IMG/VR virus record: IMGVR_UViG_2799112923_000001
DNA length: 64,000 nt
Direction: 5' to 3' (one strand)
DNA from: a virus
Lineage: Duplodnaviria > Heunggongvirae > Uroviricota > Caudoviricetes
The notes beneath the pieces are model-generated. The model did not search any database, had not been told where the DNA came from, and saw only the letters and a program-made list of their open reading frames with translations. Of the stretch, positions 1 through 64,000 are shown piece by piece. Position 1 is the first letter of the stretch. The number at the start of each line of letters is the position of its first letter. The position numbers and the translations under genes are program-made.

Positions 1-774
1 ATAGATTTTGAACAATGGAAGAAGCAGAAACTTTATGAAGGTTTCTTGGATGGCGAAGAAGAAAAGCCAGCTACTTCCGATGATGCTGCTCCAGCAGAAG
101 AAACTAGCGAAGAAGAAACAACTGAAGAGGCTCCAGCCGAAGAAGAACCAGCTCCTGAAGATACAGACGTTTCCGAAGAAGGTGGTGACGAAGCTACTGA
201 AGATGACGGTTTAGACGATGACTTTGAAGGTGAAACAAAGGAAGAAACCGGAGTTGAAGATGGTGATGATTCACAAATAAATGAATTGAAAGATGCTATC
301 GCAACCTTGACAGCTCAAATCCAAACTCTTACAGACCAAATGAAGAAAGAAACTGGTGAGGGTGGTGAAGAAGGTGAAGGTGGTGAAGAAGCCTCTGCCG
401 AAGAAACCACAGAAGAAACGGCTGAACCTGAAGAAGGTGAAGAAACCGAAGGTGGCGAAGGAGAAGAATCCAGCGAAGAAACAAGTGAAGAAGGTGGAGA
501 AGAAGGTGGTGAAGAAAGTAGTGAAGAAACTAGCGAAGAATCTAGTGAAGAAACTACTGACGAAACCAAATCCGAAGCCTACAACCATTTCCATAAGAAG
601 GGTGGTATTCTCGCTGAAAACAGTGGTTATTTGATTTCCTATCTAAATGAAGGCCGTTTTGATAAATTGGAAGAAAAGATTATGGCAGTAGTACACGCAA
701 AAATCAGACAAAAGATTGATGCTGCCAAAACCAAACTCAAAACGGAAGCATTTAATAAGAAATTTGGCAAGTAA
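1..774 (+). CDS. Very acidic putative prohead core/internal protein (5' partial; C-terminus weakly gp67-like)
   Basis: Frame open from base 1 (IDFEQWKKQKLYE...), long E/D/G/T-rich region, helical basic C-terminus; lies in the head gene region. Confidence 0.45.
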   Translation: MDFEQWKKQKLYEGFLDGEEEKPATSDDAAPAEETSEEETTEEAPAEEEPAPEDTDVSEEGGDEATEDDGLDDDFEGETKEETGVEDGDDSQINELKDAIATLTAQIQTLTDQMKKETGEGGEEGEGGEEASAEETTEETAEPEEGEETEGGEGEESSEETSEEGGEEGGEESSEETSEESSEETTDETKSEAYNHFHKKGGILAENSGYLISYLNEGRFDKLEEKIMAVVHAKIRQKIDAAKTKLKTEAFNKKFGK

Positions 775-858
775 TTAACTCAAAATTTCTATTATAGGAC
801 AAAAGTGGCTCACAAAGCCACTTTTTCCATTATACATAAAATAATGGAGAAATTTTTT

Positions 859-1050
859 ATGAGTGAAGATTTAATATGGTATTATAACGAATTAACTGAA
901 TTGCTTGACGAAAGTCAAAAATTATTAAATGAAATGAAAGCAATTCAAAATCCACCAAAGAAAGTTTTAAAATGGATTGTAAAACTTGAAGAAACTATTA
1001 AGAGTCAAGAAGCTCAAAAACAAGAATTGAAGGAAAAGTATGGACTATAA
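859..1050 (+). CDS. Small coiled-coil hypothetical protein
   Basis: GGAG RBS before ATG 859; overlaps the start of the terminase small subunit. Confidence 0.55.
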   Translation: MSEDLIWYYNELTELLDESQKLLNEMKAIQNPPKKVLKWIVKLEETIKSQEAQKQELKEKYGL

Positions 1051-1594
1051 AAGTTTTGATACATTAAACGATACATTCAATATAAACAATGATATTGAAG
1101 ATATGGATGAAGGTGGTGAAGAATTAAAACCAGCCAAAGAATCCAAAAAACAGAAATACTCATTGGAAAATCTTGAATACATTAAAACTGAACTTCAAGA
1201 TAGAATTGAATCAAATAGAATTGTTTGTGAAGAATTAAAGACCTGTTGTAAAGTCGGTGCTCCACCACGCATGTTTGAAGTTTATGCTAAACTCTCAATG
1301 ACGATTTCCGAAGATATTATGCACTTGGCTGATATTGAAAGACAAATCACTGACTATCAAGTTGTGGAAAGTAAAGAAAAGATGCGTCAGCAAGAATTTG
1401 AATTGAAACAACAACAAGCTCTAAAACGAATTGAAGGTGCTGCAAAAACATCCGGTCCACAGTCTTTGACACAAATTAACAATAATACATACAACATAAC
1501 ATCAAAAGACTTACTCCAAAAAGTTATGGAAGAAGTAGATGACGATGATTGTATTACAGACCCAAAAGATTTGCCCACATACGATTTTAGTTAA
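1040..1594 (+). CDS. Terminase small subunit (T4 gp16-like)
   Basis: PPRMFEVYAKL resembles the gp16 PRAYEV motif; C-terminal NNNTYNITSKDLL is typical of the family. Confidence 0.7.
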   Translation: MDYKSFDTLNDTFNINNDIEDMDEGGEELKPAKESKKQKYSLENLEYIKTELQDRIESNRIVCEELKTCCKVGAPPRMFEVYAKLSMTISEDIMHLADIERQITDYQVVESKEKMRQQEFELKQQQALKRIEGAAKTSGPQSLTQINNNTYNITSKDLLQKVMEEVDDDDCITDPKDLPTYDFS

Positions 1595-1612
1595 GGTTTA
1601 TTAAAGAGTGAT

Positions 1613-2638
1613 ATGAAATTTTCGGTTTATTATAGAATACAACAAAGAGATACTTATTTTTCAAGGTTTTTTAGCCAAGTCTCAAAGAAGTTTTCGCCAG
1701 AGTTGGTGAATGAGGCAGAAAGCAAATATGAAGATTTAATGGAATTAGTAGTCAAGTATTTAATTGATGAAGATTCGCATAGTATGAAAATTCTATTAAC
1801 TAAACCGAATGCGAAAGTTGCTCGTATGTTCTTTGATTATCTTACGATTTCTAATGTAAAGAATAAAAAGAAATGCGACATTCTTTCTCGTATTGACGAA
1901 GTTTACCAAAAGGAGAATACAATGATAGATTTCAAACAATTTCTAGCTGATAAAATGATTAAATTTGATTTATCAGACGAACTAGAAAAAGAGCCAAAAT
2001 TATCATTAAACGAAGCTGACGATGATGACCCATTTGCCGATGATGCAGGTGGTGGTGATGATGATATGGGCGGTGACGATGCCGGTGGCGACCCATTTGC
2101 TGACGATGGACCTGGTGGTGGAGATGGTGGCTCCGATGGTGGTTCAGGAGATGGCAGTGAAGGTGGTACAGGTGACGGCTCTGACCAGGAAGATGATAAT
2201 GGACTAAATCTTGACGATTACGAAGATGACCCAGATTTCACTAAAGGAAAAGCAAATCCTGACGATGTAACATTGAGTGATACCCCAAGTGGTGAATGTA
2301 TCTACGATGTTGAAGGAATTATGACTTCCTTGGCTTCAGTAATCCAGTCTTTGAGTGATTCCGACCTTGCTGAAATTGAAATGGTTAAGAAAGCAGTTGA
2401 ACTTATTTTCAATGGTAAGATTTTGAAACCCGAAGATGTTCAATTCACTAATCCTGAAAACGCAAGTTTCTTAATTAAAAAGATTGGTGCTAATGTTGAC
2501 GAAAAGACAAGAAACTATTTGATACTCAAAATCAAAGAACCATTAATTAAGCAGCGTGACCAGCAGAAACTTGATATAGCAAAATTGAAGAAAGATGTTA
2601 ATGTTGCTAGAGATACTTTAACAGACTTGGACAAATAA
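1613..2638 (+). CDS. Hypothetical protein with D/G-rich acidic linker; probable internal start at 1922
   Basis: 341-aa ORF; AGGAGA RBS before in-frame ATG 1922 (MIDFKQFLADK). Confidence 0.6.
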   Translation: MKFSVYYRIQQRDTYFSRFFSQVSKKFSPELVNEAESKYEDLMELVVKYLIDEDSHSMKILLTKPNAKVARMFFDYLTISNVKNKKKCDILSRIDEVYQKENTMIDFKQFLADKMIKFDLSDELEKEPKLSLNEADDDDPFADDAGGGDDDMGGDDAGGDPFADDGPGGGDGGSDGGSGDGSEGGTGDGSDQEDDNGLNLDDYEDDPDFTKGKANPDDVTLSDTPSGECIYDVEGIMTSLASVIQSLSDSDLAEIEMVKKAVELIFNGKILKPEDVQFTNPENASFLIKKIGANVDEKTRNYLILKIKEPLIKQRDQQKLDIAKLKKDVNVARDTLTDLDK

Positions 2639-2712
2639 CAGTTCGTATAAATAGAAAAATTCTACCACCCAGTAGAATTTTTCTATATTTTATAAAAATT
2701 TGAGGTGAATTA

Positions 2713-3897
2713 ATGTTAAATGCTAATATGAATGACGGCAAGTCATTGGTAGTTATTATTGTTGGTGATACATCTGGTTGTTCCCATATTCGTTTAAGAC
2801 ATAATGCGTTGTGGTATGGCGGTCATGAACATTTCGGATTTACACCTGTAATTACCCCCATTCCAATATTTGACCCAATGTATCTTGCTAGAACTAAAGC
2901 AATAGTTATTCAAAGACCTGTTTCTCCAGCACATATTGAAATGGTTAAACGATACAAAGCATTACAACCAAAGTTTGGTTTTAAACTTGTTTCGGAATTT
3001 GATGACCAGGTTTGGGAGATTGATGGTCAAGGTATTCCTGAATACAATACCGCTTCCCTACATTTTGATATTAAGGGAACTACAAATGTTGCTGAACAGA
3101 CTTTCCCATTGTTTGATGAATTGGTTGTTTCTACCGAGTTCTTAAAAGTAAAACTCATTGAACGATTTGGAATCCCAGAACAGAAAGTACATGTTATTCG
3201 TAATGTTGTACCAAGATATTTGTGGAGTTTTCCAAGAAAACAAAACAGAACTGAAGATTTGGTAAAGCCAAAAGTTTTGTATAGTGGTTCTCCTTGCCAT
3301 TATCGTAATCCTGTTCCAGCAAGAAAACCAAGTCCACAAGAGCCACAGGGTTTCCCAGGTATCACCCCATTAAAAGGTGATATGAATAACGCATGGTGTG
3401 ATTGGGTTATCAAGAATGTAAATGAAAATAAGATTGATTTCATTTGTATGGGTGCGTTGCCTTGGTTCTGGGAACCAATTAAGAACAAAATCAAATTTGT
3501 TCAGTGGGTAGATTCACAAAGTTATCCACGATTGGTTATGAGTTTGGGTGCCGATTTCCAAATTGCCCCATTAGTTTGTAATAACTTCAATAAATGTAAA
3601 TCTTCTTTGAGATATACAGAATCTTGTGCTGCGGGTACTGTTCTATTTGGTACTGTATTCCACGAAGATAAATGGTCTCCTTATGAAGAAATACCTGAAG
3701 AATGTAAAATCCTAGATAACGCAACTGTTGAAGATATTGATAAAAAATTCTTTGAAGCATGTAAGAAAGATAATTACAACAAACTATTAAATCAAAACTA
3801 CGATTTCATTAACAATAATGGTTATTGGATGGAATCTAACAAACATGCCCAAGAATGGTTGTGTATGATAGATAACGGAAATAATACTTTCATTTAA
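2713..3897 (+). CDS. Glycosyltransferase-like protein (GT-B type)
   Basis: DTSGCSHIRL, EFDDQVW and APLVCNNFNKCKSSLRYTE motifs typical of phage glycosyltransferases; GAGGTG RBS. Confidence 0.7.
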   Translation: MLNANMNDGKSLVVIIVGDTSGCSHIRLRHNALWYGGHEHFGFTPVITPIPIFDPMYLARTKAIVIQRPVSPAHIEMVKRYKALQPKFGFKLVSEFDDQVWEIDGQGIPEYNTASLHFDIKGTTNVAEQTFPLFDELVVSTEFLKVKLIERFGIPEQKVHVIRNVVPRYLWSFPRKQNRTEDLVKPKVLYSGSPCHYRNPVPARKPSPQEPQGFPGITPLKGDMNNAWCDWVIKNVNENKIDFICMGALPWFWEPIKNKIKFVQWVDSQSYPRLVMSLGADFQIAPLVCNNFNKCKSSLRYTESCAAGTVLFGTVFHEDKWSPYEEIPEECKILDNATVEDIDKKFFEACKKDNYNKLLNQNYDFINNNGYWMESNKHAQEWLCMIDNGNNTFI

Positions 3898-3902
3898 TAA
3901 AG

Positions 3903-3933
3903 AAAACCCTCGGAATTATCCGAGGGTTTTTTT
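3903..3933. terminator. Bidirectional intrinsic terminator
   Basis: AAAACCCTCGGA-ATTA-TCCGAGGGTTTTTTT between convergent genes. Confidence 0.85.
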
Positions 3934-3951
3934 AGGAGGTAACAACAAAAT

Positions 3952-4410
3952 TTATTCGCCAAAATGAGTGAAAATTGATTTTTCCTTCTCAATGTAGTAG
4001 TGAGTGAATTTATCGGAAATAGCAATATCCATAAACGGCATATCACGAACTTCATAAGCCGGGTCATCACCATATTTGTATTCGTAATTCGTCAATATAA
4101 TTAGACGAGATTTTTCAAAATTAAAATTCGTCGGGAAATTGAAGAAAAATTCACGCATAAAAGCATTATGAATACTCGGTATCATACGATTTGCGTCAAC
4201 CACCACAACAGTAAGAGATTTACCCTTATTCTGTTTGATGATTTCCATTATATCAACTTCGTCAGCAAGCTGCGCAGCATCAACTACCAACACATTGTCT
4301 AGGTTTTCTTTAATGGTATAAAGAACACCAGAACCATTGGGATGACCCACATGCATAAAAATTTGATTTGGTGTGAGAGAAAGAATTTTCTTAAATGTTT
4401 CAAGATTCAT
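3952..4410 (-). CDS. Degenerate (probably inactive) paralog of the AAA ATPase at 55763
   Basis: Colinear motif similarity to ORF 55763, with Walker A, Walker B and Arg-finger residues substituted. Confidence 0.65.
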   Translation of the reverse strand: MNLETFKKILSLTPNQIFMHVGHPNGSGVLYTIKENLDNVLVVDAAQLADEVDIMEIIKQNKGKSLTVVVVDANRMIPSIHNAFMREFFFNFPTNFNFEKSRLIILTNYEYKYGDDPAYEVRDMPFMDIAISDKFTHYYIEKEKSIFTHFGE

Positions 4411-4428
4411 TGTTTTCCTCGTTTGTTA

Positions 4429-4797
4429 TTAGTGGGACTTTTCGTTGAGCTTCGTGTAATCCATTACATATTCGTCATAACGGTGCATGATGAAGGTCAT
4501 AGTTTTACGAACAGCACGAATACGAGTGAGCATAAGATACATTCTTTCAATTCTAGCACCCGGATTGTATTTGCCTTCACGATTTTCATCGTAAATCTTC
4601 AGCCACTTCTTGTAGTCCTTCAAATGAACATTGTTCCAATACATTCCCTTTGAGAGTTCATTCAACGCATAACGCAAATTCTTCTTTTCGTCCTTCGTAA
4701 GATTGGTGAACTTTTCCATAAACTTATCAATGCGAGCTTCAATTTTCTTCATGTCAGCTTCAGTGTTGCGATTGGAGAGAAGATTTGTGTTATCCAT
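4429..4797 (-). CDS. Early hypothetical protein
   Basis: Own sigma70-type promoter and AGAGGTAACT-ATG RBS. Confidence 0.75.
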   Translation of the reverse strand: MDNTNLLSNRNTEADMKKIEARIDKFMEKFTNLTKDEKKNLRYALNELSKGMYWNNVHLKDYKKWLKIYDENREGKYNPGARIERMYLMLTRIRAVRKTMTFIMHRYDEYVMDYTKLNEKSH

Positions 4798-4830
4798 AGT
4801 GTTACCTCTTTGTTTCTTGTTTACATTGTA

Positions 4831-4896
4831 AATATAGTTAAATTATCTACAGTTGTCAACCAATCTTTTGAAAATTATTGTAAATTTTTATTTACT
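4831..4896 (-). promoter_or_regulatory. Early promoter TTGACA-N17-TATATT with upstream palindromic box
   Basis: -35 at 4859-4854, -10 at 4836-4831, box at 4879-4896. Confidence 0.85.
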
Positions 4897-5272
4897 TACC
4901 CGCCATCACTGCGTGGTATGTTTTCCAAAATTCATTTCGTGCGGCCGATACGGCCTTAGCCATTTTGTAATTCGGCAAAATCGTATCACGCAAATCCTTT
5001 GCGTAAATTTCAAATTCCGTTTCATTGAGATTTTCATACGGAACGCGGGCCAGGAAATCGTAATTACCACGATTATCGCGGCGAACATACAGGTCCATTT
5101 CAATATCGTTCATTTCCAACCAAAGAACTTCAATGTACTTGTCATAGATTTTAGCCAGTGGATAAAAACCACTATCACCATTCTTAAACATAATGAAATT
5201 TTCACGAACTTCAATGTTCTGTGTGGTGGTTACTTTTGCCATTTTCAGGAGTTTTTCAAGATTTGCGTTCAT
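4892..5272 (-). CDS. Early hypothetical protein
   Basis: Own promoter and AGAGGTAACT-ATG RBS. Confidence 0.75.
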   Translation of the reverse strand: MNANLEKLLKMAKVTTTQNIEVRENFIMFKNGDSGFYPLAKIYDKYIEVLWLEMNDIEMDLYVRRDNRGNYDFLARVPYENLNETEFEIYAKDLRDTILPNYKMAKAVSAARNEFWKTYHAVMAGK

Positions 5273-5298
5273 AGTTACCTCTTTCTTTTTACATATTA

Positions 5299-5354
5299 AA
5301 TATAGTTTATATTCACTCAGTTGTCAACAGATTTTTTGTAAATCTTTGTTTACT
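5299..5354 (-). promoter_or_regulatory. Early promoter with palindromic box
   Basis: TTGACA 5327-5322, N17, TATATT 5304-5299; box at 5337-5354. Confidence 0.85.
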
Positions 5355-6270
5355 TAAGGAGATAAATGTAATTGAAAGTATTAACATTTTCCTGATTTAC
5401 GGTATATCTCTTATTGTAATCCACATAGGTCTTTCCGTCATCGTCAATCACCAATTCAGCACCAACAACGATTTCAGTCAAATCCGGCACCCCTGCCATA
5501 ATGCGAACATCATAACCATTTTCGTTAATGTAAATCGTATTCAATGCTTTAAGATGTTCAACCCGATAATTATCAAATTTCGTGTTCATTACTTCCGTTG
5601 TAAATTCATCCTGTTCAACATAGTTACAACGAAAACGAATATCCTTGAAACCGGTGGTTCTAGCAAATTCCACGAACTTGTTATAGAAATTCTTAAAGAT
5701 TTCAAATTTCTTATAGAGAACAGCGACTGCCGTAAAAGTAATACCACATTCATTACCAATCTTGATAATTTCTTTCAGTTCATCATTAGTCGGAATGTAG
5801 TTGGTGCGAAGGATTTCATTCTTACGAACATTTTCGTCATAGTGATGTAAAGAAATGTTCACAATATCAACCACACCTGCCATAGAAGGCAAACATTCAC
5901 GAAGGTGAAAACCATTAGTGGTGAGAACGATTTTAGAAGTTTTTTCTTTATAATCACGAAGAATAAACATAAGGTGTTCAAACATAGGAACATTGAAGGT
6001 CGGTTCATTACCAGTAATATCCAAAGAGATAGAACGATTCAAAGTGAACACCATATCCAGCGATTTGCGTAATTCAAAAAAGAATTTCTTAAAATCGTGT
6101 TTCTGTGTTTCAATCGTGCAGTTGTTGAAACAGAACGGGCATTTTGCCTGGCAGAACGCAGGAATAACTATCTTAACAGAAAGACCATTACCATGACCAG
6201 CACCAAAATTCGCCGGATTTACAGTGATGTATTCATTGGATTCACCAAGAAGATTTTTGATAGTGTTCAT
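5350..6270 (-). CDS. Radical SAM domain protein
   Basis: CQAKCPFC (CxxxCxxC), ITGNEP, LTTNG, VNISLH; true start at 6270 after AGAGGTAACT. Confidence 0.85.
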   Translation of the reverse strand: MNTIKNLLGESNEYITVNPANFGAGHGNGLSVKIVIPAFCQAKCPFCFNNCTIETQKHDFKKFFFELRKSLDMVFTLNRSISLDITGNEPTFNVPMFEHLMFILRDYKEKTSKIVLTTNGFHLRECLPSMAGVVDIVNISLHHYDENVRKNEILRTNYIPTNDELKEIIKIGNECGITFTAVAVLYKKFEIFKNFYNKFVEFARTTGFKDIRFRCNYVEQDEFTTEVMNTKFDNYRVEHLKALNTIYINENGYDVRIMAGVPDLTEIVVGAELVIDDDGKTYVDYNKRYTVNQENVNTFNYIYLLK

Positions 6271-6300
6271 AGTTACCTCTTTGTTTCTTTTTACATAGTA

Positions 6301-6366
6301 AATATAGTTTATATTAACGCAGTTGTCAATAGATTTTTTGTAAATTATTGTAAAATAAATTTTACA
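6301..6366 (-). promoter_or_regulatory. Early promoter with palindromic box, back-to-back with a late promoter
   Basis: TTGACA 6329-6324, TATATT 6306-6301, box at 6349-6366; CATAAATA at 6365-6372 on the + strand. Confidence 0.85.
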
Positions 6367-6376
6367 TAAATACAAT

Positions 6377-7252
6377 ATGAATATAAATGAAGCAACAGAA
6401 ATTTTACATAATCGTGGATTTATGCTAGAAACCAAAGGTGCTAAAACTCTCAATAAAGCTGCTAAAGCAGCAGATGACGAATTTTACACATACTACAAAG
6501 ATGTAGAAAAAGAAATGAAAAACTACAATTTTAGCGGAAAAACTGTATATTGTTGTTGCGATAATCCTGAGTGGTCTAATGTTTACAAATACTTTGAAGA
6601 TAATTTTGATAAACTTGGCTTAAAGGGTTTGATTTCTTCCCATTACATTTTGCCAGGTGATAACGAAACATACTGGACTGAATTTAAAGATGGCGAAAGA
6701 ATTAAACATCCATTAGCTGGTAATGGAGATTGTACTTCTGCTGAATGTCAAAAATTGGCAGATATGGCTGATGTAATCGTTACAAATCCACCATTCAGTA
6801 TCTTTGGTGATATTGCTTCTACTTATATTCATAAACCATTTATTATGTTGTGTACACCATTGAAGATGGTTTCTAACAGAAAAGTTAGAAAAATGTATAT
6901 GGAAAAGAGAATTAGATATGGTTATACAACTGCTAGCAAATTTTATAGACCCGATGGTGGAGAAGATAAACATGTTTACACAATTTGGTACACCAATTTG
7001 AAAGTAAACAAGAACTATCCTGGAATTAACATTGTACCAATGGATGATTCATTTGAAAGATTTGATAATTCCGATGTTATAATTGCTACTTATAAAGCTG
7101 TGCCAGATACAGATGAATTGATTGGTTTACCTGTTTCCACATTGGTTAGAGTTGACCCTAACAATTTGCCATTTGAGATTGTAGATATTGACGATAACTT
7201 GTATCTAAATGGCAAACAACAATTCTCTCGTTTAGTGGTTAAATTAAAATAA
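6377..7252 (+). CDS. Adenine-specific DNA methyltransferase, M.EcoRI-like family
   Basis: DEFYT...VYCCCDNP...GNGDCTS...DVIVTNPPFS (NPPF catalytic motif). Confidence 0.85.
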   Translation: MNINEATEILHNRGFMLETKGAKTLNKAAKAADDEFYTYYKDVEKEMKNYNFSGKTVYCCCDNPEWSNVYKYFEDNFDKLGLKGLISSHYILPGDNETYWTEFKDGERIKHPLAGNGDCTSAECQKLADMADVIVTNPPFSIFGDIASTYIHKPFIMLCTPLKMVSNRKVRKMYMEKRIRYGYTTASKFYRPDGGEDKHVYTIWYTNLKVNKNYPGINIVPMDDSFERFDNSDVIIATYKAVPDTDELIGLPVSTLVRVDPNNLPFEIVDIDDNLYLNGKQQFSRLVVKLK

Positions 7253-7301
7253 AGTTTTGTTGCCTCCACGAAATAAAAATTCGGACACGTTTCAAAGCAA
7301 C

Positions 7302-7334
7302 AAAAATGGCTCCCTTCTCGGGAGCCATTTCTTT
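7302..7334. terminator. Bidirectional intrinsic terminator
   Basis: AAAAATGGCTCCC-TTCTC-GGGAGCCATTT followed by a T-rich tail. Confidence 0.8.
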
Positions 7335-7531
7335 TAAAGTTCCATTACCCATAACATAATTTGCTTTATTAGTGGGTCAGCTAACCAGCCAAGAATGAAT
7401 ATACCAGCGAAACAAAGAGCAAGTTTCAAACCAGTACCAATTAGTTCATTGTCGGCTTTAATCTTTTCTTCTTCGGTCATGTTTTTCATTTGGTTGGCTC
7501 TGTTATTTGCTGCTGAAATTATATGAATCAT
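7334..7531 (-). CDS. Small membrane protein
   Basis: AAGGAG RBS; one hydrophobic segment. Confidence 0.6.
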   Translation of the reverse strand: MIHIISAANNRANQMKNMTEEEKIKADNELIGTGLKLALCFAGIFILGWLADPLIKQIMLWVMEL

Positions 7532-7854
7532 TTGTACTCCTTTGCTACACATTCCATAACATCCAATGCGTAATTCTTTGTGTTCAAATCGTCAAACCAA
7601 ATCTTTTCACCTGATTTCGTATAGACTACTGCACCATGAACCGGTTCATACAAAGAATCCAAAATGTTAGAACAAATTGCGGTAGTCCAAAATTCCGCCA
7701 CCAAATCACCATTTATTGAGATTACTTTGTATGTAGTTGCTTCCACAGCACCACAAGGATAGTTAGCCGGTTCTACAGCATAATTTCGTGCCACAAAGAG
7801 ATTTCTCAAATGTAGCATTGGTGTATCAGTTCGTAACATCATACAATACCCCAT
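7528..7854 (-). CDS. Early hypothetical protein
   Basis: Overlapping ORF in the early operon; start uncertain. Confidence 0.6.
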   Translation of the reverse strand: MGYCMMLRTDTPMLHLRNLFVARNYAVEPANYPCGAVEATTYKVISINGDLVAEFWTTAICSNILDSLYEPVHGAVVYTKSGEKIWFDDLNTKNYALDVMECVAKEYK

Positions 7855-8165
7855 TTATTCATAAACAAATTAAACTTGCGTTCATAAACTACAACGAGCA
7901 TTTCTGCTTCTTCAACATTTGCGAACATTTTATACAGCATACAACCATACCAGGTTCTACGAGGTCTAGCCAAAGCCAACGCATTTTTCCAAGAATTCAT
8001 TAACGCATTACCTTCTTCAAAAACTCGCACTGCTTTATGGTTCTTTGAGTCTTGTACAAATTCTTCAATCTTTAGGATTTTTTCACCGAGTGTGGCAATA
8101 ATATCCATTCCCTTTAAATTGATTTCGTCTTTAAATGGATTTACATATTCATATTCATTAAACAT
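7839..8165 (-). CDS. Early hypothetical protein
   Basis: AGGTGG RBS; operon context. Confidence 0.65.
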   Translation of the reverse strand: MFNEYEYVNPFKDEINLKGMDIIATLGEKILKIEEFVQDSKNHKAVRVFEEGNALMNSWKNALALARPRRTWYGCMLYKMFANVEEAEMLVVVYERKFNLFMNKWGIV

Positions 8166-8173
8166 ATTACCAC

Positions 8174-8500
8174 CTAATCCAATTTGCCATCAGGCTTATT
8201 TACACCACGAATAAGTTCCACTGGGAGCTTGTTGCTAACAAATTCATAAACAGAACCATAGTTCGGAATGTATTCACCTTCTCGGCGTTCAAGATAATCA
8301 CGCAAAATCCTGGTGCGATGCTTTTCTTTGAGTGAACGAGCAATAAAAGCACCGTGGTCAAATTCAATTACAAAAATTTCATCACGCAATTCGTCTGTTA
8401 CCCGACCCATTGGGTCAGTATACTGGAATTTGATGTAATCATCTTCAAACAGTTCAATATCATTTCGGTCAGTGAGTGTAGTAGAGAATAAATTAGTCAT
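8174..8500 (-). CDS. YopX-like family protein
   Basis: LTDRNDIELFEDDYI resembles the YopX GLKDKNGxEIYEGDI motif; GGAGGT RBS. Confidence 0.5.
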   Translation of the reverse strand: MTNLFSTTLTDRNDIELFEDDYIKFQYTDPMGRVTDELRDEIFVIEFDHGAFIARSLKEKHRTRILRDYLERREGEYIPNYGSVYEFVSNKLPVELIRGVNKPDGKLD

Positions 8501-8512
8501 TCGTTACCTCCA

Positions 8513-8689
8513 TTATTTCTTGTTTTTGTAAGCCACCAATTTTTTCATAAGTTCAAGGCATGTTTCAAGTTTTTCTACCAAAAAATCTTGCGGCCCATAG
8601 TTGGAAAAATCACAATACACATCGTTGAGTTTGGTTTCCAATTCTTTGTGGGTTTCACATGCTTCAAAATAAGTCATTTCTTTTGCCAT
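8513..8689 (-). CDS. 58-aa early hypothetical protein (absent from the ORF track)
   Basis: MAKEMTYFEACETHKE...; AGAGGT RBS; first gene after the promoter. Confidence 0.7.
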   Translation of the reverse strand: MAKEMTYFEACETHKELETKLNDVYCDFSNYGPQDFLVEKLETCLELMKKLVAYKNKK

Positions 8690-8714
8690 AGGATTACCTC
8701 TTTTTTACATATTA

Positions 8715-8780
8715 AATATAGATAAAAATTACTCAGTTGTCAATAGGAAATATAAAGTTTTATGTAAAATTTTGTTTACA
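8715..8780 (-). promoter_or_regulatory. Early promoter with palindromic box, back-to-back with a late promoter
   Basis: TTGACA 8743-8738, TATATT 8720-8715, box at 8763-8780; CATAAATA at 8779-8786 on the + strand. Confidence 0.85.
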
Positions 8781-8790
8781 TAAATATAGT

Positions 8791-9585
8791 ATGAATTTTA
8801 ACGATTATTTAGCAGATTTAGACGAAGCACTAAAAGTCAAATATGTAGTTCGTAAGAACAAGAAGGTCAAGAAATGGAAGACCGACAAAAAGGGCTATCG
8901 TGTAGAATATGACGAAAACGGAAAACCCCGCGAAGTTCGTATGAAAGCTGCTGAAAAAAGAAAAAGAAAATTGGGTCAAAGAAAGGGTAAAATCAAACGC
9001 CAGGCCAAAATAAATTTAATCAAAATGAAACAAAAGAAATCTTTTGTTGCCCGTAAGAATATGGGTATTGCTTATAACAAGAAAAACCCAGATATAAACT
9101 ACAACAGAAAACCCTATGAACCAGTAAAAACACCGTTCAAGTCAAAAGATAAATTACTCTCCCCAAGTTTCACAGAAAATTTTCAAGAATACATAAATGA
9201 AAGTTTATTACTAGAATGGCCTGAAAATGTAATTTGGCATGATGATACAAAAGGTATTGAAGTCGGTTGGGACTGGTGTAGTGAAACAACACCCGAAGAT
9301 GGTGAATGGTTATCACAATTAGTTACTTTGTTTAAATATGGTACATTGAAAACTTTGCGTGATGATAGAAATGAACCTTGTAATGACGATGGATTTATTC
9401 AGCAACCATATTTACATTTTGATAAACCACAAGTAGAAGATATAGCAGATAATTTAATGATAGATTGGACTTTCTTACAAATGGCTAATCACGATTTGAA
9501 GCTCATTAAAGACGAGAAATTATTAAAAGATTTACAAGAATATGTTCCCGAAAGACTATGGAACAAAATTGTAAATTATAAATAA
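8791..9585 (+). CDS. Prohead core protein (gp68-like basic domain) with C-terminal extension
   Basis: VRMKAAEKRKRKLGQRKGKIKRQAK...RKNMGI resembles gp68-type core proteins; adjacent to the portal. Confidence 0.6.
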   Translation: MNFNDYLADLDEALKVKYVVRKNKKVKKWKTDKKGYRVEYDENGKPREVRMKAAEKRKRKLGQRKGKIKRQAKINLIKMKQKKSFVARKNMGIAYNKKNPDINYNRKPYEPVKTPFKSKDKLLSPSFTENFQEYINESLLLEWPENVIWHDDTKGIEVGWDWCSETTPEDGEWLSQLVTLFKYGTLKTLRDDRNEPCNDDGFIQQPYLHFDKPQVEDIADNLMIDWTFLQMANHDLKLIKDEKLLKDLQEYVPERLWNKIVNYK

Positions 9586-9608
9586 GGATATAGTGAGGTT
9601 ATTATTTT

Positions 9609-11210
9609 ATGAATTTAGGTTTTCTTAATCCATTCAGTGATAAATTCCTACAACCGGAACCAGAACATCAAATGCAGCGTCAGGCCGATGCCGCATTAAA
9701 TTCATTTGGTAAAAGTGAAGATGCAGTAGACTGGAGACGATTAACACATGGCTATCTTAATGGTTATGTGGAAGGTCAAGATGTTTATGATTCTTCAGGA
9801 ATTTTGTTTGAACAAGTTTTCAATTCTAAAAGACAAAGAATTAACTGGTATCGTAATCTAGCATTATATCCATTCGTTAGAAAATGTTTGACTATGATGG
9901 CAGACGAAGCATGTTGCGAAAATGCTTTGGGTGAAGTAGCAGTATTTGATATTGACAGAAGTGTTAAATCCAAATTCACTGAAACAGAGTTAATGACTTT
10001 GCGTGATGAATTTAACTACATTATTAACCAGGTATTTGGTAAAGAACAGTTATGGTATTACTATTATAAATGGTTGGTTGATGCTGAGTTGTTCCTAGAA
10101 ATTTGTTTGAATACCGAAGGTGATAGAGTTGCTGGCATTAAATGTTTGCCACCATACTGCACAATGTGTGTATATGACGATGGTATATTACACGGGTTCA
10201 TAGAAGATGTTAAGTTATTGAATCCTGATTATGATGAAGATGCCAAAACATTTACCACAAACCAAATTGCTTATGCTAACTATGGGTTCTGGGGAAATAA
10301 CAAGAATGATATACGCGGTCACTTGGAACCAGCTATTAGACCAATTAACCAATTAAGAGCCATTGAAGATGCTCTAACAGTATATCGTATCACCCGTGCC
10401 CCTGAAAAGAGAATTTTCAAGATATACACAGGTAAATTACCAACCTCTAAGGTTCCTGAGTATATGCAGGAAATTCGTTCCAAATACAGAAAACAATTAA
10501 CTATTGACCCTGTAACTGGTATGATACAAAGTAATAACAATGTTCAGGCTTTCGTAGAAGACTTCTGGCTATCACAAGATGCTGATGGTCAAGGTTCTAG
10601 TGTTGAATCATTCAAGGGTTCTACCGAATTTAATGGTCAGTTAGACGATGTTAAAATGTTCCGTGAACAAGTCGCTGACGCATTGATGGTACCTCCATCA
10701 AGATGGCAAAATGGTGAAGGTGGTGGTTCACCATATTCACAAGGTGTAGAAGGCTTAACATTGGAAGAAGCTTCTTTCCAAAAACTCAATAAGAGATTGA
10801 GAAGAAAGTTTGCCGATATTATCTATCAGGTCTTTATGGTACATTTACAGGTTCGTGGATATGATAGTAAGTATCTTGATAAAACCATTTACCATATTGA
10901 TTTGATTCCAGCTACCGACTTTGAACTCATGCGTGCTTTATCAATGTGTGAAAAGAGAGGTGGTGTAGTTGGTTCATTCTCCCAATTCTTACCAACATTG
11001 AACAATGTTAAACCTGGTTCCGAAGAAGCTCCACCATTGTTCTCTCGTCAATTCTTCCTAGAAGATATTTTGGGCTTAACTAGCGAACAACGCATTAGAA
11101 ATGACCGCTTAATTGAAGAAGAAGCTCAATCTATTATGGCAAAAGCTGACGCAGCTAAAGAAGAAGGTGGCGGTGAAGAAGAAGGTGAAGATGAAGATTT
11201 AGGATTCTAA
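9609..11210 (+). CDS. Portal vertex protein (T4 gp20-like)
   Basis: NQLRAIEDALTVYRITRAPEKRIFKI, EDFWL and ALMVPPSR are gp20 motifs. Confidence 0.95.
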   Translation: MNLGFLNPFSDKFLQPEPEHQMQRQADAALNSFGKSEDAVDWRRLTHGYLNGYVEGQDVYDSSGILFEQVFNSKRQRINWYRNLALYPFVRKCLTMMADEACCENALGEVAVFDIDRSVKSKFTETELMTLRDEFNYIINQVFGKEQLWYYYYKWLVDAELFLEICLNTEGDRVAGIKCLPPYCTMCVYDDGILHGFIEDVKLLNPDYDEDAKTFTTNQIAYANYGFWGNNKNDIRGHLEPAIRPINQLRAIEDALTVYRITRAPEKRIFKIYTGKLPTSKVPEYMQEIRSKYRKQLTIDPVTGMIQSNNNVQAFVEDFWLSQDADGQGSSVESFKGSTEFNGQLDDVKMFREQVADALMVPPSRWQNGEGGGSPYSQGVEGLTLEEASFQKLNKRLRRKFADIIYQVFMVHLQVRGYDSKYLDKTIYHIDLIPATDFELMRALSMCEKRGGVVGSFSQFLPTLNNVKPGSEEAPPLFSRQFFLEDILGLTSEQRIRNDRLIEEEAQSIMAKADAAKEEGGGEEEGEDEDLGF

Positions 11211-11283
11211 ATTTACACACTATAATATAATAATCAATGGTGGTTTCTGTAATGAAGCCACCATTTTTTATAAATACATTATA

Positions 11284-11745
11284 ATGGGAGATAAATTTAT
11301 GGAAGTAGTAATGACAAAAACAGCTCCAGCAGATTTTTTAACATTTTTAGCAAGCTCACAAAATAATGAAGTAGAAAAACTCTATACTTTTGCAGTTGAT
11401 TCTCTCGTATTTGCCGATAAAATTAACATTTATCATTGGCAGTGCGAAAGTGGTTTCCAACATACTCAATTTGAAGCACTATATGATGTAATTCGTGATT
11501 TTGGTGATAAACTTGTAGAAACAGTTCTTTCTATGGGTATTCCATTCAAAATGACCAGCAAAACATATAACATAAATGACGAATTATTTGATTTGAATGG
11601 TGCTTTAATCAAGATAGAAGCATTTAGAGATGAATTGGAAAATCTAAAAAGAGCATATAGCACTAAAATTAGTCTTGAAAATTTGTTTGGTGATACCATT
11701 GAACAAATTGATAAAATCGTTGGTTTGTTAAAGAACTTCAAGTAA
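11284..11745 (+). CDS. Dps/ferritin-like four-helix protein
   Basis: YHWQ...QH...LYD...DKLVE pattern; alternative start at 11299. Confidence 0.7.
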   Translation: MGDKFMEVVMTKTAPADFLTFLASSQNNEVEKLYTFAVDSLVFADKINIYHWQCESGFQHTQFEALYDVIRDFGDKLVETVLSMGIPFKMTSKTYNINDELFDLNGALIKIEAFRDELENLKRAYSTKISLENLFGDTIEQIDKIVGLLKNFK

Positions 11746-11757
11746 TGGGGTGAAATT

Positions 11758-12156
11758 ATGAATTTTAATGATTACATTAAAGAAGAATTTAAGAAGGTAA
11801 CACCTGTTATCAATGAAAACATGGCTGAAGCAGGTGATACTGATGCTTTTGAAGGTTCTCAATGGATGGGCCCTCACCATCACAAGTATGTAATTTGGGA
11901 TAATCAAACTGGTTATGGATATACCGGTGATGTTCTTATGGATAACCCAGACCACAAAGAAGGTTTAGCACCTTGTTGCGACCACATCCATTTGATTATG
12001 AATTGGGAAGTATTGCCATTGGGTGATATGCACTCACACAAATTAATGAAACCTGAACAAGTAGCAGTAGATACAGATATTGGTAGTGTTCCTCGTCAAG
12101 AAGTTGGGGTACTCCCTTATGTTCGCCCAAATTCTGCACCTATTAAAAACCAATAA
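11758..12156 (+). CDS. His-rich putative metal-binding protein
   Basis: HHH, DHIH and HSH motifs plus CC. Confidence 0.55.
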   Translation: MNFNDYIKEEFKKVTPVINENMAEAGDTDAFEGSQWMGPHHHKYVIWDNQTGYGYTGDVLMDNPDHKEGLAPCCDHIHLIMNWEVLPLGDMHSHKLMKPEQVAVDTDIGSVPRQEVGVLPYVRPNSAPIKNQ

Positions 12157-12206
12157 CTAGCCTAAGTTCATAAATACAATAAGAGAAAATTTAGGAGAAA
12201 TTAAAT

Positions 12207-12797
12207 ATGTCAATGAGTAACAACATGTCTGTATTCACTACTAGCATCAAGAACCTACCTGATTTGGCAAAGAACTATCTTTACCAGATCATATTTGAAT
12301 ATGAAAGTGGTTCTGTTTTGGCTAATGTGATTGGAACAGACGATTTTATGCTTCGTGCTAAAACCGCTTCTATTCCACAGAAAGATTTTGGTGATTTGAG
12401 TACTGAATATATGGGAACTAAACTCGTATATCCTGGTAAGGCTACAATGGCTAACACATTTGATGTAACATTTGACGAGTTCCAGGATATGTACATTTCT
12501 AAGGCATTACATAGATGGCAAAACTTGCTATTCAATGGTGGTTTCCAAAACGATATTGATGTTGGTGGTATCACTGGTGGTGCTTCTTCCAACTATCTTA
12601 AAGATTATTGTGCTACCGTTCGTGTAGTTCTTTATGATTCTGCTTTGAAGAGTAAACTACCTGTTGAATATAAGTTCTATTATGTTTGGCCGAAGACTGT
12701 TGCTTCTGTATCTTTGGGTATGGAATCCGCAGAAAAGGTACAACGCCAGGTAACATTCCAATACTCTACATTTGAATTGGTCGCTACAGGCGAATAA
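12207..12797 (+). CDS. Tail tube protein (T4 gp19-like)
   Basis: AKTASIP...YMGTKLVYPG...VWPKTVASVSLG...VTFQY; late promoter and strong RBS. Confidence 0.85.
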   Translation: MSMSNNMSVFTTSIKNLPDLAKNYLYQIIFEYESGSVLANVIGTDDFMLRAKTASIPQKDFGDLSTEYMGTKLVYPGKATMANTFDVTFDEFQDMYISKALHRWQNLLFNGGFQNDIDVGGITGGASSNYLKDYCATVRVVLYDSALKSKLPVEYKFYYVWPKTVASVSLGMESAEKVQRQVTFQYSTFELVATGE

Positions 12798-12822
12798 TCA
12801 CATCAGTTTATACAACATAAAT

Positions 12823-12852
12823 AAGAGAACTCGTATGGGTTCTCTTTTTTTT
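12823..12852 (+). terminator. Intrinsic terminator
   Basis: AAGAGAACTC-GTAT-GGGTTCTCTT followed by a T run. Confidence 0.75.
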
Positions 12853-12938
12853 AAAGTGAGAAAATTTAGCCCAAAATTTTCATAAATACATAGTGTATAA
12901 CACAAAATAGTTCATTAGTAAATTGGAGGAAAACCAAA

Positions 12939-13901
12939 ATGGATAAAATTCTTGAAAAACTTGCTGGTGTTTTGACTGCTGAAGATTTACAAGAAATTAA
13001 AGAATCTTTTGAATCTGCAGTAGAAGAAAGACTAAAAGTAAAATTAGAAGAAGAAAAACAAGCCATCGCCAAGAAAGCTGATGAATTTTGTAATCAAAGA
13101 ATCAAGGAAGAAGTTGAAAAGAAGACTTTGGAATTGGAAAATCTCGCAAATCAGTATTGTGAAGAACGCTGTGCCAAGATTACAGAAAAGGCACAAGAAA
13201 AACTTGATACCCAATGTAAGAAGTTGGAAGAAGCTGCTGAACAATACATTTACGAATACTTTGATGAAAAATTCACAGAAAAGTATGGCAAGGAACTTGA
13301 GGCTCTTGAAGAAAAAGTTATTACTGGTTTAGATAAGTATTTGGAATACAACATCGCTGAAAAGATTAGTGATAAACTCATTAATAAGACAGCTATGACT
13401 GAAACATACGCTCCAATCATTGAAGGTATTCAACACCTCTTTGAAGAACAGTATGTTCCAATGGATTTGACCGGTTCAAAGAAATTGCGTGAAGCAAAAG
13501 CTGAAAACGCAGAATTGGAAAAATCTTTGAAGAAACAACTTGCTGAAAATATGCGTCTAATTGACCTTGTTGAAGATTCCACAAAGAAGGCTACTATTGC
13601 TGAAAAGACCTATGGACTTGATGCTACACAGAAAGCAAGAGTACAGAAATTCTTTGAAAGCAAATCACTAAGTGAAACAAAGAAAGACATTGATGACTAT
13701 GTTGAAATGATTACTGAACAATCTATCAATATGCGTAACAATCGTGCTAATTTGTTTGAAAAGAAATCTCGCCCAGTATCTCGTTCCGCTAAAACAGAAC
13801 AAGTTATTGAACAAGATAATACTATTATGGAAAAATACAAGAAATCCACACCATCTAACCGTTTCCTAGACGAAGCTGCTAGATATATGGAAGAAAATTA
13901 G
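12939..13901 (+). CDS. Prohead core scaffold protein (T4 gp22-like)
   Basis: FESAV, LDKYLEY, GIQHLFEEQYV; coiled coil directly upstream of the major capsid gene. Confidence 0.85.
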   Translation: MDKILEKLAGVLTAEDLQEIKESFESAVEERLKVKLEEEKQAIAKKADEFCNQRIKEEVEKKTLELENLANQYCEERCAKITEKAQEKLDTQCKKLEEAAEQYIYEYFDEKFTEKYGKELEALEEKVITGLDKYLEYNIAEKISDKLINKTAMTETYAPIIEGIQHLFEEQYVPMDLTGSKKLREAKAENAELEKSLKKQLAENMRLIDLVEDSTKKATIAEKTYGLDATQKARVQKFFESKSLSETKKDIDDYVEMITEQSINMRNNRANLFEKKSRPVSRSAKTEQVIEQDNTIMEKYKKSTPSNRFLDEAARYMEEN

Positions 13902-13973
13902 TAACAAATTCACAGACAAAAAAATTATAAATACAATATATAAACAAAAACTCATTTATATAGGAGAATCAAA

Positions 13974-15308
13974 ATGAATACAATTAAAAACACATTGGTA
14001 GAAAACTTGGCTACTCAGGGTCAAGAACGTCTATCAATCGCATCTATCAAAGATAAGTATATTCGTGAAAACATGAAGAAGCTTATGGAAAACCAGATCC
14101 GTCAGGATGTTGGAACCGCTTTGAACGAAGACTTCACAATGGGTGTAGGTGCTCCACTTGGTGCTGACCAGGGTATCCCTCATGGTGGTGATGCAAAGGC
14201 CGTCTTTGCTCCAATTTCTTTGGCACTCGTCCGCCGTGTATTCCCACAGTTGTTTGCTAACGTACTCGTTGGTGTTCAGCCTCTTTCCGGTCCTGTTGGT
14301 TTGGCTTTCGCCCTTCGTTATGTTTACAAAGACGCTGCAGACCCAACAAAATTGGTTGAAGCTGCTTGGAAGGCTGTTCCTGAATATTCAGGCTTCTCTG
14401 GCTCTACCGCTAACACCTCTGGTGAACGCGATGCCGGTACTGGTGTAGATACACAATCTGCCGAAGCTTGGAAGATTACTGGTAATTATGATGAAGTTCA
14501 GACACACAATGACTTCTCTACTGGCCTTCGTGGTAAGATTCCTGAACTTGGTTTGATGTTCTCTCGTCAGTCCATCGTTGCCAAGACTCGTAAACTTGCT
14601 GCTTCCTTCTCTCTTGAATCTGCTGAAGATATTAAGAGAATGCAGGGTGTAGAAATGATGCAAGAAATGGTTAATGTTCTTCAGTACGAAATGACTGCTG
14701 AAATTGACCGTGAAACAATCGCTCGTTGTAAGAGTATCACAAAACCAATCATTTGTACCGCTGGTAAGAAAGAAGCTGTTGAAGATGGTTGGGTCGGCCG
14801 TTGGTCTCAGGAAAGATACTCTCGTATCGTAGGTATCATTGTTAAGACTGCTAACGATATTGCTACAGCTACTCGCCGTGCTGCTGCTAACATCGCTGTA
14901 GTTTCTCCAGATATGGCTTCTGTCCTTCAGCAAGCTGCTCCATTCTTCAACAAAGTAACTGGTGAAGTTAATGGTTCTACAGCTACTCCTGAAATTGGTA
15001 CATTGAATGGCTCTATCAAGGTCTACCGTGATAACTATGCTGTAAACGCTTTCACTGGTGTTGACAATGGTGAAGTTCTTCTCGCCTATAAGGGTACCGG
15101 TGTTTCCGACTGTGGTGTAGTATTCTGCCCATACGTCACTGGTGTTGTTAACCAGGCTATTGACCCTAACGACTTCTCACCTCGTGTTGGTGTTATGAGC
15201 CGTTATGCTTTCGCTAACAACATGCTTGGTGCTGATAACTATTACAGATTGTTGAAGTTTGATACTCAGTCAATCTGGGCAAAAGCTGGTGAAGGTTTCA
15301 CATTCTAA
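13974..15308 (+). CDS. Major capsid protein (T4 gp23-like)
   Basis: LVRRVFP...GVQPLSGPVGLAFALR, AKTRKL, EIDRE, FCPYV, DPNDFSPRVGVMSRY; LNE maturation-type site near the N-terminus. Confidence 0.97.
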   Translation: MNTIKNTLVENLATQGQERLSIASIKDKYIRENMKKLMENQIRQDVGTALNEDFTMGVGAPLGADQGIPHGGDAKAVFAPISLALVRRVFPQLFANVLVGVQPLSGPVGLAFALRYVYKDAADPTKLVEAAWKAVPEYSGFSGSTANTSGERDAGTGVDTQSAEAWKITGNYDEVQTHNDFSTGLRGKIPELGLMFSRQSIVAKTRKLAASFSLESAEDIKRMQGVEMMQEMVNVLQYEMTAEIDRETIARCKSITKPIICTAGKKEAVEDGWVGRWSQERYSRIVGIIVKTANDIATATRRAAANIAVVSPDMASVLQQAAPFFNKVTGEVNGSTATPEIGTLNGSIKVYRDNYAVNAFTGVDNGEVLLAYKGTGVSDCGVVFCPYVTGVVNQAIDPNDFSPRVGVMSRYAFANNMLGADNYYRLLKFDTQSIWAKAGEGFTF

Positions 15309-15358
15309 TTTAAACTGGAAACGAATAACAATTTAAATTTTAATAGGAGAAAAGAATA

Positions 15359-15694
15359 ATGAAATTACCTACATCTAACGGAAATGATTTGTACCAAGTT
15401 GGTAACGATTATCCACAGGACGCCAAACAATACTTCAACACCTCTGCTTATGCTGACGGCATTTACACAGAAATCATTTATAGTGGTTTCTCTGCCGAAA
15501 AGCCACAGGTAGATGGTTTTGATGCTAATTTCTTTGCTGGTAAAGACCCAATGGGCTTGAACAAGAGAATTCTCAATGTTCTCCCACAGAGCAAATGGGA
15601 TGAAGGTGAACCTTCCGCTGTATCTGGCGAAAAGATTTACTCACCTGACTATGCTATTGCTGAATTGAGTTCTTTCCCACCTGTAGAAGAATAA
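15359..15694 (+). CDS. Small protein co-transcribed with the major capsid gene (possible capsid decoration)
   Basis: AGGAGA RBS; lies between the capsid gene and a terminator. Confidence 0.5.
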   Translation: MKLPTSNGNDLYQVGNDYPQDAKQYFNTSAYADGIYTEIIYSGFSAEKPQVDGFDANFFAGKDPMGLNKRILNVLPQSKWDEGEPSAVSGEKIYSPDYAIAELSSFPPVEE

Positions 15695-15721
15695 TCAATA
15701 GTTAGTACAAACGAAAATTTC

Positions 15722-15754
15722 AAACGGTACCTTAATTGGTACCGTTTGTTTTTT
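15722..15754 (+). terminator. Intrinsic terminator
   Basis: AAACGGTACC-TTAATT-GGTACCGTTT followed by a T-rich tail. Confidence 0.8.
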
Positions 15755-15798
15755 GCATATATAAATATAATAAATTAACATTTACAGTGAGGTGAATT

Positions 15799-16614
15799 AT
15801 GCAGTCAAAGAAAATAGAAGATACAAACTTACCACAACAAGGTGGTGATATGGCTCAAATTGCTATGGTATTAGCCAAACAACAACAGGATAATATGATA
15901 GTATTAAACAAAGATTTGTTGCCATCAAAGGGTAAATTCTATCCACAAGATTTGCGTGTTAAGAAACTATCTACTATTGATATTAAGAACTTATCTACAT
16001 TAACTGCTGATACATTGGATGGTACAATGAATAGTATTATCGCACACAATGTAAAGGGAATAAATGTAAACGATATTTTGGTTGGTGATAAGTTTTGGTT
16101 CGTTTTCTATTTGAGAAACTTGACCTATAACGATTACCCATACAATATCAAGTATAAGTGTGATAATTGTAACAAGTATTCCATTTACAAAATGCAGCAG
16201 AAAGATGTATTAGTAAACTATTTGAAGGACGATTTCAATCCTGAATTTACAATGGATAATGAAGATAAAATTGAGATTTCATTCCCAACTATCGGTACTG
16301 AAGTTCAATGTAATCAGATTTTGAAAGAACCTGAGAAGTATACAATAGATGGTGTTATTGACGAACAGATACTCAATATCGCTTGCTACATTAACACAAT
16401 CAATGGTTCTAAAGTATCACTAATGAAGGCTTATGATTATGTTTGTAATCTTGATGCTCTCTCATTCACCAATTTCGGTAATTATATGGCTGAAATTGAT
16501 TTCGGTGTAAAACCATACATTGAAATTGAATGTGAATGTAAGAATAAGATTACGGTTCCAGTCTCATTATCACCAGAATACTTTATGCCAAAGATTACCA
16601 ATCCAAATAAATAA
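15799..16614 (+). CDS. Baseplate hub assembly protein (gp26-like)
   Basis: LPSKGKFY, GDKFW...LR, CxxC, FPT and C-terminal CEC...FMP. Confidence 0.7.
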   Translation: MQSKKIEDTNLPQQGGDMAQIAMVLAKQQQDNMIVLNKDLLPSKGKFYPQDLRVKKLSTIDIKNLSTLTADTLDGTMNSIIAHNVKGINVNDILVGDKFWFVFYLRNLTYNDYPYNIKYKCDNCNKYSIYKMQQKDVLVNYLKDDFNPEFTMDNEDKIEISFPTIGTEVQCNQILKEPEKYTIDGVIDEQILNIACYINTINGSKVSLMKAYDYVCNLDALSFTNFGNYMAEIDFGVKPYIEIECECKNKITVPVSLSPEYFMPKITNPNK

Positions 16615-16617
16615 TAT

Positions 16618-19329
16618 ATGAATAAGAATTACACACGAATTACATATCAGCAAATGCTGGAAGATTTCACTACGAGAATGAAGAATGACCCTCGTTTTAG
16701 AAACATGTCTTCAGCTAGCATTTATAATTTGTTCATAGAAATGCTTACCGCTACTATGGATATGACTAACTATTATATGGAAAGAACTGCCGAAGAAGCA
16801 TTTATTGACACTGCTAAATTAGATAGTAGTGTTATTAAGCACGGTAAGAATTTGGGTTACAATCCAATTCGTAATACTCCAGCAGAAGCGGAAATTGCGG
16901 TTGTAATTCGTGGACCTCTACCAGCATCCATTCCTGATACTGGTGCTACAATCTATTTCCCACAAGAAGAAATGGAACTAACTTATAATGGTAAGAAATA
17001 TATTCTCATTACAGATTATTCTTACACACTAACCAAAGAAGATATGGAAGCAGGTAGAAGTTCTACTTGGTCTAAAACATTGTATTTCTCTAAACCAGCA
17101 GATTCTGTTAATTACATTGAAATCTCAGGTGAAAAGTTATTCAATGATGCTACATTGACCCCAATTAGAGTATTCCAAGGTGAAAAGAAACTTGAAACTA
17201 TCTATGGTGTAAACAATACATCAAGATTAGGTAAATCATACCAGTTCTATGATATTGATAATATCAAATTCTCTAACTGGTATGGTCGCCGTGACCCTAA
17301 TGGTTGGTATAAAGATACATTTAAGAAGAAAAACTCCTGGTGTAAAGTTGGTATTGGTAAGACCGAAGAAGAAGCTATGTACATTGAGAACTTGTTTGAT
17401 ATTGAAGATGTATCTATTTTCTTGAACCAAGAAGTTCAAAAAGATAAAGTTACTAACGATGTTACTACACAGAAAGTTTGTTCATTAACCACAAATAGTG
17501 ATAAGACCATTCGTTTAAGATTTGGTGATGGTATCTCAGTTGCTAATGGTTTGAATAGAGAAGATGAAAACATTTACATTCAGTACATTGAATGTGATGG
17601 AGCCGATGCTAATAAGGTAGGTACAACTGGTTCTGAATTAAAGATTAACAATAGTGTTTGGGCTACATTTAGTGGTGGTACACCTGTAGATGTAACCGCT
17701 AATGTTAAGTTATTGTTCAATAGTGATATTGCTAATGGTGTAGATTTTGAGGACCAGCAATCTATCAAAAATAATGCTCCATTGTATTTCTCAAGTAATA
17801 ACAAACTCGTTACAAAGAGAGATTTCGTATCTTATTTCAATGGCTTAAGTTCTCCAATTCGTGTTAAGAACTCTATTGCTTGGAGTCAGGACGAAATTGA
17901 AAACTTTGAAGATGGTGGCGACACTACATACAAATACATTCAAAACTGTATTTGTTATTGTATAGCAGCTAGTTTGTATAATACAAAATCCACAGTCAAT
18001 GGTTGTATAAATGTTCTTACAGATAGTTCAACAAACCAATCTGGTGTGTTCTCTGTATATGGAACTTCTAATAGTTACCTAGACCATTTAACAGATTTCT
18101 TGAAATACTTGTTGAGTTATGATTCATTCCATAACACACAATATATGCAGAACCCAAGTGCTCAATGGTTAAAGAACATTAAGACCATTCGTGAAAATGC
18201 TGAACCAAGAATGATTATGAATAGTAAACTCTATTCATTCCCACCAATCGTTCAGTATTATGATGTTGTTGGTACTGTTAATGTAGATTCTCTATCAAAG
18301 ATTCAAGAATACAAACGAGAAGTAGAAAACGAAATTTACCAATGGTTAGATAATAATTGTTCTTTTGGAACAAAGATTTTCAAATCTGATATCGTCAAGT
18401 TCTTTAACAAAAGACCTGAAACTTCTTATGTAGATTTGGATATTCGTGTATCTGATATCATTAAAGCACAAGATGTTAAATACATTTATTCATTACAAAC
18501 TACAAATTTACAGAATGTTTTGTATTACAACATTAACAATGATAGAAACAAGGTCGCACAAAATACAAATAATATGTACTATAACTGCTTGAAATTGCCA
18601 AAAGCTGACAATTCAGGTTCTACATTGAATGTTGATTCTTTGAAGAATAAGACTATTAGAATTATCGTGACTGATAATGGTGTGGATAAAATAGACCAAA
18701 ACATTTTTACAAACAATGATGTATTTGAAACTGAATCAAATGTATTCATTAACTTTAATGGTTACGAATGTATCTTAAAATCACAGGCTTCATTGAGTAA
18801 TAATGCCACATTGAAATTGTTGGTATCTTATGGTGAAGATTTCTATTCAACATCCAACTATTCATTGGCTAATGCTTATTCTTATGGTTTGACTAGAACA
18901 AAAGCAGCAAATCTACAAAATTTTGTTAGTAATTGGGTTAAAAAAGCAACAGCCGTAAGAGATGTAAATCGTGCTATTCCATTACCATATTTCATTAGTG
19001 TTTTAGGACAGAATACCCGTGAAGAAACAATTTTGCGTAAGGGTATTCTCCAAAATTCTTATGAAACACAATTAACAGAAAAAGCATTTTGGATGTATTT
19101 AATCCCAACTATCATTAAGACTTACTATCCAAGCATTGATTTCAGTGAAGAAGAAATTAATGGAGAAGCCTGGACACATGTTGACAACTTGGTAAGAGAT
19201 TTATATACTCAGTTCAAAGCAACATTTGCCGATAGTATTTTGGATGATAATAACAACATTGTAAACTTCTCTATGGATAATGAATTACCAGTAGTAAGAT
19301 TGAAGATTACATATAAGTATGGTGTATAA
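16618..19329 (+). CDS. Baseplate wedge protein (T4 gp6-like)
   Basis: EAFIDTAKLDSSV...LGYNP, LRFGDG, SIKNNAP...LVTKRDF. Confidence 0.9.
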   Translation: MNKNYTRITYQQMLEDFTTRMKNDPRFRNMSSASIYNLFIEMLTATMDMTNYYMERTAEEAFIDTAKLDSSVIKHGKNLGYNPIRNTPAEAEIAVVIRGPLPASIPDTGATIYFPQEEMELTYNGKKYILITDYSYTLTKEDMEAGRSSTWSKTLYFSKPADSVNYIEISGEKLFNDATLTPIRVFQGEKKLETIYGVNNTSRLGKSYQFYDIDNIKFSNWYGRRDPNGWYKDTFKKKNSWCKVGIGKTEEEAMYIENLFDIEDVSIFLNQEVQKDKVTNDVTTQKVCSLTTNSDKTIRLRFGDGISVANGLNREDENIYIQYIECDGADANKVGTTGSELKINNSVWATFSGGTPVDVTANVKLLFNSDIANGVDFEDQQSIKNNAPLYFSSNNKLVTKRDFVSYFNGLSSPIRVKNSIAWSQDEIENFEDGGDTTYKYIQNCICYCIAASLYNTKSTVNGCINVLTDSSTNQSGVFSVYGTSNSYLDHLTDFLKYLLSYDSFHNTQYMQNPSAQWLKNIKTIRENAEPRMIMNSKLYSFPPIVQYYDVVGTVNVDSLSKIQEYKREVENEIYQWLDNNCSFGTKIFKSDIVKFFNKRPETSYVDLDIRVSDIIKAQDVKYIYSLQTTNLQNVLYYNINNDRNKVAQNTNNMYYNCLKLPKADNSGSTLNVDSLKNKTIRIIVTDNGVDKIDQNIFTNNDVFETESNVFINFNGYECILKSQASLSNNATLKLLVSYGEDFYSTSNYSLANAYSYGLTRTKAANLQNFVSNWVKKATAVRDVNRAIPLPYFISVLGQNTREETILRKGILQNSYETQLTEKAFWMYLIPTIIKTYYPSIDFSEEEINGEAWTHVDNLVRDLYTQFKATFADSILDDNNNIVNFSMDNELPVVRLKITYKYGV

Positions 19330-20720
19330 TGGCAACATATAGTATAAAAGAAGATGAAAATTTCCCTTGGGTTAATCTAATCACGATTAACTCTAACAGG
19401 GATATTGATATTAGTAATGAAGTCTTTAACATTACTGTTAAAGACCAGTTAGAGTATTTCGTTGCTGACCATATTAAAGAAGGTTCTACATTTGAACTAG
19501 AAGAATTGTTTAAGAAAGATACATACCCAACTTTGGAAATATCTAACAACTCTACAGTATACGAACAACAGAATTGTTTCACATGTAATGGAACACATAG
19601 AGTAGTTTGTTCTGCTTGTGGTGGTAAAGGTTATTATTACACTCCATTAGCAAAGACCAGAACAATTTGTTCATCTTGTGGTCCTGGACCAGATAACCCT
19701 GCTATTCCTTGGATAGGTACAAAAGGCTCAGGTTATTACGATTGCCCTGATTGCACAGACGGACACGCTTATACAGTATGTGAACCAGTTCGCCCAATGT
19801 ACACAGAAGTATACAAGAGTAATGTATCAGGATATAATAATTCCGATTACGATTCATTAGTTCATAATGGTATTCAGTTTTGGGTTGATGGTGTAAACAA
19901 GAAAACAATGTATATTCGTGTTGTTTCTAAGGGTAAAAGCACCACAAACTCTGCTGGATATATCCAATGGAATCCCGTTTCAGCCGCATATTATCCTGTT
20001 GGTTATGTTGGTTTCACTATTGCTAATTTCAATATCACTTTGAATAATTACGAAAGATTGGTGTTTAATTCATTTAACCTTCCAAAGGTTGTTATGGGAA
20101 CACCTATTCCAGACTCAGATAAATATAATCCTGATACAGTTAGTTCTTATGCCGAATTATCCGGTCATATTATTTCCGGTGCTATAAGAACAAACTATGA
20201 CTGGAATGACGATAACCACGGTATTGATAATTTGTTTGTGAATTATACAACATCAGCAAAGGATGGTAATTCCTTTAATGAATATACCCAATATCCAGTA
20301 GACGATGACACATATAGTGCTAATTGGAAAACATTAGTTACAACTGCTAGACCAAATTATCTACAAAGAAAATACATTGTAAAATCTTCCGCATATTTAA
20401 CAGATTATTTGGTTAATGGTTCAGCATTTGATTTATATGAATCTGTTCCTGAAGAAGAATGTGTTACAGCAACAAGAGGATTTGAATTTACAAATTCTAG
20501 TGTTAAATCATATTTGTATGATGAATATACACATAAGAAACTCAAATTACCATTTACGATGAGTTCTTTACCTGTAATACCATCTGCTCACTTCCTAGAA
20601 TCAAATGGTGAATATGTTTACGATGATTTGTATTGCTACGAAATAATCCAAAGTATTGAAGATAGTTCTTGTAGTGGAAAGATTAGAAAGAACCAAGTTA
20701 AATTAGAATTGGAGATTTAA
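19329..20720 (+). CDS. Baseplate-cluster protein with DnaJ-type CxxCxGxG zinc finger
   Basis: CFTCNGT, CSACGGKG, CSSCGPG, CPDCTDG. Confidence 0.55.
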   Translation: MATYSIKEDENFPWVNLITINSNRDIDISNEVFNITVKDQLEYFVADHIKEGSTFELEELFKKDTYPTLEISNNSTVYEQQNCFTCNGTHRVVCSACGGKGYYYTPLAKTRTICSSCGPGPDNPAIPWIGTKGSGYYDCPDCTDGHAYTVCEPVRPMYTEVYKSNVSGYNNSDYDSLVHNGIQFWVDGVNKKTMYIRVVSKGKSTTNSAGYIQWNPVSAAYYPVGYVGFTIANFNITLNNYERLVFNSFNLPKVVMGTPIPDSDKYNPDTVSSYAELSGHIISGAIRTNYDWNDDNHGIDNLFVNYTTSAKDGNSFNEYTQYPVDDDTYSANWKTLVTTARPNYLQRKYIVKSSAYLTDYLVNGSAFDLYESVPEEECVTATRGFEFTNSSVKSYLYDEYTHKKLKLPFTMSSLPVIPSAHFLESNGEYVYDDLYCYEIIQSIEDSSCSGKIRKNQVKLELEI

Positions 20721-20721
20721 A

Positions 20722-21309
20722 ATGGCAAAAGATTATATTGAATTTGTGAATGAAACTGGTGAAGATTTTATTGAAGATATTAACAACAGTAATAGCAACA
20801 AGTTTATTGTTCGTTTCTCCAATTTCCCTAATTTCACTGGAACAAAATTGAATGTTAATAACCTATTGAACCAGTATCTTGAAAGCGTAACTGTTCCTGA
20901 TATTTCTATTCCTATGCTAACTTCAATTTATGAACACGAAAGACAGCTTCACCCAAGCCCAATAGGTCAAAGAGATTTACAATCTATCACTATGACATTC
21001 CAAGTTGATGAATGTAGAAAGAACTGGTACGCATTTTATGCTTGGATAATGTATATGCGTTATGGTGAAACCTGTGGTAAAAAGAGTTTGATTGGTGAAG
21101 AATTGTTGAGATTTGACTGTATTGATACGATTGAGTTAATCAATTTGAATAACAAGAATGAAGTTATTTCTAAAATGAAATTTGGGCATTGTATATTAAG
21201 TAATTTAGGTAGTGCCGAATTTAATTGCCAACAGTCCGAATTATCTAAATTCACAGTTACATTTGAGTTTGAAACATTAGATTTGGATTTATTAACCGAC
21301 GAAGAATAA
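20722..21309 (+). CDS. Tail-tube-fold protein (gp3/gp54-like)
   Basis: SVTVPDISI...TFQVDE...NW...YAWI...FTVTFEF. Confidence 0.65.
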   Translation: MAKDYIEFVNETGEDFIEDINNSNSNKFIVRFSNFPNFTGTKLNVNNLLNQYLESVTVPDISIPMLTSIYEHERQLHPSPIGQRDLQSITMTFQVDECRKNWYAFYAWIMYMRYGETCGKKSLIGEELLRFDCIDTIELINLNNKNEVISKMKFGHCILSNLGSAEFNCQQSELSKFTVTFEFETLDLDLLTDEE

Positions 21310-21312
21310 TAT

Positions 21313-22104
21313 ATGAAACTTGTTTATAAATGCCGTGAGTGTGGTAGCCCATTCGTTACTGAGAAAGGCTTATCAGAGCACCTTGCTTTTAGCCACCAAA
21401 TACAACCAAAAGAATACTATGATAAGTATGTTAGTGATGGAACTGAGGGTAAATGTGCTATATGTGGAACACCTACTAAATTCATTTCTATGGGCAAAGG
21501 TTATTATAAGACCTGCCCAAAATGTAAGAATGAATTAGTCAAAGAAAATTCCGAACCACAAGAAAAGAAATGTGAAGAATGTGGATTCACTATTACAGGT
21601 AATACTGCCAGTATTTTGGGTTCACGATTCCATACACACATTAAGAAGCATGGATTGACCCAACAACAATACTATGACAAATACGATAGAAAACCTGGCG
21701 AAGGTTTTTGTGAATTTTGTGGGAAACCAACTAATTTTGATTCATTAAATCGTGGTTATTACAAATGTTGTAATGATTGTAAAACTATTAGGGCTTCTAA
21801 AAAGAGAAATGAATTAGTTAAAGAAGAACAACAATTCCAAGCAGAAGTCAAAGCAGAAAAGAAATCCCGAGAAGAAGTATATGCTCAATATGTTCAGTCT
21901 TTAAAAGACGAAGTAAACAAATATGAATGGGAAGGTGAAAGAAACAGTTGGATGGGTGGTAATAGAACTAGACCAAATCCAAATAGAAACGATTTATTAA
22001 CTGATAATTCTATTTCTTATATTGATGGTCAAAGATACAGTAATACAACAGATTACATTGACGAAAGTGATAATCAGTCTTTCAATGATGTATTTTGGCT
22101 ATAA
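21313..22104 (+). CDS. Tandem zinc-finger protein
   Basis: Two repeats of C2H2 finger + YYDKY...GxCxxCGxPTxF...GYYKxC. Confidence 0.7.
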   Translation: MKLVYKCRECGSPFVTEKGLSEHLAFSHQIQPKEYYDKYVSDGTEGKCAICGTPTKFISMGKGYYKTCPKCKNELVKENSEPQEKKCEECGFTITGNTASILGSRFHTHIKKHGLTQQQYYDKYDRKPGEGFCEFCGKPTNFDSLNRGYYKCCNDCKTIRASKKRNELVKEEQQFQAEVKAEKKSREEVYAQYVQSLKDEVNKYEWEGERNSWMGGNRTRPNPNRNDLLTDNSISYIDGQRYSNTTDYIDESDNQSFNDVFWL

Positions 22105-22122
22105 ATATAATTGAGGTATTAA

Positions 22123-24027
22123 ATGGCAGCATCTGTTGACGAACAAACAAAAATTGGTTTATACCAATTAAATACAATGAAAAACCAACTAACTCTTGTT
22201 AAAGAGTTTAAGAAGGCAGTATCCACAGATGTTAGAACTATGAACAATAGCATTACCCATTTGGCTACTTCTATGAGTAAATCGTTCTCATTGAGTTCAT
22301 TGGGTAGCAAGATTGGTGATATATTCAATAGAGGTTTTAAAACATTATCTAATCCATTTAAAGGATTGGGTAATAAGATTGGTAGTGCTTTCACCGGTCT
22401 TAAGTCTAAATTTGCCAATTTCAAACCATTTGAAGGATTAAAAGAAAAACTCAAAGGGATTACAAAGAAACCAGTTGAGAAGGTGAAAACACTGCTGGGA
22501 AGAAATGACGAACAACTGAAGAATAGATATTACCGATTGTGGTGGAACCCTAAAAAAGTCGCAAAGATTTGGGCAAAAGAATTTAATCATAACAAGAATT
22601 TAACACCTGCAACAGCTAAAAAGAGTGCTGGTATCACAGAGATTGGCGGTGCTATAATGGGTGTAGTTGCTAAATTCTTTGCTATGGCTAAAAAGTTTAT
22701 AGCCAAGGTTTTGATACAAGTTGTAGCTGCTTTCCACGCTGCTATTGGTCCCTATGTTCTTTTGATTGTTGGTACTATTATCTTGTTAGCATTACTATTC
22801 AAGGACGAAATCAAACAACTCATACCTGTGTTTGGTAAGATATTGAGTGTGGTCGCAGATGTGCTTGACCAGGTTAAAGGTCCATTGGGTAATTTGTTAG
22901 TAAAAGTATTAGGTGCTATCGTCAATGTGTACGATGCTATTTTTAATACACTTTCTACTATCCTAAATGGAATTAGTGGTATCTTACAAAGTGCTGTGGA
23001 TTTGATTGTTCATATTGTTACAACAGTAGATACAGTATGGAATTTGTTAAGTGATGTTTTGATTACATTACTCACACCAATTAGAGATGTGGTTGTGGCA
23101 TTACAACCAGTCTTTGAAGGTATGGTAAATCTTCTTAAACGATTCATTGACAACCCAGTAGGAACTGCCGTAGATGTTGGTAAGACTGTTGTGGGTGGTA
23201 TCAAAGGTGTTATCGGTGGATTGTTCGGATCTGATAGTAAAGACGAGAAAGAAGGTGGAAGTATTCTTGATAATCTATTCTCCAAAGTAGCAGATGGTCT
23301 ATTGGAAATCAAAGACTTTATTGCTAATGGTGGATTGAAATTTATATTGAAAGAAGGATTTGATAGTGTAGTTCATGGATTAACCACAGCTTTCAATGCG
23401 GTCCAAAATTATATCAAATCTGGCGTAGATTATTTGGCTATGAAGTTCAATAATCTAAAAATCTTTGATAATGTAAAGGCTTATTTGGAAACAACCATTC
23501 CTGAGTTCCATACAGATTTGTATAGAAAATTGGATTCATTAGCCTTGGCATTGAGTACATTAAATCTTTCTAGTGGTATTGGTGGTGCTGTTAATAATAT
23601 GTTCACAGCCGCTTCTACTACATTTAATAGTTTGAAGAATAAGATTAAAGGGTTCTTTGGATTTGAAGTTACTGAAGAAGATAAACGAGCAGCCGAAGGT
23701 CCAAAAAATCCATTTGAAGAAATTATTAAAGGCTTTGAAACTATGAGAAAAGATACTGTAGCATTGTTGACAGATATTAAGACTTCTTTGTTAAAGATTG
23801 AAAAGAATAAGATTCAAATTGGTAATACACTTGCCGAAAATAAAGGCGAAGCAAGCGATGGTAAGAAAGCCAATAATTTACAGAATATCACATTTAATTA
23901 TCAAGTAGATATTGATAAAGTAATTGATAAATTAGACGAAACTAACAAAACATTGAATGGTATCTTGACTAATACTTCTATGGATAATGAAGGTAACCAA
24001 ATTACCGGAGCTGTTTGGAGTATCTAA
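22123..24027 (+). CDS. Tape-measure-like protein
   Basis: Long amphipathic helical repeats with a hydrophobic segment; tail cluster. Confidence 0.55.
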   Translation: MAASVDEQTKIGLYQLNTMKNQLTLVKEFKKAVSTDVRTMNNSITHLATSMSKSFSLSSLGSKIGDIFNRGFKTLSNPFKGLGNKIGSAFTGLKSKFANFKPFEGLKEKLKGITKKPVEKVKTLLGRNDEQLKNRYYRLWWNPKKVAKIWAKEFNHNKNLTPATAKKSAGITEIGGAIMGVVAKFFAMAKKFIAKVLIQVVAAFHAAIGPYVLLIVGTIILLALLFKDEIKQLIPVFGKILSVVADVLDQVKGPLGNLLVKVLGAIVNVYDAIFNTLSTILNGISGILQSAVDLIVHIVTTVDTVWNLLSDVLITLLTPIRDVVVALQPVFEGMVNLLKRFIDNPVGTAVDVGKTVVGGIKGVIGGLFGSDSKDEKEGGSILDNLFSKVADGLLEIKDFIANGGLKFILKEGFDSVVHGLTTAFNAVQNYIKSGVDYLAMKFNNLKIFDNVKAYLETTIPEFHTDLYRKLDSLALALSTLNLSSGIGGAVNNMFTAASTTFNSLKNKIKGFFGFEVTEEDKRAAEGPKNPFEEIIKGFETMRKDTVALLTDIKTSLLKIEKNKIQIGNTLAENKGEASDGKKANNLQNITFNYQVDIDKVIDKLDETNKTLNGILTNTSMDNEGNQITGAVWSI

Positions 24028-25112
24028 TGGCCCTACAATTACCAATTTATAAAGATGATACATTTACAAATAAATTAGAAAGCACATACCTTGGTATTGG
24101 TAATGGGTTTATGATTCAGCTCCATAAAAATCGTTTCTATGATTTGAATTTCGGTCCTTATTGGAAACCAAAAGAACAAGGTTTTACTGGTATTATGCTA
24201 GACAACATAGCATTGAATTTCCAAACAAGTTGGGGTGATGCTGGTGGTGCTATCATTGGAAAAAAGATTGAGAGTATTGTAAACTCTAAATTCGTTAAAA
24301 TGTTAGCTGGTCAGTCAGGTAATGGTTTCCAGCCATTTATTTGTGCCGATGCTTGGACACAACAAAAGGTTAGTGGTGAAGCTCAACCAGTTAAAGTCCA
24401 ACTCAAATTCAAAGCATATAACCAAGATAGAATGGGTTGTACAAACTATAACGATATAATCCCATTTTTAATACAAATTTGTTCACCAATTAAATCTTCT
24501 ACATCCAAATTGGGTGATGATGTTGCTAATACATTAAACAATGCCGCAGAAGGTGGTGCACAGGTAATTAGCACTGTTGTTAATGCTGGTAAACAATTCG
24601 CTAATGGATTTAGTAATAAAAGAAAGGGAAATGAAACTGATAACGATATGAAAACCAGACAAAATGCATTTGCTAGTGCTGCCGCAAGTCTTGTAGAAAC
24701 TGCAAATGATGTTTACAATAAAACTGTTTCCGAAACTGGTAGTGGCAAAAACAATGCTAACTTTACAGTTCTATTTTCATTGGGTGATGTTACCAACCAT
24801 GTATCAGCCGTAAATGAAGAAAGAAAGAAACAAAATTTACCAACTATTACAGATATTCATAAGATTAAGAGTTCAAGTATTGATGTTTCACGAATGAATG
24901 AAAAAGCAGAAAAATTCCATTCTAGTTTTGAAATAGACTGGATTGTAGAAAGTTTCAATTTCAAACCAAGTAGACAATTTGAAATGGTTAATGGATTACC
25001 AAAACCATTATGGATTGATTTTGAGGTATCACTTGAAACTAGACTTTCTCTATCTAACAAATATGTTTATAATTTGATTGTTGCGGATAAATCTTTTAGT
25101 TCAGGTACTTAG
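24027..25112 (+). CDS. Baseplate/tube initiator-like protein (gp48-like), paralog of 25096
   Basis: Shares WIVESF...PLWIDFEV C-terminal pattern with YIDSWG...PIWVEFNI of the neighbouring gene. Confidence 0.45.
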   Translation: MALQLPIYKDDTFTNKLESTYLGIGNGFMIQLHKNRFYDLNFGPYWKPKEQGFTGIMLDNIALNFQTSWGDAGGAIIGKKIESIVNSKFVKMLAGQSGNGFQPFICADAWTQQKVSGEAQPVKVQLKFKAYNQDRMGCTNYNDIIPFLIQICSPIKSSTSKLGDDVANTLNNAAEGGAQVISTVVNAGKQFANGFSNKRKGNETDNDMKTRQNAFASAAASLVETANDVYNKTVSETGSGKNNANFTVLFSLGDVTNHVSAVNEERKKQNLPTITDIHKIKSSSIDVSRMNEKAEKFHSSFEIDWIVESFNFKPSRQFEMVNGLPKPLWIDFEVSLETRLSLSNKYVYNLIVADKSFSSGT

Positions 25113-26322
25113 CCCATGTAGGGGCACTAGCCACCTGATCCATAGCACAATTTATATTAAATTCAACCCAGATAGGTTCCAAAGTGTCTGGGTTTATTTC
25201 TTTTGAATATGTAACACCCCAAGAATCAATATACACGATTAGTGGGTTCTTAAAGATACCTGGTAATATCTTCAAATACCAGAGTTTAGCACCATAGAAA
25301 TTCTTTTGGTTCGCATCTGATACTACACGATATTCACCATCTCGTCTTTGAATAATATCGGAAGCTGTATTAGCAGCAACTTTAACTGCATCAGTTACTT
25401 TATCTATTAAATCTTTATCTTTCTGTTTGCCATCTTCACCACCCTGGAAAGCATCTTTGGCAGCATCTACTACATCACCTATTAAATCAGCACATCCATA
25501 CAAACCATTTAATGTGTTGTTTGCCATAGCATTTATATTAACCTTAGCATCCACACTTGGCATTGTGTATAGTGATAATGCTTTAATCCAAGTTCTATAA
25601 TTGGTTAATGACTTGGAACCTATGTTTTCATTTGTGTATAATTTAAATGATAAACTAAATGTAGGTTTAGATGTAGATTTATAAACTCTATCAGTACCTT
25701 CGTCAAGATTCATCCAAGCTCTATCTCTACCACCCAATGTAGTAGTCATTTCGGCTATTGGTGAAGTCATAAATTTCTTAACTGTATCGGAAATAGTGGC
25801 GGCTGGACCAGGTTCCCATGTAGCCTTCATATTGAATGCTGGTATATCTTTTAATACACCGGCTAATGTTACTCGACCATTATCTTTACCATTGTTAAGA
25901 CCTTTATCAAATGTAATCAATTCAAAATAGTTATTACCATATTCAGCTAATAAATCATTAGATGGAGCTGCTTGTGGAACACTATCTCTATTTTCAGCAT
26001 ATTTGTATGGCTCTAATTTCTGTGGTTTAACTACACCTGCACCAGAACCATTAACTGATTTTACATTGTTTAGTCTTTCCTGGTTAACTGTTTGTTGGTT
26101 CTTTCTCCATTCGTCAGATCCTAATTTGACGAAATCACTCCAGTTACCACCTAATTGAGAAATAACATTGTTTCTATCATAATCAGAACGATTATTGTCA
26201 TTCATATAGGCAATAAGATTAACATAAGAGTCATACTGTTCCTGGTCTGTATAACCCATCTCGTTGCCGCGTTTTTCTACGAGTCCACTTAAATAATCAT
26301 ATTGATTTTGATTTAATTCCAT
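25096..26322 (-). CDS. Baseplate/tube initiator-like protein (gp48-like)
   Basis: PTFSLSFKLY, LIVYIDSWGVTYS, PIWVEFNI; own late promoter. Confidence 0.45.
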   Translation of the reverse strand: MELNQNQYDYLSGLVEKRGNEMGYTDQEQYDSYVNLIAYMNDNNRSDYDRNNVISQLGGNWSDFVKLGSDEWRKNQQTVNQERLNNVKSVNGSGAGVVKPQKLEPYKYAENRDSVPQAAPSNDLLAEYGNNYFELITFDKGLNNGKDNGRVTLAGVLKDIPAFNMKATWEPGPAATISDTVKKFMTSPIAEMTTTLGGRDRAWMNLDEGTDRVYKSTSKPTFSLSFKLYTNENIGSKSLTNYRTWIKALSLYTMPSVDAKVNINAMANNTLNGLYGCADLIGDVVDAAKDAFQGGEDGKQKDKDLIDKVTDAVKVAANTASDIIQRRDGEYRVVSDANQKNFYGAKLWYLKILPGIFKNPLIVYIDSWGVTYSKEINPDTLEPIWVEFNINCAMDQVASAPTWAKYLN

Positions 26323-26353
26323 AATGTATTTATTATCTCATAAATATATTACT

Positions 26354-27631
26354 ATGAAAGGACTTTCAGTTGTAAAATTTTGGGATGTAAGACCCAAATT
26401 GCCATTTAGATTTAATACCACATTTTTCACAGGTATTAATGCTAAGTGCGATAGCCGATTACCATTTTGTGTAAACAACATAACATTACCCAAAATGGAA
26501 GGGTCAGCAAGTGAAGGTTCAATGTATTTGGGTAATACAATTTTCACAGTTCCAGTGTGGAATGTAGCAAGTAGAAAACTAGAAATTACATTTGAAGAAA
26601 CTGACGATATGTTAATTTCTCAATTTCTAGGCACACTTATGAACCTTACATTTGGTAGAGTTCCATACAAAATAACTGTTGTGGTTACGGAATTTGAAGA
26701 ACACATGCGACTTGGCGATAGTTCGTCAACTGCTTACATTTGCCATCTATTGAGTTTTGAAGAACCACAATTCAAGCGTGATGGTCAAGCAGGACAAGTC
26801 ACTATGAGTGCTACATTCATTGTGGATGCAGTTGTAGAAAATTGGACTGAGAATAGTGGTGTGGTAACTGGTGCTAGAAATGTTGCAGCATCAAATGAAT
26901 TTAATCCTGAATTGGATTCCATTTACGAAGATTATCAAAACGAGAAATTCACATTTGGTAATGTTAATTTTGGTGCTACTGCAGACGAAGCAAATGGATT
27001 AAGACAAAGAAGTCAGGCCGTATTAAATAGACAAGCCGCTGTTAAAGAAGCAGCAAAAGCAAATGGAACTTCATATTTGGCTATGTCTATGGCTAATGGA
27101 TCTGATAAGAAGAAATCTAGTGATACTACATTAACACCTGACGAAATTAAACATGCACAAGAAATACAAAAACAATTAGATTCTACCGAAACAGGTAAAG
27201 CATTACAAACATTCGCCGAAGAATTAAGTACCAAATCTTATGGATGGGGTATGAAAGGAAAAGATGGCGATATATCAAAAACGGAAGGTATAGATTGTTC
27301 TGGTGCTGTTGGTGCTTGGGTTGAACAACAAGGTTATAGTGTAGATGAATGTACTGCTGGTGCTAGTAATGGTGGTTTGGCTAAACAACTTGAAGACCAA
27401 GGTGTTAAACAAAAGAATTTAAATCAAATGAAAGCCGGTGATATAGTAACAACAACAAGTCATGGTGGTGGTGTAGGTCATACTATGATTTTTGCTGGAT
27501 ATGATTCTAATGGTAATGCTTATTTCGTAGATTCATCTGGTTCAGCTGGTGGTGGTACCGTAAGATATACACAAGCAGAATTAGAGAAATATGGTTATAA
27601 AGCATACAATACATCCGAGAGAAAGAAATAA
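26354..27631 (+). CDS. Tail-tube-fold domain fused to NlpC/P60 peptidoglycan hydrolase
   Basis: N-terminal NITLP...LEITFEET; C-terminal YGWG...GIDCSG...AGDIV...GHTMIF. Confidence 0.75.
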   Translation: MKGLSVVKFWDVRPKLPFRFNTTFFTGINAKCDSRLPFCVNNITLPKMEGSASEGSMYLGNTIFTVPVWNVASRKLEITFEETDDMLISQFLGTLMNLTFGRVPYKITVVVTEFEEHMRLGDSSSTAYICHLLSFEEPQFKRDGQAGQVTMSATFIVDAVVENWTENSGVVTGARNVAASNEFNPELDSIYEDYQNEKFTFGNVNFGATADEANGLRQRSQAVLNRQAAVKEAAKANGTSYLAMSMANGSDKKKSSDTTLTPDEIKHAQEIQKQLDSTETGKALQTFAEELSTKSYGWGMKGKDGDISKTEGIDCSGAVGAWVEQQGYSVDECTAGASNGGLAKQLEDQGVKQKNLNQMKAGDIVTTTSHGGGVGHTMIFAGYDSNGNAYFVDSSGSAGGGTVRYTQAELEKYGYKAYNTSERKK

Positions 27632-28953
27632 TGGCATTACAATTTGTAAACATAACTAAATTTTGGGAAGATAAATCTATAAAATTATCTGATTCATTCG
27701 CAGTGTTCATACAGAACTACGATGAAAAGGGTAATGTTATGGCACCAGAAGAATTATACACTTGTACAGGTTTCACATTACCTAAACTTGAACAAGACGA
27801 AGAAACATTAGAATATGGTAATGTTGCCCAAGTATTCTTAACTCCAAAATATGATTCTTGTAAAGAAATCACATTAGAGTTTATGGAACGAATTAAGGAT
27901 AATAATGGTAAACCAGTTACTTTATCCAAAATACTTAAACTGATTAACGAAAAGGCATTCCAACTAAATCAAAAATACGATTATGGTTATATGGTGAATA
28001 CTGGTGATTATCTTCTTAACTATCTAATTCCATATCTTGAAATCAAAGTAATGAATAACAAACTATGGAGATATAATTTCAAGTATCATTTTGAACTATT
28101 AAAGATTGTAAATTACAGTATATACAATTTGGATTATCAGTCCGATAGTCCTTGTAAAGTCACAATTACATTAGCATTTGAGAAATACTGGAAAGAAGTC
28201 ATTAACGAACCAGTATGGGATGATAATGAAAAGCCAGCAGAACAACCAAAACCAAAAGAATCACCAAAAGAAGATAAGTATGACCCTAATGGTAATGTGG
28301 ATGTGGATGGCATAAATGTAGATGGCAACAACTATTCCAATAAAGAAGATATAGAAATGAATTGGAAGAATGCTGCTAACCAAGACGATTTACATACAAT
28401 GGATAGTGAACCATTACTTAATCCTGAATTTGGTGAATTACCTGATTTGGATGATGATGATATGACCCCTGAACTACAAACAGAAATGTATAAACAAAGT
28501 ATGAATGATGACGATTTGGCTTCATTAAGAGAAAGACCAGAACTAGCCGAACTCAAAGAAATGGAAGATTTAGATGCTGATGATAAATCAAGTAATCCTC
28601 CATTAGAAAACCAAGTCGCAGCTAATGGGCAAACAAGTGGTGGTTATAAACAACCAGCAATAGGCTCAAATGGTTCTAGTGGTGGTGGTGCTGCCGCAAA
28701 TGCTTCACAGAAAGCATCTCAAAAAGCCGATTTAGCCAACAAAAAAGAAAAGAAACAAGAAAAACAAGTGGCTAGTGGTGAAAAGACTTATGGCGGTTTA
28801 ACTGCTAGTGAATTGGGCAAAAGAGCAGCACAGGCAGATAAAAATAACCCAAATGGAACATATAAAGCAGCCGCTATGAACGCAGTTGGTTTGGATGCCA
28901 AAGCAAGAAAAGAAGTAGAAACTTCATACAATGCGGAAATGAAAAAGAGTTAA
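27631..28953 (+). CDS. Tail-tube-fold domain with long acidic then basic C-terminal extension
   Basis: CTGFTLP...ITLEFME...LDYQSDSPCKVTITLAF. Confidence 0.55.
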   Translation: MALQFVNITKFWEDKSIKLSDSFAVFIQNYDEKGNVMAPEELYTCTGFTLPKLEQDEETLEYGNVAQVFLTPKYDSCKEITLEFMERIKDNNGKPVTLSKILKLINEKAFQLNQKYDYGYMVNTGDYLLNYLIPYLEIKVMNNKLWRYNFKYHFELLKIVNYSIYNLDYQSDSPCKVTITLAFEKYWKEVINEPVWDDNEKPAEQPKPKESPKEDKYDPNGNVDVDGINVDGNNYSNKEDIEMNWKNAANQDDLHTMDSEPLLNPEFGELPDLDDDDMTPELQTEMYKQSMNDDDLASLRERPELAELKEMEDLDADDKSSNPPLENQVAANGQTSGGYKQPAIGSNGSSGGGAAANASQKASQKADLANKKEKKQEKQVASGEKTYGGLTASELGKRAAQADKNNPNGTYKAAAMNAVGLDAKARKEVETSYNAEMKKS

Positions 28954-28973
28954 TAAATACATAGAGGTTTAGA

Positions 28974-29609
28974 ATGGCTATAAATTCAATTTGGAACAAC
29001 AATTTTTATAATGCTATGCCAGTCCCAAAATGGTGTTTTGAGATGGACTTTACTCAGCTATTCATTAACCAAGAGAATAAACAGAATTTTGGTGATATTC
29101 TAAACAAATCAGTTGTTTCTTGTACTTGGCCTGAACGAAATGGCAACTCTATCCCTGTTTATTATGCTGGTATTGAAGCCAAATTACCAGGTAGAGTTTC
29201 TAACTCAGGTGAATTAGAAATTAAATTTAATGAAAATGTTACATTTGGTGTTACCAAAGCATTAGAAGAATTATTCCACGCTGAAACAAGTTGCGATGCG
29301 TATTTTGAAGGAAAAGGTGGTTATTCATTCAATAAGAATTTCAAGAAAACTCCACGAATAATTAGAATGATGATTTTAAACCCAACAACTATATTCAAAG
29401 TAAATCCAAAAGACGAAAGAAAAACCTGGAAAGCCCCTATTGAAATTCAATTCCATAACTGTTGGTTATTGAAATTAGGCGCCGAAGAAATGAGTTATGA
29501 AAATGATAGTGAAGTCATTACTAAATCCGCTACATTCTCTTATGACTATTTCAAGGTATTAGGTAGTTCTACTACACAAGTTAATGACGATTGTAAGGGT
29601 GACGCATAA
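28974..29609 (+). CDS. Tail tube paralog (gp19-like)
   Basis: YYAGIEAKLPGR...IKFNE...FHNCW...MSYE...ATFSYDYF. Confidence 0.75.
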   Translation: MAINSIWNNNFYNAMPVPKWCFEMDFTQLFINQENKQNFGDILNKSVVSCTWPERNGNSIPVYYAGIEAKLPGRVSNSGELEIKFNENVTFGVTKALEELFHAETSCDAYFEGKGGYSFNKNFKKTPRIIRMMILNPTTIFKVNPKDERKTWKAPIEIQFHNCWLLKLGAEEMSYENDSEVITKSATFSYDYFKVLGSSTTQVNDDCKGDA

Positions 29610-30244
29610 TGGCTATTGAGAATTTACATAAAGATGTGTTAAAGAAACCACCTTCTTCTCCAATGAAGAACTGGATTTTTGATGTTCAGTTTGTCTGGGA
29701 TGGTTATGATATGACTGGTAATAGAATCCAACCAGACCAAAACTCATTAGGTTATTCTTTGAACAATGATACAGATAGAAGTATGATTGCTATTAAAGCA
29801 GACCTACCAACATTTGATACAACTATTGTTACCAAGAATTTTCTAGGAACACAGAAATCATTTCCAGTACTTAGAAAGCACGGTGGTGATACAACATTAG
29901 AATTTTATACACATACAGACCCACACGAAAACAATTTTATAGTTTACAATTTCTTTAAGAAATTCAAAGATTTAAATACCAACCAACAAAGTAATGAGTA
30001 TTATCATAAAGAATTTGCTACTGTATTCAATGAAATAGATATCAGTGTAATGGATAGAGAAGATGGAAACATTGTTTACATTTACTATCTAAAGAACTGT
30101 ATCGTTACCAAGATTGAAATGGGTAGTCTTTCTTATGAGAATAGTGAAGCATTGAAATACACAATGAGTGTTCATTACGATGATTGGTGGGTTACAGAGA
30201 ACGATGTAACTGAGAACGAAAAGACGGGTAAAGGAAGTAGATAA
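29609..30244 (+). CDS. Tail tube paralog (gp19-like)
   Basis: KADLP...FLG...LKNC...LSYE...VHYDDW. Confidence 0.7.
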   Translation: MAIENLHKDVLKKPPSSPMKNWIFDVQFVWDGYDMTGNRIQPDQNSLGYSLNNDTDRSMIAIKADLPTFDTTIVTKNFLGTQKSFPVLRKHGGDTTLEFYTHTDPHENNFIVYNFFKKFKDLNTNQQSNEYYHKEFATVFNEIDISVMDREDGNIVYIYYLKNCIVTKIEMGSLSYENSEALKYTMSVHYDDWWVTENDVTENEKTGKGSR

Positions 30245-31596
30245 TGGGAATTGGTGATATACTTTGCGAATACATCTATGGTGGATTTCTAGTAGTCAAA
30301 GCAGCTTTGGAAGTTGCTCAAAAGACCGCCAAGGCCTTATTAAAAGCAGCCAATACCCTGTTTGATACTCTCATGTCCCTTTGCCGTTATGTTATTGACA
30401 TCGGTATTGAAACTATCCTTAATGCTATACGAGTGTTCCAAAAATGGCTAGTGGATAAACTGCTGAATTTTGATTTTGATGCGATATGCCAAGGATTGTT
30501 CCGTTGTACCGAGTTCCTAGAACAAGTTCTTGACCCCAATTCTTTGTTGTGTAGAACAGTAAGAAAATACACAAACTATAACCCAGGCCCACAAGAAGAA
30601 TTGTATAGAACTATCGGTGATTTTAGAGAATTTAAGAATCAAATTTGTTCATTTGGTTTTACATTCAATTTTGGTTTATCCGCAATAAAAGAAATGTTGG
30701 ATGCTTATTATGCTATGTGTACAGAATTTCTTGATATGTTGGATAGAAACAAAGAAAGAATTAGAAGATTTTTACAAAAATATCTTGATACTTTGATTGA
30801 TATCGGTGTATTTGATATGCTTGATAGATTGAAGAAGTTCTTTGATTGCGTATTGATTGATACCGAAATTTGTTCTAACATTAGAACTGCTAATTCATTC
30901 TACAATACTTGTTTAAGAAAGATGTGTATTGAAGAATCAGGTGATGGTTATAAACTTGACTCAAACATGTCAGCAGAATATATGAACGCATTTGATAGCA
31001 GAATAAACAACTTGAACAATTCCAAGAATGATTTGAAGAAACTCATTGATAGTATGTTGAACCCTTCACAGGTTAATGCTGCTAAAAACGCATTTAATCT
31101 TTCAGCTATGATTTTCCCAGGTGGTGCTTCCTGGAAAGATATTAAAGAAGGCAACTTTTGGAAGAAAAATAGATGTTATCAGTATTTCAAAATGAAACGC
31201 AGAGCATTTATCAATTCATTCAAAAGACAACACCCAGAGTATGAAGCTGCTGGAACAGATGCTATTTTGGGTAATATGACTATCAATGACGATGCTGGTT
31301 ATGTTGAAGTCACTATGAATGGTGATAATGGATTTGAAACCATTAGATTTGAGAATGGTCAGATTGATGGTATGGAATTAGTTCCTGATAATACAGAATA
31401 TAATATGAAAGTAACCGACGAAAAAGTACAAACTAATGCTGCTCTATATAATAAAGATACTGACGAAATTACATCTTCTTTGAGAGGTGCCATTGAAATT
31501 TCAGTATTGGGTAATGAAAGTTTAAAGAACCAGGTAATGAAGATTGGTGGCATTAAGGGTTATACCAGTGAAAGTGAATTAATGACAGGTAATTAA
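30244..31596 (+). CDS. Hypothetical helical, Cys-rich late protein
   Basis: 450-aa ORF translationally coupled to the tube paralog. Confidence 0.6.
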   Translation: MGIGDILCEYIYGGFLVVKAALEVAQKTAKALLKAANTLFDTLMSLCRYVIDIGIETILNAIRVFQKWLVDKLLNFDFDAICQGLFRCTEFLEQVLDPNSLLCRTVRKYTNYNPGPQEELYRTIGDFREFKNQICSFGFTFNFGLSAIKEMLDAYYAMCTEFLDMLDRNKERIRRFLQKYLDTLIDIGVFDMLDRLKKFFDCVLIDTEICSNIRTANSFYNTCLRKMCIEESGDGYKLDSNMSAEYMNAFDSRINNLNNSKNDLKKLIDSMLNPSQVNAAKNAFNLSAMIFPGGASWKDIKEGNFWKKNRCYQYFKMKRRAFINSFKRQHPEYEAAGTDAILGNMTINDDAGYVEVTMNGDNGFETIRFENGQIDGMELVPDNTEYNMKVTDEKVQTNAALYNKDTDEITSSLRGAIEISVLGNESLKNQVMKIGGIKGYTSESELMTGN

Positions 31597-31965
31597 ATGA
31601 ACATTTACGAACAACAGAGAGATATTTTATTTGAAGCATGTAAAAAGGTGGCAACTGCCCAAAACTGCCCAAAATGGATAGCAGATTTGCTACGTACTGA
31701 AGTTATGAGAGCCAAACAACTTAAAGAAGAATTTCCATCTCTCAGTAATGACCAGGAATCGCACGTTCCTGCCCAGCCATTACAGGTCAATGAGATTGTA
31801 GTCATCAATAACAACGGAGCCAGGTGTGTGGCAAAGCTGCTAAATGAAGCCATACCTGTGGATGGTATTAGACTATTTGATGTTCAAGTGGTAGAAAATA
31901 GCAAAAATCACAATATCGGAACAATTTTTCACAATGTTCCTGAAACTCTAATGGCGAGGAAATAA
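31597..31965 (+). CDS. Hypothetical protein
   Basis: Abutting ORF in the late operon. Confidence 0.55.
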   Translation: MNIYEQQRDILFEACKKVATAQNCPKWIADLLRTEVMRAKQLKEEFPSLSNDQESHVPAQPLQVNEIVVINNNGARCVAKLLNEAIPVDGIRLFDVQVVENSKNHNIGTIFHNVPETLMARK

Positions 31966-32375
31966 TGTTACCATTAAGTGCTAATCCCGATTTTAAAGAT
32001 TTGGGTGAATTGAAATCACCCAACCCATATTATGATTTGAATGGTGATAAACTGAGCGAACATATAGAAATTTATGGTGCCGACGCATTAGACCAAATGA
32101 TTGAAGCAGTTCTTTGTACAGAACCATACGAAAGAATTTTTAATCTATCTTTTAGTTCACCATTATATAGAGTTCTGTTTGAAAATCATACACAGATTGA
32201 TAGTTTAATCAATATGGTATTTGACCAGATTGAGTATTGGGTTCCAGTCTCAATTTATCGTGAAAATGCTGATGTTAGAACAAATCCTAGTGAACATTCA
32301 GTACATTTTAAAATACCTTATGTTTCAAACGATGGAAAGATTACCCATATTTTTAATCGCATAATAAGCAAATAA
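31965..32375 (+). CDS. Baseplate wedge subunit (gp25-like)
   Basis: LCTEPYERIFNLSFSSPLYRVLFE...IEYWVP. Confidence 0.8.
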   Translation: MLPLSANPDFKDLGELKSPNPYYDLNGDKLSEHIEIYGADALDQMIEAVLCTEPYERIFNLSFSSPLYRVLFENHTQIDSLINMVFDQIEYWVPVSIYRENADVRTNPSEHSVHFKIPYVSNDGKITHIFNRIISK

Positions 32376-32395
32376 CGATTTTTCATAAATAATAT

Positions 32396-32869
32396 ATGAA
32401 TATATCGTTTAGAGAATATGTGAAATTGAATATGGATAAAGCCTACAACCACCAAAAGGTTGAGGTTCCCGAAGTTAAAGTTAAGAAAATTGTTAAACCG
32501 ATAGCAACAGCACCGGTTAAAGAAAAAGATGCTTACGATTATTTAAAAGAAATCAATCCACAAGTTTGGACTGCTAAAATCGTACAAAATAACAAGTATC
32601 TTTTTTATAATGAACACTATCTTGATATATCCAAATTAGCAACTGAATTAAAAACATTGTACACCAATAATGGGTATCGCAACTATGGTTTCTCTAAATT
32701 AACAGAAAGTGATTTAATTCGTTACACCACTGTAAGAGAAATTTTAGCAAAAGAATTTAATAACCCAACAAGTGAAACGGAATTAAATCCCGCAGATGTT
32801 GCCCAAACTCTTTATAATAATGAATTGAAAGACTTTGAATGGCAACCACAACCTCTAAATCTTAAATAG
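32396..32869 (+). CDS. Hypothetical late protein
   Basis: CATAAATA 4 nt upstream of the ATG. Confidence 0.6.
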   Translation: MNISFREYVKLNMDKAYNHQKVEVPEVKVKKIVKPIATAPVKEKDAYDYLKEINPQVWTAKIVQNNKYLFYNEHYLDISKLATELKTLYTNNGYRNYGFSKLTESDLIRYTTVREILAKEFNNPTSETELNPADVAQTLYNNELKDFEWQPQPLNLK

Positions 32870-32877
32870 GTGATACA

Positions 32878-33294
32878 ATGAATACAATGACAAATAATTT
32901 GTTAGAGGTTAAATTATTAGTAGAACCTTCTATAATTGAAGAAACTCTAACAAGAATGGGAATTCCCGATACAAAGAATAAGATTTTATATCAGTCATGC
33001 CATTTGTTAAAACATTTTGGTAGTTATTACATAGGTCATTTCAAACAATTATTCGTTTTAGGCCGCGGAAAAGATGGTTTTCCAGGTTTCGGTAATGTTA
33101 GTATGGAAGATATAGAACGCAGAAATTCTATTGCGTTTTGCCTTCAAAAATGGAATATGATTGAAATTATTGACCCAGCACAAATAGAAGAACATAATGT
33201 AAGAATTTTTGTTTTGCCACACAAAGAAAAACATAACTGGCAATTAATCAAGAAGTTCAATGTTAAAAATTTGGAGGGTGTTAGTAATGGATAA
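32878..33294 (+). CDS. regA: Translational repressor RegA
   Basis: ETLTRMGI...LYQSCHLL...YYIGHFKQLF...RRNSIA...L..W. Confidence 0.92.
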   Translation: MNTMTNNLLEVKLLVEPSIIEETLTRMGIPDTKNKILYQSCHLLKHFGSYYIGHFKQLFVLGRGKDGFPGFGNVSMEDIERRNSIAFCLQKWNMIEIIDPAQIEEHNVRIFVLPHKEKHNWQLIKKFNVKNLEGVSNG

Positions 33295-33694
33295 ATATAA
33301 TATGACATACGATAGCGGATATGCTAATGAAAGTCTTTATAACAAAACAGAAGGAGAAAACAATATGAATCTTGAAGAAGCAATAGAATTCCTAAACAAT
33401 CAGGGATATTATCTAAAAGAAACCCATGCGGAAGATGATGAATTAGATTATCTTTGCGATATAGTTTATAATGATATTTCAAAAGAACTTACTGGTGGAA
33501 CGATAGATATGAATTGGAAGAATGGGACTGCTTGTAAGCGAGGTATTCTTTATACACAATACACCAGTCTTGATGGTGAAACATCAGATATACAAGTATC
33601 TTTTAATGATAATCATGTGAAATTTATTACCATTGATGGGCAAGATATGACTGATGAAGAATTCATTGAAATGGCTAATAGTGGTGAAATTTAA
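33287..33694 (+). CDS. Hypothetical protein (second start with strong RBS at 33365)
   Basis: AAGGAG RBS before MNLEEAIEFL. Confidence 0.55.
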   Translation: MDKYNMTYDSGYANESLYNKTEGENNMNLEEAIEFLNNQGYYLKETHAEDDELDYLCDIVYNDISKELTGGTIDMNWKNGTACKRGILYTQYTSLDGETSDIQVSFNDNHVKFITIDGQDMTDEEFIEMANSGEI

Positions 33695-33779
33695 CACTCT
33701 TTTCATATAATTTCAAAAAGGCGGCCTGTTTGGGTCGCTTTTTTGCGTATATAAATATAGAAAGAAGTAGAATTGTATT

Positions 33780-34574
33780 ATGTTAAGTTATCAAGAAATT
33801 TTTAATATCCAAAGAACAACCCTACCATTATCCAAGAAAGAATTGGAAAATGTACTTACTAAGTCTGTTTTCACAGGCTATGTTCAATGTTCATATAGTG
33901 TTTTGGTTCAAACCCTTAAAGAACTAGCAACTGCTGAAAGTTGTAAATGTACTATTAACCCAGATGTTATGTACCAAAATACCAACAATCCATTCTTAAA
34001 AGCAGATTGTATTATTCAGGTTGAAGGTACAAGATACTATGAAGAATTTATTAACAGAGTGATTTCTAACGAAGATAGTAAAGAATGGACTGATTTCGTC
34101 ACTTATTCCGAAACATTCAAAGACGAACTTCGTGTTCTCAAATGCCAAATTATCGCAAAATATCTTTGGAATCACATGAACTTAAATAACTGGTATGAAG
34201 AAAAGAATGTATCTTTGTTGGGTGATACAAAGGCTATGATGGAATCCGATTGGGAAACATTCAAGAATAAGGTATTACTCACACCAGATTTGTATGGATT
34301 TATAGATTCTTGTAACCAGGCAGATTTACAGAAAGCCACAAAAGCATTGAGCCAAAATCTATGTGCTAAGTTGGTTAAATATAAACCTGAATTGATGAAA
34401 CATATTACAAACAATAGTAAACGAGAAGAAGTTATAACAGTTAAAAATCCAATTATCAAACATATTTTCATTGTTTCAAACTATGCTAAACAATGTGAAA
34501 AAGATTGGCCTGTTATTAAGTTTACTACATTGGATAGAAGAAGTTTTGAAAATCTCAGTATGTGGGAAGAATAA
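33780..34574 (+). CDS. Hypothetical late protein
   Basis: 264-aa ORF after TATAAATA. Confidence 0.6.
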   Translation: MLSYQEIFNIQRTTLPLSKKELENVLTKSVFTGYVQCSYSVLVQTLKELATAESCKCTINPDVMYQNTNNPFLKADCIIQVEGTRYYEEFINRVISNEDSKEWTDFVTYSETFKDELRVLKCQIIAKYLWNHMNLNNWYEEKNVSLLGDTKAMMESDWETFKNKVLLTPDLYGFIDSCNQADLQKATKALSQNLCAKLVKYKPELMKHITNNSKREEVITVKNPIIKHIFIVSNYAKQCEKDWPVIKFTTLDRRSFENLSMWEE

Positions 34575-37117
34575 TGTTAAAACATAGTGAAACCATAATA
34601 AATTCTAATGTTAGACGCCAAGATGCTACCTGGGATTATCGTTGGGAATACAATAACAGTGATAATCCAAATACCATATTTGAAAAGCCAGATATGCAGC
34701 AAGAAGGTCAGTTTGGTAATGAAACTTGGTATTTTTGTGGTGATGCTAGTGAGTTAAGACAATACGATAGTTCTACCTGGGACCCTAATCATCCTGTATT
34801 TGAGTATGATAGTGCTAATCCTGAATCCTGGGATGAATCACACCCATATAACCCAACCCGTTATTTAAGCCCTGGTGATAGTAAATTTATTCGTATCACC
34901 AATTCTGTACAAAATGTTACTATTGACCCTATTCCACCTGAATTCGTCACAGATTATGGTACCGAATACTTAACATTGGAATCTAAACTTGATGGTAGAA
35001 GTTGGGTGGATAAAAGCACACCTGAAAGAATTAAATATAAATTCTCACAAGCAACAAGAGAAATCGTTTTAGAGTTCAAAGACGAAATTGGTTTGGACTA
35101 TAAACAGGTCGCATTGTATACTGGTGATGAAGAAATTGATTGGGGTAATGTAAAAGAATTAACTGATAACATAATTTATTACTATGATAGAACATTAGAT
35201 AAATCTTTACAACAGAAATATGTAGAACACATGTCCTTCAATTCTACTAAGGATGGTCAGTATAGAGTTGCTTTCTCATTGAATGAACAATGGGCTAAAA
35301 TCAAAAAATACACTGATAACAAAGTATTTTACGATGAAGAAAAACTTGAAACATACATTAACGATGTAGGTTCAATTTATAATGTAGAATACAAGAAAGG
35401 TGGTGAAGATATAAGTAGACCCAAATATGGTAAAGCCAAACTAAATCTAATCGTTTGGGATTTAGCAGGCAACTACTCAATTTACCATATCGTTAGACCA
35501 TTCAATACATTAAAACTTGAAGATTTAAATAATCTCGTCCCAGTAGATATTTTGTTCAAAGATATAGAACCAAAGAACTACTATTTGGAAGATGGTATTG
35601 AAGGCAAGATTATTACTGATGTTTATGACCCAAACGATATTCTATGGGAATATGAAAATGTTGCTAAACTAATGGAAGGTTCCATTGGTGTAATTGATAA
35701 AGGTTCTTACGAAGCAGGTGATAACAGAAAAAAACCATTAACAGGTGTTCGTGAATTTATTATCACTCACCTTACAGAAAGTGGTAATGTAGAAGTTGAA
35801 GCCTGGGTTGAAACTGGCTTCCCTGAAATTGATGAACTAATTAAAGAACGAACATATAATACCGCTATATGTGGTCCTTGGGTTTATGGAGCAGAAGGTA
35901 GAAGATACCATATCACTCCTTATGTTCCTAAGTATCTACACGGTACTGAGTTCGCAGACTTTATGGAATTTTTCCAGTTGTACATTAACACAATGTACCA
36001 GGGAATGGAAAGTAAAAAGAACATTTCAGCACTAGAAAAGATTGCTAGAATTGGTAACTTCAATGATATTGCTAGATTGGAAGATTCATTAGTTTATCAC
36101 TATGCTAAACAGTTCGGAAATGAATTTGATTTTGATGTTGATTCATTACAGAATGTGAACTTGATATTTGATGGTATGGGTTTCACCACAAGAGATATGA
36201 AAGAAACCTTTGATATTATCAAATATGTTTTGGAAGAATTACCAGCATATAACCGCTATAAGGGTACTAACACTGGTATTACTATGGCTATTAGAATGTT
36301 TGGTTTCGCATGCCAAATTATAAATGTATGGGTTCGTAGAGATATTGAAGTAGAAAAAGACCCTAACTTTATTGAAGAGGATAGATTATACTCATACGAA
36401 GAATACTTTATGACCTCTCGTTTTGATTTGGAATTGAAAGCCGATAACAATAAATTCAAAACATTCTGTGAAAACATTGATATGTTTATAGATTTAATCA
36501 AATCCATTAAGCCTATTACAAAGATTTTGAATTTGATTAAATACACAATTATACATGAACTTAATGTAAATCTTGTGTATGATATTGACGAAATAGAAGA
36601 TACTAATAATCCTGTGAAAGAATACTCCTTCAAATGGTATTTTGATAATGAACACGAAAAGAGTATAAAGAACATTAAGAAACTATGCTCAATGGATTAT
36701 AGTACTGGTACTGTAGATTTATTCTGTTTAAATTATAGACCAGATGTAGTTTCACCACAAGCAACTACACCACCAATGGTTTATAATGTAATTGGTAAGT
36801 TCTTGAAATCAAAATTTGAAGAAATCATTTTGACTGTAGAAGCAACTAAAACAGAAAAGGCTATTGAAGATAATGTAGATATAGAAGTTCCATCAACTAC
36901 AACATATAATTTGAATAGAGCAGGGTTGACTCCAATCTTAAATGCTGGTTCATTCTTCTTATATCTAACTGATGCTTCTAATGGAACACACGGCTATAAT
37001 ATGATTCATAAATTCTTTGACTATAAAAATCTTGAACTTGGTTATTTGAAAATCACTATTTCTATGAGATTTAAAATTCAAAACGGCACAGATTATGCTG
37101 TCGCATTAACACCATAA
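34574..37117 (+). CDS. Baseplate wedge protein (gp7/P2 gpI-like C-terminal domain)
   Basis: YVPKYL...FMEFFQLY...YAKQFG...YNRYKGTNTGI...IKP. Confidence 0.65.
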   Translation: MLKHSETIINSNVRRQDATWDYRWEYNNSDNPNTIFEKPDMQQEGQFGNETWYFCGDASELRQYDSSTWDPNHPVFEYDSANPESWDESHPYNPTRYLSPGDSKFIRITNSVQNVTIDPIPPEFVTDYGTEYLTLESKLDGRSWVDKSTPERIKYKFSQATREIVLEFKDEIGLDYKQVALYTGDEEIDWGNVKELTDNIIYYYDRTLDKSLQQKYVEHMSFNSTKDGQYRVAFSLNEQWAKIKKYTDNKVFYDEEKLETYINDVGSIYNVEYKKGGEDISRPKYGKAKLNLIVWDLAGNYSIYHIVRPFNTLKLEDLNNLVPVDILFKDIEPKNYYLEDGIEGKIITDVYDPNDILWEYENVAKLMEGSIGVIDKGSYEAGDNRKKPLTGVREFIITHLTESGNVEVEAWVETGFPEIDELIKERTYNTAICGPWVYGAEGRRYHITPYVPKYLHGTEFADFMEFFQLYINTMYQGMESKKNISALEKIARIGNFNDIARLEDSLVYHYAKQFGNEFDFDVDSLQNVNLIFDGMGFTTRDMKETFDIIKYVLEELPAYNRYKGTNTGITMAIRMFGFACQIINVWVRRDIEVEKDPNFIEEDRLYSYEEYFMTSRFDLELKADNNKFKTFCENIDMFIDLIKSIKPITKILNLIKYTIIHELNVNLVYDIDEIEDTNNPVKEYSFKWYFDNEHEKSIKNIKKLCSMDYSTGTVDLFCLNYRPDVVSPQATTPPMVYNVIGKFLKSKFEEIILTVEATKTEKAIEDNVDIEVPSTTTYNLNRAGLTPILNAGSFFLYLTDASNGTHGYNMIHKFFDYKNLELGYLKITISMRFKIQNGTDYAVALTP

Positions 37118-37125
37118 ATAGTAAT

Positions 37126-37893
37126 ATGAATAGTAGTGTTTTTTATAAAGATGTAGTATGCGTTATAACCAACGAAGGAAAATCATTATTTGTTAAACAA
37201 TCTAATGGTATCAAATTCGCAAAGGTTGGAGCAGTCTTATTCTCTGATAAAAACAAATCTATCAAAAATGCTTATGAATTAGATGGTGATAAACATTTGT
37301 TGTTAAAGAACATTTCTTTAAAACAGTTAAAGAATTATACAACACTCGTTTATAAGAACATTACATATACACAAGAAGGGAATGTATTCATTCCTGAAAA
37401 CATGACCGACTATAATAATGCGTTATCTAATCCTGAAAATTTACTACCAATACAACTTGCTTATGGTAAAAAAGAAATTGGTATAGACGAAGATGAAGAA
37501 CCTATTTATCAAAAATTTATGTCTTATGACTTGGTTCTTAAAACCAATACCCTTTCTGTTCAAAGAACATCCGATATGAATTTTGATGGTTTCGCTATAT
37601 TGGGTTTACCATTCAAACCATTGGATGTTGAACAAAATTTACCAATTATAGTTGACCAGGATTACTGCACATTAGCATTGGTTTATTTCCCAAAAGATAC
37701 TGAGAAATTCCAGGTATTATATAACCAACCTAGTACTGTTGCTATGAACTACGAAATACATGTTATGATGGATAATCCAATACTTTTAGATGGATTGAGT
37801 TATACAACAACAAAAGGATTAGAACCAAAAAACCCAAAAAGATTTTTATATGGAATACATTTAACTAATGATGGCTTACATAATAAAGGATAA
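37126..37893 (+). CDS. Tail-fibre attachment-type protein
   Basis: VITNEGK...GIKFA N-terminus shared with ORF 39878. Confidence 0.5.
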   Translation: MNSSVFYKDVVCVITNEGKSLFVKQSNGIKFAKVGAVLFSDKNKSIKNAYELDGDKHLLLKNISLKQLKNYTTLVYKNITYTQEGNVFIPENMTDYNNALSNPENLLPIQLAYGKKEIGIDEDEEPIYQKFMSYDLVLKTNTLSVQRTSDMNFDGFAILGLPFKPLDVEQNLPIIVDQDYCTLALVYFPKDTEKFQVLYNQPSTVAMNYEIHVMMDNPILLDGLSYTTTKGLEPKNPKRFLYGIHLTNDGLHNKG

Positions 37894-37899
37894 TGAAGA

Positions 37900-39867
37900 A
37901 TGAAAAACATTGGAACTGTCAATGATATATTAATGTCTGATGGAATTAAGAATGTAGATTCTATCGCCAAGTTGAACATTATGACCGAAGCCAATAATGA
38001 CTTTGATAAGAATGTTCCACAAATTATGTTATCACAAACCACTACTGGTACTGTGAAGACTTGGAATGGTGATAGATTAACCATTAATTATGCCAGTGGT
38101 AATAATGCTGGGTATTTCGGTATTTCCGAAATTACTGGTTCATATAGAAAAAGATTGAATTTTGAAATCCTAGGTGCTAACAATGTATTCCATACTTCTG
38201 TTGGCGGAACCTATGGAAACTCCTTCATTTATGCCCAAGGCAACAAATTATCCAAGAATACTCACGATTGTAATTTCATTCATTCCGATTACAACACATT
38301 CAATACTTCTGCCGCAAATTCATTCAATTTTATCCATTCTCATAACAACACTTTTAAAGCTGGTAGTTATGATAATGTTTATGCATCAGCCAATAACATT
38401 TCTTTATACAACTCTAACGATAACACATTCAATCCACTTCCAGCCACATATACTGTAGTTTCTACAAAGGGTTCTACAAAAGGCCAAACAGAAAGATTTG
38501 GTGTTAAAGGTTGTTTCTTACGCAACCAAACCTTGATTGGTTCTAACTTTAACTACATCAAAGGTAGAGTGGTTGCTAATGGAACTACAAATGTACCTAA
38601 CACTACTTTCATTAACTCTAACAGTGGTTTGTATGATTTCAATGAACACCACGGTTCATTAACATTCATTGGTAATACATTTGGTTATTACAACAATGTA
38701 AGTGGTGGTAATGTAATTGGTATTGGTGAAGGTCTTATTCAGGATGGTGGTAGTTCCGATAAGATTTTGTTAGGTTTCTATAACCAAAACACAACTGACC
38801 CTAACGAAGTATTGGTTGTTGGTGATGGTAGATTGAATCGTAGTTATGTTAAGGGATTAACAAAAAACTATGGTGATGATTGGAACACCAAGCATGGTGC
38901 TTGGAACAAGATTATGGGTAGCATTAGTGGTACAGGTTCTACTGCTTATAATGATACACACTATCGTCACAATATCTTTACTGTTAATAAGCAAGGATAT
39001 GTAACAATTTCCGATTACCAAGTACCAAGTAATTCTGCTCGTTATGGTTATAAGGGTATCACTGCTTATGTAGATGGTGCTGTATATGATATTCCATTCG
39101 CCAAAGTCTATAACAAGATTAACGGCAACGATGCAGTTGATATTATGCAGGAAACTATTGATTCTTACACACATACTATTCAAACAAGAATTGATAGTAT
39201 GCCAACTACTAAATTTGAAACATTCACAGACCCAAAGAGTATTGTAAACACAACTATTCAAACATCTGGTTATTTGAATTTGGATAAACCAAGTAATAAC
39301 GCAGCTTTGAAAATTATTAAAGATATTGATACCTACACAAATAATTCTATAATTGGTGTATCATATCAGCCTGATACTATTGGTAATAGTAAGAGAAGAA
39401 TACCTGCAAAGATTGTATGGTCTTACTATCCACCTGTAGAAAATGGTAAGAGTAATAAGGTTACACTATCTACTTTGATTTACCCATATTGTACTAAACA
39501 ATTTATCTTGCGTAAACCTTATTATCCTTCTACTGATAAACAACAAAAACCATTCAGTGGTATTACATTGGTAGAAAGTGACGATTCAACAAAGAATATC
39601 AATTACGAAAGCGTTACACCAGTTACAGATGCATTGAAGTATTATTTGACTATAAACGATAACAATACTGTTAGATATTATAATGGTTCTACTGCTTCAT
39701 ACCAAACAAATAATTGGATTACAATTCCTGAAAACGAAGATGTTTCTACCTATGCATCATTTACTGCTAAATGGACTACCGCTTCATTAGATACTATGAA
39801 TACTATCAATGATTCTATTAGTGCTGAACGTGGTGATTACGCAGATGTAAACTATTATTATGTGTGA
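37900..39867 (+). CDS. Tail fibre/adhesin-like protein
   Basis: N/S/T-rich beta repeats; LGFYN...VVGDG...RHNIFTV motif. Confidence 0.6.
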   Translation: MKNIGTVNDILMSDGIKNVDSIAKLNIMTEANNDFDKNVPQIMLSQTTTGTVKTWNGDRLTINYASGNNAGYFGISEITGSYRKRLNFEILGANNVFHTSVGGTYGNSFIYAQGNKLSKNTHDCNFIHSDYNTFNTSAANSFNFIHSHNNTFKAGSYDNVYASANNISLYNSNDNTFNPLPATYTVVSTKGSTKGQTERFGVKGCFLRNQTLIGSNFNYIKGRVVANGTTNVPNTTFINSNSGLYDFNEHHGSLTFIGNTFGYYNNVSGGNVIGIGEGLIQDGGSSDKILLGFYNQNTTDPNEVLVVGDGRLNRSYVKGLTKNYGDDWNTKHGAWNKIMGSISGTGSTAYNDTHYRHNIFTVNKQGYVTISDYQVPSNSARYGYKGITAYVDGAVYDIPFAKVYNKINGNDAVDIMQETIDSYTHTIQTRIDSMPTTKFETFTDPKSIVNTTIQTSGYLNLDKPSNNAALKIIKDIDTYTNNSIIGVSYQPDTIGNSKRRIPAKIVWSYYPPVENGKSNKVTLSTLIYPYCTKQFILRKPYYPSTDKQQKPFSGITLVESDDSTKNINYESVTPVTDALKYYLTINDNNTVRYYNGSTASYQTNNWITIPENEDVSTYASFTAKWTTASLDTMNTINDSISAERGDYADVNYYYV

Positions 39868-39877
39868 TAAATAGTGT

Positions 39878-42800
39878 ATGGAAATAAAATTTACAAATAA
39901 ATGTAAAGATAAAATCATTCATGCGAAAGATGGTATCAAATTCGCATTGAAAGGCTATGCTTTCTATTCTGATGAATTACCAGATACAGTAGAAAGTGAA
40001 GAACTAGAAATTAAAGATTTAGATAGAGAATATCTTGTATTGAATGAATACAAGATTACTGACGAAGAATACGAAATTAAAGATTGTCTTTTTGATTTAA
40101 CATACATTCCATCATTAGAAGGAACTGTAGTCCAAACAAACGAAGATGAAAGTGAAGAACTCGTTTGTAAATTTGGAACATACGAAATTCCTATTAACAA
40201 AGGTTTATTCAAAACAGAACCAGACCAAATAAGATATATTCTTTTATTTGGTGAAGAATTAAGTGAAACCAATAGAACAGTTTCCGATAGAAAAAAGACC
40301 TATTTAGCTGGTCTAATTGAAGTCAATTATACAGATTTCACAAATCCAAAGAAAGTAATTTTCCAGCTTTCTCTATCAGATATTAGTGAAGTACCATCTA
40401 ATGCTCAAATTGTAATTGACGATAATTTTGATTCAATTACAGAAAACGAATCCTTGAAGAATATAAATCTTCTTGAATTTGAAGATAACTTTACATTAAC
40501 ACCAAATGAAAACAACAATGATTATAGTGATGATGTTGGTTATATCAATGGTGGTGCAGCTAACACTAAATTCTTCCCTGGCAACATTACATTATACGAT
40601 GAAACCGAAAAGATTAACAACCCTTGGAATACTTCGCCAAGAGTTTATGTTGGTTTGAAGAAACCAAACGATATATCTTTGCCACATGCTCAGTTGTTGA
40701 ATACAGATAACAATGAATTGAATTCATTGACTTTCCAGTTCAATCCTGAACGCGGTTATGTTGCTATTAACCAGGATGATGGTAATGATAACATTCAAGC
40801 AGATATTTTCCCTGAAGATGTAGATTTGGAAAACACTATCTGTTTGAAAGATAGAATTAAAAAGAGTAATTCCACATTTAATTATGCGGATGTTTCTGCT
40901 GCTAAATCTTATTTTAGATTTGATTCCAATGGTTCTTATTATGGTGATGGAGCATACCATATATTTGAAAGTGATTGCCGTGGAAACCAAATTCCTGATT
41001 TGTATTTACCAGCAAGAAACCTTACATTCTTATATTCCGATTATAACACATTCAATGGTGAAAACATAAATGCTCTCACTATGGATTCCGATTATAACAA
41101 TATCGGTCATGGTTTGAATGAATTAACTTTATTGAATACCCATAATTCTACTATCACAAACGATTCTAGAAGTTATGAAGAAGGTGAAGAACTTGGTGTT
41201 TCTAATGTTTATTTGAATAAGAATGTTATTATTGCTGCTACAGGATTAAATTCTTATATCAATGTTCCAGTTACAAGTAATAACATCACATTTATTGGTA
41301 AGAACAACAATACTACCTATGTTCCATATACAAAGAGTGAAGTTCTTGATTTTGATACTATCAAGACTATTAAAGGAACATTCAAGAGATATTATGGTGG
41401 TGAACATTCCGACTACGATTATATCAATGATACTGTAAATGTAGATTTGAAACATTCTTATGAGTTCAGTGCCCAAGATATTGAAAACCAAGCATTGATT
41501 GGTTTTGATGGATTAACAGTTAATAAAATTCCAAATAATGAGTATTTCTATTCTAATAGATATCAGATTGGTTATTCTAAGGAATTGAACCAATATGATT
41601 ACTATTACTATGGTGACGAAACCAAACAACCAAACAGAAACTTCTCTGTTGTATTTGGTTCATATAATGCTAACGATAATTTGGATGCTATTAGTGCTAT
41701 TAATGGTTTGAAAGTATCTACTGTATTTGGATTGAAAGGCAAATATAGTGATTTGGAAAATTCATCATTTTCTTCTTACTATAATAATGAGTTCACATAT
41801 AGTACTGACCCAACACTTTCAGGTGAAGTTTCTGCTATTACAGAAATCCATAAATTGTATTTCAAACATACACAAGATAGCACATATACCGATTCCGCTA
41901 TTTCAGCTCAATGGGATTCATTAACTGCTGATGAAGGTGATTATGGTTTGAATAGAATTGTTGTAGTTGGTAATGGTACACAACATACTGATATCAATGT
42001 TATCGGTCATTCACCAGCAGAATTTGCTTCTAAATCCACATTGTATAGTGATAATACTAGAAGAAGTAATTTGTTCTCTATTGAAAAGAACTCCTTACAA
42101 TTAGTTCACAATGGAGCATTTGACGAAAACCCACACTATTCTGCTACTAATGTTGTAAACATTCCTTCTATGTTTGCAGTTCGTGGTTCAGACCCAATTT
42201 CTCAAACATATACTTACCATTTCATTAGTGGTACAAATACTGAAGATAATTCTGTATTCATTAACAAAGAATTATACGAGAGTGTAAACCAATATAACTT
42301 ACACCATTCTGTTTATACACCAACTGGTATCTTTATTCCATTACACAGAAGTTCTAATGATTTGTATAAAATGAATTTCTCTAATGTTAAAGGTTTGATT
42401 AACGATAACATTATTAAGGGTAATAAAGATGTTTCTTACGATGCGTTAAGAAATATGATTAACTTTAAACAATACACATTCGTCCTTCCTACAAGTGGTC
42501 TAACATTTAGATATGCTAATGGTACATTAGCCAAGGGTAAAGGGAAGGGTAAAGGTATTAATTCTAGTAAGGGTAAGGGCAAGGGAAAAGGAACTGGTAA
42601 GGGAACTGGTATCACATACACATACGAAACATTAACCAATTTCAATATGAAGAACTTGGTTGACTGGTATGCCCAAAACCAAAATACATATATTCCAATG
42701 TCTAACCAATACGGTAGTGATACACACTTGTACACATTCTATATCATTAACAACAACCCATACAAAGGATTGAAAATGAAAGGATTTAGAATGAACAAGA

Positions 42801-42952
42801 GTGGTAATTCTATGCAAACCTTGTATAAATCAAAATACATCGCTAAGGGTCATTGTTTGCGTGTAGATTATATGGATTGCGGTGCCAAGGGTAAATATGG
42901 TGTAATGAACTTTGATTATTGGAACCAGCGTTCAAATTCATTCTATAAATAA
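39878..42952 (+). CDS. Large tail fibre-like protein
   Basis: 1024 aa; FGSYN...VVGNG...RSNLFSI motif; KG repeat near the C-terminus. Confidence 0.6.
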   Translation: MEIKFTNKCKDKIIHAKDGIKFALKGYAFYSDELPDTVESEELEIKDLDREYLVLNEYKITDEEYEIKDCLFDLTYIPSLEGTVVQTNEDESEELVCKFGTYEIPINKGLFKTEPDQIRYILLFGEELSETNRTVSDRKKTYLAGLIEVNYTDFTNPKKVIFQLSLSDISEVPSNAQIVIDDNFDSITENESLKNINLLEFEDNFTLTPNENNNDYSDDVGYINGGAANTKFFPGNITLYDETEKINNPWNTSPRVYVGLKKPNDISLPHAQLLNTDNNELNSLTFQFNPERGYVAINQDDGNDNIQADIFPEDVDLENTICLKDRIKKSNSTFNYADVSAAKSYFRFDSNGSYYGDGAYHIFESDCRGNQIPDLYLPARNLTFLYSDYNTFNGENINALTMDSDYNNIGHGLNELTLLNTHNSTITNDSRSYEEGEELGVSNVYLNKNVIIAATGLNSYINVPVTSNNITFIGKNNNTTYVPYTKSEVLDFDTIKTIKGTFKRYYGGEHSDYDYINDTVNVDLKHSYEFSAQDIENQALIGFDGLTVNKIPNNEYFYSNRYQIGYSKELNQYDYYYYGDETKQPNRNFSVVFGSYNANDNLDAISAINGLKVSTVFGLKGKYSDLENSSFSSYYNNEFTYSTDPTLSGEVSAITEIHKLYFKHTQDSTYTDSAISAQWDSLTADEGDYGLNRIVVVGNGTQHTDINVIGHSPAEFASKSTLYSDNTRRSNLFSIEKNSLQLVHNGAFDENPHYSATNVVNIPSMFAVRGSDPISQTYTYHFISGTNTEDNSVFINKELYESVNQYNLHHSVYTPTGIFIPLHRSSNDLYKMNFSNVKGLINDNIIKGNKDVSYDALRNMINFKQYTFVLPTSGLTFRYANGTLAKGKGKGKGINSSKGKGKGKGTGKGTGITYTYETLTNFNMKNLVDWYAQNQNTYIPMSNQYGSDTHLYTFYIINNNPYKGLKMKGFRMNKSGNSMQTLYKSKYIAKGHCLRVDYMDCGAKGKYGVMNFDYWNQRSNSFYK
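42533..42610 (+). repeat. Lys-Gly dipeptide repeat
   Basis: KGKGKGKGINSSKGKGKGKGTGKGTG encoded with varied codons. Confidence 0.9.
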
Positions 42953-42955
42953 TGT

Positions 42956-43876
42956 ATGCCCGAAATCTATACAAAAGATAATAATGGTAATTTCAAGAGT
43001 TTAGGAAATGTTGACCCAGGTAAATTGGTAAACACTTCCGTTCTTGGCAAGTATATAAAAGATTTTTGGACTGATAAAAAGAGTGGCAAACACCCCGAAT
43101 TGGGTAAGAAACATTATCAAATCCTTCAAACAGATTTGATTGCGAAACCTGAAGATTTGTTTGAACAACTCAAACAAAATAAGTTCGTGTTCCAGGATTT
43201 CGGTCCATTAAAGATTGTTAATTTCTTGAAAAATGCCAAACTAGATTCTTATTTGAAACCCGAATATGTTGAACATTGTTTGGAAGTTACAACCCACCAA
43301 CCAGCTATCGGAAAAGGTGAGTTCTTACTCGTTTCTTGTTTTAATAACATAAATTTCTCAGATAAGAGTGGTGACCTTGTAGATGACGAAGGTAATAAGA
43401 TAGAAGTTAAGGGCACTCATTCAGCTATTGGCGGTCCTAAACATTTTAAACAAATGAACAAATCTATTATGTTCTCCATTTATAATTTGTTTGGAACTAA
43501 TCCTGATTTCCCAGATTTGACTATGGAATGTGCTGAAGACTTACAAACCAAACTAATTGATAATCCACAACAGATTAGAAAGACTATGTTGTTATTACAG
43601 AATAACAATCAAGAAAGTAATAGTTTGGCAGAAGCCATGACCGCATTGTTCAATGAAAAACAAGATTTGTTAAACATTGTGGCTGCTGCACATTTGTATG
43701 CCTATCTTAAATTACAGAAAGCAAACTTCTTGTTTGCTATCAATGATAAGTATTTCGCAGGGTTCGCTACACCAAAAGATTTGAAACAATCCTACGAAAT
43801 AATCAAAAACCATTTCAAAGTAAACGGCTGGACCACAGGTAATAGCGGTATAACATTCACATTAAGAGCGGGGTAA
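42956..43876 (+). CDS. Putative PD-(D/E)xK nuclease-fold protein
   Basis: GKGEFLL...GDLV...IEVKG. Confidence 0.5.
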   Translation: MPEIYTKDNNGNFKSLGNVDPGKLVNTSVLGKYIKDFWTDKKSGKHPELGKKHYQILQTDLIAKPEDLFEQLKQNKFVFQDFGPLKIVNFLKNAKLDSYLKPEYVEHCLEVTTHQPAIGKGEFLLVSCFNNINFSDKSGDLVDDEGNKIEVKGTHSAIGGPKHFKQMNKSIMFSIYNLFGTNPDFPDLTMECAEDLQTKLIDNPQQIRKTMLLLQNNNQESNSLAEAMTALFNEKQDLLNIVAAAHLYAYLKLQKANFLFAINDKYFAGFATPKDLKQSYEIIKNHFKVNGWTTGNSGITFTLRAG

Positions 43877-43880
43877 TTAA

Positions 43881-45308
43881 ATGACTATTTCAAATAACAG
43901 TACCCAGCTTGGTAATGTAAAGACCTACGATAACAGCTATGAATCTTATATCATTCGTCTTAATGACCCTAAAGATGGTAAGATACTATCTTCACAAGGC
44001 ATTAAAGAAATTGCGATTACTGAAAACATTTTTAGTTTGTTGCCAACTATTCGTATTGAAGTTGAAGACCAAGGTTCATATTTCGCAGCTTATAACATTA
44101 AGAATGGGGATAAAATCTATTTCATTGTTACACCAAATGTAGCAAATGAAGGCGAAGACCCAAAACCATACATTGATAGTGTATTCGCAGTTCAAAACAT
44201 TTCTTGTGTTCCTGATGGGATTAACTACCAATATGTAATTATCGGCATTTATGATGCTCAAACATATCTCAATGAAGTAGCCACATATCCAAAGACTACT
44301 GTTGAATCCATTTTGATGTCTAATACAAAGAGAAGTGATGAGGCAATTCAAGAAGTATTAGACGATACAAGTTTGAAGTTATCCATTAAGATTTCACCAA
44401 GTGATAAAGGGTTGTGGTTAAACTGCCGTAATACCAGAGCACAATTCGTAGATAAAATAATAGAACATGCGTGGATAGATACTGACGATGCTCCAGTCAT
44501 TTACACAGATGTAAATGGTGGTTCTGTTTACACCAGTGTTAAGACTATGGCAAGTCAAAAGAAACTTTGTATGTTCACCAATGTTAAGAACTATATTGAT
44601 AATTTAAGGGGTGATGCTACTGAGAAAGAAGATATGGAATTTCCATTCACTTCAGTAGAATTTCTACATGCTGCTGGTCCAATCTTAAACCAGGGTGGTT
44701 ATAAAGTTCGTGCTAACTATTACACACCATACAACGCATTATCATTATACGATTTGGATATTACACCAAAAGATATTGATATTTACGAATTGCTAAAAGA
44801 CCTTTTAGCACAAGGTAATTTAGACCCTATGAGTATGGCAGATGCTCAATTAGCAGATAAGAAAACATTGGGTAAATTTAGAGAAGCAGTATACCAACAA
44901 GATGACCCATATATCGCAAGCCGTAGTAATAAGGCGGCTTCGCAAATGGATAGATTAACTAGAAACATTGATGCAGGAATGTATTTCAAAGAATTTCATG
45001 ACCATTACGATGTTGCTCCAGTTCATAATGAAATGATTAGACGAAGTTTCTTCCAAAATTTTATAAATATGACTGTAGATGTTCATCGTATGCCAAAAGA
45101 ATATCAAACAGCACAATGCAGACCAGCTCTTGGTGATAAAGTAAATATAGATTTTTCTAATGCTGATACAGTAGATAAAATCCATAGTGGTAACTATATC
45201 GTAGCAGGTATCACTCACCATTTCAAGGCTTTCCAATCATATACATTGGAAGTCAAATGTGTTACAGATGGTACATTTGGTAAGGGTCTATTGGAGGAAG
45301 AAAAATAA
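43881..45308 (+). CDS. Baseplate hub protein (gp27-like)
   Basis: ITENIFS...; LGDKVNI...SGNYIVAGITH; directly upstream of gp5. Confidence 0.65.
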   Translation: MTISNNSTQLGNVKTYDNSYESYIIRLNDPKDGKILSSQGIKEIAITENIFSLLPTIRIEVEDQGSYFAAYNIKNGDKIYFIVTPNVANEGEDPKPYIDSVFAVQNISCVPDGINYQYVIIGIYDAQTYLNEVATYPKTTVESILMSNTKRSDEAIQEVLDDTSLKLSIKISPSDKGLWLNCRNTRAQFVDKIIEHAWIDTDDAPVIYTDVNGGSVYTSVKTMASQKKLCMFTNVKNYIDNLRGDATEKEDMEFPFTSVEFLHAAGPILNQGGYKVRANYYTPYNALSLYDLDITPKDIDIYELLKDLLAQGNLDPMSMADAQLADKKTLGKFREAVYQQDDPYIASRSNKAASQMDRLTRNIDAGMYFKEFHDHYDVAPVHNEMIRRSFFQNFINMTVDVHRMPKEYQTAQCRPALGDKVNIDFSNADTVDKIHSGNYIVAGITHHFKAFQSYTLEVKCVTDGTFGKGLLEEEK

Positions 45309-46123
45309 TGAATGATATAGAACAATTTAGACAGTTAATGGGTGGCAATACAGAATCTATTGCTACTGACCAAATTATACCAAAGAAAGAAGTTCCTGAG
45401 AATACTCATTGGACTGGTATTGTTGTAAACAACAATGACCCAGACAAACTCGGTCGTTGCCAAATCAAGATTTATGGTTATTATGATGATTTAGCCACAA
45501 CTAACATTCCTTGGGCTATTCCTGATATTCCATCTCTTGCTTCCACAAAGGGTAATTTCGTTATCCCAGAACTAAACACAGTAGTTCGTGGTTATTTTGA
45601 TAATGGTGATGACTCAAAACCAATCTATGATAGTGTTGCTTTCAACGCTTCTTATAGTGATATGAAATACAACTTCAAAGACTGGCAGTTAAGAACTGAA
45701 GACTATCCACACACGATGGTATTGTTCCAAACAGACCAATCCGATTATCTTGTTATGAATCGTAAAACAGGTGAAATCGCTTTCACCCACCATACAGGTG
45801 CAGTCATGAGAGTTAATCCTGACGGAAGTATTGATATTGGAACAAGTGTTTATAGTGCTGGACCAGCACCATTGAATGTAAGTATTAGTGGTGATGTGAA
45901 CATTCAATGTAATGGTAATATGCAGTTGAGTGCTATGAAAGAATGTACCATAAATGCTTTACAAAGTATCAATGTTAGTGCTATGGGTAATGTTGATGTT
46001 CAATCACAAGCCGGTATGATTACTCTCGGCCCTAACCCAGCTAAAACTCCTGTATGTAATTTGACTAACTGTTGTATTTGTGGAGCACCTCACCAAATCG
46101 GTAATACTAAAGTATTCGTGTAA
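45308..46123 (+). CDS. Baseplate central spike (gp5 OB-fold, no lysozyme domain)
   Basis: WTGIVVNNNDPDKLGRCQIKI...PWA...YPH...HHTG. Confidence 0.85.
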   Translation: MNDIEQFRQLMGGNTESIATDQIIPKKEVPENTHWTGIVVNNNDPDKLGRCQIKIYGYYDDLATTNIPWAIPDIPSLASTKGNFVIPELNTVVRGYFDNGDDSKPIYDSVAFNASYSDMKYNFKDWQLRTEDYPHTMVLFQTDQSDYLVMNRKTGEIAFTHHTGAVMRVNPDGSIDIGTSVYSAGPAPLNVSISGDVNIQCNGNMQLSAMKECTINALQSINVSAMGNVDVQSQAGMITLGPNPAKTPVCNLTNCCICGAPHQIGNTKVFV

Positions 46124-46132
46124 GGAGAGAAT

Positions 46133-46891
46133 ATGGCTAATAAGATTTTAAATACACCAGGTGGGCAAGGACAATTACCAGCAGGGAAAGTAATCGTTGG
46201 TAATGGTTATACAGGTGATTTAGCAACATTTAATGGCAAATTATTTATTTTTACTGACCCTTATAATCCATTGGATTTACCTTCTAATACAGTTAGAGTT
46301 AGAACAAATGATGGAAATGCACCATTTAAAGATTTGAGCAAGGCAACACATGCTACTTATGACACAGCCATTTTAGTTCCAGGTACTACTGATGTGTACG
46401 ATGTTTACAAAAGTGGTTCAAGTTTTGAAAATTTATTTTATTGGTCTATAAACATTGTAGAAGTTTTAGGAGCAAATTCTACAGGAATCACAAACATGCA
46501 ATATATGTTTAAAAACTGTGAATACTTAACAACTATTTCTACTGTATTTGATACTTCTAGTGTAACTAATATGCTTGGTATGTTTCATAATTGCGAGACT
46601 TTACTATCAACTCCAGTGTTTGATACTTCTAATGTTACTAATATGCGTGCTATGTTTGAATTTGCTTATAAACTAACAACAGTTCCTTTATTTAATACAT
46701 CTAAAGTAATAGATATGGAACGTATGTTTCATTTTTGTGGTGATGTACAATCAGGTGCTTTAGCATTGTATCAACAAGCAAGTTCACAATCTAATCCACC
46801 AACAAACCACACTTTTACATTTGATAAGTGTGGTGAAAACACTGAGACTGGTGCAGCAGAATTAGCACAAATTCCTTATGAATGGAGATAA
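46133..46891 (+). CDS. BspA/DUF285-type repeat protein
   Basis: Repeats of FDTSxVTNMxxMFxxC. Confidence 0.8.
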   Translation: MANKILNTPGGQGQLPAGKVIVGNGYTGDLATFNGKLFIFTDPYNPLDLPSNTVRVRTNDGNAPFKDLSKATHATYDTAILVPGTTDVYDVYKSGSSFENLFYWSINIVEVLGANSTGITNMQYMFKNCEYLTTISTVFDTSSVTNMLGMFHNCETLLSTPVFDTSNVTNMRAMFEFAYKLTTVPLFNTSKVIDMERMFHFCGDVQSGALALYQQASSQSNPPTNHTFTFDKCGENTETGAAELAQIPYEWR

Positions 46892-46893
46892 CA

Positions 46894-46924
46894 GAAAACC
46901 CGGTGTTAATTCACCGGGTTTCAT
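46894..46924. terminator. Bidirectional terminator hairpin
   Basis: AAACCCGGTG-TTAATT-CACCGGGTTT between convergent genes. Confidence 0.7.
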
Positions 46925-46925
46925 T

Positions 46926-47414
46926 TTATCTAGTCAAAATATCAATAACAAATGGTGGTACAGCGTCAGGATACGCATCATTGTTAGGTATCATAATTTT
47001 TATTTTGACTTTTTGATTTAAGAATTTATCGTTAATTGTATTCTTGTTATTTAGTTTATCTAACAAGTCTTTGTATTCTTTTTCAAGTGCATCTTTAGCC
47101 TTTTGAAATTCTACCATTAGTTCTGTAATGCGTGGTTGTTCGTTTTCATAAACGATACTGCCCTGATCATCACGATCTGCGTATTTCTTTACAAGTTTCT
47201 CGTATTTATCTCTAAACTCAAAGAATTTAGGGTCATTTTCTTCGTTATACACACCCTTACTAATCTGGTTGTATGGTGTTTCCAAATACTTTATATTCTT
47301 ACAAGTAATCAAAGACCAATCATACGAAAGACCTGGTTGACGATACATTGTGAAAAAGTATTCATACAAATTTTTTATATCAAGTAATGTAACTTCTATT
47401 TCGGTTTCTTTCAT
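46926..47414 (-). CDS. Hypothetical protein
   Basis: AAGGAG RBS; 162 aa. Confidence 0.65.
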   Translation of the reverse strand: MKETEIEVTLLDIKNLYEYFFTMYRQPGLSYDWSLITCKNIKYLETPYNQISKGVYNEENDPKFFEFRDKYEKLVKKYADRDDQGSIVYENEQPRITELMVEFQKAKDALEKEYKDLLDKLNNKNTINDKFLNQKVKIKIMIPNNDAYPDAVPPFVIDILTR

Positions 47415-47415
47415 A

Positions 47416-47739
47416 TTACTCCTTGTGTTCGTATAAACTATTTAAATCAAAATCAATAGGAACATTTAATGTAACGGCAGAATACCATTTTGTATCACCG
47501 GATTTAGATACTATTGGAAAAATTGGGGTTCCATTTCTACCCATAATTCTAACAACGAAACCTTCGTGTATATTAAGTTCCTCTATTGGTAATCGTTTCA
47601 AATAACAAGGATATAATCTAGTTTTTCCATTATTATCTTTCATTGGTTCTAAAAATTCTCTTGCCGTTTCAGGTAAATGTTCATACAAATACTCAACCGA
47701 AGAATAACCATCACATTTTAAGCCATTTGGTAAAAACAT
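47416..47739 (-). CDS. Hypothetical protein
   Basis: GGAG RBS; operon context. Confidence 0.6.
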   Translation of the reverse strand: MFLPNGLKCDGYSSVEYLYEHLPETAREFLEPMKDNNGKTRLYPCYLKRLPIEELNIHEGFVVRIMGRNGTPIFPIVSKSGDTKWYSAVTLNVPIDFDLNSLYEHKE

Positions 47740-47741
47740 AA

Positions 47742-48369
47742 TTACTCCACAAACTTGTTAATACCATCCATACTATGAGGGTCATCAATAGTGTTCAAGT
47801 TATCGTAGAAATCAAGACCAGTAACCATTTTCTGTTCTCGTTCCTTAATTTCATTCAATGAGAATAAGATACTATTGGTCGCCAACTGAGTAACATAAGC
47901 GAAAGCAGAAGTAGCCAATTCATCGTTGTATCTGTTAATATAGGTCATAACAGCGATAAATGCGTCCTGAACAATATCGTTAATATCTTCGTGGTTCTTT
48001 AATGAGCCATTTGAACGAAGTCTAAATGAATTTATACGACCGTTAATAATCTTTAAGAAATACTCGCACATTTCATTTTTGAGAATATCCAATTTCTGCC
48101 TATATGCTCGTTTCTCTTCAGCGGTCATCTTTGAGTATGTTTCCTGGAGTTCATTAATTGATTTTGCTTTGTTAATAATGAACTGTTTGGCAGTGTTGTA
48201 TTTCTCTTCTGGCATCTTGCCTTTAAGATACTTGTTCTCCAATCGTTGTAGATATGAAGGACACCAATCACCGCTTGTCATCAGGGTTCATACGATTATA
48301 TTCAATGATAACTTGTCTTAATCTTGCGTTATCTACATAATACTTTTTATCTTCATCTTGTTTTGCCAT
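47742..48369 (-). CDS. Late-transcription sigma factor (T4 gp55-like), interrupted by a +1 frameshift near 48275
   Basis: MAKQDEDKKYYVDNARLRQVIIEY (gp55 YVNNKEL-like) stops at 48270-48268; the +1 frame continues with DIVQDAF...SAFAYVTQLATNS...IKERE. Confidence 0.8.
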
Positions 48370-48511
48370 AAATTAATTCCTTATTCGTAGCCTCCTTGCT
48401 ATAAGTTTCGTGGATTAAGTTTAAAAGACTATTAATTTGTTTTCATTTATGTTAAATATAGTTAAAATACTACAACTGCGATAAAATTTATTGTTTTTGA
48501 GAACTGTAGTA

Positions 48512-49393
48512 TTAAATCATTGAACGATTCATAGTGATTTTGCCATTATCCTTCTCAAGTTGTTTTCTTTCTTCTTCGGCAATCTTATTAGCAGCTTCTT
48601 GTAGGATTTCTACTTCCATCCAAGGCATGTTATCTTGTATCTGATAATTCATTGTCTTGGCTAATCGTAATGTTAAATCAAGAATTTCAAACAAGTTTAC
48701 AGAACCTAATAGACCTAAATCACTATATTCAATGTTATATGTGTGGGGATGACCGCACATTGGGCAATATATGGTTATATCATGGCTAAATCCAATAGCC
48801 ATCTTGTTTATTGTGGTTTGGAGAATGTTAAAATCCAAAGCACTCAAATTCTTTACGAATTGTTCTAGTATAACTACATCAGGATTATCTATATTCAAAT
48901 GCCTTATGATATTTTCTATTTCTTTATCTTCACATTTGATTTTCAAATCACGAATAGTTGGGTATTTTAACTTCAATGTAATACCAGCATCAGGTAAATC
49001 TATTGCTTGCTCGTCTTCAGTGATATATTTTTCTTCAAAGTCTGTTAGTTTAATGTTAGTGTTATATGAATTGTGGCATCTTTCACATTCTTTAATGGTA
49101 ATATCATAACCATTGTTCTTTGTAAATGAGTTAATACGAACCCAAAAAGCAAAGTATTCTCTATCACCCAAGTAAATATCTTCAAATTTGATTTTATCTA
49201 ACAACAAACATTTTTCAAGGATTTCATTTACAATATCAGTAGCATTTTCTTCACTAATAGTAGATAAGTATTTGATTTCTTGAACATTCAAAGGACGGAT
49301 TTTGATTATTGTATCTTCAGGATATAACTTACCCATTGTAGGTAGTTCTTTCAAATCCATTTTCCAATAATTATTATATGTTTGTGCTATCAT
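48512..49393 (-). CDS. Baseplate hub assembly protein (gp26-like with gp51-like C-terminus)
   Basis: LPTMGKLYP, IRPL, GDREY, CERC, KYPT, CPMC; terminal DNMPWMEVEI. Confidence 0.7.
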   Translation of the reverse strand: MIAQTYNNYWKMDLKELPTMGKLYPEDTIIKIRPLNVQEIKYLSTISEENATDIVNEILEKCLLLDKIKFEDIYLGDREYFAFWVRINSFTKNNGYDITIKECERCHNSYNTNIKLTDFEEKYITEDEQAIDLPDAGITLKLKYPTIRDLKIKCEDKEIENIIRHLNIDNPDVVILEQFVKNLSALDFNILQTTINKMAIGFSHDITIYCPMCGHPHTYNIEYSDLGLLGSVNLFEILDLTLRLAKTMNYQIQDNMPWMEVEILQEAANKIAEEERKQLEKDNGKITMNRSMI

Positions 49394-50007
49394 GCTAAGG
49401 CTACCTGTTGAAATGCTATTGTAACTGTGCCAGTAAATGCTCCAGTTGGTATCATACCAGCTCCGACGAATGGCATAGTCACAGGAATAATAGATTTAAA
49501 TGCGAGATTTAAATATCTATCTAATGTATTGTGAAATAATACTGGGTTCATATTCCCAGCGGCTCCAATAGCCATAATTTCGGTCATAAATGCGGTGCCC
49601 ATTGTAGTGAATGGAGTTACAGCATCAAATGTAAAACCAGTTAATCCACCAACTATTGTTGTAGAATACGCATTAGTAAAGTTCAACATTAGTTTAGACG
49701 CAAATAGTTTGAACAAATTAGGAAATGTTTGTGAACCTTCGCCACACCACATAGCCGCTTTGACTTCTGGGTATGTTAATCTAATATGTTTGTTAGATAC
49801 TTGCCCAACAGGAGCAGTAATTGGTACTGGAACAGGTGGTGTTCCAGGAACCGTTGTAACTCCGGCAATCACGAATTGTGGAATGTTCATAGCAGTCTCA
49901 ATATCCTGCATATATTCGTTTAATGAATCCATCATAGCACGAACATACCATTCCTTATCTTCAGCACTTTGCCCTAATCGTGGGATTATGTGATTAGCAA
50001 ATAACAT
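49390..50007 (-). CDS. Hypothetical hydrophobic virion-type protein
   Basis: 205-aa ORF with PGTPPVPVP. Confidence 0.55.
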   Translation of the reverse strand: MLFANHIIPRLGQSAEDKEWYVRAMMDSLNEYMQDIETAMNIPQFVIAGVTTVPGTPPVPVPITAPVGQVSNKHIRLTYPEVKAAMWCGEGSQTFPNLFKLFASKLMLNFTNAYSTTIVGGLTGFTFDAVTPFTTMGTAFMTEIMAIGAAGNMNPVLFHNTLDRYLNLAFKSIIPVTMPFVGAGMIPTGAFTGTVTIAFQQVALA

Positions 50008-50009
50008 AT

Positions 50010-51086
50010 TTAATTAAAACTTTTCCAAAAGTCTGTATTATCGTTTGATTCGTCAAACAAGCATGGAGGTGGTGCGTAATCATCTACAACTGTGGTTGGT
50101 GATGAAACTTGTATAGCATCCAAATCAAATTGTGGTAATGATAAGCAATACACTGCCCAATATAAACCGGAAACAAGGTCATCGTGGCACCCTTTAGCAC
50201 CTCTAAAATGGTTTGGACTAATTTGTTCAAAACGAGATAACTGATAAATTGTTTCGGCATCGTGTAGAATTAGTTTATGAGCATCAGCAACCTTCTTTAA
50301 TGCCATACAAGCATCTAATTTACTTGCAGGAGTAGCACGGGTTCCAATTCCCTTACCATCAGTATTCATTACATTAGGACAACCAATGTTATACCATAAT
50401 TCATCTGTAACATATCTACCGCAATCGTTGTTTTCAACAATCATCATAGCATTATTATAGGCTTCACTTGTTTTTGCTATGATTTGAGCATAGTCTACTG
50501 GCTTGATTTTATTGTGTTTGAACACACAAACTTGTTCGTATAAATCACGATTAACGATTTTTAATACTTGGAACGCACAATAGTCCTGACCTACACCAGT
50601 TGAACTATCTACACCCATAACATATACAACACCTGGTTGAGGTTCTTCATATATGTTCATAGCATAGTTGTATTTAATCGTCACTGGGTCGGAAGGTAAA
50701 TATGTTTTTAAGATTTCACCATCAACAAGTGTTGGAGATGAACCTTCAAATGAGCAGTTATAATTAACTACACCATTTGCTATATACTTATTACCATTTT
50801 GAACCATAACGGGTGTGTAAACTGTTTGTACACCCATTGGAATTATATTATCAACTGTTTTAGGACCTAGTCTTCTACCATATTCTAGTGTATCACCTTT
50901 TCTTAATTTTTCTGCTACTATTTCATAATCATTATTGCCTAAAGTTTTATAGTTATAGCAAGCAAATCGGTGGTCTTTACTACAAGTAATAGATGTACCA
51001 TCGGTAAAAACAATCTTTATACAATCAGCGGTTTTCTTTTGTATCTTATAATAAGGCTGATATCCTGTTGGAGTCAGTATTTTCAT
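50010..51086 (-). CDS. Terminase large subunit C-terminal (nuclease) half preceded by a split-intein C fragment
   Basis: CSFEGSS...YVMGVDSSTGVGQDY...YNNA.MIVENN...HDDLV are gp17 motifs; the ATPase half is absent. Confidence 0.92.
   Translation of the reverse strand: MKILTPTGYQPYYKIQKKTADCIKIVFTDGTSITCSKDHRFACYNYKTLGNNDYEIVAEKLRKGDTLEYGRRLGPKTVDNIIPMGVQTVYTPVMVQNGNKYIANGVVNYNCSFEGSSPTLVDGEILKTYLPSDPVTIKYNYAMNIYEEPQPGVVYVMGVDSSTGVGQDYCAFQVLKIVNRDLYEQVCVFKHNKIKPVDYAQIIAKTSEAYNNAMMIVENNDCGRYVTDELWYNIGCPNVMNTDGKGIGTRATPASKLDACMALKKVADAHKLILHDAETIYQLSRFEQISPNHFRGAKGCHDDLVSGLYWAVYCLSLPQFDLDAIQVSSPTTVVDDYAPPPCLFDESNDNTDFWKSFN
50757..51086 (-). mobile_element. Atypically split intein, 110-aa IntC
   Basis: MKILTPTG..., CSKDHRF (block B), YIANGVVNYN|C junction; no block A Cys1 segment. 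Confidence 0.88.
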
Positions 51087-51499
51087 TAATTACACCATTC
51101 ATTCACTGTTTCGCTTCCGCCTGGATTATACACTCTGCGTAATTCATTGGAAGCTTCATTATTTTGTGGAATATCATCAAACAAATGGGCTGTTTCTTTC
51201 CACATTTCTGCTTCTTTAATAGGTTCCACTGTAGGAACTTGAACAGTACCTTCTTGTACTGTTTCGGTTTCAATCGGAGTTGCCTGAATTACTACTTCTT
51301 GGGTTCCTGTGTTGGTGGAACTGGCTTTGGTTGTGGTTTTCTTGGTGGTACTCTTCTCATTTTCTTCTCCTTCTATTTCTCGGGTTTCTTCATCAGTTTT
51401 ATATTCACTATATTTCTTTTTGTGAATGTTCCAATAATGCATCGCAATCTTCTTGCTATCAAACCATTCACCGCAAATTTTACATTTCTTTTGAATCAT
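51086..51499 (-). CDS. Small C2H2 zinc-finger protein with disordered tail
   Basis: CKICG...HYWNIH; GAGGTG RBS. Confidence 0.65.
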   Translation of the reverse strand: MIQKKCKICGEWFDSKKIAMHYWNIHKKKYSEYKTDEETREIEGEENEKSTTKKTTTKASSTNTGTQEVVIQATPIETETVQEGTVQVPTVEPIKEAEMWKETAHLFDDIPQNNEASNELRRVYNPGGSETVNEWCN

Positions 51500-51534
51500 A
51501 TAATCACCTCACATTAATTTGTTTATTATTTATA

Positions 51535-52419
51535 TTACCACCCATCAAAAGGGTCTATTCTGTAATACTCTTTTTTGTTTTCATCAGTTTCAGGGTGATA
51601 TATTGCCTGGTCTTGTTCTTTTTCTTTCAAATTATCATTGATAGCAAGTTTATCACCACTAGCCTTAACAACACTTGTTGGTGTTGGTGAATACTCAGGG
51701 TGAACTTCTACATTAGCAGCATCAGGATTTAATTTGTGTGCAGCATCGTGTTTACCCATATCGTAATCTACATTAAAGGTTTCGCCCAATTCAACATAAC
51801 TGCGTAAATGTTCCATATTGTCATCATTTACATTCATTTCATCCACATTTTCGTGAGAATTTCTCCAAACTCTCAAACTAAACTTGTATGTAATTGGTGT
51901 GGATAGGAATGTTGTACCTTCTGCGAAGTCTTTTACATTCAATACTTCGTAATAAAGGTCGGAATACTTAAAATACATCAAATCACCAATTTTAGGAACA
52001 ATACTTTCATACGCATTTGGATTTTCTGTTTTCCAATCATATCTACTTGCTTCAGCAAAGTGTTGAATTGTACATTGAACTTCTATGATTTCTGTATAAA
52101 TCATTCCTTGTAGTTCATATTGTTTCTGTAATTGTGGAATGTTTTCAGCATAGACCTGTAAAGCAAATCTTCTCTTTACATTTTCTAATTGGTCTTCTCC
52201 ATAAACTGGGTCAAACTTGGTATCGTGTTCTTTAACAAAATAATAAACAGATAATCCATACTTATTATATGCTTCGCTAGTTAAACTTGCCATAAGAGCA
52301 GCTTCACTGCCATAGCAATCATTGTTTAATGAATCAAAATACCTTGGTTGTGTCCAGTCCGTCTGTGGTGGGCAACTATTACCAAATACTTTCTTAAATT
52401 CACTAGCAAAATCTGTCAT
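51535..52419 (-). CDS. Neck protein (T4 gp14-like)
   Basis: EAYNKYG..VYY...DPVYGED...PKIGDLMYF...DPF. Confidence 0.85.
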   Translation of the reverse strand: MTDFASEFKKVFGNSCPPQTDWTQPRYFDSLNNDCYGSEAALMASLTSEAYNKYGLSVYYFVKEHDTKFDPVYGEDQLENVKRRFALQVYAENIPQLQKQYELQGMIYTEIIEVQCTIQHFAEASRYDWKTENPNAYESIVPKIGDLMYFKYSDLYYEVLNVKDFAEGTTFLSTPITYKFSLRVWRNSHENVDEMNVNDDNMEHLRSYVELGETFNVDYDMGKHDAAHKLNPDAANVEVHPEYSPTPTSVVKASGDKLAINDNLKEKEQDQAIYHPETDENKKEYYRIDPFDGW

Positions 52420-52449
52420 ATATCTGCGGCTTCGTATAAATTCATACTA

Positions 52450-52461
52450 TATTTATAAATA
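52450..52461. promoter_or_regulatory. Bidirectional T4-type late promoter
   Basis: Palindrome TATTTATAAATA gives TATAAATA on both strands between divergent genes. Confidence 0.75.
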
Positions 52462-52477
52462 GATTAAGAGGTTTCCA

Positions 52478-53842
52478 ATGAAATTTGAACAATTTTTAAA
52501 TGAAAAATTAGCAGACGATTTAACACCATCCCAAATGGATTACTATTGGAAAGCAATCCACGCATATAACTCCTGGAAAAAGAACCAAAAGAACTCTATG
52601 AAAGTCAAGAATATGTTATCTTTCATACTTATGAATTTTAACCTAGATGACCGTGCTACAGCTAAAATTACAAATCTTAAAAATACAGTAGATGAATATA
52701 TTCAAAATGGTAATTTGGTTATAGCACCAATCAAACATAGAGAAAAGAAAGAAGAAGAACCTGAAACCAAGCAAGAAGTAACTATTGACGAAACTGAGTA
52801 CCAGACTATTGAGATAGATAAAGAATTTTGCGAGAAAGCATTTGATAAATTCAATCAAAAGTATTTTGAAAATAAACTTGCTAAAATACCATTTGAAATA
52901 AAATCTATTGGTGGTGGTATTGAAGGTCAATTCGCATTTACTGTTAATTATAGAGATAAAAAATTTGACCCAATTTGTATTAGAATTAATAAAAAAGATG
53001 ACTGGACTTTATCTTCATTTAGAAATACATTAGTCCACGAAATGCTTCACTATTATGTTCACTGCTATAATAATGGATTAACTGAAGAAGATTGGCAATC
53101 AGCATTCTTTTATTTAATTCGTGGTAAAAAACGCAAAGCAAATTCAATCCTAGAAGTAACTGATGCTACATGCCACGGTGGTATTTGGTTGAAATTAGCA
53201 AAAGAATTAAATAAGAGATATACTGAACTATGTATCACTAGAAATGGATTCGTTAGTTATCGTGCTGAAACAGATAAAGTAAAAGTCATTAACCAACTAA
53301 AAGACGCATACGCAGTAGAATTACTTTATATGGGTTCTACTAAATTCCCAAGATATAGATTAGTTAATAAAGAACAACTTGATAAAATAATGAGTTTTAT
53401 TAAAGAAAGTCCAACTGTTAAAGTAGATGAATATGGTAGTCTTGATTATACAGACCCAACAACTAATTTTATTTCGGATTTAAGTATTAGTTATCGTAAT
53501 CCAAATGATTTTACAGATGTTTATGCAGCTCAAATTGTAAATCCTGTTCCATTAGCAGAATTTCCAATTAGAGATATAGAAAAGGAACCTTATGCTATGG
53601 GTAAAGAAGAATGGAAACAAATGAATCACACATCAGCTTTCGGAAAATTCAAGAAACTCGGTGAAATCAAAATTAAAACAAAAGAAAACGAAAGTAAAGA
53701 AGAAACCAATTTCTTAAACTGGTTAAATGAAAAAACACAAAAGAAATGGGATATTGAAAAATTGAAAGCATTAGGATTAACTGACGAAGAAATAGAAAAA
53801 TTACTATCCGGTGATGTGGAAGAACAATGTACTATTGAATAA
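52478..53842 (+). CDS. SprT-like zinc metalloprotease
   Basis: FDKFNQKYF..KL, TLVHEMLH, HGGIW. Confidence 0.8.
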   Translation: MKFEQFLNEKLADDLTPSQMDYYWKAIHAYNSWKKNQKNSMKVKNMLSFILMNFNLDDRATAKITNLKNTVDEYIQNGNLVIAPIKHREKKEEEPETKQEVTIDETEYQTIEIDKEFCEKAFDKFNQKYFENKLAKIPFEIKSIGGGIEGQFAFTVNYRDKKFDPICIRINKKDDWTLSSFRNTLVHEMLHYYVHCYNNGLTEEDWQSAFFYLIRGKKRKANSILEVTDATCHGGIWLKLAKELNKRYTELCITRNGFVSYRAETDKVKVINQLKDAYAVELLYMGSTKFPRYRLVNKEQLDKIMSFIKESPTVKVDEYGSLDYTDPTTNFISDLSISYRNPNDFTDVYAAQIVNPVPLAEFPIRDIEKEPYAMGKEEWKQMNHTSAFGKFKKLGEIKIKTKENESKEETNFLNWLNEKTQKKWDIEKLKALGLTDEEIEKLLSGDVEEQCTIE

Positions 53843-53908
53843 TGTAAACAAAATTTTACATAAAATTGGCAGTTGTCTATTGACAACTGCTTTTTATTTT
53901 ACTATATT
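53843..53908 (+). promoter_or_regulatory. Early promoter with palindromic box; -35 embedded in a terminator hairpin
   Basis: Box 53843-53860, TTGACA 53880, TATATT 53903. Confidence 0.85.
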
Positions 53909-53932
53909 ATATAGTGTAAAAGAGAGGTAACT

Positions 53933-54298
53933 ATGAACACATACACACACAAAGAATTGGTTGAACTTATGAGAAAGCAGATTACTACTAGCCCGAAGAA
54001 GGCTATTGCTGCGTTACTTAGAATTTACGAAAACCAGCGTGTAGATGAAAAGAGTTATCGTTCTGTATATTACAAAAATGGTATTGGTTTCAAACCCCAG
54101 GATGTGAGAGTCCTTTCTAGTATGGCTGAACAGGCTATCCATAACAAGAAAATGGAAAAAGAAAATTTGCTCACAGAAAAGCAAATTAAATGGCTCCTGA
54201 AATTGATTGGCAAATATGCTGGTCAGTTGGTGGATGGCTCTATTGCTGAAGGCAAAATCGTTAAGCTCCAAAAGGGCAAATTCATTGTAAACAAGTAA
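53933..54298 (+). CDS. Early hypothetical protein
   Basis: AGAGGTAACT-ATG. Confidence 0.75.
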   Translation: MNTYTHKELVELMRKQITTSPKKAIAALLRIYENQRVDEKSYRSVYYKNGIGFKPQDVRVLSSMAEQAIHNKKMEKENLLTEKQIKWLLKLIGKYAGQLVDGSIAEGKIVKLQKGKFIVNK

Positions 54299-54314
54299 TT
54301 ACAAAGGTACAACT

Positions 54315-54563
54315 ATGAAAATTACAGAACTCACTGCGGAAAATCTTGAAAATGCTAAAACTGGTGATATTATCGTAACCCCGCATAAGGGCGAATACAA
54401 GATTGAACAGGTGTACAATGGTGTTTGGCTCTATAAGAATGGCGAAATTGTTTATCGTGATTATGCCGACAATTATGTATGGTCAGCCAAAGAAAACACC
54501 AACACAGCTCGTTTACATTTTATGTACGAAATTCTCGCTCGTTGGGCTAATCGTAATTGGTAA
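54315..54563 (+). CDS. Early hypothetical protein
   Basis: AAGGT RBS. Confidence 0.65.
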   Translation: MKITELTAENLENAKTGDIIVTPHKGEYKIEQVYNGVWLYKNGEIVYRDYADNYVWSAKENTNTARLHFMYEILARWANRNW

Positions 54564-54574
54564 TGGAGGTAACT

Positions 54575-54865
54575 ATGTTAAGAGATTACATTTTTGAAAT
54601 CAAAAATAAAATCAATGAAATCAATTTCTGTTTAGACGAAAACCAGGATCCAGTTTACTGGAAATGGACTGGAACAGATGCGGAATTAGACAAAATCGTC
54701 TATGAAGATTACGAAGGTTTAATTGATTTTGCGTATGAAAAGCAAATCAGTGTAGCATCAATTTCCCACGAAATTGTTCAGCGTATCGTTGAAGATAAAA
54801 AGGGATTGGAAGATTTGAAAGACGCAGCAGAAATCGTTAAAGAAATCAAGGCTCACTATTTGTAA
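54575..54865 (+). CDS. Early hypothetical protein
   Basis: GGAGGTAACT-ATG at 54575. Confidence 0.7.
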   Translation: MLRDYIFEIKNKINEINFCLDENQDPVYWKWTGTDAELDKIVYEDYEGLIDFAYEKQISVASISHEIVQRIVEDKKGLEDLKDAAEIVKEIKAHYL

Positions 54866-54917
54866 ACAAAAATTTACAAAGTGACCCATTGACAAACTTC
54901 AATTTATAAACTATAAT
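54861..54917 (+). promoter_or_regulatory. Early promoter with palindromic box
   Basis: Box 54861-54878, TTGACA 54889, TATAAT 54912. Confidence 0.9.
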
Positions 54918-54948
54918 TGTGTATGAAAACTCAAAAACGAGGTACTAA

Positions 54949-55335
54949 ATGGTTACAGAAGGACTAGAACGATTTAATAAAATCGTAGATATTTGTGGAT
55001 TGTATGTTCCCGAAGAGGGAAAGAAAATTCTACAGGACCCAGAACGAATGAAGAATGAAGCCGTTTGTGCGTATGTGAACGAAGAAGCATTCACGAATAA
55101 CGCAGGCTATATCATTTCTGTAATTGACGAATGTGTTTACGCATGTTTGGAAACTGTGGAAGATTTAAAGACCCGTGGTGGTTTTACCAAAGAATTTTGT
55201 TTTAACGGTTGTTTCCCTGCGTGGACTTATACCGATGAAATGCTCATTGAACATATTGGTGACCTGTGTGTAGAATATAAGAAACACGCATCCAATAAGG
55301 CTCTCAAATCTTTGCAGGAAGATTTTGACGATTAA
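54949..55335 (+). CDS. Early hypothetical protein
   Basis: GAGGT RBS. Confidence 0.7.
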   Translation: MVTEGLERFNKIVDICGLYVPEEGKKILQDPERMKNEAVCAYVNEEAFTNNAGYIISVIDECVYACLETVEDLKTRGGFTKEFCFNGCFPAWTYTDEMLIEHIGDLCVEYKKHASNKALKSLQEDFDD

Positions 55336-55336
55336 A

Positions 55337-55393
55337 TGTAAAAATCTTTTTACAAAGTGAACCATTGACAAAACAAAAATTAAAAACTAAAAT
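55337..55393 (+). promoter_or_regulatory. Early promoter with palindromic box
   Basis: Box 55337-55354, TTGACA 55365, TAAAAT 55388. Confidence 0.85.
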
Positions 55394-55427
55394 TGGAAAC
55401 ATTCACAACAAACAAAGAGGTACAAAA

Positions 55428-55643
55428 ATGAAGAAATTTAAGATTACTAACACTGCCACCAATGAAACCCGTGAATTTGGTGTGCCCGATAATGCTACTG
55501 ACCAGGAATACGATGCCATGAAGGAAATCGTTATCGCAGGTCTTCAGGGCAATAACGAAATTGGTAATATCAAGATTGAATTGATTGACGCTCCTGACGA
55601 AATCAAGGAACGATATATTATCAACCCGGATTGTGATGGTTAG
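55428..55643 (+). CDS. Early hypothetical protein
   Basis: AGAGGT RBS before ATG 55428. Confidence 0.7.
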   Translation: MKKFKITNTATNETREFGVPDNATDQEYDAMKEIVIAGLQGNNEIGNIKIELIDAPDEIKERYIINPDCDG

Positions 55644-55645
55644 TT

Positions 55646-55702
55646 TGTAAAAATCATTTTACAAAATTACCCATTGACAAAACGAAAAACAAAATCTAAA
55701 AT
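55646..55702 (+). promoter_or_regulatory. Early promoter with palindromic box
   Basis: Box 55646-55663, TTGACA 55674, TAAAAT 55697. Confidence 0.85.
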
Positions 55703-55762
55703 TTCACTTGTGATTTTTAACTAATATCAACTAACCATAAACAAAAAGGAAAAAAATAAATT

Positions 55763-56971
55763 ATGGATATTGCAACTCTCAAATCAGTACTCGCAGCAAC
55801 TCCTTCCACTCACACCATTATGTTGAAGGGCCCTCATGGTATCGGTAAGACCGAAGTCATTCGTTGGCTCGCAAAGAATGTATGGCATCAGGATTGTGTG
55901 GAATTCCAGGCATCCCAGATCTCCGACGTGGGTGACTTGATTGGTCTGCCACGCATCAATTCCGAAACCGGTGAAACCGAGTTCGTTCCTCCATATTGGT
56001 ATAAGAAGGACGAAAATGGTAATCCACTTCCCGTCACTCTTTTCCTTGACGAAATCAACCGTGGTACTACCCTCGTCACCAATGCTATGATGCAGCTTGG
56101 CCTTGACCATCGCATTTTGAATTTCAAGCTGGCTCCAGGTTCGCACGTCATTTGTGCTATCAATCCGGGTGACGATGGCAATTATGATGTTGAAGAATTT
56201 GACCCGGCAAAGATGGACCGTTTCGTGGTCTATAACTTTACCCCAACTGTTCAGGAATGGCTTGATTGGGCTACTGAGTCTGGCGTGAACTCCGTTGTAA
56301 CTGGCTACATCTCCCAGTACTCCGGCGACCTTGACCCATACTCCAATGCCGCAGCTAGTAAGACTGCTAGCAAGAGCTTTGATGGTATTCTTCCATCCCG
56401 CCGTACGTGGACTCATTTCGCTGCGTTCCTTGATATGGCATCCGAAAAGGGATTGTTTGATGGCAATAAGGGTTTGGGTATTCTCCAGGAATCTTGTGCC
56501 GGTTATGTGGGGCAGGCTATCGCAGCCAAATTCAAGACCTACTATGCTCAGCATGGTACTGGTATGGATGCTAAGGCTCTAATGGAATCCAAGAACTTTG
56601 AAAAGGATTTCGGAAAGAAGGTAGAAGGTCTTTGTAAGAAATCCAAGATTGAAGCGGTCCAGTTGGGTCAGTCTGTCTGCCAGTATCTCCATGAACAGGA
56701 AGGCAAGATGGGCACTCCTGATAATCCAACGGAATTGGCTCACAAGTATGCTGACAATTTCTACTATTTCTTGACTCACCTGCAGAAAGAAATTCAGGTA
56801 GAAGTTTACACCAACGCAGTCGCTACGGCTCGTGAACGCAAGCAGAAGTGGACTAAACTCATTGGAAAATCTTGCACCATCAAGGTGAAGGACGAAAAGA
56901 GCGGCGAACAGGTTAATGCTCTCAATGCTCTCTACATTTCCATTGTTCGTATTCAGAACGAATTTAACTAA
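55763..56971 (+). CDS. MoxR-type AAA+ ATPase
   Basis: GPHGIGKT (Walker A), LFLDEINR (Walker B), DPAKMDRF, PSRRTW. Confidence 0.9.
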   Translation: MDIATLKSVLAATPSTHTIMLKGPHGIGKTEVIRWLAKNVWHQDCVEFQASQISDVGDLIGLPRINSETGETEFVPPYWYKKDENGNPLPVTLFLDEINRGTTLVTNAMMQLGLDHRILNFKLAPGSHVICAINPGDDGNYDVEEFDPAKMDRFVVYNFTPTVQEWLDWATESGVNSVVTGYISQYSGDLDPYSNAAASKTASKSFDGILPSRRTWTHFAAFLDMASEKGLFDGNKGLGILQESCAGYVGQAIAAKFKTYYAQHGTGMDAKALMESKNFEKDFGKKVEGLCKKSKIEAVQLGQSVCQYLHEQEGKMGTPDNPTELAHKYADNFYYFLTHLQKEIQVEVYTNAVATARERKQKWTKLIGKSCTIKVKDEKSGEQVNALNALYISIVRIQNEFN

Positions 56972-56987
56972 TTTCTTTATGGTGGTT

Positions 56988-57027
56988 GAGGGTGGTTTTC
57001 TCTCAAATGGGAAAACCACCTTTTTTC
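56988..57027 (+). terminator. Intrinsic terminator
   Basis: GGTGGTTTTC...GAAAACCACC followed by a T run. Confidence 0.75.
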
Positions 57028-57075
57028 TTCCAAAACTTCGCAGTGACGAAGTAAGAATTAGTTAAATCGTTCTTT

Positions 57076-57131
57076 TGTTAATTTTATTTTACATAACTTG
57101 GGTTGACAACAATTAACAATTTTACTAAATT
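57076..57131 (+). promoter_or_regulatory. Early promoter with palindromic box variant
   Basis: TGTTAA-N6-TTTACA 57076-57093, TTGACA 57103, TAAATT 57126. Confidence 0.8.
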
Positions 57132-57173
57132 ATCGTTAGATTGATAAACAATGCTATATAAGAGGTACAAATT

Positions 57174-58691
57174 ATGGCAAATTCTATTACTCAAACTACC
57201 AATGAAGTCATTGGTCTAACCAAACAAGAACTGGCGGAATTTTACAAGTCCGACAAGCAGGCGTATGATAACGCCTGGAATGAATGTAACTCAATGAGTG
57301 AACAACTCATTACATCAGCCGTAAAGTTGCTCCAATTTGAGCCGGCTATTCTCACATATTTTGGTTTGTGCGATTTGAAGCCTGTTCGTGACCCGGAGGT
57401 AACTCTCCGTCTTAATTGCCGTGGCACTGGTTCCGCTATCAATATGGAATACAACCCAATTTGGCTGAACAAGATTGAAGAATGCTCTATTCTTGCTTAC
57501 ATTATGTTTAGTGAATGTTTGCGTATCGCACTTCACCACATTACTACCCGTAAATGCTATCCCATTGAAATTTTCAAGAAGGCTAGTGATTACATTTCGT
57601 TTGCTGATAACCAGCGTTCTATTCTCAATACCCATAAGCCCGAAGTAACTCAAATGCTCCAGGAATTTCCTAGCAAGGCAAAATTCCGTCAAGAAACATC
57701 CAAAATCAAGTTTGACGAAGAACAGCATTGGTTCTTGGAAAAGGTTTTCTCTATGTTGATGGAAGTTGCCCAGTCGCAGCCACAATCCGGTAGTGGTCAA
57801 GGTCAAGGTGGACAAGGCCAGGGACAGGGACAAGGCCAAGGTAGCGGAAATGGTCAGGGTCAGGGTCAAGGACAGAATGGACAAGGTAATGGTGGTAATG
57901 GAAACCAAAACGGAAATGGTGGTGGTTCCGGTGGCAACCAACAGAAGAAGGGCGGAAGTGGTAATAATACCAAGGACGCCATCGGCGACTATTTTGACAA
58001 TTCCAAACAGGGTGCGGAAAAGGCAACAGAAGGTTGGGAAGAAAATACTCTCGTTGACCAGGAAATCCAGGAAATCACTCACCACATTGCTGAGAATGGT
58101 TCAACATGGGGTAACATTAGTGGTGGTTTGCTCCAGGCAATTCTTGCTGCTAATACTCCAAAATTTGACCCAAAGACGGTGCTAAAGAGATTCAAGGCCA
58201 ACACAGTTGATAAGTATACAGAAGATACTCGTATGCGACCAGATCGTAGAAAGGGATTTGATGTTCCAGGTAAGAAACACAAATATCGTTCTCGCATTTT
58301 GGTGGCTATTGACTGCTCCGGCTCTATGGCCGACGATGATGTTGAACGTGGTTGTGCCATTGTGAACAAATTCGTAAAACACGCTGATGTATCTTATTGC
58401 TTCTGGGATGGTGTTTGTGGTCCTTTCACCGAACAGAAACAAAAGAAAAACGAATTTAAGCTGATCGGTCGTGGCTGCACCAACCCGGAATGTGTGTTGG
58501 AAGCAATCAAGGAACGCAAGGCCAAATTTGATGGTATCATCTATTTCACCGATATGGGATTTGATTTCCCTCGTCCTGAACACATGGCGAACAAAATCTT
58601 TATGATTAGCACTCCTGGTACTGAATCATATATTCCTGAATGGGTGAAGTATCATCTTACCACCGAACAACTCTTCTCCATTGAAGAATAA
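57174..58691 (+). CDS. Metallopeptidase-like/VWA domain protein (AAA partner) with GQ-rich linker
   Basis: VAIDCSGSM MIDAS, GRGCT, IIYFTD; HExxH replaced by SECLR. Confidence 0.85.
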   Translation: MANSITQTTNEVIGLTKQELAEFYKSDKQAYDNAWNECNSMSEQLITSAVKLLQFEPAILTYFGLCDLKPVRDPEVTLRLNCRGTGSAINMEYNPIWLNKIEECSILAYIMFSECLRIALHHITTRKCYPIEIFKKASDYISFADNQRSILNTHKPEVTQMLQEFPSKAKFRQETSKIKFDEEQHWFLEKVFSMLMEVAQSQPQSGSGQGQGGQGQGQGQGQGSGNGQGQGQGQNGQGNGGNGNQNGNGGGSGGNQQKKGGSGNNTKDAIGDYFDNSKQGAEKATEGWEENTLVDQEIQEITHHIAENGSTWGNISGGLLQAILAANTPKFDPKTVLKRFKANTVDKYTEDTRMRPDRRKGFDVPGKKHKYRSRILVAIDCSGSMADDDVERGCAIVNKFVKHADVSYCFWDGVCGPFTEQKQKKNEFKLIGRGCTNPECVLEAIKERKAKFDGIIYFTDMGFDFPRPEHMANKIFMISTPGTESYIPEWVKYHLTTEQLFSIEE

Positions 58692-58712
58692 TTAGTTTGT
58701 TGTACCTCCGTA

Positions 58713-58750
58713 AAGAGGGTCATTTGGGAAACCAGGTGGCCCTCTTTTTT
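58713..58750 (+). terminator. Intrinsic terminator
   Basis: AAGAGGGTCA...TGGCCCTCTT followed by a T run. Confidence 0.75.
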
Positions 58751-58769
58751 ACTAACAAAGGAAATAACT

Positions 58770-59228
58770 ATGGCAGTTGATAAAATAATTCAATGTTGCG
58801 AAAAAGCAATTAGAAATGGAACTAATCTCAAAGAACTATATACCAAATTTAAAGCATTGGTTGATGTGAATGGTGGGATTTTCTATTCACTTCAAATTAA
58901 GGGTAATTTACAGAATTCTCCAAATTTGTATGCTATTATAAAATTCAAAGAAGAAAATGATGGTTCTCGTTTAACTATTAATTCCCTTGATAAGTGTACG
59001 AAGTTTAAGTTCCAATATCTACCATCAGATTGGACATGTGAAAACAATCAGTTCTATCATCTATATGATATTGAAAGGGAAATAGAAAATTTAACAAAGA
59101 AGGGTTTAACATTTGAACAATTCAAAATGTTCTATTTGGGTTTAAATCGTGATTTGACCTGTTGCGAATTTTCCAAAGTGATTAAGCAACTGATTGCTCA
59201 GTTTAAACTACAAAAGGATTTCAAATAA
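58770..59228 (+). CDS. Hypothetical protein
   Basis: AAGGA RBS; 152 aa. Confidence 0.65.
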   Translation: MAVDKIIQCCEKAIRNGTNLKELYTKFKALVDVNGGIFYSLQIKGNLQNSPNLYAIIKFKEENDGSRLTINSLDKCTKFKFQYLPSDWTCENNQFYHLYDIEREIENLTKKGLTFEQFKMFYLGLNRDLTCCEFSKVIKQLIAQFKLQKDFK

Positions 59229-59268
59229 TTCTTCAGTATTCAAAAAAACTTTTTTGTTAAAATACCCA

Positions 59269-59413
59269 TTGACAATTAGAATTTTTAATACTATATTATA
59301 TCTCGTTAAATGATTGAGAACAACCATTAAACGAAAACAGAAAAAGAGAAGTTAAATGTAAAAAACATTTTACAAAACTACCTCTTGACAATGGATTGAA
59401 AAGAATCTATATT
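59269..59413 (+). promoter_or_regulatory. Tandem sigma70-type promoters P1/P2 of the tRNA operon
   Basis: TTGACA 59269/TATATT 59292 and TTGACA 59385/TATATT 59408 (both N17); box at 59357-59374. Confidence 0.88.
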
Positions 59414-59493
59414 AGTTCTCGTTGATTGGTTGAGTAATCAAGAAACAAATTTTGAAAAATAAAAATTATACATACAATATAGGAAAACAGAAA

Positions 59494-59625
59494 ATGATGT
59501 CTATTAAGAATCTACATAACATTTGCTCCGAACGAGATTGGCTCCGCGTCAATGCCAATTCAATGCAGGGTGCATTTGCAGGCATCGCCTTTATTGAATG
59601 TGGAGAGGGATTATATAGTCCGTAG
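59494..59625 (+). CDS. Putative 43-aa attenuator leader peptide
   Basis: AGGA RBS at 59481; MMSIKNLHNICSERDWLRVNANSMQGAFAGIAFIECGEGLYSP*; stop codon overlaps the antiterminator arm. Confidence 0.75.
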   Translation: MMSIKNLHNICSERDWLRVNANSMQGAFAGIAFIECGEGLYSP

Positions 59626-59689
59626 ATTTTATTTGTTTTTCCGGCGTAACAAATTAAATCCATTGGACTAAAATCCAATGGATTTTTTT
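59616..59689 (+). promoter_or_regulatory. Attenuator: mutually exclusive antiterminator (59616-59637:59648-59670) and terminator (59656-59667:59674-59685 + U run)
   Basis: TAGTCCGTAGATTTTATTTGTT is near-complementary to AACAAATTAAATCCATTGGACTA; perfect 12-bp stem AAATCCATTGGA/TCCAATGGATTT. Confidence 0.8.
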
Positions 59690-59700
59690 ATTACTCTTTT

Positions 59701-59737
59701 GCTGGTAAGCCAGTAGTGGAGAAACCACTTAAAAAAC
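59701..59737 (+). ncRNA. Double-hairpin RNA element, copy 1
   Basis: GCTGG-TAAG-CCAGT AGTGG-AGAAA-CCACT TAAAAAAC. Confidence 0.65.
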
Positions 59738-59744
59738 AAATTAT

Positions 59745-59819
59745 GGCCCTATCGTCTAGTTTTGGTTAGGACACAAGAATTTCACTCTTGAAACACCAGT
59801 TCAAATCTGGTTGGGGCTA
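59745..59819 (+). tRNA. tRNA-Glu(TTC)
   Basis: CAAGA-atTTCac-TCTTG anticodon arm; TTCAAAT T-loop. Confidence 0.9.
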
Positions 59820-59834
59820 CTAACAAACTAATAT

Positions 59835-59907
59835 GGTACTGTAGAATACTTGGTTAGTTCGCTGCCCTTTCAAGGCGGAAAAGAGAGTTCAAATCTCTCC
59901 AGTACTA
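59835..59907 (+). tRNA. tRNA-Glu(TTC)
   Basis: CTGCC-ctTTCaa-GGCGG. Confidence 0.9.
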
Positions 59908-59920
59908 CTAACAAATTAAT

Positions 59921-59994
59921 GGGTGTGTGGTGAAGTGGTTTAACACACCGGTCTGTCTAACCGGCATACGCGGGTCCGAATCCCGCCATACTCG
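59921..59994 (+). tRNA. tRNA-Asp(GTC)
   Basis: CCGGT-ctGTCta-ACCGG; G73. Confidence 0.9.
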
Positions 59995-60006
59995 CTAAAA
60001 CATTTT

Positions 60007-60080
60007 GGTTTCGTGGTGAAGTGGTCTAACACATTGGTCTGTCTAACCAACATTCGTGGGTTCAAATCCCACCGGAATCG
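60007..60080 (+). tRNA. tRNA-Asp(GTC)
   Basis: TTGGT-ctGTCta-ACCAA; G73. Confidence 0.9.
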
Positions 60081-60090
60081 TACAAATTAT

Positions 60091-60166
60091 GGGCTTGTAG
60101 TTCAGTCTTTGGTAGAACGCCGCACTTGCACTGCGGAGGTCATGGGTTCAAATCCCTTCAGGTCCA
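60091..60166 (+). tRNA. tRNA-Ala(TGC)
   Basis: CCGCA-ctTGCac-TGCGG; G3:U70. Confidence 0.92.
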
Positions 60167-60181
60167 CTACATACAAATTAT

Positions 60182-60254
60182 TCCACCTTAGATCAGTTGG
60201 TAGATCAGGGCACTGTTAATGCCTTAGTCCCAGGTCCGAGTCCTGGAGGTGGAG
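60182..60254 (+). tRNA. tRNA-Asn(GTT)
   Basis: GGGCA-ctGTTaa-TGCCT; G73. Confidence 0.9.
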
Positions 60255-60268
60255 CGAAAACAAAAAAT

Positions 60269-60305
60269 GGTGGTAATCCACTGGTGCTGGAAGCACCTTA
60301 AAAAC
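60269..60305 (+). ncRNA. Double-hairpin RNA element, copy 2
   Basis: GGTGG-TAAT-CCACT GGTGC-TGGAA-GCACC TTAAAAAC. Confidence 0.65.
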
Positions 60306-60308
60306 TTG

Positions 60309-60382
60309 GCCCTCTAATCCAAATCCAGTGATTGGACCGGACTGAAAATCCGAGAAGCTGCGGGCGGCACGCAGAGTGGGCA
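60309..60382 (+). tRNA. Atypical tRNA-Phe(GAA)
   Basis: CGGA-ctGAAaa-TCCG; T arm CTGCG-GGCGGCA-CGCAG (non-canonical loop). Confidence 0.7.
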
Positions 60383-60394
60383 CGAACAAATTAT

Positions 60395-60467
60395 TCCGGT
60401 ATAACTCAACTGGTAGAGTGTTTCCTTCATACGGAAAAAGTTGTAGGTTCAAATCCTACTACCGGGA
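60395..60467 (+). tRNA. tRNA-Met(CAT) (elongator; Ile2 not excluded)
   Basis: TTTCC-ttCATac-GGAAA. Confidence 0.8.
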
Positions 60468-60479
60468 CTAACAAATTAA

Positions 60480-60555
60480 CTCTCCTTCGCCTAGCTGGTT
60501 TATGGCACCTGTCTTACAAACAGGAACAACCTTGGTTCAAATCCAAGAGGGGAGA
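60480..60555 (+). tRNA. tRNA-Val(TAC)
   Basis: CCTGT-ctTACaa-ACAGG; A73. Confidence 0.85.
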
Positions 60556-60558
60556 TAC

Positions 60559-60629
60559 TGCCCATTGGTGTAATGGTAACACGGCTCGCTCTGACCGAGC
60601 AATCAGTAGTCCGAATCTATTATGGGCAA
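60559..60629 (+). tRNA. tRNA-Gln(CTG)
   Basis: GCTCG-ctCTGac-CGAGC; U1:A72. Confidence 0.88.
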
Positions 60630-60641
60630 CGAACAAATTAT

Positions 60642-60718
60642 CGGCAACTATCTCCTCGCTCTGATAAGGCGTTGAAAGAGTAAATGGTTACATGTAGGTT
60701 CAATCCCTATGTTGCCGA
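60642..60718 (+). tRNA. Atypical tRNA-Ile(GAT)-like RNA with no D arm at the normal position
   Basis: Acceptor CGGCAAC/GTTGCCG, CGCT-ctGATaa-GGCG, normal T arm, long 3' insertion. Confidence 0.7.
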
Positions 60719-60722
60719 CTAT

Positions 60723-60796
60723 CGCCCGGTGACGGAACTGGCATACGTGTCTGCCTTAGAAGCAGAATTTTGAGAGTTCAAATCTCTCCTGGGCGA
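60723..60796 (+). tRNA. tRNA-Leu(TAG), short variable loop
   Basis: TCTGC-ctTAGaa-GCAGA; A73. Confidence 0.88.
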
Positions 60797-60808
60797 CTAA
60801 ACATTTTT

Positions 60809-60893
60809 GGAGGTGTGGCAGAGCGGCTTATTGCGTCGGTCCTGAAAACCGAAGATGGTAAAACATCCGTGGGTTCAAATCCTACCACCTCTT
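60809..60893 (+). tRNA. tRNA-Ser(TGA)
   Basis: TCGGT-ccTGAaa-ACCGA; long variable arm; C33. Confidence 0.85.
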
Positions 60894-60901
60894 CTACTTA
60901 T

Positions 60902-60974
60902 ACTCTCGTAGGCTAACTGGATAAACCACTGGACTACGAATCCGGCATTGAAGGTTCAAATCCTTCCGAGAGTA
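60902..60974 (+). tRNA. tRNA-Arg(ACG)
   Basis: CTGGA-ctACGaa-TCCGG. Confidence 0.92.
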
Positions 60975-60988
60975 CGAACAAATTATTT

Positions 60989-61062
60989 GTGGCTATATCA
61001 TAGTCTGGTTAATGAGCCTGTTTACCAAACAGGTTACCTGGGTTCAAATCCCAGTAGCCACT
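60989..61062 (+). tRNA. tRNA-Gly(ACC)
   Basis: CCTGT-ttACCaa-ACAGG; U73. Confidence 0.82.
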
Positions 61063-61070
61063 TACCAAAT

Positions 61071-61159
61071 GCTTATGTGACCCGAGTCTGGCGAAGGGGG
61101 CGGTCTGCAAAACCGTTGTGTTTACAGCACCATCGTTGGTTCAAATCCAATCATAAGCT
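61071..61159 (+). tRNA. tRNA-Cys(GCA) with long variable arm
   Basis: GCGGT-ctGCAaa-ACCGT; U73. Confidence 0.85.
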
Positions 61160-61163
61160 CTAT

Positions 61164-61234
61164 ATCTCATTGGTGTAACGGCAGCATGGCTGGTTCCAAC
61201 CCAGTTGGTGGGGGTTCAAATCCTTCATGAGGTG
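61164..61234 (+). tRNA. tRNA-Trp(CCA)
   Basis: GCTGG-ttCCAac-CCAGT; G73. Confidence 0.88.
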
Positions 61235-61247
61235 CGAAAGTAAATAA

Positions 61248-61319
61248 GTCCTATTGGTGTAGCTGGAAACATGGCAGTCTTCCAAACTGGTGTCGCGGGT
61301 CCGAACCCCGCATAGGGCT
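61248..61319 (+). tRNA. tRNA-Gly(TCC)
   Basis: CAGT-ctTCCaa-ACTG; U73. Confidence 0.85.
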
Positions 61320-61338
61320 CTACAAACAAACTATCATC

Positions 61339-61412
61339 TCCGTATTAGTGTTAATTGGTTAGCACGCAAGTTTGTGGCACTTGTAGTCTGAGTTCAAATC
61401 TCAGATATGGAA
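61339..61412 (+). tRNA. tRNA-His(GTG)
   Basis: CAAGT-ttGTGgc-ACTTG; lacks encoded G-1/C73. Confidence 0.82.
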
Positions 61413-61415
61413 TAT

Positions 61416-61487
61416 ATCTCCGTATGTCAATGGTTAGACGAGCAGACTCTTAATCTGTGGATCTGGGTCCGAATCCCAGCGGGGGTA
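61416..61487 (+). tRNA. tRNA-Lys(CTT)
   Basis: GCAGA-ctCTTaa-TCTGT. Confidence 0.88.
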
Positions 61488-61501
61488 CGAACAAATTAAA
61501 T

Positions 61502-61574
61502 GGGCTTACATGTTCCTTGGAGGCGAATCTCCCTAGCACGGAGATTGTGATGGGTCCGATTCCCATTAGGTCCA
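61502..61574 (+). tRNA. tRNA-Ala(AGC)
   Basis: TCTCC-ctAGCac-GGAGA; G3:U70; weak D arm. Confidence 0.78.
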
Positions 61575-61583
61575 CGAAATCAT

Positions 61584-61613
61584 AACTGGTAAACTTTTGT
61601 TTACCAGTTTTTT
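61584..61613 (+). terminator. Terminator closing the tRNA operon
   Basis: AACTGGTAAAC-TTTT-GTTTACCAGTT followed by a T run. Confidence 0.85.
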
Positions 61614-61620
61614 GACGTTT

Positions 61621-61686
61621 TGTAACTTTCTTTTTACAATTATGGGTCAGTTATCTATTGACAAATACAGTATAAAATTCTATATT
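61621..61686 (+). promoter_or_regulatory. Early promoter with palindromic box variant
   Basis: TGTAAC-N6-TTTACA 61621-61638, TTGACA 61658, TATATT 61681. Confidence 0.85.
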
Positions 61687-61710
61687 ATTATAATAAAAAG
61701 AGAGGTAACT

Positions 61711-61938
61711 ATGAAATCCAATTTTACTTATCACAGCAACGCAAAATTTGAACTGAACATTCGTTTCAAGACTGTTGAAACAGCTCATGTGTTTGCGTGG
61801 GATTATAATTGCGAATGCCGCGACCACGCTGAAGATTGGGTTGATGTATGGCTGGATAAGAAATCCGACCTGAACAAATTCGTAAAAATCGTTATGAATG
61901 ACCCGGATGTTGAACACTTCTCTGTGAGCAAGTTCTAA
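61711..61938 (+). CDS. Early hypothetical protein
   Basis: AGAGGTAACT-ATG at 61711. Confidence 0.7.
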   Translation: MKSNFTYHSNAKFELNIRFKTVETAHVFAWDYNCECRDHAEDWVDVWLDKKSDLNKFVKIVMNDPDVEHFSVSKF

Positions 61939-62174
61939 TGAACGAAACTACTATCAAATTTATCATTCTCAATGTTATTAATGGTAAAGCCGTTCAAACT
62001 TGGTCTTTTGCTGACAAGGCCCATATCGTGTATTGTAAATCTCCCGAATGGGCTATGAAATTTGATACTATGGAAGATGCTCAAAAGAGAGTGGAATACC
62101 TGAAAAAGAATTTTCCTAGTCAAAAATTGACCGCTATGAAATTCACTAAAACTGTTACATACAAGGTAGGATAA
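61938..62174 (+). CDS. Early hypothetical protein
   Basis: TAATG coupling to the previous gene. Confidence 0.65.
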   Translation: MNETTIKFIILNVINGKAVQTWSFADKAHIVYCKSPEWAMKFDTMEDAQKRVEYLKKNFPSQKLTAMKFTKTVTYKVG

Positions 62175-62177
62175 ACT

Positions 62178-62447
62178 ATGAAAATTAGACCAGCATCAAG
62201 TTTTCTTGATTTAGATACAGCCATGAAAATGGTAAAAGAAATCAATACTCTAACAGAATTGAAGAATGAAATCACTACCGCTACCGATGGTTGGTTTAAT
62301 GCGGAAACTGTGACTTGCCTGGAACATGGTTATGATGACCGAACAGGTTGGAACACATATTTAATTTGTTGTGATTTTACCAATGGCAAATATAAGCAGC
62401 AGGCTGTGTTCTTTGCCGATAGCCCAATTTCCGATTTGAAGGAGTAA
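62178..62447 (+). CDS. Early hypothetical protein
   Basis: AGGA RBS. Confidence 0.65.
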   Translation: MKIRPASSFLDLDTAMKMVKEINTLTELKNEITTATDGWFNAETVTCLEHGYDDRTGWNTYLICCDFTNGKYKQQAVFFADSPISDLKE

Positions 62448-62450
62448 ATT

Positions 62451-62735
62451 ATGTGCGATGGTGCTATTGTTGGTTGTATTGCGTTTTGTTTCTTGATAAT
62501 TCTCGTTGGTGCATTTCTGTATGATACATACGGACCGAAACTAGACGATTTGCGAATTGTTGAATTAGAAAACGGAAAATACGCAGTTGAGAAGTATACA
62601 TTTTGTGGAATGGATGAAACAGGCACAGATGAATGGGTACGAATAAAAGAATTTAATTCTTTGAAGAAAGCCCAACAGTACAAACAACTTAAAACTCCCA
62701 AAGAAGAAACAAAAATTAAACGAGTAATCAAGTAA
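62451..62735 (+). CDS. Membrane-anchored hypothetical protein
   Basis: N-terminal hydrophobic helix; AAGGAG RBS. Confidence 0.65.
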   Translation: MCDGAIVGCIAFCFLIILVGAFLYDTYGPKLDDLRIVELENGKYAVEKYTFCGMDETGTDEWVRIKEFNSLKKAQQYKQLKTPKEETKIKRVIK

Positions 62736-62745
62736 GGAGAAAAAT

Positions 62746-62985
62746 ATGATTGGATTGATTATTTCTTTTATATTGTTTGGTGTTATCGTTTGGGGCTGTA
62801 TTGCCCGACAACATTCAACTACTAGACTTGTTCTTTCTTACATTCAAGAAGGTTTGGCTGTGGCTATGGCATTTATTCAGGTCGGCTGGGGCAACTATTT
62901 CTGTTGTTTGTGCGATGTTGCTATCGCAGGTCTAGCCATTTATTACATTCTCAAACAACATAATCCAAGTTCGGAAAGGAGATAA
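62746..62985 (+). CDS. Small multi-pass membrane protein
   Basis: About 3 hydrophobic segments; AAGGAG RBS. Confidence 0.65.
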   Translation: MIGLIISFILFGVIVWGCIARQHSTTRLVLSYIQEGLAVAMAFIQVGWGNYFCCLCDVAIAGLAIYYILKQHNPSSERR

Positions 62986-62987
62986 AT

Positions 62988-63230
62988 ATGATGATTACCA
63001 TTTTGACTATTATTTTGCTAACACTAATTTTCACCGAATTTTTTCTCTTTAAGAAGAAAGAAGCTCGTTATTGGATAAATCTGGTAGAAGTAATAATCGC
63101 AACATTTTTGAGTGGTTATTATTTCCACGAAAATGATATTTTGGGAACTGTGTGTAATTTTGTGGTTAGTCTGATGGCAATATGTTATGTTATCTGTTAT
63201 ACGATATGCGGGGAAGATGATGTCCATTGA
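62988..63230 (+). CDS. Small multi-pass membrane protein
   Basis: About 3 hydrophobic segments; AAGGAG RBS. Confidence 0.65.
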   Translation: MMITILTIILLTLIFTEFFLFKKKEARYWINLVEVIIATFLSGYYFHENDILGTVCNFVVSLMAICYVICYTICGEDDVH

Positions 63231-63456
63231 GTGTTTCTTTTCAGTACTTAATTTAGTTCTATTTGGTGTTATTTTATCCAAATTCTTCTTTATTAAGAAC
63301 TATCCTGTACTTGTAAGTTTTTGTGTAGCCCAACTTATATTGTCAGCTATCATTATGGTTTATGATGTAGCAGTTAATAATTTGTTTGGTGCGATTTTAG
63401 ATTTGGTTGTTTTAATGCTGGCTATCTTTGAAATACAAACTATAAAGGAGAAATAA
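63217..63456 (+). CDS. Small multi-pass membrane protein
   Basis: About 3 hydrophobic segments; start uncertain. Confidence 0.6.
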   Translation: MMSIECFFSVLNLVLFGVILSKFFFIKNYPVLVSFCVAQLILSAIIMVYDVAVNNLFGAILDLVVLMLAIFEIQTIKEK

Positions 63457-63671
63457 TGCTCAACTTGCCGGGACCATTTCCACCACCAGTCATTCCACCA
63501 GTTTATTATATCCCAGATGAAGATGATGTAGATTTTCCCAGTTGGAAGGATGCTTCCATTGGGATGAAAATCTATCTTTGCTTTTTATATGGTTTACTCG
63601 GTTTAGCCGGTATTGGAACTTTACTTTTAATTTGTTTAACTATTAAAGTTGTTATTGAAACATTTAACTAA
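63456..63671 (+). CDS. Small membrane protein with Pro-rich N-terminus
   Basis: PGPFPPPVIPP followed by a TM helix; AAGGAG RBS. Confidence 0.65.
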   Translation: MLNLPGPFPPPVIPPVYYIPDEDDVDFPSWKDASIGMKIYLCFLYGLLGLAGIGTLLLICLTIKVVIETFN

Positions 63672-63680
63672 GGAGAACTT

Positions 63681-63920
63681 ATGTTTAATATCTTAATGGG
63701 TATCGCAGTTATAGTAGGTATGCTATCAGCTATCGCATATCTAGTAGTTATGTTTAAACATCGTGGAAATCCAACTTATGATTCTACTGTAACACTAATG
63801 GGTCTCTCAGTTCTAGCCTTTATTGGTTGTTTATCTGCTCAGGCTTGGATGGGTGTAATTTGTTGGATTATCTGTTTTTGTACGCAGCTATATACATTCA
63901 TTAGAATTGGTAAAGATTAA
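63681..63920 (+). CDS. Small multi-pass membrane protein
   Basis: About 3 hydrophobic segments; AAGGAG RBS. Confidence 0.65.
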   Translation: MFNILMGIAVIVGMLSAIAYLVVMFKHRGNPTYDSTVTLMGLSVLAFIGCLSAQAWMGVICWIICFCTQLYTFIRIGKD

Positions 63921-64000
63921 ATTCTACAGTTCTCAAAAATAAAAATTTTTGGATCAGTATAAACAAATTAACTATATTTGGCAATAAAATAGTAAGTCTA

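Follow-up and report, generated by a model that had tools for sequence, protein, structure and literature searches.

A candidate ribosome-dependent transcription attenuator matched in codons to a phage tRNA operon

Main finding

A short leader ORF in front of a long tRNA array in a T4-like phage draws its codons, almost to its end, from boxes that the array itself reads, and runs into a predicted antiterminator, the alternative fold to an intrinsic terminator. We estimate, at roughly three chances in four, that this locus is a ribosome-dependent transcription attenuator, which would switch on the phage tRNA operon when the tRNAs that the operon can replace run short.

The phage and its relatives

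The window, by which we mean the whole stretch of viral DNA analysed (64,000 nucleotides), was assigned to a T4-like phage by portal and Gp23 matches, and its genes were read with code 11. A 229-kb metagenome scaffold is identical to it across the array region, and near-identical sequence is present in cattle and sheep gut runs. Cultured phages gave only single tRNA matches to the region and nothing wider; viral contigs gave no matches by a terminator-only pattern, the leader query or the upstream-gene query. The loop motif had six matches in bacterial genomes, five of them unrelated and one to a MAG-binned contig of this phage. Searches with a conserved 21-nt motif and at the protein level recovered two clades, A, which is the window's, and B, its sister. 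No third leader clade emerged when 1.8 billion proteins were searched with a profile. In the distant relative L004, the tRNAs lie behind promoters and no leader-terminator arrangement was seen.

Across the whole window the tetranucleotide TCGA is strongly avoided (1 observed vs. 140 expected), as are GCGC, GATC and ACGT, and the T loops of the tRNAs are altered in keeping with this avoidance. Upstream of the operon, at 55763-58691, lie a MoxR-like AAA ATPase and a DUF2201/vWA-type partner that carries a Gln/Gly-rich linker; all relatives have this pair in front of their operon.

The leader and its tRNA array

The features of the locus are collected in Table 1. Leader 1 is a short ORF with a ribosome-binding site, located between promoters and the genes that it would control, and it is conserved in both clades. 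The promoter duplication was the sole outcome of a repeat search at the locus, and no sigma70 match of the same quality exists inside array 1. Downstream, the late-promoter-like box continues with the same bases as the one that precedes the major capsid gene (13926), and a box resembling it also precedes the second leader described below.

Table 1. Coordinates of the two leaders, of tRNA array 1 and of the associated signals. Positions are those of the window unless preceded by L055.
Feature	Position	Strand	Remarks
sigma70-type promoter P1	59269..59297	+	11/12 consensus; upstream of leader 1
sigma70-type promoter P2	59385..59413	+	11/12 consensus
T4 late-promoter-like box	59467..59480	+	one mismatch from TATAAATA; putative function
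AGGA ribosome-binding site	59481..59484	+	9 nt 5' of start codon; clade B has one too
leader ORF 1	59494..59625	+	43 codons; codons 1-39 = 59494-59610
antiterminator hairpin	59608..59676	+	-21.2 kcal/mol, z -4.6; predicted fold
intrinsic terminator	59656..59689	+	12-bp stem and U run; -15.2 kcal/mol, z -5.1
tRNA array 1	59745..61576	+	21 genes, 19 anticodons, 17 amino acids
tRNA-Phe(GAA), atypical	60309..60384	+	non-canonical T loop
tRNA-Ile(GAT), atypical	60641..60719	+	no D arm 5' of anticodon arm; small hairpin at variable position
tRNA-Ala(AGC), last array gene	61502..61576	+	missed at default thresholds; found at lower threshold
hairpin and T run at array end	61584..61609	+	likely operon terminator
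leader ORF 2	L055:11969-12046		25 codons, upstream of cluster 2
leader 2 terminator	L055 12090-12113		alternative pairing present

Standard calls with ARAGORN and Rfam yielded 18 tRNAs in array 1, to which Ala-AGC, Phe-GAA and Ile-GAT are added; the CCA ends are mostly not encoded. These calls agree with the first-pass annotation, made from the sequence alone, in which the array was said to serve the same 17 amino acids that codons 1-40 of the leader encode, two of them through the atypical Phe and Ile genes. Both of these fold with tRNA-like arms, both are called as tRNAs in the near-identical strains L013 and L012, and their counterparts in the relatives L001 and L002 are ordinary genes.

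Several further properties of the operon were observed. Anticodons with A34 occur in Gly-ACC, Ala-AGC, Val-AAC and Ser-ACT (window 60989-61062 and 61502-61576; L055 13949 and 19235), with Gly-GCC replacing Gly-ACC in some clade B strains. In the anticodon loop of both Asp tRNAs (window 59921-60081), position 37 is a T, which is conserved in L001 and L002 and possibly serves nuclease evasion. An atypical CAT tRNA (L001 14310-14380 and clade B) has a short D arm and a non-canonical T loop and is mostly missed by ARAGORN. A double-hairpin element is present in two copies inside the operon (window 59700-59730 and 60269-60298), differing in sequence but sharing an identical A-rich trailer. The motif ACAAA(T/C)TA occurs 28 times in the whole window, with 12 occurrences in the tRNA spacers between 59649 and 61498, one of these in the 3' strand of the antiterminator. 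Finally, the cow-rumen-2 RNA (RF02947) lies closely 3' of array 1 in clade B (L001 14749-14853, L035, L039) and, in this phage, just beyond the window end (L055 814-918), within a longer conserved non-coding stretch.

Codon content of leader 1

A recount confirmed 17 amino acids for codons 1-40 and 32 distinct codons among the 43, so that most tRNAs are sampled once or twice; there is no run, and no high fraction, of a few regulatory codons as in trp or his leaders. The set of 17 is unchanged for any cut of the leader from codon 28 to codon 40. Thr is absent throughout, Tyr appears at codon 41 and Pro at codon 43. Their reported absence from codons 1-40 therefore stands; the accompanying statement that the three lack tRNAs applies to the array, since a second cluster, beyond the window, supplies the phage with these tRNAs. 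Lys and Gln are indeed encoded by AAG and CAG. The CAT anticodon is taken provisionally as Met rather than Ile2; the leader contains ATG and no ATA.

At the level of codons, every one of codons 1-39 lies in a box read by array 1, which serves 42 of the 61 codons when family boxes are read leniently, and all of codons 40-43 (TTA, TAT, AGT, CCG) are unserved. The codon-anticodon match proposed earlier thus holds for boxes up to codon 39; it does not hold under strict wobble for TCT, TCC, CTC and GTC, the last being the only Val codon of the leader, which the U34 tRNAs of the array could read only by four-way wobble.

Among 14,970 windows of 40 codons from other genes, none had the exact amino-acid set, which arose at a frequency of 3e-5 in simulation. 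The probability that codons 2-39 are all served was 2.7e-7 under genome codon usage and 7e-7 under uniform codon use, and the longest run of served codons in 58 other genes was 28. A shuffle of codon positions is a poor null and was not relied upon. The match is hence not common in random windows, and it is stronger in codons than originally claimed.

We find it scarcely credible that the match arose by chance, or from the higher G+C content of the ORF (45% vs. 34%), in front of a hairpin that is a plain terminator. Served codons are richer in G+C and the cut of the leader window was chosen post hoc, but the cut coincides with the edge of the antiterminator, a second leader in the same genome is biased the opposite way, and a plain terminator would cut array 1 off from its only strong promoters. 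The P value for uniform codon use, the position of the cut and the bias of the second leader refute this explanation in part.

It is also very unlikely that the encoded peptide is what acts, either by arresting its ribosome as a nascent chain or as a small protein, with the match in composition as a by-product. Six residues (Met1, Lys5, Cys11, Asp15, Ala29, Gly30) are invariant in the leader peptides of both clades, and about 190 sequence variants are on record; both points would favour such a peptide. Against it, many other positions vary freely, lengths range from 29 to 45 codons, the frame of the tail shifts while the RNA pairing is retained, and the profile search gave no relatives outside these phages. 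Further, with the peptide held fixed, synonymous choice alone favours served boxes (P=3.4e-4).

The predicted RNA switch

The 5' strand of the antiterminator is formed by codons 39-43 of leader 1, the stop codon and the spacer, and its 3' strand takes up the 5' arm and loop of the terminator, so that the two predicted structures are mutually exclusive. The terminator stem contains two compensatory pairs, with both sides changed between clades A and B. For the antiterminator, no such pairs were found in a MAFFT alignment that was out of register; it folds in every variant, including those with a different tail frame. An upstream hairpin, which differs between the clades, forms alongside the terminator; it may be a pause or protector hairpin, of the kind that keeps polymerase and ribosome in step.

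Folding was scanned along the unfinished transcript, with only the RNA 3' of a modelled ribosome free to pair. The antiterminator was lost once the A site reached codon 40 in the window and, for clade B, codon 30; each is the first unserved codon of its leader. The switch point at codon 40 rests on the assumed ribosome footprint and may shift by about one codon either way. The unfinished transcript prefers the antiterminator fold even without a ribosome. Folded to equilibrium, the window's full leader RNA showed no switch, which appeared in truncated transcripts only: the terminator state (-26.9 kcal/mol) is favoured over the antiterminator state (-24.2 kcal/mol) and the terminator has a probability of about 1 at all ribosome positions. 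Since the terminator wins at equilibrium on the full transcript, read-through would have to be kinetic, by co-transcriptional trapping. Contigs from RNA libraries span the leader, the terminator and the first tRNAs in three studies; they possibly derive from DNA and give neither a level nor an end, and we left them out of the evidence.

A second leader as internal control

A second, dispersed tRNA cluster lies outside the window on the same scaffold, about 14.5 kb downstream of array 1. It comprises Lys-TTT, Pro, Asn, Tyr, Val-AAC, Arg-TCT, Gln-TTG, Ile-TAT, Leu-TAA, Gly-TCC, Leu-CAA, Thr, Met and Ser-ACT, and with lenient reading of boxes the two clusters jointly cover all 61 codons. A leader ORF and a terminator precede it, in L055 at about 75.2-75.4 kb in window numbering and also in L053 and L054, and the leader is conserved in clade B. 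It has no obvious ribosome-binding site; starting directly 3' of its late-promoter-like box, it may be leaderless. Three sigma70 promoters are located between its terminator and cluster 2.

The codons of leader 2 include ACA, CAA, AGA, TTG, CCT, AAA, TAT, TAC, TTA, ATA and AGC. Together they reach each of the nine boxes that are read by cluster 2 alone and avoided by leader 1; 26 of 15,735 windows of 24 codons did the same. Leader 1 has 25 codons read only by cluster 1 and 4 read only by cluster 2, leader 2 has 6 and 12, respectively (Fisher p=3.6e-4). This opposite bias within one genome argues against base composition as the source of the match in leader 1 and supports the first reading of the leader as a sensor of its array. 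The first-pass annotation had called leader 1 a pan-tRNA sensor. As sensing would be split over two leaders, the term is better narrowed to the full tRNA set of this one operon.

Leader and array in the relatives

Clade B leaders have 29-45 codons and are 42-45% identical to that of the window. The clade B leader contains 29 consecutive served codons (P about 5e-7, a value that is not independent of that for clade A because of shared ancestry). In clade B strains with a full array, Asn is missing from the served stretch and the Asn tRNA is found in cluster 2 only. The amino-acid sets of leader and array are exactly equal in four of four clade A arrays and in nine clade B arrays. Equality fails in strains that lost tRNAs through ORF insertions or deletions, the leader nearly always keeping more than the array, and an identical leader precedes arrays of 4 to about 11 genes, depending on the strain.

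Some individual losses are mirrored: in L002 the Val codon and the Val tRNA are both missing, and loss of Trp is tracked in L035, L039 and L040. Predictions set beforehand held in three of three cases for Trp loss and in four of five for Val loss, and failed in L033, where Val was expected to be kept; as the arrays concerned had lost many other tRNAs too, the loss predictions lend weak support. Two arrays carry a tRNA for which their leader has no codon, that for Val in L040 and that for His in L046. Among 24 substitutions in clade B variants, 9 lead to Asn, Thr, Pro or Tyr, which is not below the 22% expected. Strict tracking at the level of strains was rejected, as arrays lose genes under an unchanged leader. 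The co-variation expected from the first reading is thus seen between clades (Asn) and in some losses and breaks down between strains: arrays erode faster than leaders, and the match reflects history at the level of clades, with loose tracking below it.

The ORFs inserted in arrays replace Val or Gln tRNAs (L001 13445-14070, L016, L033, L014, L025); the insert in L033 has endonuclease Pfam matches and that in L025 lies directly 3' of the terminator. In L040, L059 and L063, Tyr-GTA occupies the position of an Ile or Arg tRNA, an apparent anticodon switch that the leader does not mirror.

Proposed mechanism

From the attenuator anatomy and the codon match, both seen in the sequence, we infer a ribosome lag, read-through and a trigger. 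With fast decoding, a ribosome at codon 40 or beyond would cover the 5' strand of the antiterminator, the terminator would form and array 1 would stay off. If a sampled tRNA were cleaved, uncharged or depleted, the ribosome would lag within codons 2-39, the antiterminator would form first and array 1 would be transcribed, its new tRNAs relieving the lag in a negative feedback. Unserved codons may be excluded from leader 1 because a stall there would induce the array uselessly; leader 2, before cluster 2, would sample them instead. As single-copy codons stall weakly (PMC1183508), the response per tRNA would be shallow, more in keeping with a broad destruction of tRNAs than with mild starvation. 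The likely trigger, judging from three studies (PMC10264068, PMC11464382, PMC11555353), would be loss of host tRNAs during infection.

The main rival to such a codon-specific attenuator is one that reports a general slowdown or uncoupling of translation, as by ribosome damage or a block of initiation, where the codon match would merely ensure that the leader can still be translated after the array is switched on and would confer no useful specificity. The weak stalling at single codons would suit it, as would the unchanged leaders of strains that lost most of their array, the preference of the unfinished transcript for the antiterminator in the absence of a ribosome and the response of the tRNA array of Anabaena to general translational stress (PMC8421152). 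Yet a sensor of this kind would have no need of two leaders with complementary codons, placed ahead of the tRNAs that match them, or of codons for all families, Trp, Cys and His among them, and we judge it unlikely.

There is also a wider proposal, in which we place as much belief as doubt: the phage would split the whole genetic code between two tRNA operons, each with a codon-matched attenuator of its own, detect which class of host tRNA is destroyed and induce the matching set, as a counter-defence against tRNA-cleaving immunity with a resolution at the level of isoacceptors.

Comparison with known systems

Leader-peptide attenuators of amino-acid operons include the multivalent thrL and the leader of ilvGMEDA. 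In pheST, the pheM leader uses the same principle for one amino acid and the output of a synthetase, on a bacterial chromosome. The T-box riboswitch also chooses between terminator and antiterminator, by binding one uncharged tRNA directly and without an ORF. Like pheM-pheST, leader 1 would apply leader-peptide attenuation to a part of the translation machinery; like the T-box, it would read tRNA status, but through a translated ORF. Rfam gave no T-box match at the locus at the gathering score or at E-values up to 5.

Leader 1 shares with trpL and hisL (PMC1183508) a short translated leader that overlaps an antiterminator competing with an intrinsic terminator, as well as leader codons that correspond to the product of the operon. 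It differs in that amino-acid operon attenuators use codon runs for one to three amino acids, whereas leader 1 covers 17, mostly once each, that it controls tRNA genes, and that a second leader takes the other codons. By its structure, the locus would work like trp, his or ilv attenuation, with tRNA genes as the controlled output and without the codon run.

A long, normally silent tRNA array that is induced by impaired translation is known from the trn operon of Anabaena (PMC8421152, PMC10272220). Its control differs, resting on promoter repeats and the protein repressor TrcR, and the terms attenuation and leader are absent from the text of PMC8421152. In the literature searched, which covered few subscription journals, this was the one regulated tRNA array that we came across, and we found no attenuator for tRNA genes. 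Phage tRNA sets that stand in for destroyed host tRNAs have been proposed or demonstrated (PMC10264068, PMC11464382, PMC11555353); a search within the text of one of these papers found no feedback control of their transcription.

We checked the sequence of phage phiCbK and found an identical layout, with an ORF followed by a terminator and a tRNA block. Its two leaders match their own block in 41 of 44 and 19 of 31 codons, and the other block in 1 of 44 and 6 of 31. Since phiCbK is culturable, the idea is testable now.

The purpose of phage tRNA genes has been open for more than 50 years (PMC10264068). If the proposed mechanism is true, it would be direct evidence that these tRNAs replace depleted host tRNAs and do not merely tune codon bias, and the complementary leaders would amount to a built-in reciprocal control. 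Such leaders could also report which tRNA a defence nuclease cuts. Relative to the known systems, attenuation would be extended from amino-acid supply to tRNA supply, and the locus appears to add breadth, with 17 amino acids in one leader, and a complementary pair of leaders.

Follow-up and report, generated by a model that had tools for sequence, protein, structure and literature searches.

What does a repeated pair of small hairpins do inside the tRNA operon of a large phage? The window analyzed here, a stretch of 64,000 nucleotides from a tailed virus (IMG/VR record IMGVR_UViG_2799112923_000001), carries two copies of such an element among its tRNA genes. A reading made from the sequence alone had taken them for an antitermination or processing signal of a long untranslated transcript.

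Two copies of the element in one tRNA array

Both copies are 37 nt long, lie on the + strand and consist of two abutting hairpins with an A-rich tail. Copy 1 (59701-59737) is located between the first terminator and the first tRNA-Glu, and copy 2 (60269-60305) between tRNA-Asn and a tRNA-Phe-like gene. In copy 1, hairpin 1 (59701-59714) has a UAAG loop on a 5-bp stem closed by G.U, and hairpin 2 (59715-59729) has a 5-bp stem with an A-U closing pair and an AGAAA loop. An A-U-closed hairpin 2 marks the subtype that we call C1, to which copy 1 belongs and in whose other members the loop of hairpin 2 is variable. The 8-nt A-rich tail of copy 1 (59730-59737) is single-stranded and is followed by a 7-nt A/U-rich spacer (59738-59744) that resembles the usual inter-tRNA spacer and ends at the predicted RNase P site; its 3' part matches the generic inter-tRNA spacer of the array. 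Copy 2, of subtype C2, is composed of hairpin 1 (60269-60282; 5-bp stem, UAAU loop), hairpin 2 (60283-60297; 5-bp stem, UGGAA loop) and an 8-nt A-rich tail (60298-60305). The stem core and loop of its hairpin 2 are conserved in sequence among C2 copies, the tail reads UWAAAAAC in all of them, and an invariant UUG linker (60306-60308) leads to position 1 of the next tRNA.

The layout that the sequence-only reading had described, a 5-bp stem with a UAAN loop, an abutting 5-bp stem with an NGRAA loop and an A-rich tail, was indeed found in both copies. The three compensatory pairs listed between them (C-G/G-C, A-U/G-C and G-C/C-G) are each altered on both sides. ViennaRNA returned the two hairpins as the minimum free energy (MFE) structure of each copy, with modest z-scores of -2.2 and -2.9. 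A degenerate pattern fitting both copies had two matches in 64 kb, namely the copies themselves, and none in 100 shuffles. No more copies of hairpin 2, such as might serve as a protein operator, were found elsewhere in the window. Within the window clade only, the U-tract and T-rich stretch after the terminator (59680-59745) can pair with hairpin 2 of copy 1; this alternative MFE structure is not conserved in other lineages. As far as the predicted fold goes, such pairing might tie copy 1 to the upstream attenuator.

The tRNA array extends from 59745 to 61576 with all genes co-oriented, and 18 tRNAs were called in it by ARAGORN and Rfam. A leader ORF and a strong terminator (59656-59692) lie upstream of the array, and a second terminator (~61586-61612) lies downstream. 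The replicon that hosts the array is a large myovirus-like phage, as the window encodes portal, baseplate and tape-measure genes. Its portal protein shows only ~27% identity to known myoviruses or any deposited phage, and megablast and blastn searches with the array against deposited phages returned no close relatives. None of the array tRNAs encodes CCA, and the inter-tRNA spacers (59821-61500) mostly contain a ACAAATTA-like motif following a TA/GA trailer.

Three additional tRNA-like genes in the array escaped ARAGORN and Rfam. The non-canonical tRNA-Phe(GAA)-like gene downstream of copy 2 (60309-60382, + strand) received no call from either program; it folds into a cloverleaf in which the T loop is non-canonical and the D arm odd, and fills the slot held by tRNA-Phe or tRNA-Pro in homologues. 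Most relatives have a canonical tRNA-Phe(GAA) at this slot. The odd gene is also present in L009, L113, L025, L123 and L207, where its acceptor stem shows compensatory changes. An uncalled Ile-GAT-like gene (60641-60719), in which the arm order is rearranged, is kept in L004, L005 and L011, and a canonical tRNA-Ile is found instead in L003, L006 and L008. At the array end, an uncalled tRNA-like gene with an AGC anticodon loop (61503-61576) is 97% identical to its counterpart in L001 (7060-7138), although L001 is otherwise very diverged. The sole stem difference between the two is a compensatory pair in the anticodon stem.

Homologues, covariation and strand

Homologues were collected along two routes. 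One led from a 152-aa neighbour protein to its relatives and the contigs of those relatives; the protein had no relatives in the viral contig collection, and a large protein database supplied them. The other consisted of degenerate pattern scans, with the stems set to N, of viral contigs, species genomes and metagenomes. Together with a covariance model derived from 34 distinct sequences, these scans found at least 93 copies of the element, at least 44 of them distinct, on viral, metagenome and MAG contigs. The model gave 77 copies in 62 loci a score of 43 bits or more, and the next best hit reached 14.8 bits. Among the metagenome pattern matches listed, 46 had 10/10 pairs and the remainder had 7 or fewer. 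A match of the first loose pattern in L002 sits in a coding region and was discarded as a chance hit.

The viral contigs that carry the element are 139 to 424 kb long. No copy was present in 50,697 deposited phage genomes or in clearly bacterial DNA of the species genome collection. Five copies did occur in the genome collection, on four MAG contigs and all inside tRNA arrays; three of these contigs are shorter than 3 kb, and the fourth, of 57 kb, belongs to a goat-reticulum bin. With Rfam 15, tRNA was the only family at gathering score in the window, and the same was true of 11 related loci among 150 of 160 matches listed. Even at E values up to 10, no family, preQ1-I, pistol, ANTAR targets and T-box included, covered the element as such in the window; the sub-threshold matches over copy 1 came from far longer models and scored well below their gathering scores, and copy 2 had none. 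A literature search returned no report of such a tRNA leader. A covariance-model search of the kind proposed with the sequence-only reading has yielded further homologues with covariation in related contigs, and Rfam gave no match. The element is a real and apparently undescribed RNA motif of tRNA arrays in large uncultured gut/rumen phages.

In a model-based alignment of 33 distinct homologues, all 327 of the 327 pair cells held standard pairs. Double-sided changes occurred at 5 of the 10 pairs, with 11 additional pair types. When the partners were slid by 1 to 3 columns as a control, pairing was 28-64%. The selection on structure that had been suggested by the three pairs differing between the window copies is thereby borne out at the level of the family. 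Hairpin 1 exists in 14 versions that always have 5 bp; some of the stems are wholly different and one group has a triloop, so that structure is conserved here and sequence is not. Of the 33 sequences, 24 close this hairpin with G.U, 7 with G-C and 2 with A-U. Because the G.U pair only works on the tRNA strand, the element acts as RNA of that strand, and every copy is indeed co-oriented with the next tRNA.

Hairpin 2 is conserved in sequence as well. Its three-pair stem core is invariant even where the search pattern left the stem free; in C2 copies, the same holds for the YGGAA loop and the UWAAAAAC tail, which a scan imposing neither of them recovered without variation. C1 copies differ among themselves in the 3' end and in the hairpin 2 loop, both in its sequence and in its length (5-7 nt). 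Two other explanations of conserved features were examined and rejected. Many copies have an ATG across their start, but others, such as those of L023, L025, L116, L123 and L148 and copy 1 of the window, do not, and a small ORF is also opposed by the compensatory changes. Complementarity between tail and loop, which could have indicated a pseudoknot, was not consistent among the variants when the alignment was inspected by eye.

Partner tRNAs and spacing

The position of the element follows a strict grammar. C1 copies lie 5-7 nt upstream of tRNA-Glu(UUC) in 17 of the 17 evaluable copies listed; in the window this partner is the gene at 59745-59820 (+ strand). C2 copies lie exactly 3 nt before their partner gene, with the UUG linker between, in 69 of the 71 copies listed. 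Their partners are tRNA-Pro(UGG) in 48 cases, tRNA-Phe(GAA) in 16 and the odd Phe-like gene in 5, and the 3-nt spacing is unchanged where Phe stands in for Pro. The exception is one distinct sequence (L023/L201), in which an ORF has been inserted directly behind the tail; in L023, it is a homing-endonuclease-type ORF that separates the element from the tRNA. Altogether, 86 of the 88 evaluable copies listed are situated as a pre-tRNA leader would be, on the tRNA strand and at a fixed short distance from position 1 of the tRNA.

The upstream side, in turn, is unconstrained. About half of the copies lie within arrays and follow another tRNA, often Asn, at 8-16 nt; others are preceded by a terminator or by unrelated structured RNA of 74-350 nt. 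Contigs with two matches always carry one C1 and one C2 copy in a tRNA array. Since both subtypes occur in one phage in several cases (e.g. L016, L035, L134 and L157), either the duplication is old or the cassettes move together.

Some partner genes have no element, such as the second tRNA-Glu of the window (59835) and further tRNA-Pro genes of L016. The relatives L008-L011 have kept the leader ORF, the terminator and the tRNA array, and C1 is entirely absent from them. In L003, a homing-endonuclease-like ORF occupies the C1 position. Because these tRNA-Glu and tRNA-Pro genes and L008-L011 do without it, the element is not required for tRNA maturation as such. Homing-endonuclease-type ORFs (DUF559/NUMOD3, HNH) are found between tRNA genes in many related arrays, for example at 10939-11691 and 12120-12782 in L003 and at 750-1540 and 2290-2960 in L001.

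A larger non-coding RNA that includes the element was considered and rejected, as the upstream 75-350 nt are non-homologous between lineages. ROOL, GOLLD and other Rfam families were not seen in the related arrays among the matches listed. Other structured segments were observed in some of these arrays. In L219 (11290-11636; also in L222, L226 and L227), a strongly structured non-coding RNA of ~340 nt with a fold z-score of -4.8 lies between a consensus sigma-70-type promoter and an element with tRNA-Pro. It has no Rfam match, a search around L219 at E values up to 1 having returned tRNA matches only, and it could be a separate new non-coding RNA. In addition, a conserved segment of ~75 nt lies between tRNA-Asn and the element in L017 (7308-7382) and in L082, 74 nt upstream of the element. 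This segment forms a long-range stem around two hairpins and is 93% identical between the two lineages.

Candidate functions of the element

Our preferred reading, to which we give a probability of roughly 40% on the sequence comparisons above, is that the element serves as a module of the pre-tRNA 5' leader whose action is coupled to cleavage by RNase P. It would be transcribed from the + strand within a polycistronic tRNA precursor, as a leader shaped like a dumbbell of two abutting 5-bp hairpins with an unpaired A-rich tail, and this leader ends 3 nt (C2) or 5-7 nt (C1) before nucleotide 1 of a particular tRNA. The A-rich stretch of 11-15 nt that precedes the RNase P cleavage site may be kept unstructured by the stable hairpins, which would also prevent upstream RNA from pairing with the site. 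Cleavage by RNase P would then remove the module and give it a defined 3' end. Because the distance to nucleotide 1 of the tRNA is fixed, even after tRNA exchange, the element is linked to the site at which RNase P cleaves; we infer that RNase P cuts this leader and that maturation benefits. In predicted precursor folds, the dumbbell and the cloverleaf were both intact and the tail was unpaired. Pairing of the UUG linker with the tRNA trailer was also considered; it is present in L016, but the trailers of the other lineages inspected cannot pair in this way. As for the two roles offered by the sequence-only reading, processing agrees with the fixed distance to the tRNA 5' end, and antitermination fell away for the reasons given below.

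Structured leaders are known to matter for RNase P. Leader structure and pairing in the distal leader alter RNase P rates by 10-fold or more (PMC10731613). The leaders of the valV-valW type described there likewise carry hairpins in the 5' leader within a polycistronic precursor, the distance of the hairpin to the cleavage site matters, and RNase P removes the hairpins. However, the known leader hairpins are idiosyncratic, lie ~2 nt from the cleavage site and are inhibitory (PMC10731613), whereas the element is a conserved mobile module with conserved loop and tail sequences that is placed 11-15 nt upstream and is found only in phages.

The leader module does not account for the fact that sequence, too, is conserved in hairpin 2, its loop and the tail. 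For a pure insulator, the conserved stem core of hairpin 2, the YGGAA loop and the tail would be superfluous. RNase P is not known to contact hairpins as far as 11-15 nt ahead of its cleavage site. The conserved sequence of hairpin 2 and the tail points to a specific factor that may also read the element.

For this reason, a model in which the dumbbell itself is the product stays alive; we regard it as possible, if rather doubtful. According to this model, an abundant small RNA of ~45-55 nt would act in trans, for instance by titrating, as a decoy or sponge, an RNA-binding protein or nuclease of the host or the phage. Its ends would come from 3' processing of the upstream tRNA and from RNase P at the downstream tRNA, which would merely be a handle for 3'-end formation. 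A specific reader would account for the conservation of the hairpin 2 stem core, the YGGAA loop and the tail across very different phages, and the UUG linker is invariant irrespective of the tRNA that follows, while the tRNA itself can do without the element. RNAs made from tRNA operons have precedents in the 3'ETS-leuZ spacer, the stable RNAs of the T4 tRNA cluster and the RNase P-made 3' ends of MALAT1/mascRNA. In the E. coli 3'ETS-leuZ sponge, species 1 and 2 of T4 and MALAT1/mascRNA, a non-tRNA segment is likewise part of a tRNA transcript and has its ends set by tRNA-processing enzymes; the element differs from them in its much smaller size, its fixed 3-nt linker and its lack of sequence similarity. 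However, the loop of hairpin 2 and the 3' end are variable in C1 copies, and an unprotected A-rich 3' tail is expected to be trimmed fast. No other 3'-end device, such as a terminator, accompanied the element in our scans. The complement of the tail was not enriched in the window, where trans targets were sought by this complementarity. Furthermore, no common RNA-binding gene was found nearby; the neighbours of the arrays shared only homing endonucleases and otherwise consisted of lineage-specific ORFs.

Somewhat more doubtful still is the idea that a phage or host protein reads the conserved hairpin 2, the YGGAA loop and the tail, the dumbbell being its phage-specific recognition handle or decoy. 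Candidates for this factor would be a nuclease, a defence sensor, or a protein that modifies or protects tRNA. The phage would in this case draw on the neighbouring tRNA and RNase P to make the RNA in bulk or to bring the factor to tRNA-Glu, tRNA-Pro and tRNA-Phe.

That the element has no function and simply travels as a passenger with exchanged tRNA-Glu and tRNA-Pro cassettes, be it the remnant of a decayed tRNA or a hairpin spacer, is improbable. The tRNA segments are far more alike between these phages than the proteins are, C1 is dispensable in some relatives, and the layout loosely resembles the 3' half of a tRNA, with two arms and 8 nt, all of which would suit such a passenger. However, the repeated compensatory changes with 100% pairing, the invariant loop and tail, and the exact spacing that survives a tRNA swap argue for purifying selection on the element itself.

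We consider it very unlikely that the element mimics a host defence RNA, either as a solitary CRISPR repeat (an RNA anti-CRISPR) or as a single type III antitoxin unit. The likeness is one of geometry: the element has a hairpin of 5 bp and 5 nt, an 8-nt A-rich tail ending in AAAC, a total length of 37 nt and A-rich flanks. A Cas6-type repeat with its handle is roughly a hairpin plus exactly 8 nt ending in AAAC, and ToxN-family cleavage sites are flanked by A-rich sequence; such repeats and antitoxin units are also ~37 nt long. However, the element, which is always fused to a tRNA, has two separate hairpins where those RNAs have a single one or a pseudoknot; the CptI and tenpI antitoxins, by comparison, are tandem pseudoknots. 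Neither 185,579 species genomes nor the metagenome matches listed contained regularly spaced arrays of the pattern, and in 401 genomes from the order of one MAG bin the counts equalled the control. No close match to the repeat of a host array emerged, as there were no multi-copy, regularly spaced matches. The copies are also single, with no bacterial tandem counterpart of the kind expected for a ToxI, CptI or TenpI antitoxin.

Processive antitermination, in which put-like or nut/boxB-like hairpins, with or without a protein, modify RNA polymerase for terminator read-through, we regard as most improbable. The element does recall put and boxB, which are also small hairpins of nascent RNA: put has two adjacent hairpins, and boxB has a 5-bp stem with a purine-rich pentaloop. 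In addition, in the window clade and in the lineage of L016, L160 and L200, C1 lies behind a terminator and a T-rich, loosely boxA-like stretch. However, HK022 put is ~65-70 nt long, consists of two long stem-loops and is located between a promoter, which it follows directly, and the terminators that it suppresses, and the nut site of lambda combines boxB, with its GAARA pentaloop, with a conserved boxA a few nt upstream. The element, at 37 nt, differs from put in size and placement, and its loop, YGGAA in C2 and variable in C1, is not GAARA, so that the likeness to put and boxB claimed in the sequence-only reading did not stand; Rfam, too, gave no hit. The boxA-like string before copy 1 does exist in the window, but it is merely a T-rich stretch behind the terminator, is confined to terminator-proximal copies, is absent from copies behind a tRNA, and is not a conserved part of the element. 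The position of the element follows tRNA 5' ends and not promoters or terminators: about half of the copies, copy 2 included, are array-internal and right behind another tRNA, and a fixed distance of 3 nt or 5-7 nt to the tRNA 5' end would serve no purpose in antitermination. A scan from copy 1 to the array end detected no terminator-like site to be read through. The element is, furthermore, dispensable where the terminator is kept, as shown by the loss of C1 from L008-L011 and its replacement by an ORF in L003.

Least credible of all is a DNA-level site, either for a dimeric protein or for recombination at two adjacent palindromes. Each hairpin is indeed an inverted repeat in the DNA, but the G.U and U.G pairs become A.C mismatches on the opposite strand, the stems are free to vary provided that pairing is kept, and the element has a fixed orientation and distance with respect to the tRNA that is transcribed.

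Little is known about how the transcripts of the big tRNA arrays of large phages mature or what else these arrays contain. The motif described here is compact, backed by covariation and common to very different uncultured phages, including those on contigs of more than 400 kb, and its grammar is unusually strict, with a partner tRNA specific to each subtype and a fixed spacing. If the element is the processing module that we prefer, phages would adjust how individual tRNAs of an array mature. If it is instead a released RNA with a partner of its own, tRNA arrays would double as factories of small effector RNAs, and a recognition handle or decoy would amount to a new class of small RNA effectors that phages carry within their tRNA arrays. 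Either way, the element offers a defined and mutable experimental target of 37 nt and a candidate new RNA family for curation.

What the first reader, a model, noticed from the sequence alone, without database searches (positions are those of the whole stretch)
60642..60718. tRNA-Ile(GAT)-like RNA with rewired topology: D-loop-like element moved 3' of the anticodon arm
Seen: a perfect 7-bp acceptor stem, a normal T arm and a ctGATaa loop, but only about 8 nt (TATCTCCT) between the acceptor and anticodon stems. A 22-nt stretch after the anticodon arm contains GTAA-ATGG-TTAC, which resembles a D arm with its GG, and CTC/GAG could extend the anticodon helix. It carries the same flanking spacer and CTA trailer as the ordinary tRNAs. 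Inference: a functional tRNA with permuted arms that standard scanners may miss and that host tRNA nucleases may not recognise.
Basis: partly seen in the sequence, partly recalled or inferred. Interest (0 to 1): 0.72.

Follow-up and report, generated by a model that had tools for sequence, protein, structure and literature searches.

The report
Rewired non-cloverleaf phage isoleucine tRNA
This 77-base gene in a giant rumen phage's tRNA array is very probably its working isoleucine tRNA. It is built on a non-cloverleaf plan in which one D-stem strand and the D-loop lie after the anticodon arm. Hundreds of phages use this plan for isoleucine and arginine, gene finders miss it, and I found no paper describing it.

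Summary
Window 60642-60718 (+) has a perfect 7-bp acceptor stem, a canonical T arm and a CUGAUAA loop, but no D hairpin. ARAGORN (all modes) and the Rfam tRNA model miss it. It is not a decayed gene. I collected 108 distinct relatives from phage contigs and cultured phages (Bacteroides Kehishuvirus; Streptomyces and Microbacterium phages).

Covariation and RNAalifold support four helices: acceptor, anticodon stem, T stem, and a long-range 3-bp helix (CTC 60652-54 with GAG 60678-80) that closes around the anticodon arm.

The strand after this helix behaves as a D-loop: invariant A14-like A, a covarying R15:Y48 pair, and GG. The base after GG is U/C in all 108 Ile-type genes and A (the ArgRS determinant A20) in 87/87 Arg-type genes with the same wiring.

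The scaffold carries only Ile (GAU/UAU/CAU) or Arg anticodons. In a complete 415-kb relative, canonical tRNAs cover 19 amino acids. Only Ile is missing, and the rewired genes carry GAU.

Best reading (about 0.8): a functional tRNA-Ile(GAU) with segment 10-21 transposed behind the anticodon arm. Charging and decoding are untested. Earlier reports of this scan found the same class on other DNA.

The parts
60642..60648 (+). Acceptor stem, 5' strand (CGGCAAC; positions 1-7)
   Evidence: Pairs perfectly with 60711-60717. All 7 pairs show double compensatory changes across 108 relatives, 97% paired.
60649..60651 (+). U8-A9 plus U (TAT); the third U corresponds to canonical position 22
   Evidence: Present in all members found, including copies found by the covariance model rather than by pattern. 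The invariance is partly imposed by the search patterns.
60652..60654 (+). CTC: 5' strand of the long-range D-stem-like helix (alignment columns 11-13; topologically the canonical 23-25 strand)
   Evidence: Pairs with GAG at 60678-80. Pair 11-39 is CG 83 / AU 20 / UA 5. Pair 12-38 is CG 60 / UA 42 / AU 3 / UG 2. Pair 13-37 is CG 108. RNAalifold predicts the helix independently. Arg-type relatives add GCC/GGC, CGG/CCG, CCG/CGG and others.
60655..60656 (+). CT: 5' side of the internal loop (analogues of positions 26 and 27)
   Evidence: Conserved in all members (partly imposed by the pattern). U15 faces U31, giving a fifth U.U layer of the anticodon stem (inference).
60657..60671 (+). Anticodon arm: stem CGCT/GGCG and 7-nt loop CTGATAA; anticodon GAT at 60663-60665
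   Evidence: Stem is 99.8% paired, with 3 of 4 pairs showing double changes. The closing pair is U.G or U-A, and A-U or G-C in model-found copies. The loop keeps C32, U33, A37, A38. Anticodons in the Ile-type family are only TAT 59, GAT 41, CAT 8.
60672..60677 (+). TTGAAA: 3' side of the internal loop or bulge, in the place of the variable loop (43-47)
   Evidence: T-W-GAAA is conserved in Ile-type and Arg-type members, partly imposed by the pattern. Its role in groove triples is inference.
60678..60680 (+). GAG: 3' strand of the long-range helix (columns 37-39; topologically canonical 10-12, G37 = G10)
   Evidence: See the CTC entry. C13-G37 is invariant in the 108 Ile-type members, like the canonical C25-G10 pair. 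It changes to G-C in one Arg-type copy, with compensation.
60681..60693 (+). TAAATGGTTACAT: relocated D-loop equivalent plus linker. A60682 = A14, A60683 = R15, GG 60686-87 = G18 G19, T60688 = position 20, CA 60691-92 = linker, T60693 = Y48.
   Evidence: T40, A41, G46, C50 and A51 are invariant and G45 is >=90%, none of them imposed by the patterns. Columns 42 and 52 covary: A-T 53, G-C 39, G-G 10, MI 0.79, the best non-helix pair. Column 47 is T or C in all 108 Ile-type members but A in 87/87 Arg-type members.
60694..60710 (+). T arm: stem GTAGG/CCTAT and loop TTCAATC
   Evidence: Stem is 99.1% paired, with 4 of 5 pairs showing double changes. The G53-C61 equivalent is invariant, and the loop T-T-C-R-A is canonical.
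60711..60718 (+). Acceptor stem, 3' strand (GTTGCCG) and discriminator A; no encoded CCA (CTA follows)
   Evidence: The discriminator is A in all 108 Ile-type members.

Best explanation
The element is the phage's functional elongator tRNA-Ile(GAU). It reads AUU and AUC and is made from the tRNA operon like its neighbours. It folds into an L-shape equivalent to a normal tRNA but with a different chain connectivity.

Relative to the cloverleaf order 8-9 | 10-21 | 22-25 | 26 | 27-43 | 44-47 | 48, the order here is 8-9 | 22-25 | 26 | 27-43 | 44-47 | 10-21 | CA | 48. The consequences are:
- The D-stem (CTC/GAG plus a U.U layer) is a long-range helix that closes around the anticodon arm and stacks on it. 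The stack has the same number of layers as D-stem + 26 + anticodon stem.
- The D-loop nucleotides (A14, R15, G18 G19, N20) follow as a joining strand. This strand meets U8, Y48 and the T-loop at the elbow.

Shown: the four helices, the tertiary-type covariation, the restriction to Ile and Arg anticodons, the identity-like position 20, and the gap-filling distribution.

Inferred: transcription and processing, CCA addition, charging by host IleRS, use on the ribosome, and the 3D equivalence.
For: (1) Family and selection.
- 108 distinct 76-77-nt relatives come from more than 150 phage contigs and cultured phages: Kehishuvirus 'tikkala' on Bacteroides, more than 80 Streptomyces Samistivirus/BE-cluster records, and Microbacterium phage Magritte.
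- Only 3 hits occur in 185,579 prokaryote genomes, all on MAG contigs.

(2) Structure.
- 98.6% of cells are paired and 16 of 19 pairs show double changes. The shuffled control gives 66.8% paired.
- RNAalifold predicts the same four helices unaided.

(3) Canonical tRNA core is kept.
- The T-loop TTCRA and the G53-C61 equivalent are conserved.
- U8 and the A14-like A are invariant.
- A Levitt-type R15:Y48 covariation is present: A-U 53, G-C 39, G-G 10.
- The GG is conserved.

(4) Identity signature.
- The same wiring occurs with Arg anticodons: ACG 62, TCT 20, CCT 6, TCG 6, CCG 2. There the base after GG is A in 87/87, versus U or C in all 108 Ile-type members.
- A20 is the main bacterial ArgRS determinant, and U20 is listed for bacterial Ile (PMC9976931).
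- A73, A35, U36, A37 and A38 are kept.

(5) Anticodon restriction.
- With the anticodon left free, only NAT was found.
- Control scans of the same scaffold with N[G/U]N or N[A/C][A/C] anticodons gave only unfoldable chance matches.

(6) Gap filling.
- In the complete 415,750-bp relative G002, 46 distinct canonical tRNAs serve 19 amino acids. Only Ile is missing, and its two rewired genes carry GAT.
- G001 lacks canonical Ile and Phe and has one rewired GAT gene.
- In 34 loci whose element carries GAT, ARAGORN finds no canonical Ile(GAT).
- The window's own array has no other Ile tRNA, although ATT and ATC make up 56 per 1000 codons.

(7) The element sits in register in the array, with the same spacers as its neighbours.

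(8) Contigs from rumen metatranscriptome libraries cover it. Their only base difference inside the element is at the freely variable column 43. This is weak evidence.
Against: - No direct evidence exists of a processed 77-nt RNA, of CCA addition, of aminoacylation or of decoding. The metatranscriptome contigs span several tRNAs and could be DNA carry-over.
- The long-range helix is only 3 bp.
- The 3D equivalence is an argument from layer counts and conserved tertiary partners, not a model.
- Part of the apparent invariance (columns 8-10, 13-15, 19, 21, 25, 31, 33-37) was imposed by the search patterns used to collect relatives.
- Streptomyces phage Mildred21 also has canonical Ile(gat) and Ile(tat) genes, so the rewired gene is not always the only supplier.
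- The Kehishuvirus copy has two U.U mismatches in its acceptor stem.
- Some E. coli Ile determinants are not conserved in the family: C4-G69 is variable, and 29-41 is G-C in the window.
Confidence: 0.8

Rival explanations
1. It is a conserved tRNA mimic that is not used in translation. It could be a decoy or sponge for a host factor (an anticodon nuclease, a modification enzyme, a defence sensor), or a regulatory or primer RNA that only looks like tRNA-Ile.
For: The non-canonical core is missed by tRNA models. Strong conservation alone does not prove decoding. In Mildred21 it coexists with a canonical Ile(gat) gene. Phage genomes with these genes also carry other odd tRNA-shaped RNAs.
Against: A decoy would not need all of the features that are kept: a 12-bp acceptor/T branch, the discriminator, a 7-nt loop with U33 and A37, and the aaRS-type position-20 split (A in 87/87 Arg-type, U or C in 108/108 Ile-type). 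It would also not be expected to fill exactly the one missing amino acid in a 46-tRNA set, or to avoid duplicating the canonical isoacceptor in 34 loci.
Confidence: 0.12
2. One reading: a D-armless tRNA whose long variable region folds into a D-arm-like hairpin (GTAA-ATGG-TTAC). This would be a whole arm moved 3' of the anticodon arm.
For: In the window's own sequence the 4-bp hairpin can form, and single-sequence folding draws a 3-bp version of it. In 108 relatives, 79% of its cells are still pairable.
Against: Pair 39-50 is broken in 25 of 108. Pair 41-48 is broken in 44 of 87. Only one of its four pairs shows any double change, and that in just 2 sequences. Column 39 instead covaries perfectly with column 11 (CG 83, AU 20, UA 5). 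RNAalifold does not predict the hairpin.
Confidence: 0.04
3. It is a decaying pseudogene or an assembly or rearrangement artefact of an ordinary tRNA-Ile gene.
For: No D hairpin, and no call by any tRNA finder.
Against: There are 108 distinct sequences of constant length (76-77 nt) with compensatory changes in every helix, found in unrelated phages and in finished genomes of cultured phages. Between the window and related giant-phage loci, only the 87 nt around this gene stay 96-98% identical. Independent rumen DNA and RNA runs carry it.
Confidence: 0.01

Closest known systems
Canonical bacterial and phage elongator tRNA-Ile(GAU) (class I cloverleaf; Rfam RF00005)
   Same: 77 nt without CCA. 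It has a 7-bp acceptor stem, a 5-bp T stem, a TTCRA T-loop, a 7-nt anticodon loop C-U-GAU-A-A and discriminator A73. U8, an A14-like A, an R15:Y48-type covarying pair, G18 G19 and U20 are all present. It sits in a tRNA operon and fills the Ile gap in phage tRNA sets.
   Different: There is no D hairpin between positions 9 and 26. The D-stem is a 3-bp long-range helix enclosing the anticodon arm, and the D-loop nucleotides follow that helix as a joining strand. A conserved WGAAA bulge replaces the variable loop. The Rfam model and ARAGORN do not detect it.
Metazoan mitochondrial D-armless tRNAs, e.g. mt-tRNA-Ser(AGY) and nematode mt-tRNA-Ser (PMC4013460, PMC7609411)
   Same: A short connector replaces a D hairpin 5' of the anticodon arm. 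The result is a three-arm secondary structure that is a working tRNA.
   Different: Those tRNAs have lost the D-loop/T-loop contacts and are shortened and flexible. They need co-evolved mitochondrial factors. Here the D-stem and D-loop elements are retained but re-threaded, length is the normal 77 nt, the T-loop and GG are canonical, and hosts are ordinary bacteria. ARAGORN's mitochondrial modes do not find it.
Allo-tRNAs and 8/4 or 9/3 tRNAs of bacteria and phages (Mukai et al., PMC5389517)
   Same: They are naturally occurring non-standard tRNA architectures, found by mining metagenomes and partly phage-borne. They occur inside tRNA gene clusters.
   Different: Those keep the cloverleaf connectivity and change the acceptor/T stem lengths. 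This class keeps 7/5 and changes the connectivity of the D region.
Circularly permuted tRNA genes of the red alga Cyanidioschyzon merolae (my own knowledge, Soma et al. 2007; not checked here)
   Same: The order of tRNA segments along the gene differs from the cloverleaf order.
   Different: There the 3' half precedes the 5' half in the gene, and processing through a circular intermediate restores a normal cloverleaf RNA. Here the termini are normal, and the rearranged order (10-21 moved behind 47) is presumably kept in the mature RNA.

Membership tests
tRNA (Rfam RF00005, class I cloverleaf) | 7-bp acceptor stem closed by the two ends, with a single discriminator base | tested here: met
   60642-48 pairs with 60711-17, plus A60718. 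97% paired, and all 7 pairs covary in 108 relatives.
tRNA (Rfam RF00005, class I cloverleaf) | 5-bp T stem with a T-loop T54-T55-C56-R57-A58 and a G53-C61 pair | tested here: met
   GTAGG/TTCAATC/CCTAT. The G-C closing pair and T, C, A of the loop are invariant, and the second T is at least 90% conserved, in 108 relatives.
tRNA (Rfam RF00005, class I cloverleaf) | Anticodon arm with a 7-nt loop, U33 and a purine at 37 | tested here: met
   CGCT / CTGATAA / GGCG. The stem is 99.8% paired with covariation.
tRNA (Rfam RF00005, class I cloverleaf) | D arm as a local hairpin between positions 9 and 26 | tested here: not met
   Only 8 nt lie between the acceptor and anticodon stems. The D-stem equivalent is a long-range helix, 60652-54 with 60678-80.
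tRNA (Rfam RF00005, class I cloverleaf) | Score at or above the family's gathering threshold (29 bits) | tested here: not met
   No RF00005 match overlaps 60642-60718 even at E<=10. ARAGORN of 108 family members.
tRNA (Rfam RF00005, class I cloverleaf) | Tertiary core: U8:A14, R15:Y48 Levitt pair, G18 G19 meeting the T-loop | tested here: met
   T8 and A41 are invariant. Columns 42 and 52 covary (A-U 53, G-C 39, G-G 10). The GG is conserved. The contacts themselves are inferred, not observed.
tRNA (functional definition) | Processed, given CCA, aminoacylated and used on the ribosome | not testable with these tools
   Only indirect evidence is available: the identity-like position 20, gap filling, and presence in RNA-library contigs.
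Bacterial tRNA-Ile identity set (PMC9976931, Table 1) | A73, A35, U36, A37, A38 and G/C34 | tested here: met
   All are present in the window. A73, A35 and U36 are invariant. A37 is also invariant but was imposed by the search patterns. A38 is >=90% conserved across 108 relatives.
Bacterial tRNA-Ile identity set (PMC9976931, Table 1) | U20 in the D-loop | tested here: met
   Under the mapping G45 G46 = G18 G19, column 47 is T (>=90%) or C in the Ile-type members and A in 87/87 Arg-type members.
Bacterial tRNA-Ile identity set (PMC9976931, Table 1) | C4-G69, U12-A23, C29-G41 (E. coli set) | tested here: inconclusive
   The window has C4-G69, but the pair varies in the family. The 29-41 equivalent is G-C in the window. 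The 12-23 equivalent is G-C in the window and U-A in the Streptomyces-phage type. The hosts are not E. coli.
Metazoan mitochondrial D-armless tRNA | Loss of the D-stem and D-loop, with loss of the canonical D-loop/T-loop elbow contacts | tested here: not met
   D-stem and D-loop equivalents are retained and conserved. The T-loop is canonical. ARAGORN -mt modes find nothing.
   93.1 bits, E 2.7e-26, model positions 1-77. The window sequence was one of the 108 used to build the model, so this match holds by construction. The independent support is the roughly 180 hits of 80 bits or more in other loci.

The most novel reading that the evidence does not exclude
The re-threaded core is an adaptation, not a frozen accident. 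These Ile and Arg tRNAs would present the normal surfaces to IleRS or ArgRS, EF-Tu and the ribosome. At the same time they would escape something that reads the local D-arm of ordinary tRNAs. That could be a host tRNA-cleaving defence or toxin, or the phage's own means of depleting host tRNAs. On this reading the class would be a widespread phage counter-defence, and a natural proof that the cloverleaf connectivity is not required for translation.
Probability: 0.2. Interest if true: 0.92.

Novelty: new variant of a known kind. Interest (0 to 1): 0.8.

Why it matters
The cloverleaf connectivity is treated as universal for cytosolic-type tRNAs. The known exceptions shorten or lose arms (mitochondria) or change stem lengths (allo-tRNAs). 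This class appears to keep every element of the L-shaped core but joins them in a different order. It does so in hundreds of phages of unrelated hosts (Bacteroidota, Actinomycetota, rumen and environmental phages).

If confirmed, several things follow:
- The tRNA fold tolerates re-threading of its core.
- Phage tRNA complements, and analyses of which amino acids a phage supplies, are systematically under-counted for Ile and Arg. Some GenBank records mis-call these genes: EGole 'tRNA-Leu' and Mildred21 'tRNA-Phe(gaa)'.
- IleRS and ArgRS recognition of the D-loop can be studied on a different backbone path.
- A compact natural scaffold becomes available for tRNA engineering.

Cultured phages carry the gene, so it is directly testable.

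Tried and rejected
- Megablast of the array against GenBank phages found nothing. tblastn of a neighbouring 505-aa ORF also found nothing.
- ARAGORN in standard, mitochondrial (-mt, -mtx, -mtd) and relaxed modes found nothing. The only output was a spurious 96-nt 'Glu' call at -ps80.
- A helix between TGA (60673-75) and TTA (60688-90) looked good in the first 12 sequences. I dropped it because column 32 varies T/A and column 48 varies freely, with no compensation.
- The first broad pattern (TATCTCCT NNN TCTGATAA) returned mostly chance matches inside coding regions. These were filtered out by context.
- No whole genome is held for this window. I therefore could not list all tRNAs of this phage and used two related IMG/VR records instead.
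- Sequencing runs are held only as contigs, so they show no RNA ends, no CCA and no expression level. Parts of the array without cover in some RNA runs mean nothing.
- Eight literature searches and three papers read found no description of this architecture. The library lacks most subscription journals, so absence is not proven.
- I did not run tRNAscan-SE (not available) or any 3D modelling (no tool).
- The metagenome-contig scan was not used because it was not needed.

Full report
**1. The observation**

Window 60642-60718 (+) lies inside a phage-type tRNA array at 59745-61488, in which ARAGORN tRNAs. The array is preceded by sigma-70-like promoters and followed by a terminator hairpin.

- CGGCAAC pairs with GTTGCCG, followed by A.
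- The T arm is GTAGG-TTCAATC-CCTAT.
- The loop is CTGATAA.
- Only TATCTCCT lies before the anticodon stem.
- A 22-nt stretch after the stem contains GAG and then TAAATGGTTACAT.
- The spacer ACGAACAAATTAT is shared with the neighbouring genes.

The gene is invisible to ARAGORN in all modes. It is also invisible to the Rfam tRNA model, even at E<=10.

**2. It is a conserved gene family, not a wreck**

- A distant BLAST found a copy in an unannotated gap of the tRNA array of the crAss-like Kehishuvirus 'tikkala', a Bacteroides cellulosilyticus phage.
- Pattern scans of IMG/VR then gave well over 150 loci.
- BLAST of family members found the gene in more than 80 cultured Streptomyces phages (Samistivirus, cluster BE) and in Microbacterium phage Magritte. 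It is almost always unannotated there.
- In 185,579 prokaryotic species genomes the pattern occurs only three times, each on a MAG contig. The tRNA-rich loci and one 400-kb single contig suggest these are mis-binned phage DNA.
- I aligned 108 distinct sequences: 86 are 77 nt and 22 are 76 nt.
- Between the window and its closest giant-phage relatives, only the 87 nt around this gene remain 96-98% identical.

**3. Secondary structure**

On the 108 sequences, the structure of acceptor stem, helix 11-13/37-39, anticodon stem and T stem is 98.6% paired. The shuffled control gives 66.8%, and slid controls give 37-49%. Sixteen of 19 pairs show changes on both sides. RNAalifold predicts exactly this structure without being told.

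The new element is the long-range helix: CTC (60652-54) with GAG (60678-80).
- Its pair types are C-G 83 / A-U 20 / U-A 5, then C-G 60 / U-A 42 / A-U 3 / U-G 2, then C-G 108.
- The Streptomyces-phage version reads ACC/GGT.
- Arg-type relatives add GCC/GGC, CGG/CCG, CCG/CGG, CAC/GTG, TCC/GGA and others.

It is 79% paired, its outer pair is broken in 25 sequences, its third pair is broken in 44 of 87, and only one of its pairs shows a double change, in 2 sequences.

**4. The strand after the helix is a D-loop in a new place**

- T40, A41, G46, C50 and A51 are invariant and G45 is >=90%. None of these was imposed by my search patterns.
- The best non-helix covariation in the alignment is column 42 with column 52, the base just before the T stem: A-U 53, G-C 39, G-G 10 (MI 0.79). 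This is the signature of the Levitt pair R15:Y48.

With T8 and A41 standing for U8:A14, and G45 G46 for G18 G19, the columns map onto canonical numbering as follows:

| Alignment columns | Canonical positions |
|---|---|
| 10-13 | 22-25 |
| 14 | 26 |
| 15-31 | 27-43 |
| 32-36 | variable-loop place (WGAAA) |
| 37-40 | 10-13 (G37-C13 = G10-C25, invariant) |
| 41-49 | 14-21 |
| 50-51 | a CA linker |
| 52 | 48 |

In words, segment 10-21 (the D-stem 5' strand plus the D-loop) has been moved from in front of the anticodon arm to behind it. The D-stem 3' strand stayed in place.

The stack from anticodon stem to elbow keeps the canonical number of layers: 5 + 1 + 4. That this gives a normal L-shape is inference.

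**5. Evidence that it is charged and read as a tRNA**

(a) Anticodons. With the anticodon left free, only NAT anticodons were found on the scaffold. In the 108 members the counts are TAT 59, GAT 41 and CAT 8.

(b) Arg-type genes.
- The covariance model R1 found further genes with the same wiring but Arg anticodons in Streptomyces phage Mildred21 and in IMG/VR loci.
- A dedicated scan gave 96 distinct Arg-type genes: ACG 62, TCT 20, CCT 6, TCG 6 and CCG 2. There were none with the Ser anticodons that the pattern also allowed.
- Control scans of the same scaffold with N[G/T]N or N[A/C][A/C] anticodons returned only unfoldable chance matches.

(c) Position 20.
- The base after GG is A in 87/87 Arg-type genes and U or C in 108/108 Ile-type genes.
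- A20 is the principal bacterial ArgRS determinant. U20, A73, A35, U36, A37 and A38 are listed for bacterial Ile (PMC9976931).
- This split is hard to explain unless synthetases read this strand as a D-loop.

(d) Gap filling.
- The complete 415,750-bp relative G002 (direct terminal repeats, CheckV 100%) has 55 RF00005 matches and 46 distinct ARAGORN tRNAs. They cover 19 amino acids. Only Ile is missing, and its two rewired genes carry GAT.
- The 165-kb fragment G001 lacks canonical Ile and Phe and has one rewired GAT gene.
- In 34 loci with a GAT element, no canonical Ile(GAT) was called. Loci with CAT elements often have one.

(e) Demand in the window. The array has no other Ile tRNA, while ATT and ATC account for 56 of every 1000 codons in its long ORFs.

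**6. Caveats**

- Nothing here shows the RNA itself. Rumen metatranscriptome contigs cover the gene and differ only at a freely variable column (60684 A>C). They span several tRNAs and may be DNA carry-over.
- Mildred21 also has canonical Ile(gat) and Ile(tat) genes, so the rewired gene can be redundant.
- Several invariant columns were imposed by my patterns. Model-found copies show that at least the 19-27 pair and the 13-37 pair can change with compensation.
- The helix is short.

**7. Comparison with known kinds**

- It works like a class I elongator tRNA but fails two defining features of the cloverleaf family: a local D hairpin and the model score.
- It is not a mitochondrial-type D-armless tRNA, because its D elements and elbow are retained and its length is normal.
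- It is not an allo-tRNA, because the 7/5 branch is kept.
- It is not a permuted gene that is repaired by processing, because its termini are normal.
- I found no description in eight literature searches or in the reviews read. Rfam 15 has no family for it.
- GenBank annotators have occasionally mis-called members: EGole 'tRNA-Leu UUA'; Mildred21 'tRNA-Phe(gaa)' and 'tRNA-OTHER'.

**8. Earlier notes of this scan**

After reaching this reading I looked up the scan's notes. Several earlier follow-up reports on other genomes describe the same rewired Ile/Arg class and reach the same conclusion. I verified the shared claims independently here.

**9. Verdict**

Best explanation: a functional tRNA-Ile(GAU) with a re-threaded core, confidence about 0.8. 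Novelty: a new variant of a known kind. Interest: 0.8.

Noticed in passing
window 60256-60394: This 139-nt stretch is not called by ARAGORN or Rfam. It has two small hairpins (60269-60297). These are followed by a tRNA-like cloverleaf (about 60305-60385) with a CTGAAAA loop (anticodon GAA, Phe). Its T arm CTGCG-GGCGGCA-CGCAG lacks the TTCRA consensus.
   Followed up: partly
window 61502-61573: A second uncalled tRNA-like gene sits at the end of the array. Its acceptor stem GGGCTTA/TAGGTCC has a G3.U70 wobble (the Ala mark). It also has a 7-bp anticodon helix with loop CTAGCAC (anticodon AGC), a T arm ATGGG-TCCGATT-CCCAT, and a poorly paired D region. Model R1 does not match it.
   Followed up: partly
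L232 (Streptomyces phage Mildred21, MF155946.1) 35368-35443, 38858-38934, 30380-30454; L142 (EGole) 2995-3071: GenBank annotations mis-call or omit rewired tRNAs. Mildred21 'tRNA-Phe(gaa)' is a rewired Arg(TCG). An unannotated gap holds a rewired Arg(ACG). One 'tRNA-OTHER' is a rewired Arg(TCT). EGole 'tRNA-Leu (UUA)' is the rewired Ile(GAT).
   Followed up: yes
L142 2460-3071; L143 2465-3077: In Streptomyces BE-cluster phages the rewired Ile gene lies 13-15 nt downstream of a tRNA nucleotidyltransferase (CCA-adding enzyme) gene. The same genomes encode a Ro-like protein, an RNA ligase, a polynucleotide kinase and a tmRNA.
   Followed up: no
L132 936-1025 and 537-613; L125 5210-5290; L124 4872-4949: Weaker model hits (30-39 bits) look like more divergent rewired tRNAs. 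One is a 90-nt TAT version with an extra hairpin in the junction strand. One is a GAT version with TA-ACC...GGT wiring. There are also Arg(TCG/TCT) versions with longer junction strands. The class may be broader than my patterns could collect.
   Followed up: partly
window 60635-60721 versus L003, L004, L006, L007, L051: Only these 87 nt of the 64-kb window match the related giant-phage loci at E<1e-20 (96-98% identity). The neighbouring tRNAs and flanks do not. Either this gene is under much stronger constraint than its neighbours, or it moves between phages.
   Followed up: partly
L025 2392-2468 and 2645-2721; L051 5154-5318; L006 6220-6383; L141 2617-2693 and 3550-3626: Many phages carry two rewired Ile genes. 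Some are tandem GAT+GAT in giant phages. Others are GAT+TAT in crAss-like contigs, or CAT+GAT in a 400-kb MAG contig. The second copy explains why ARAGORN found no Ile(TAT) in some crAss-like arrays.
   Followed up: partly
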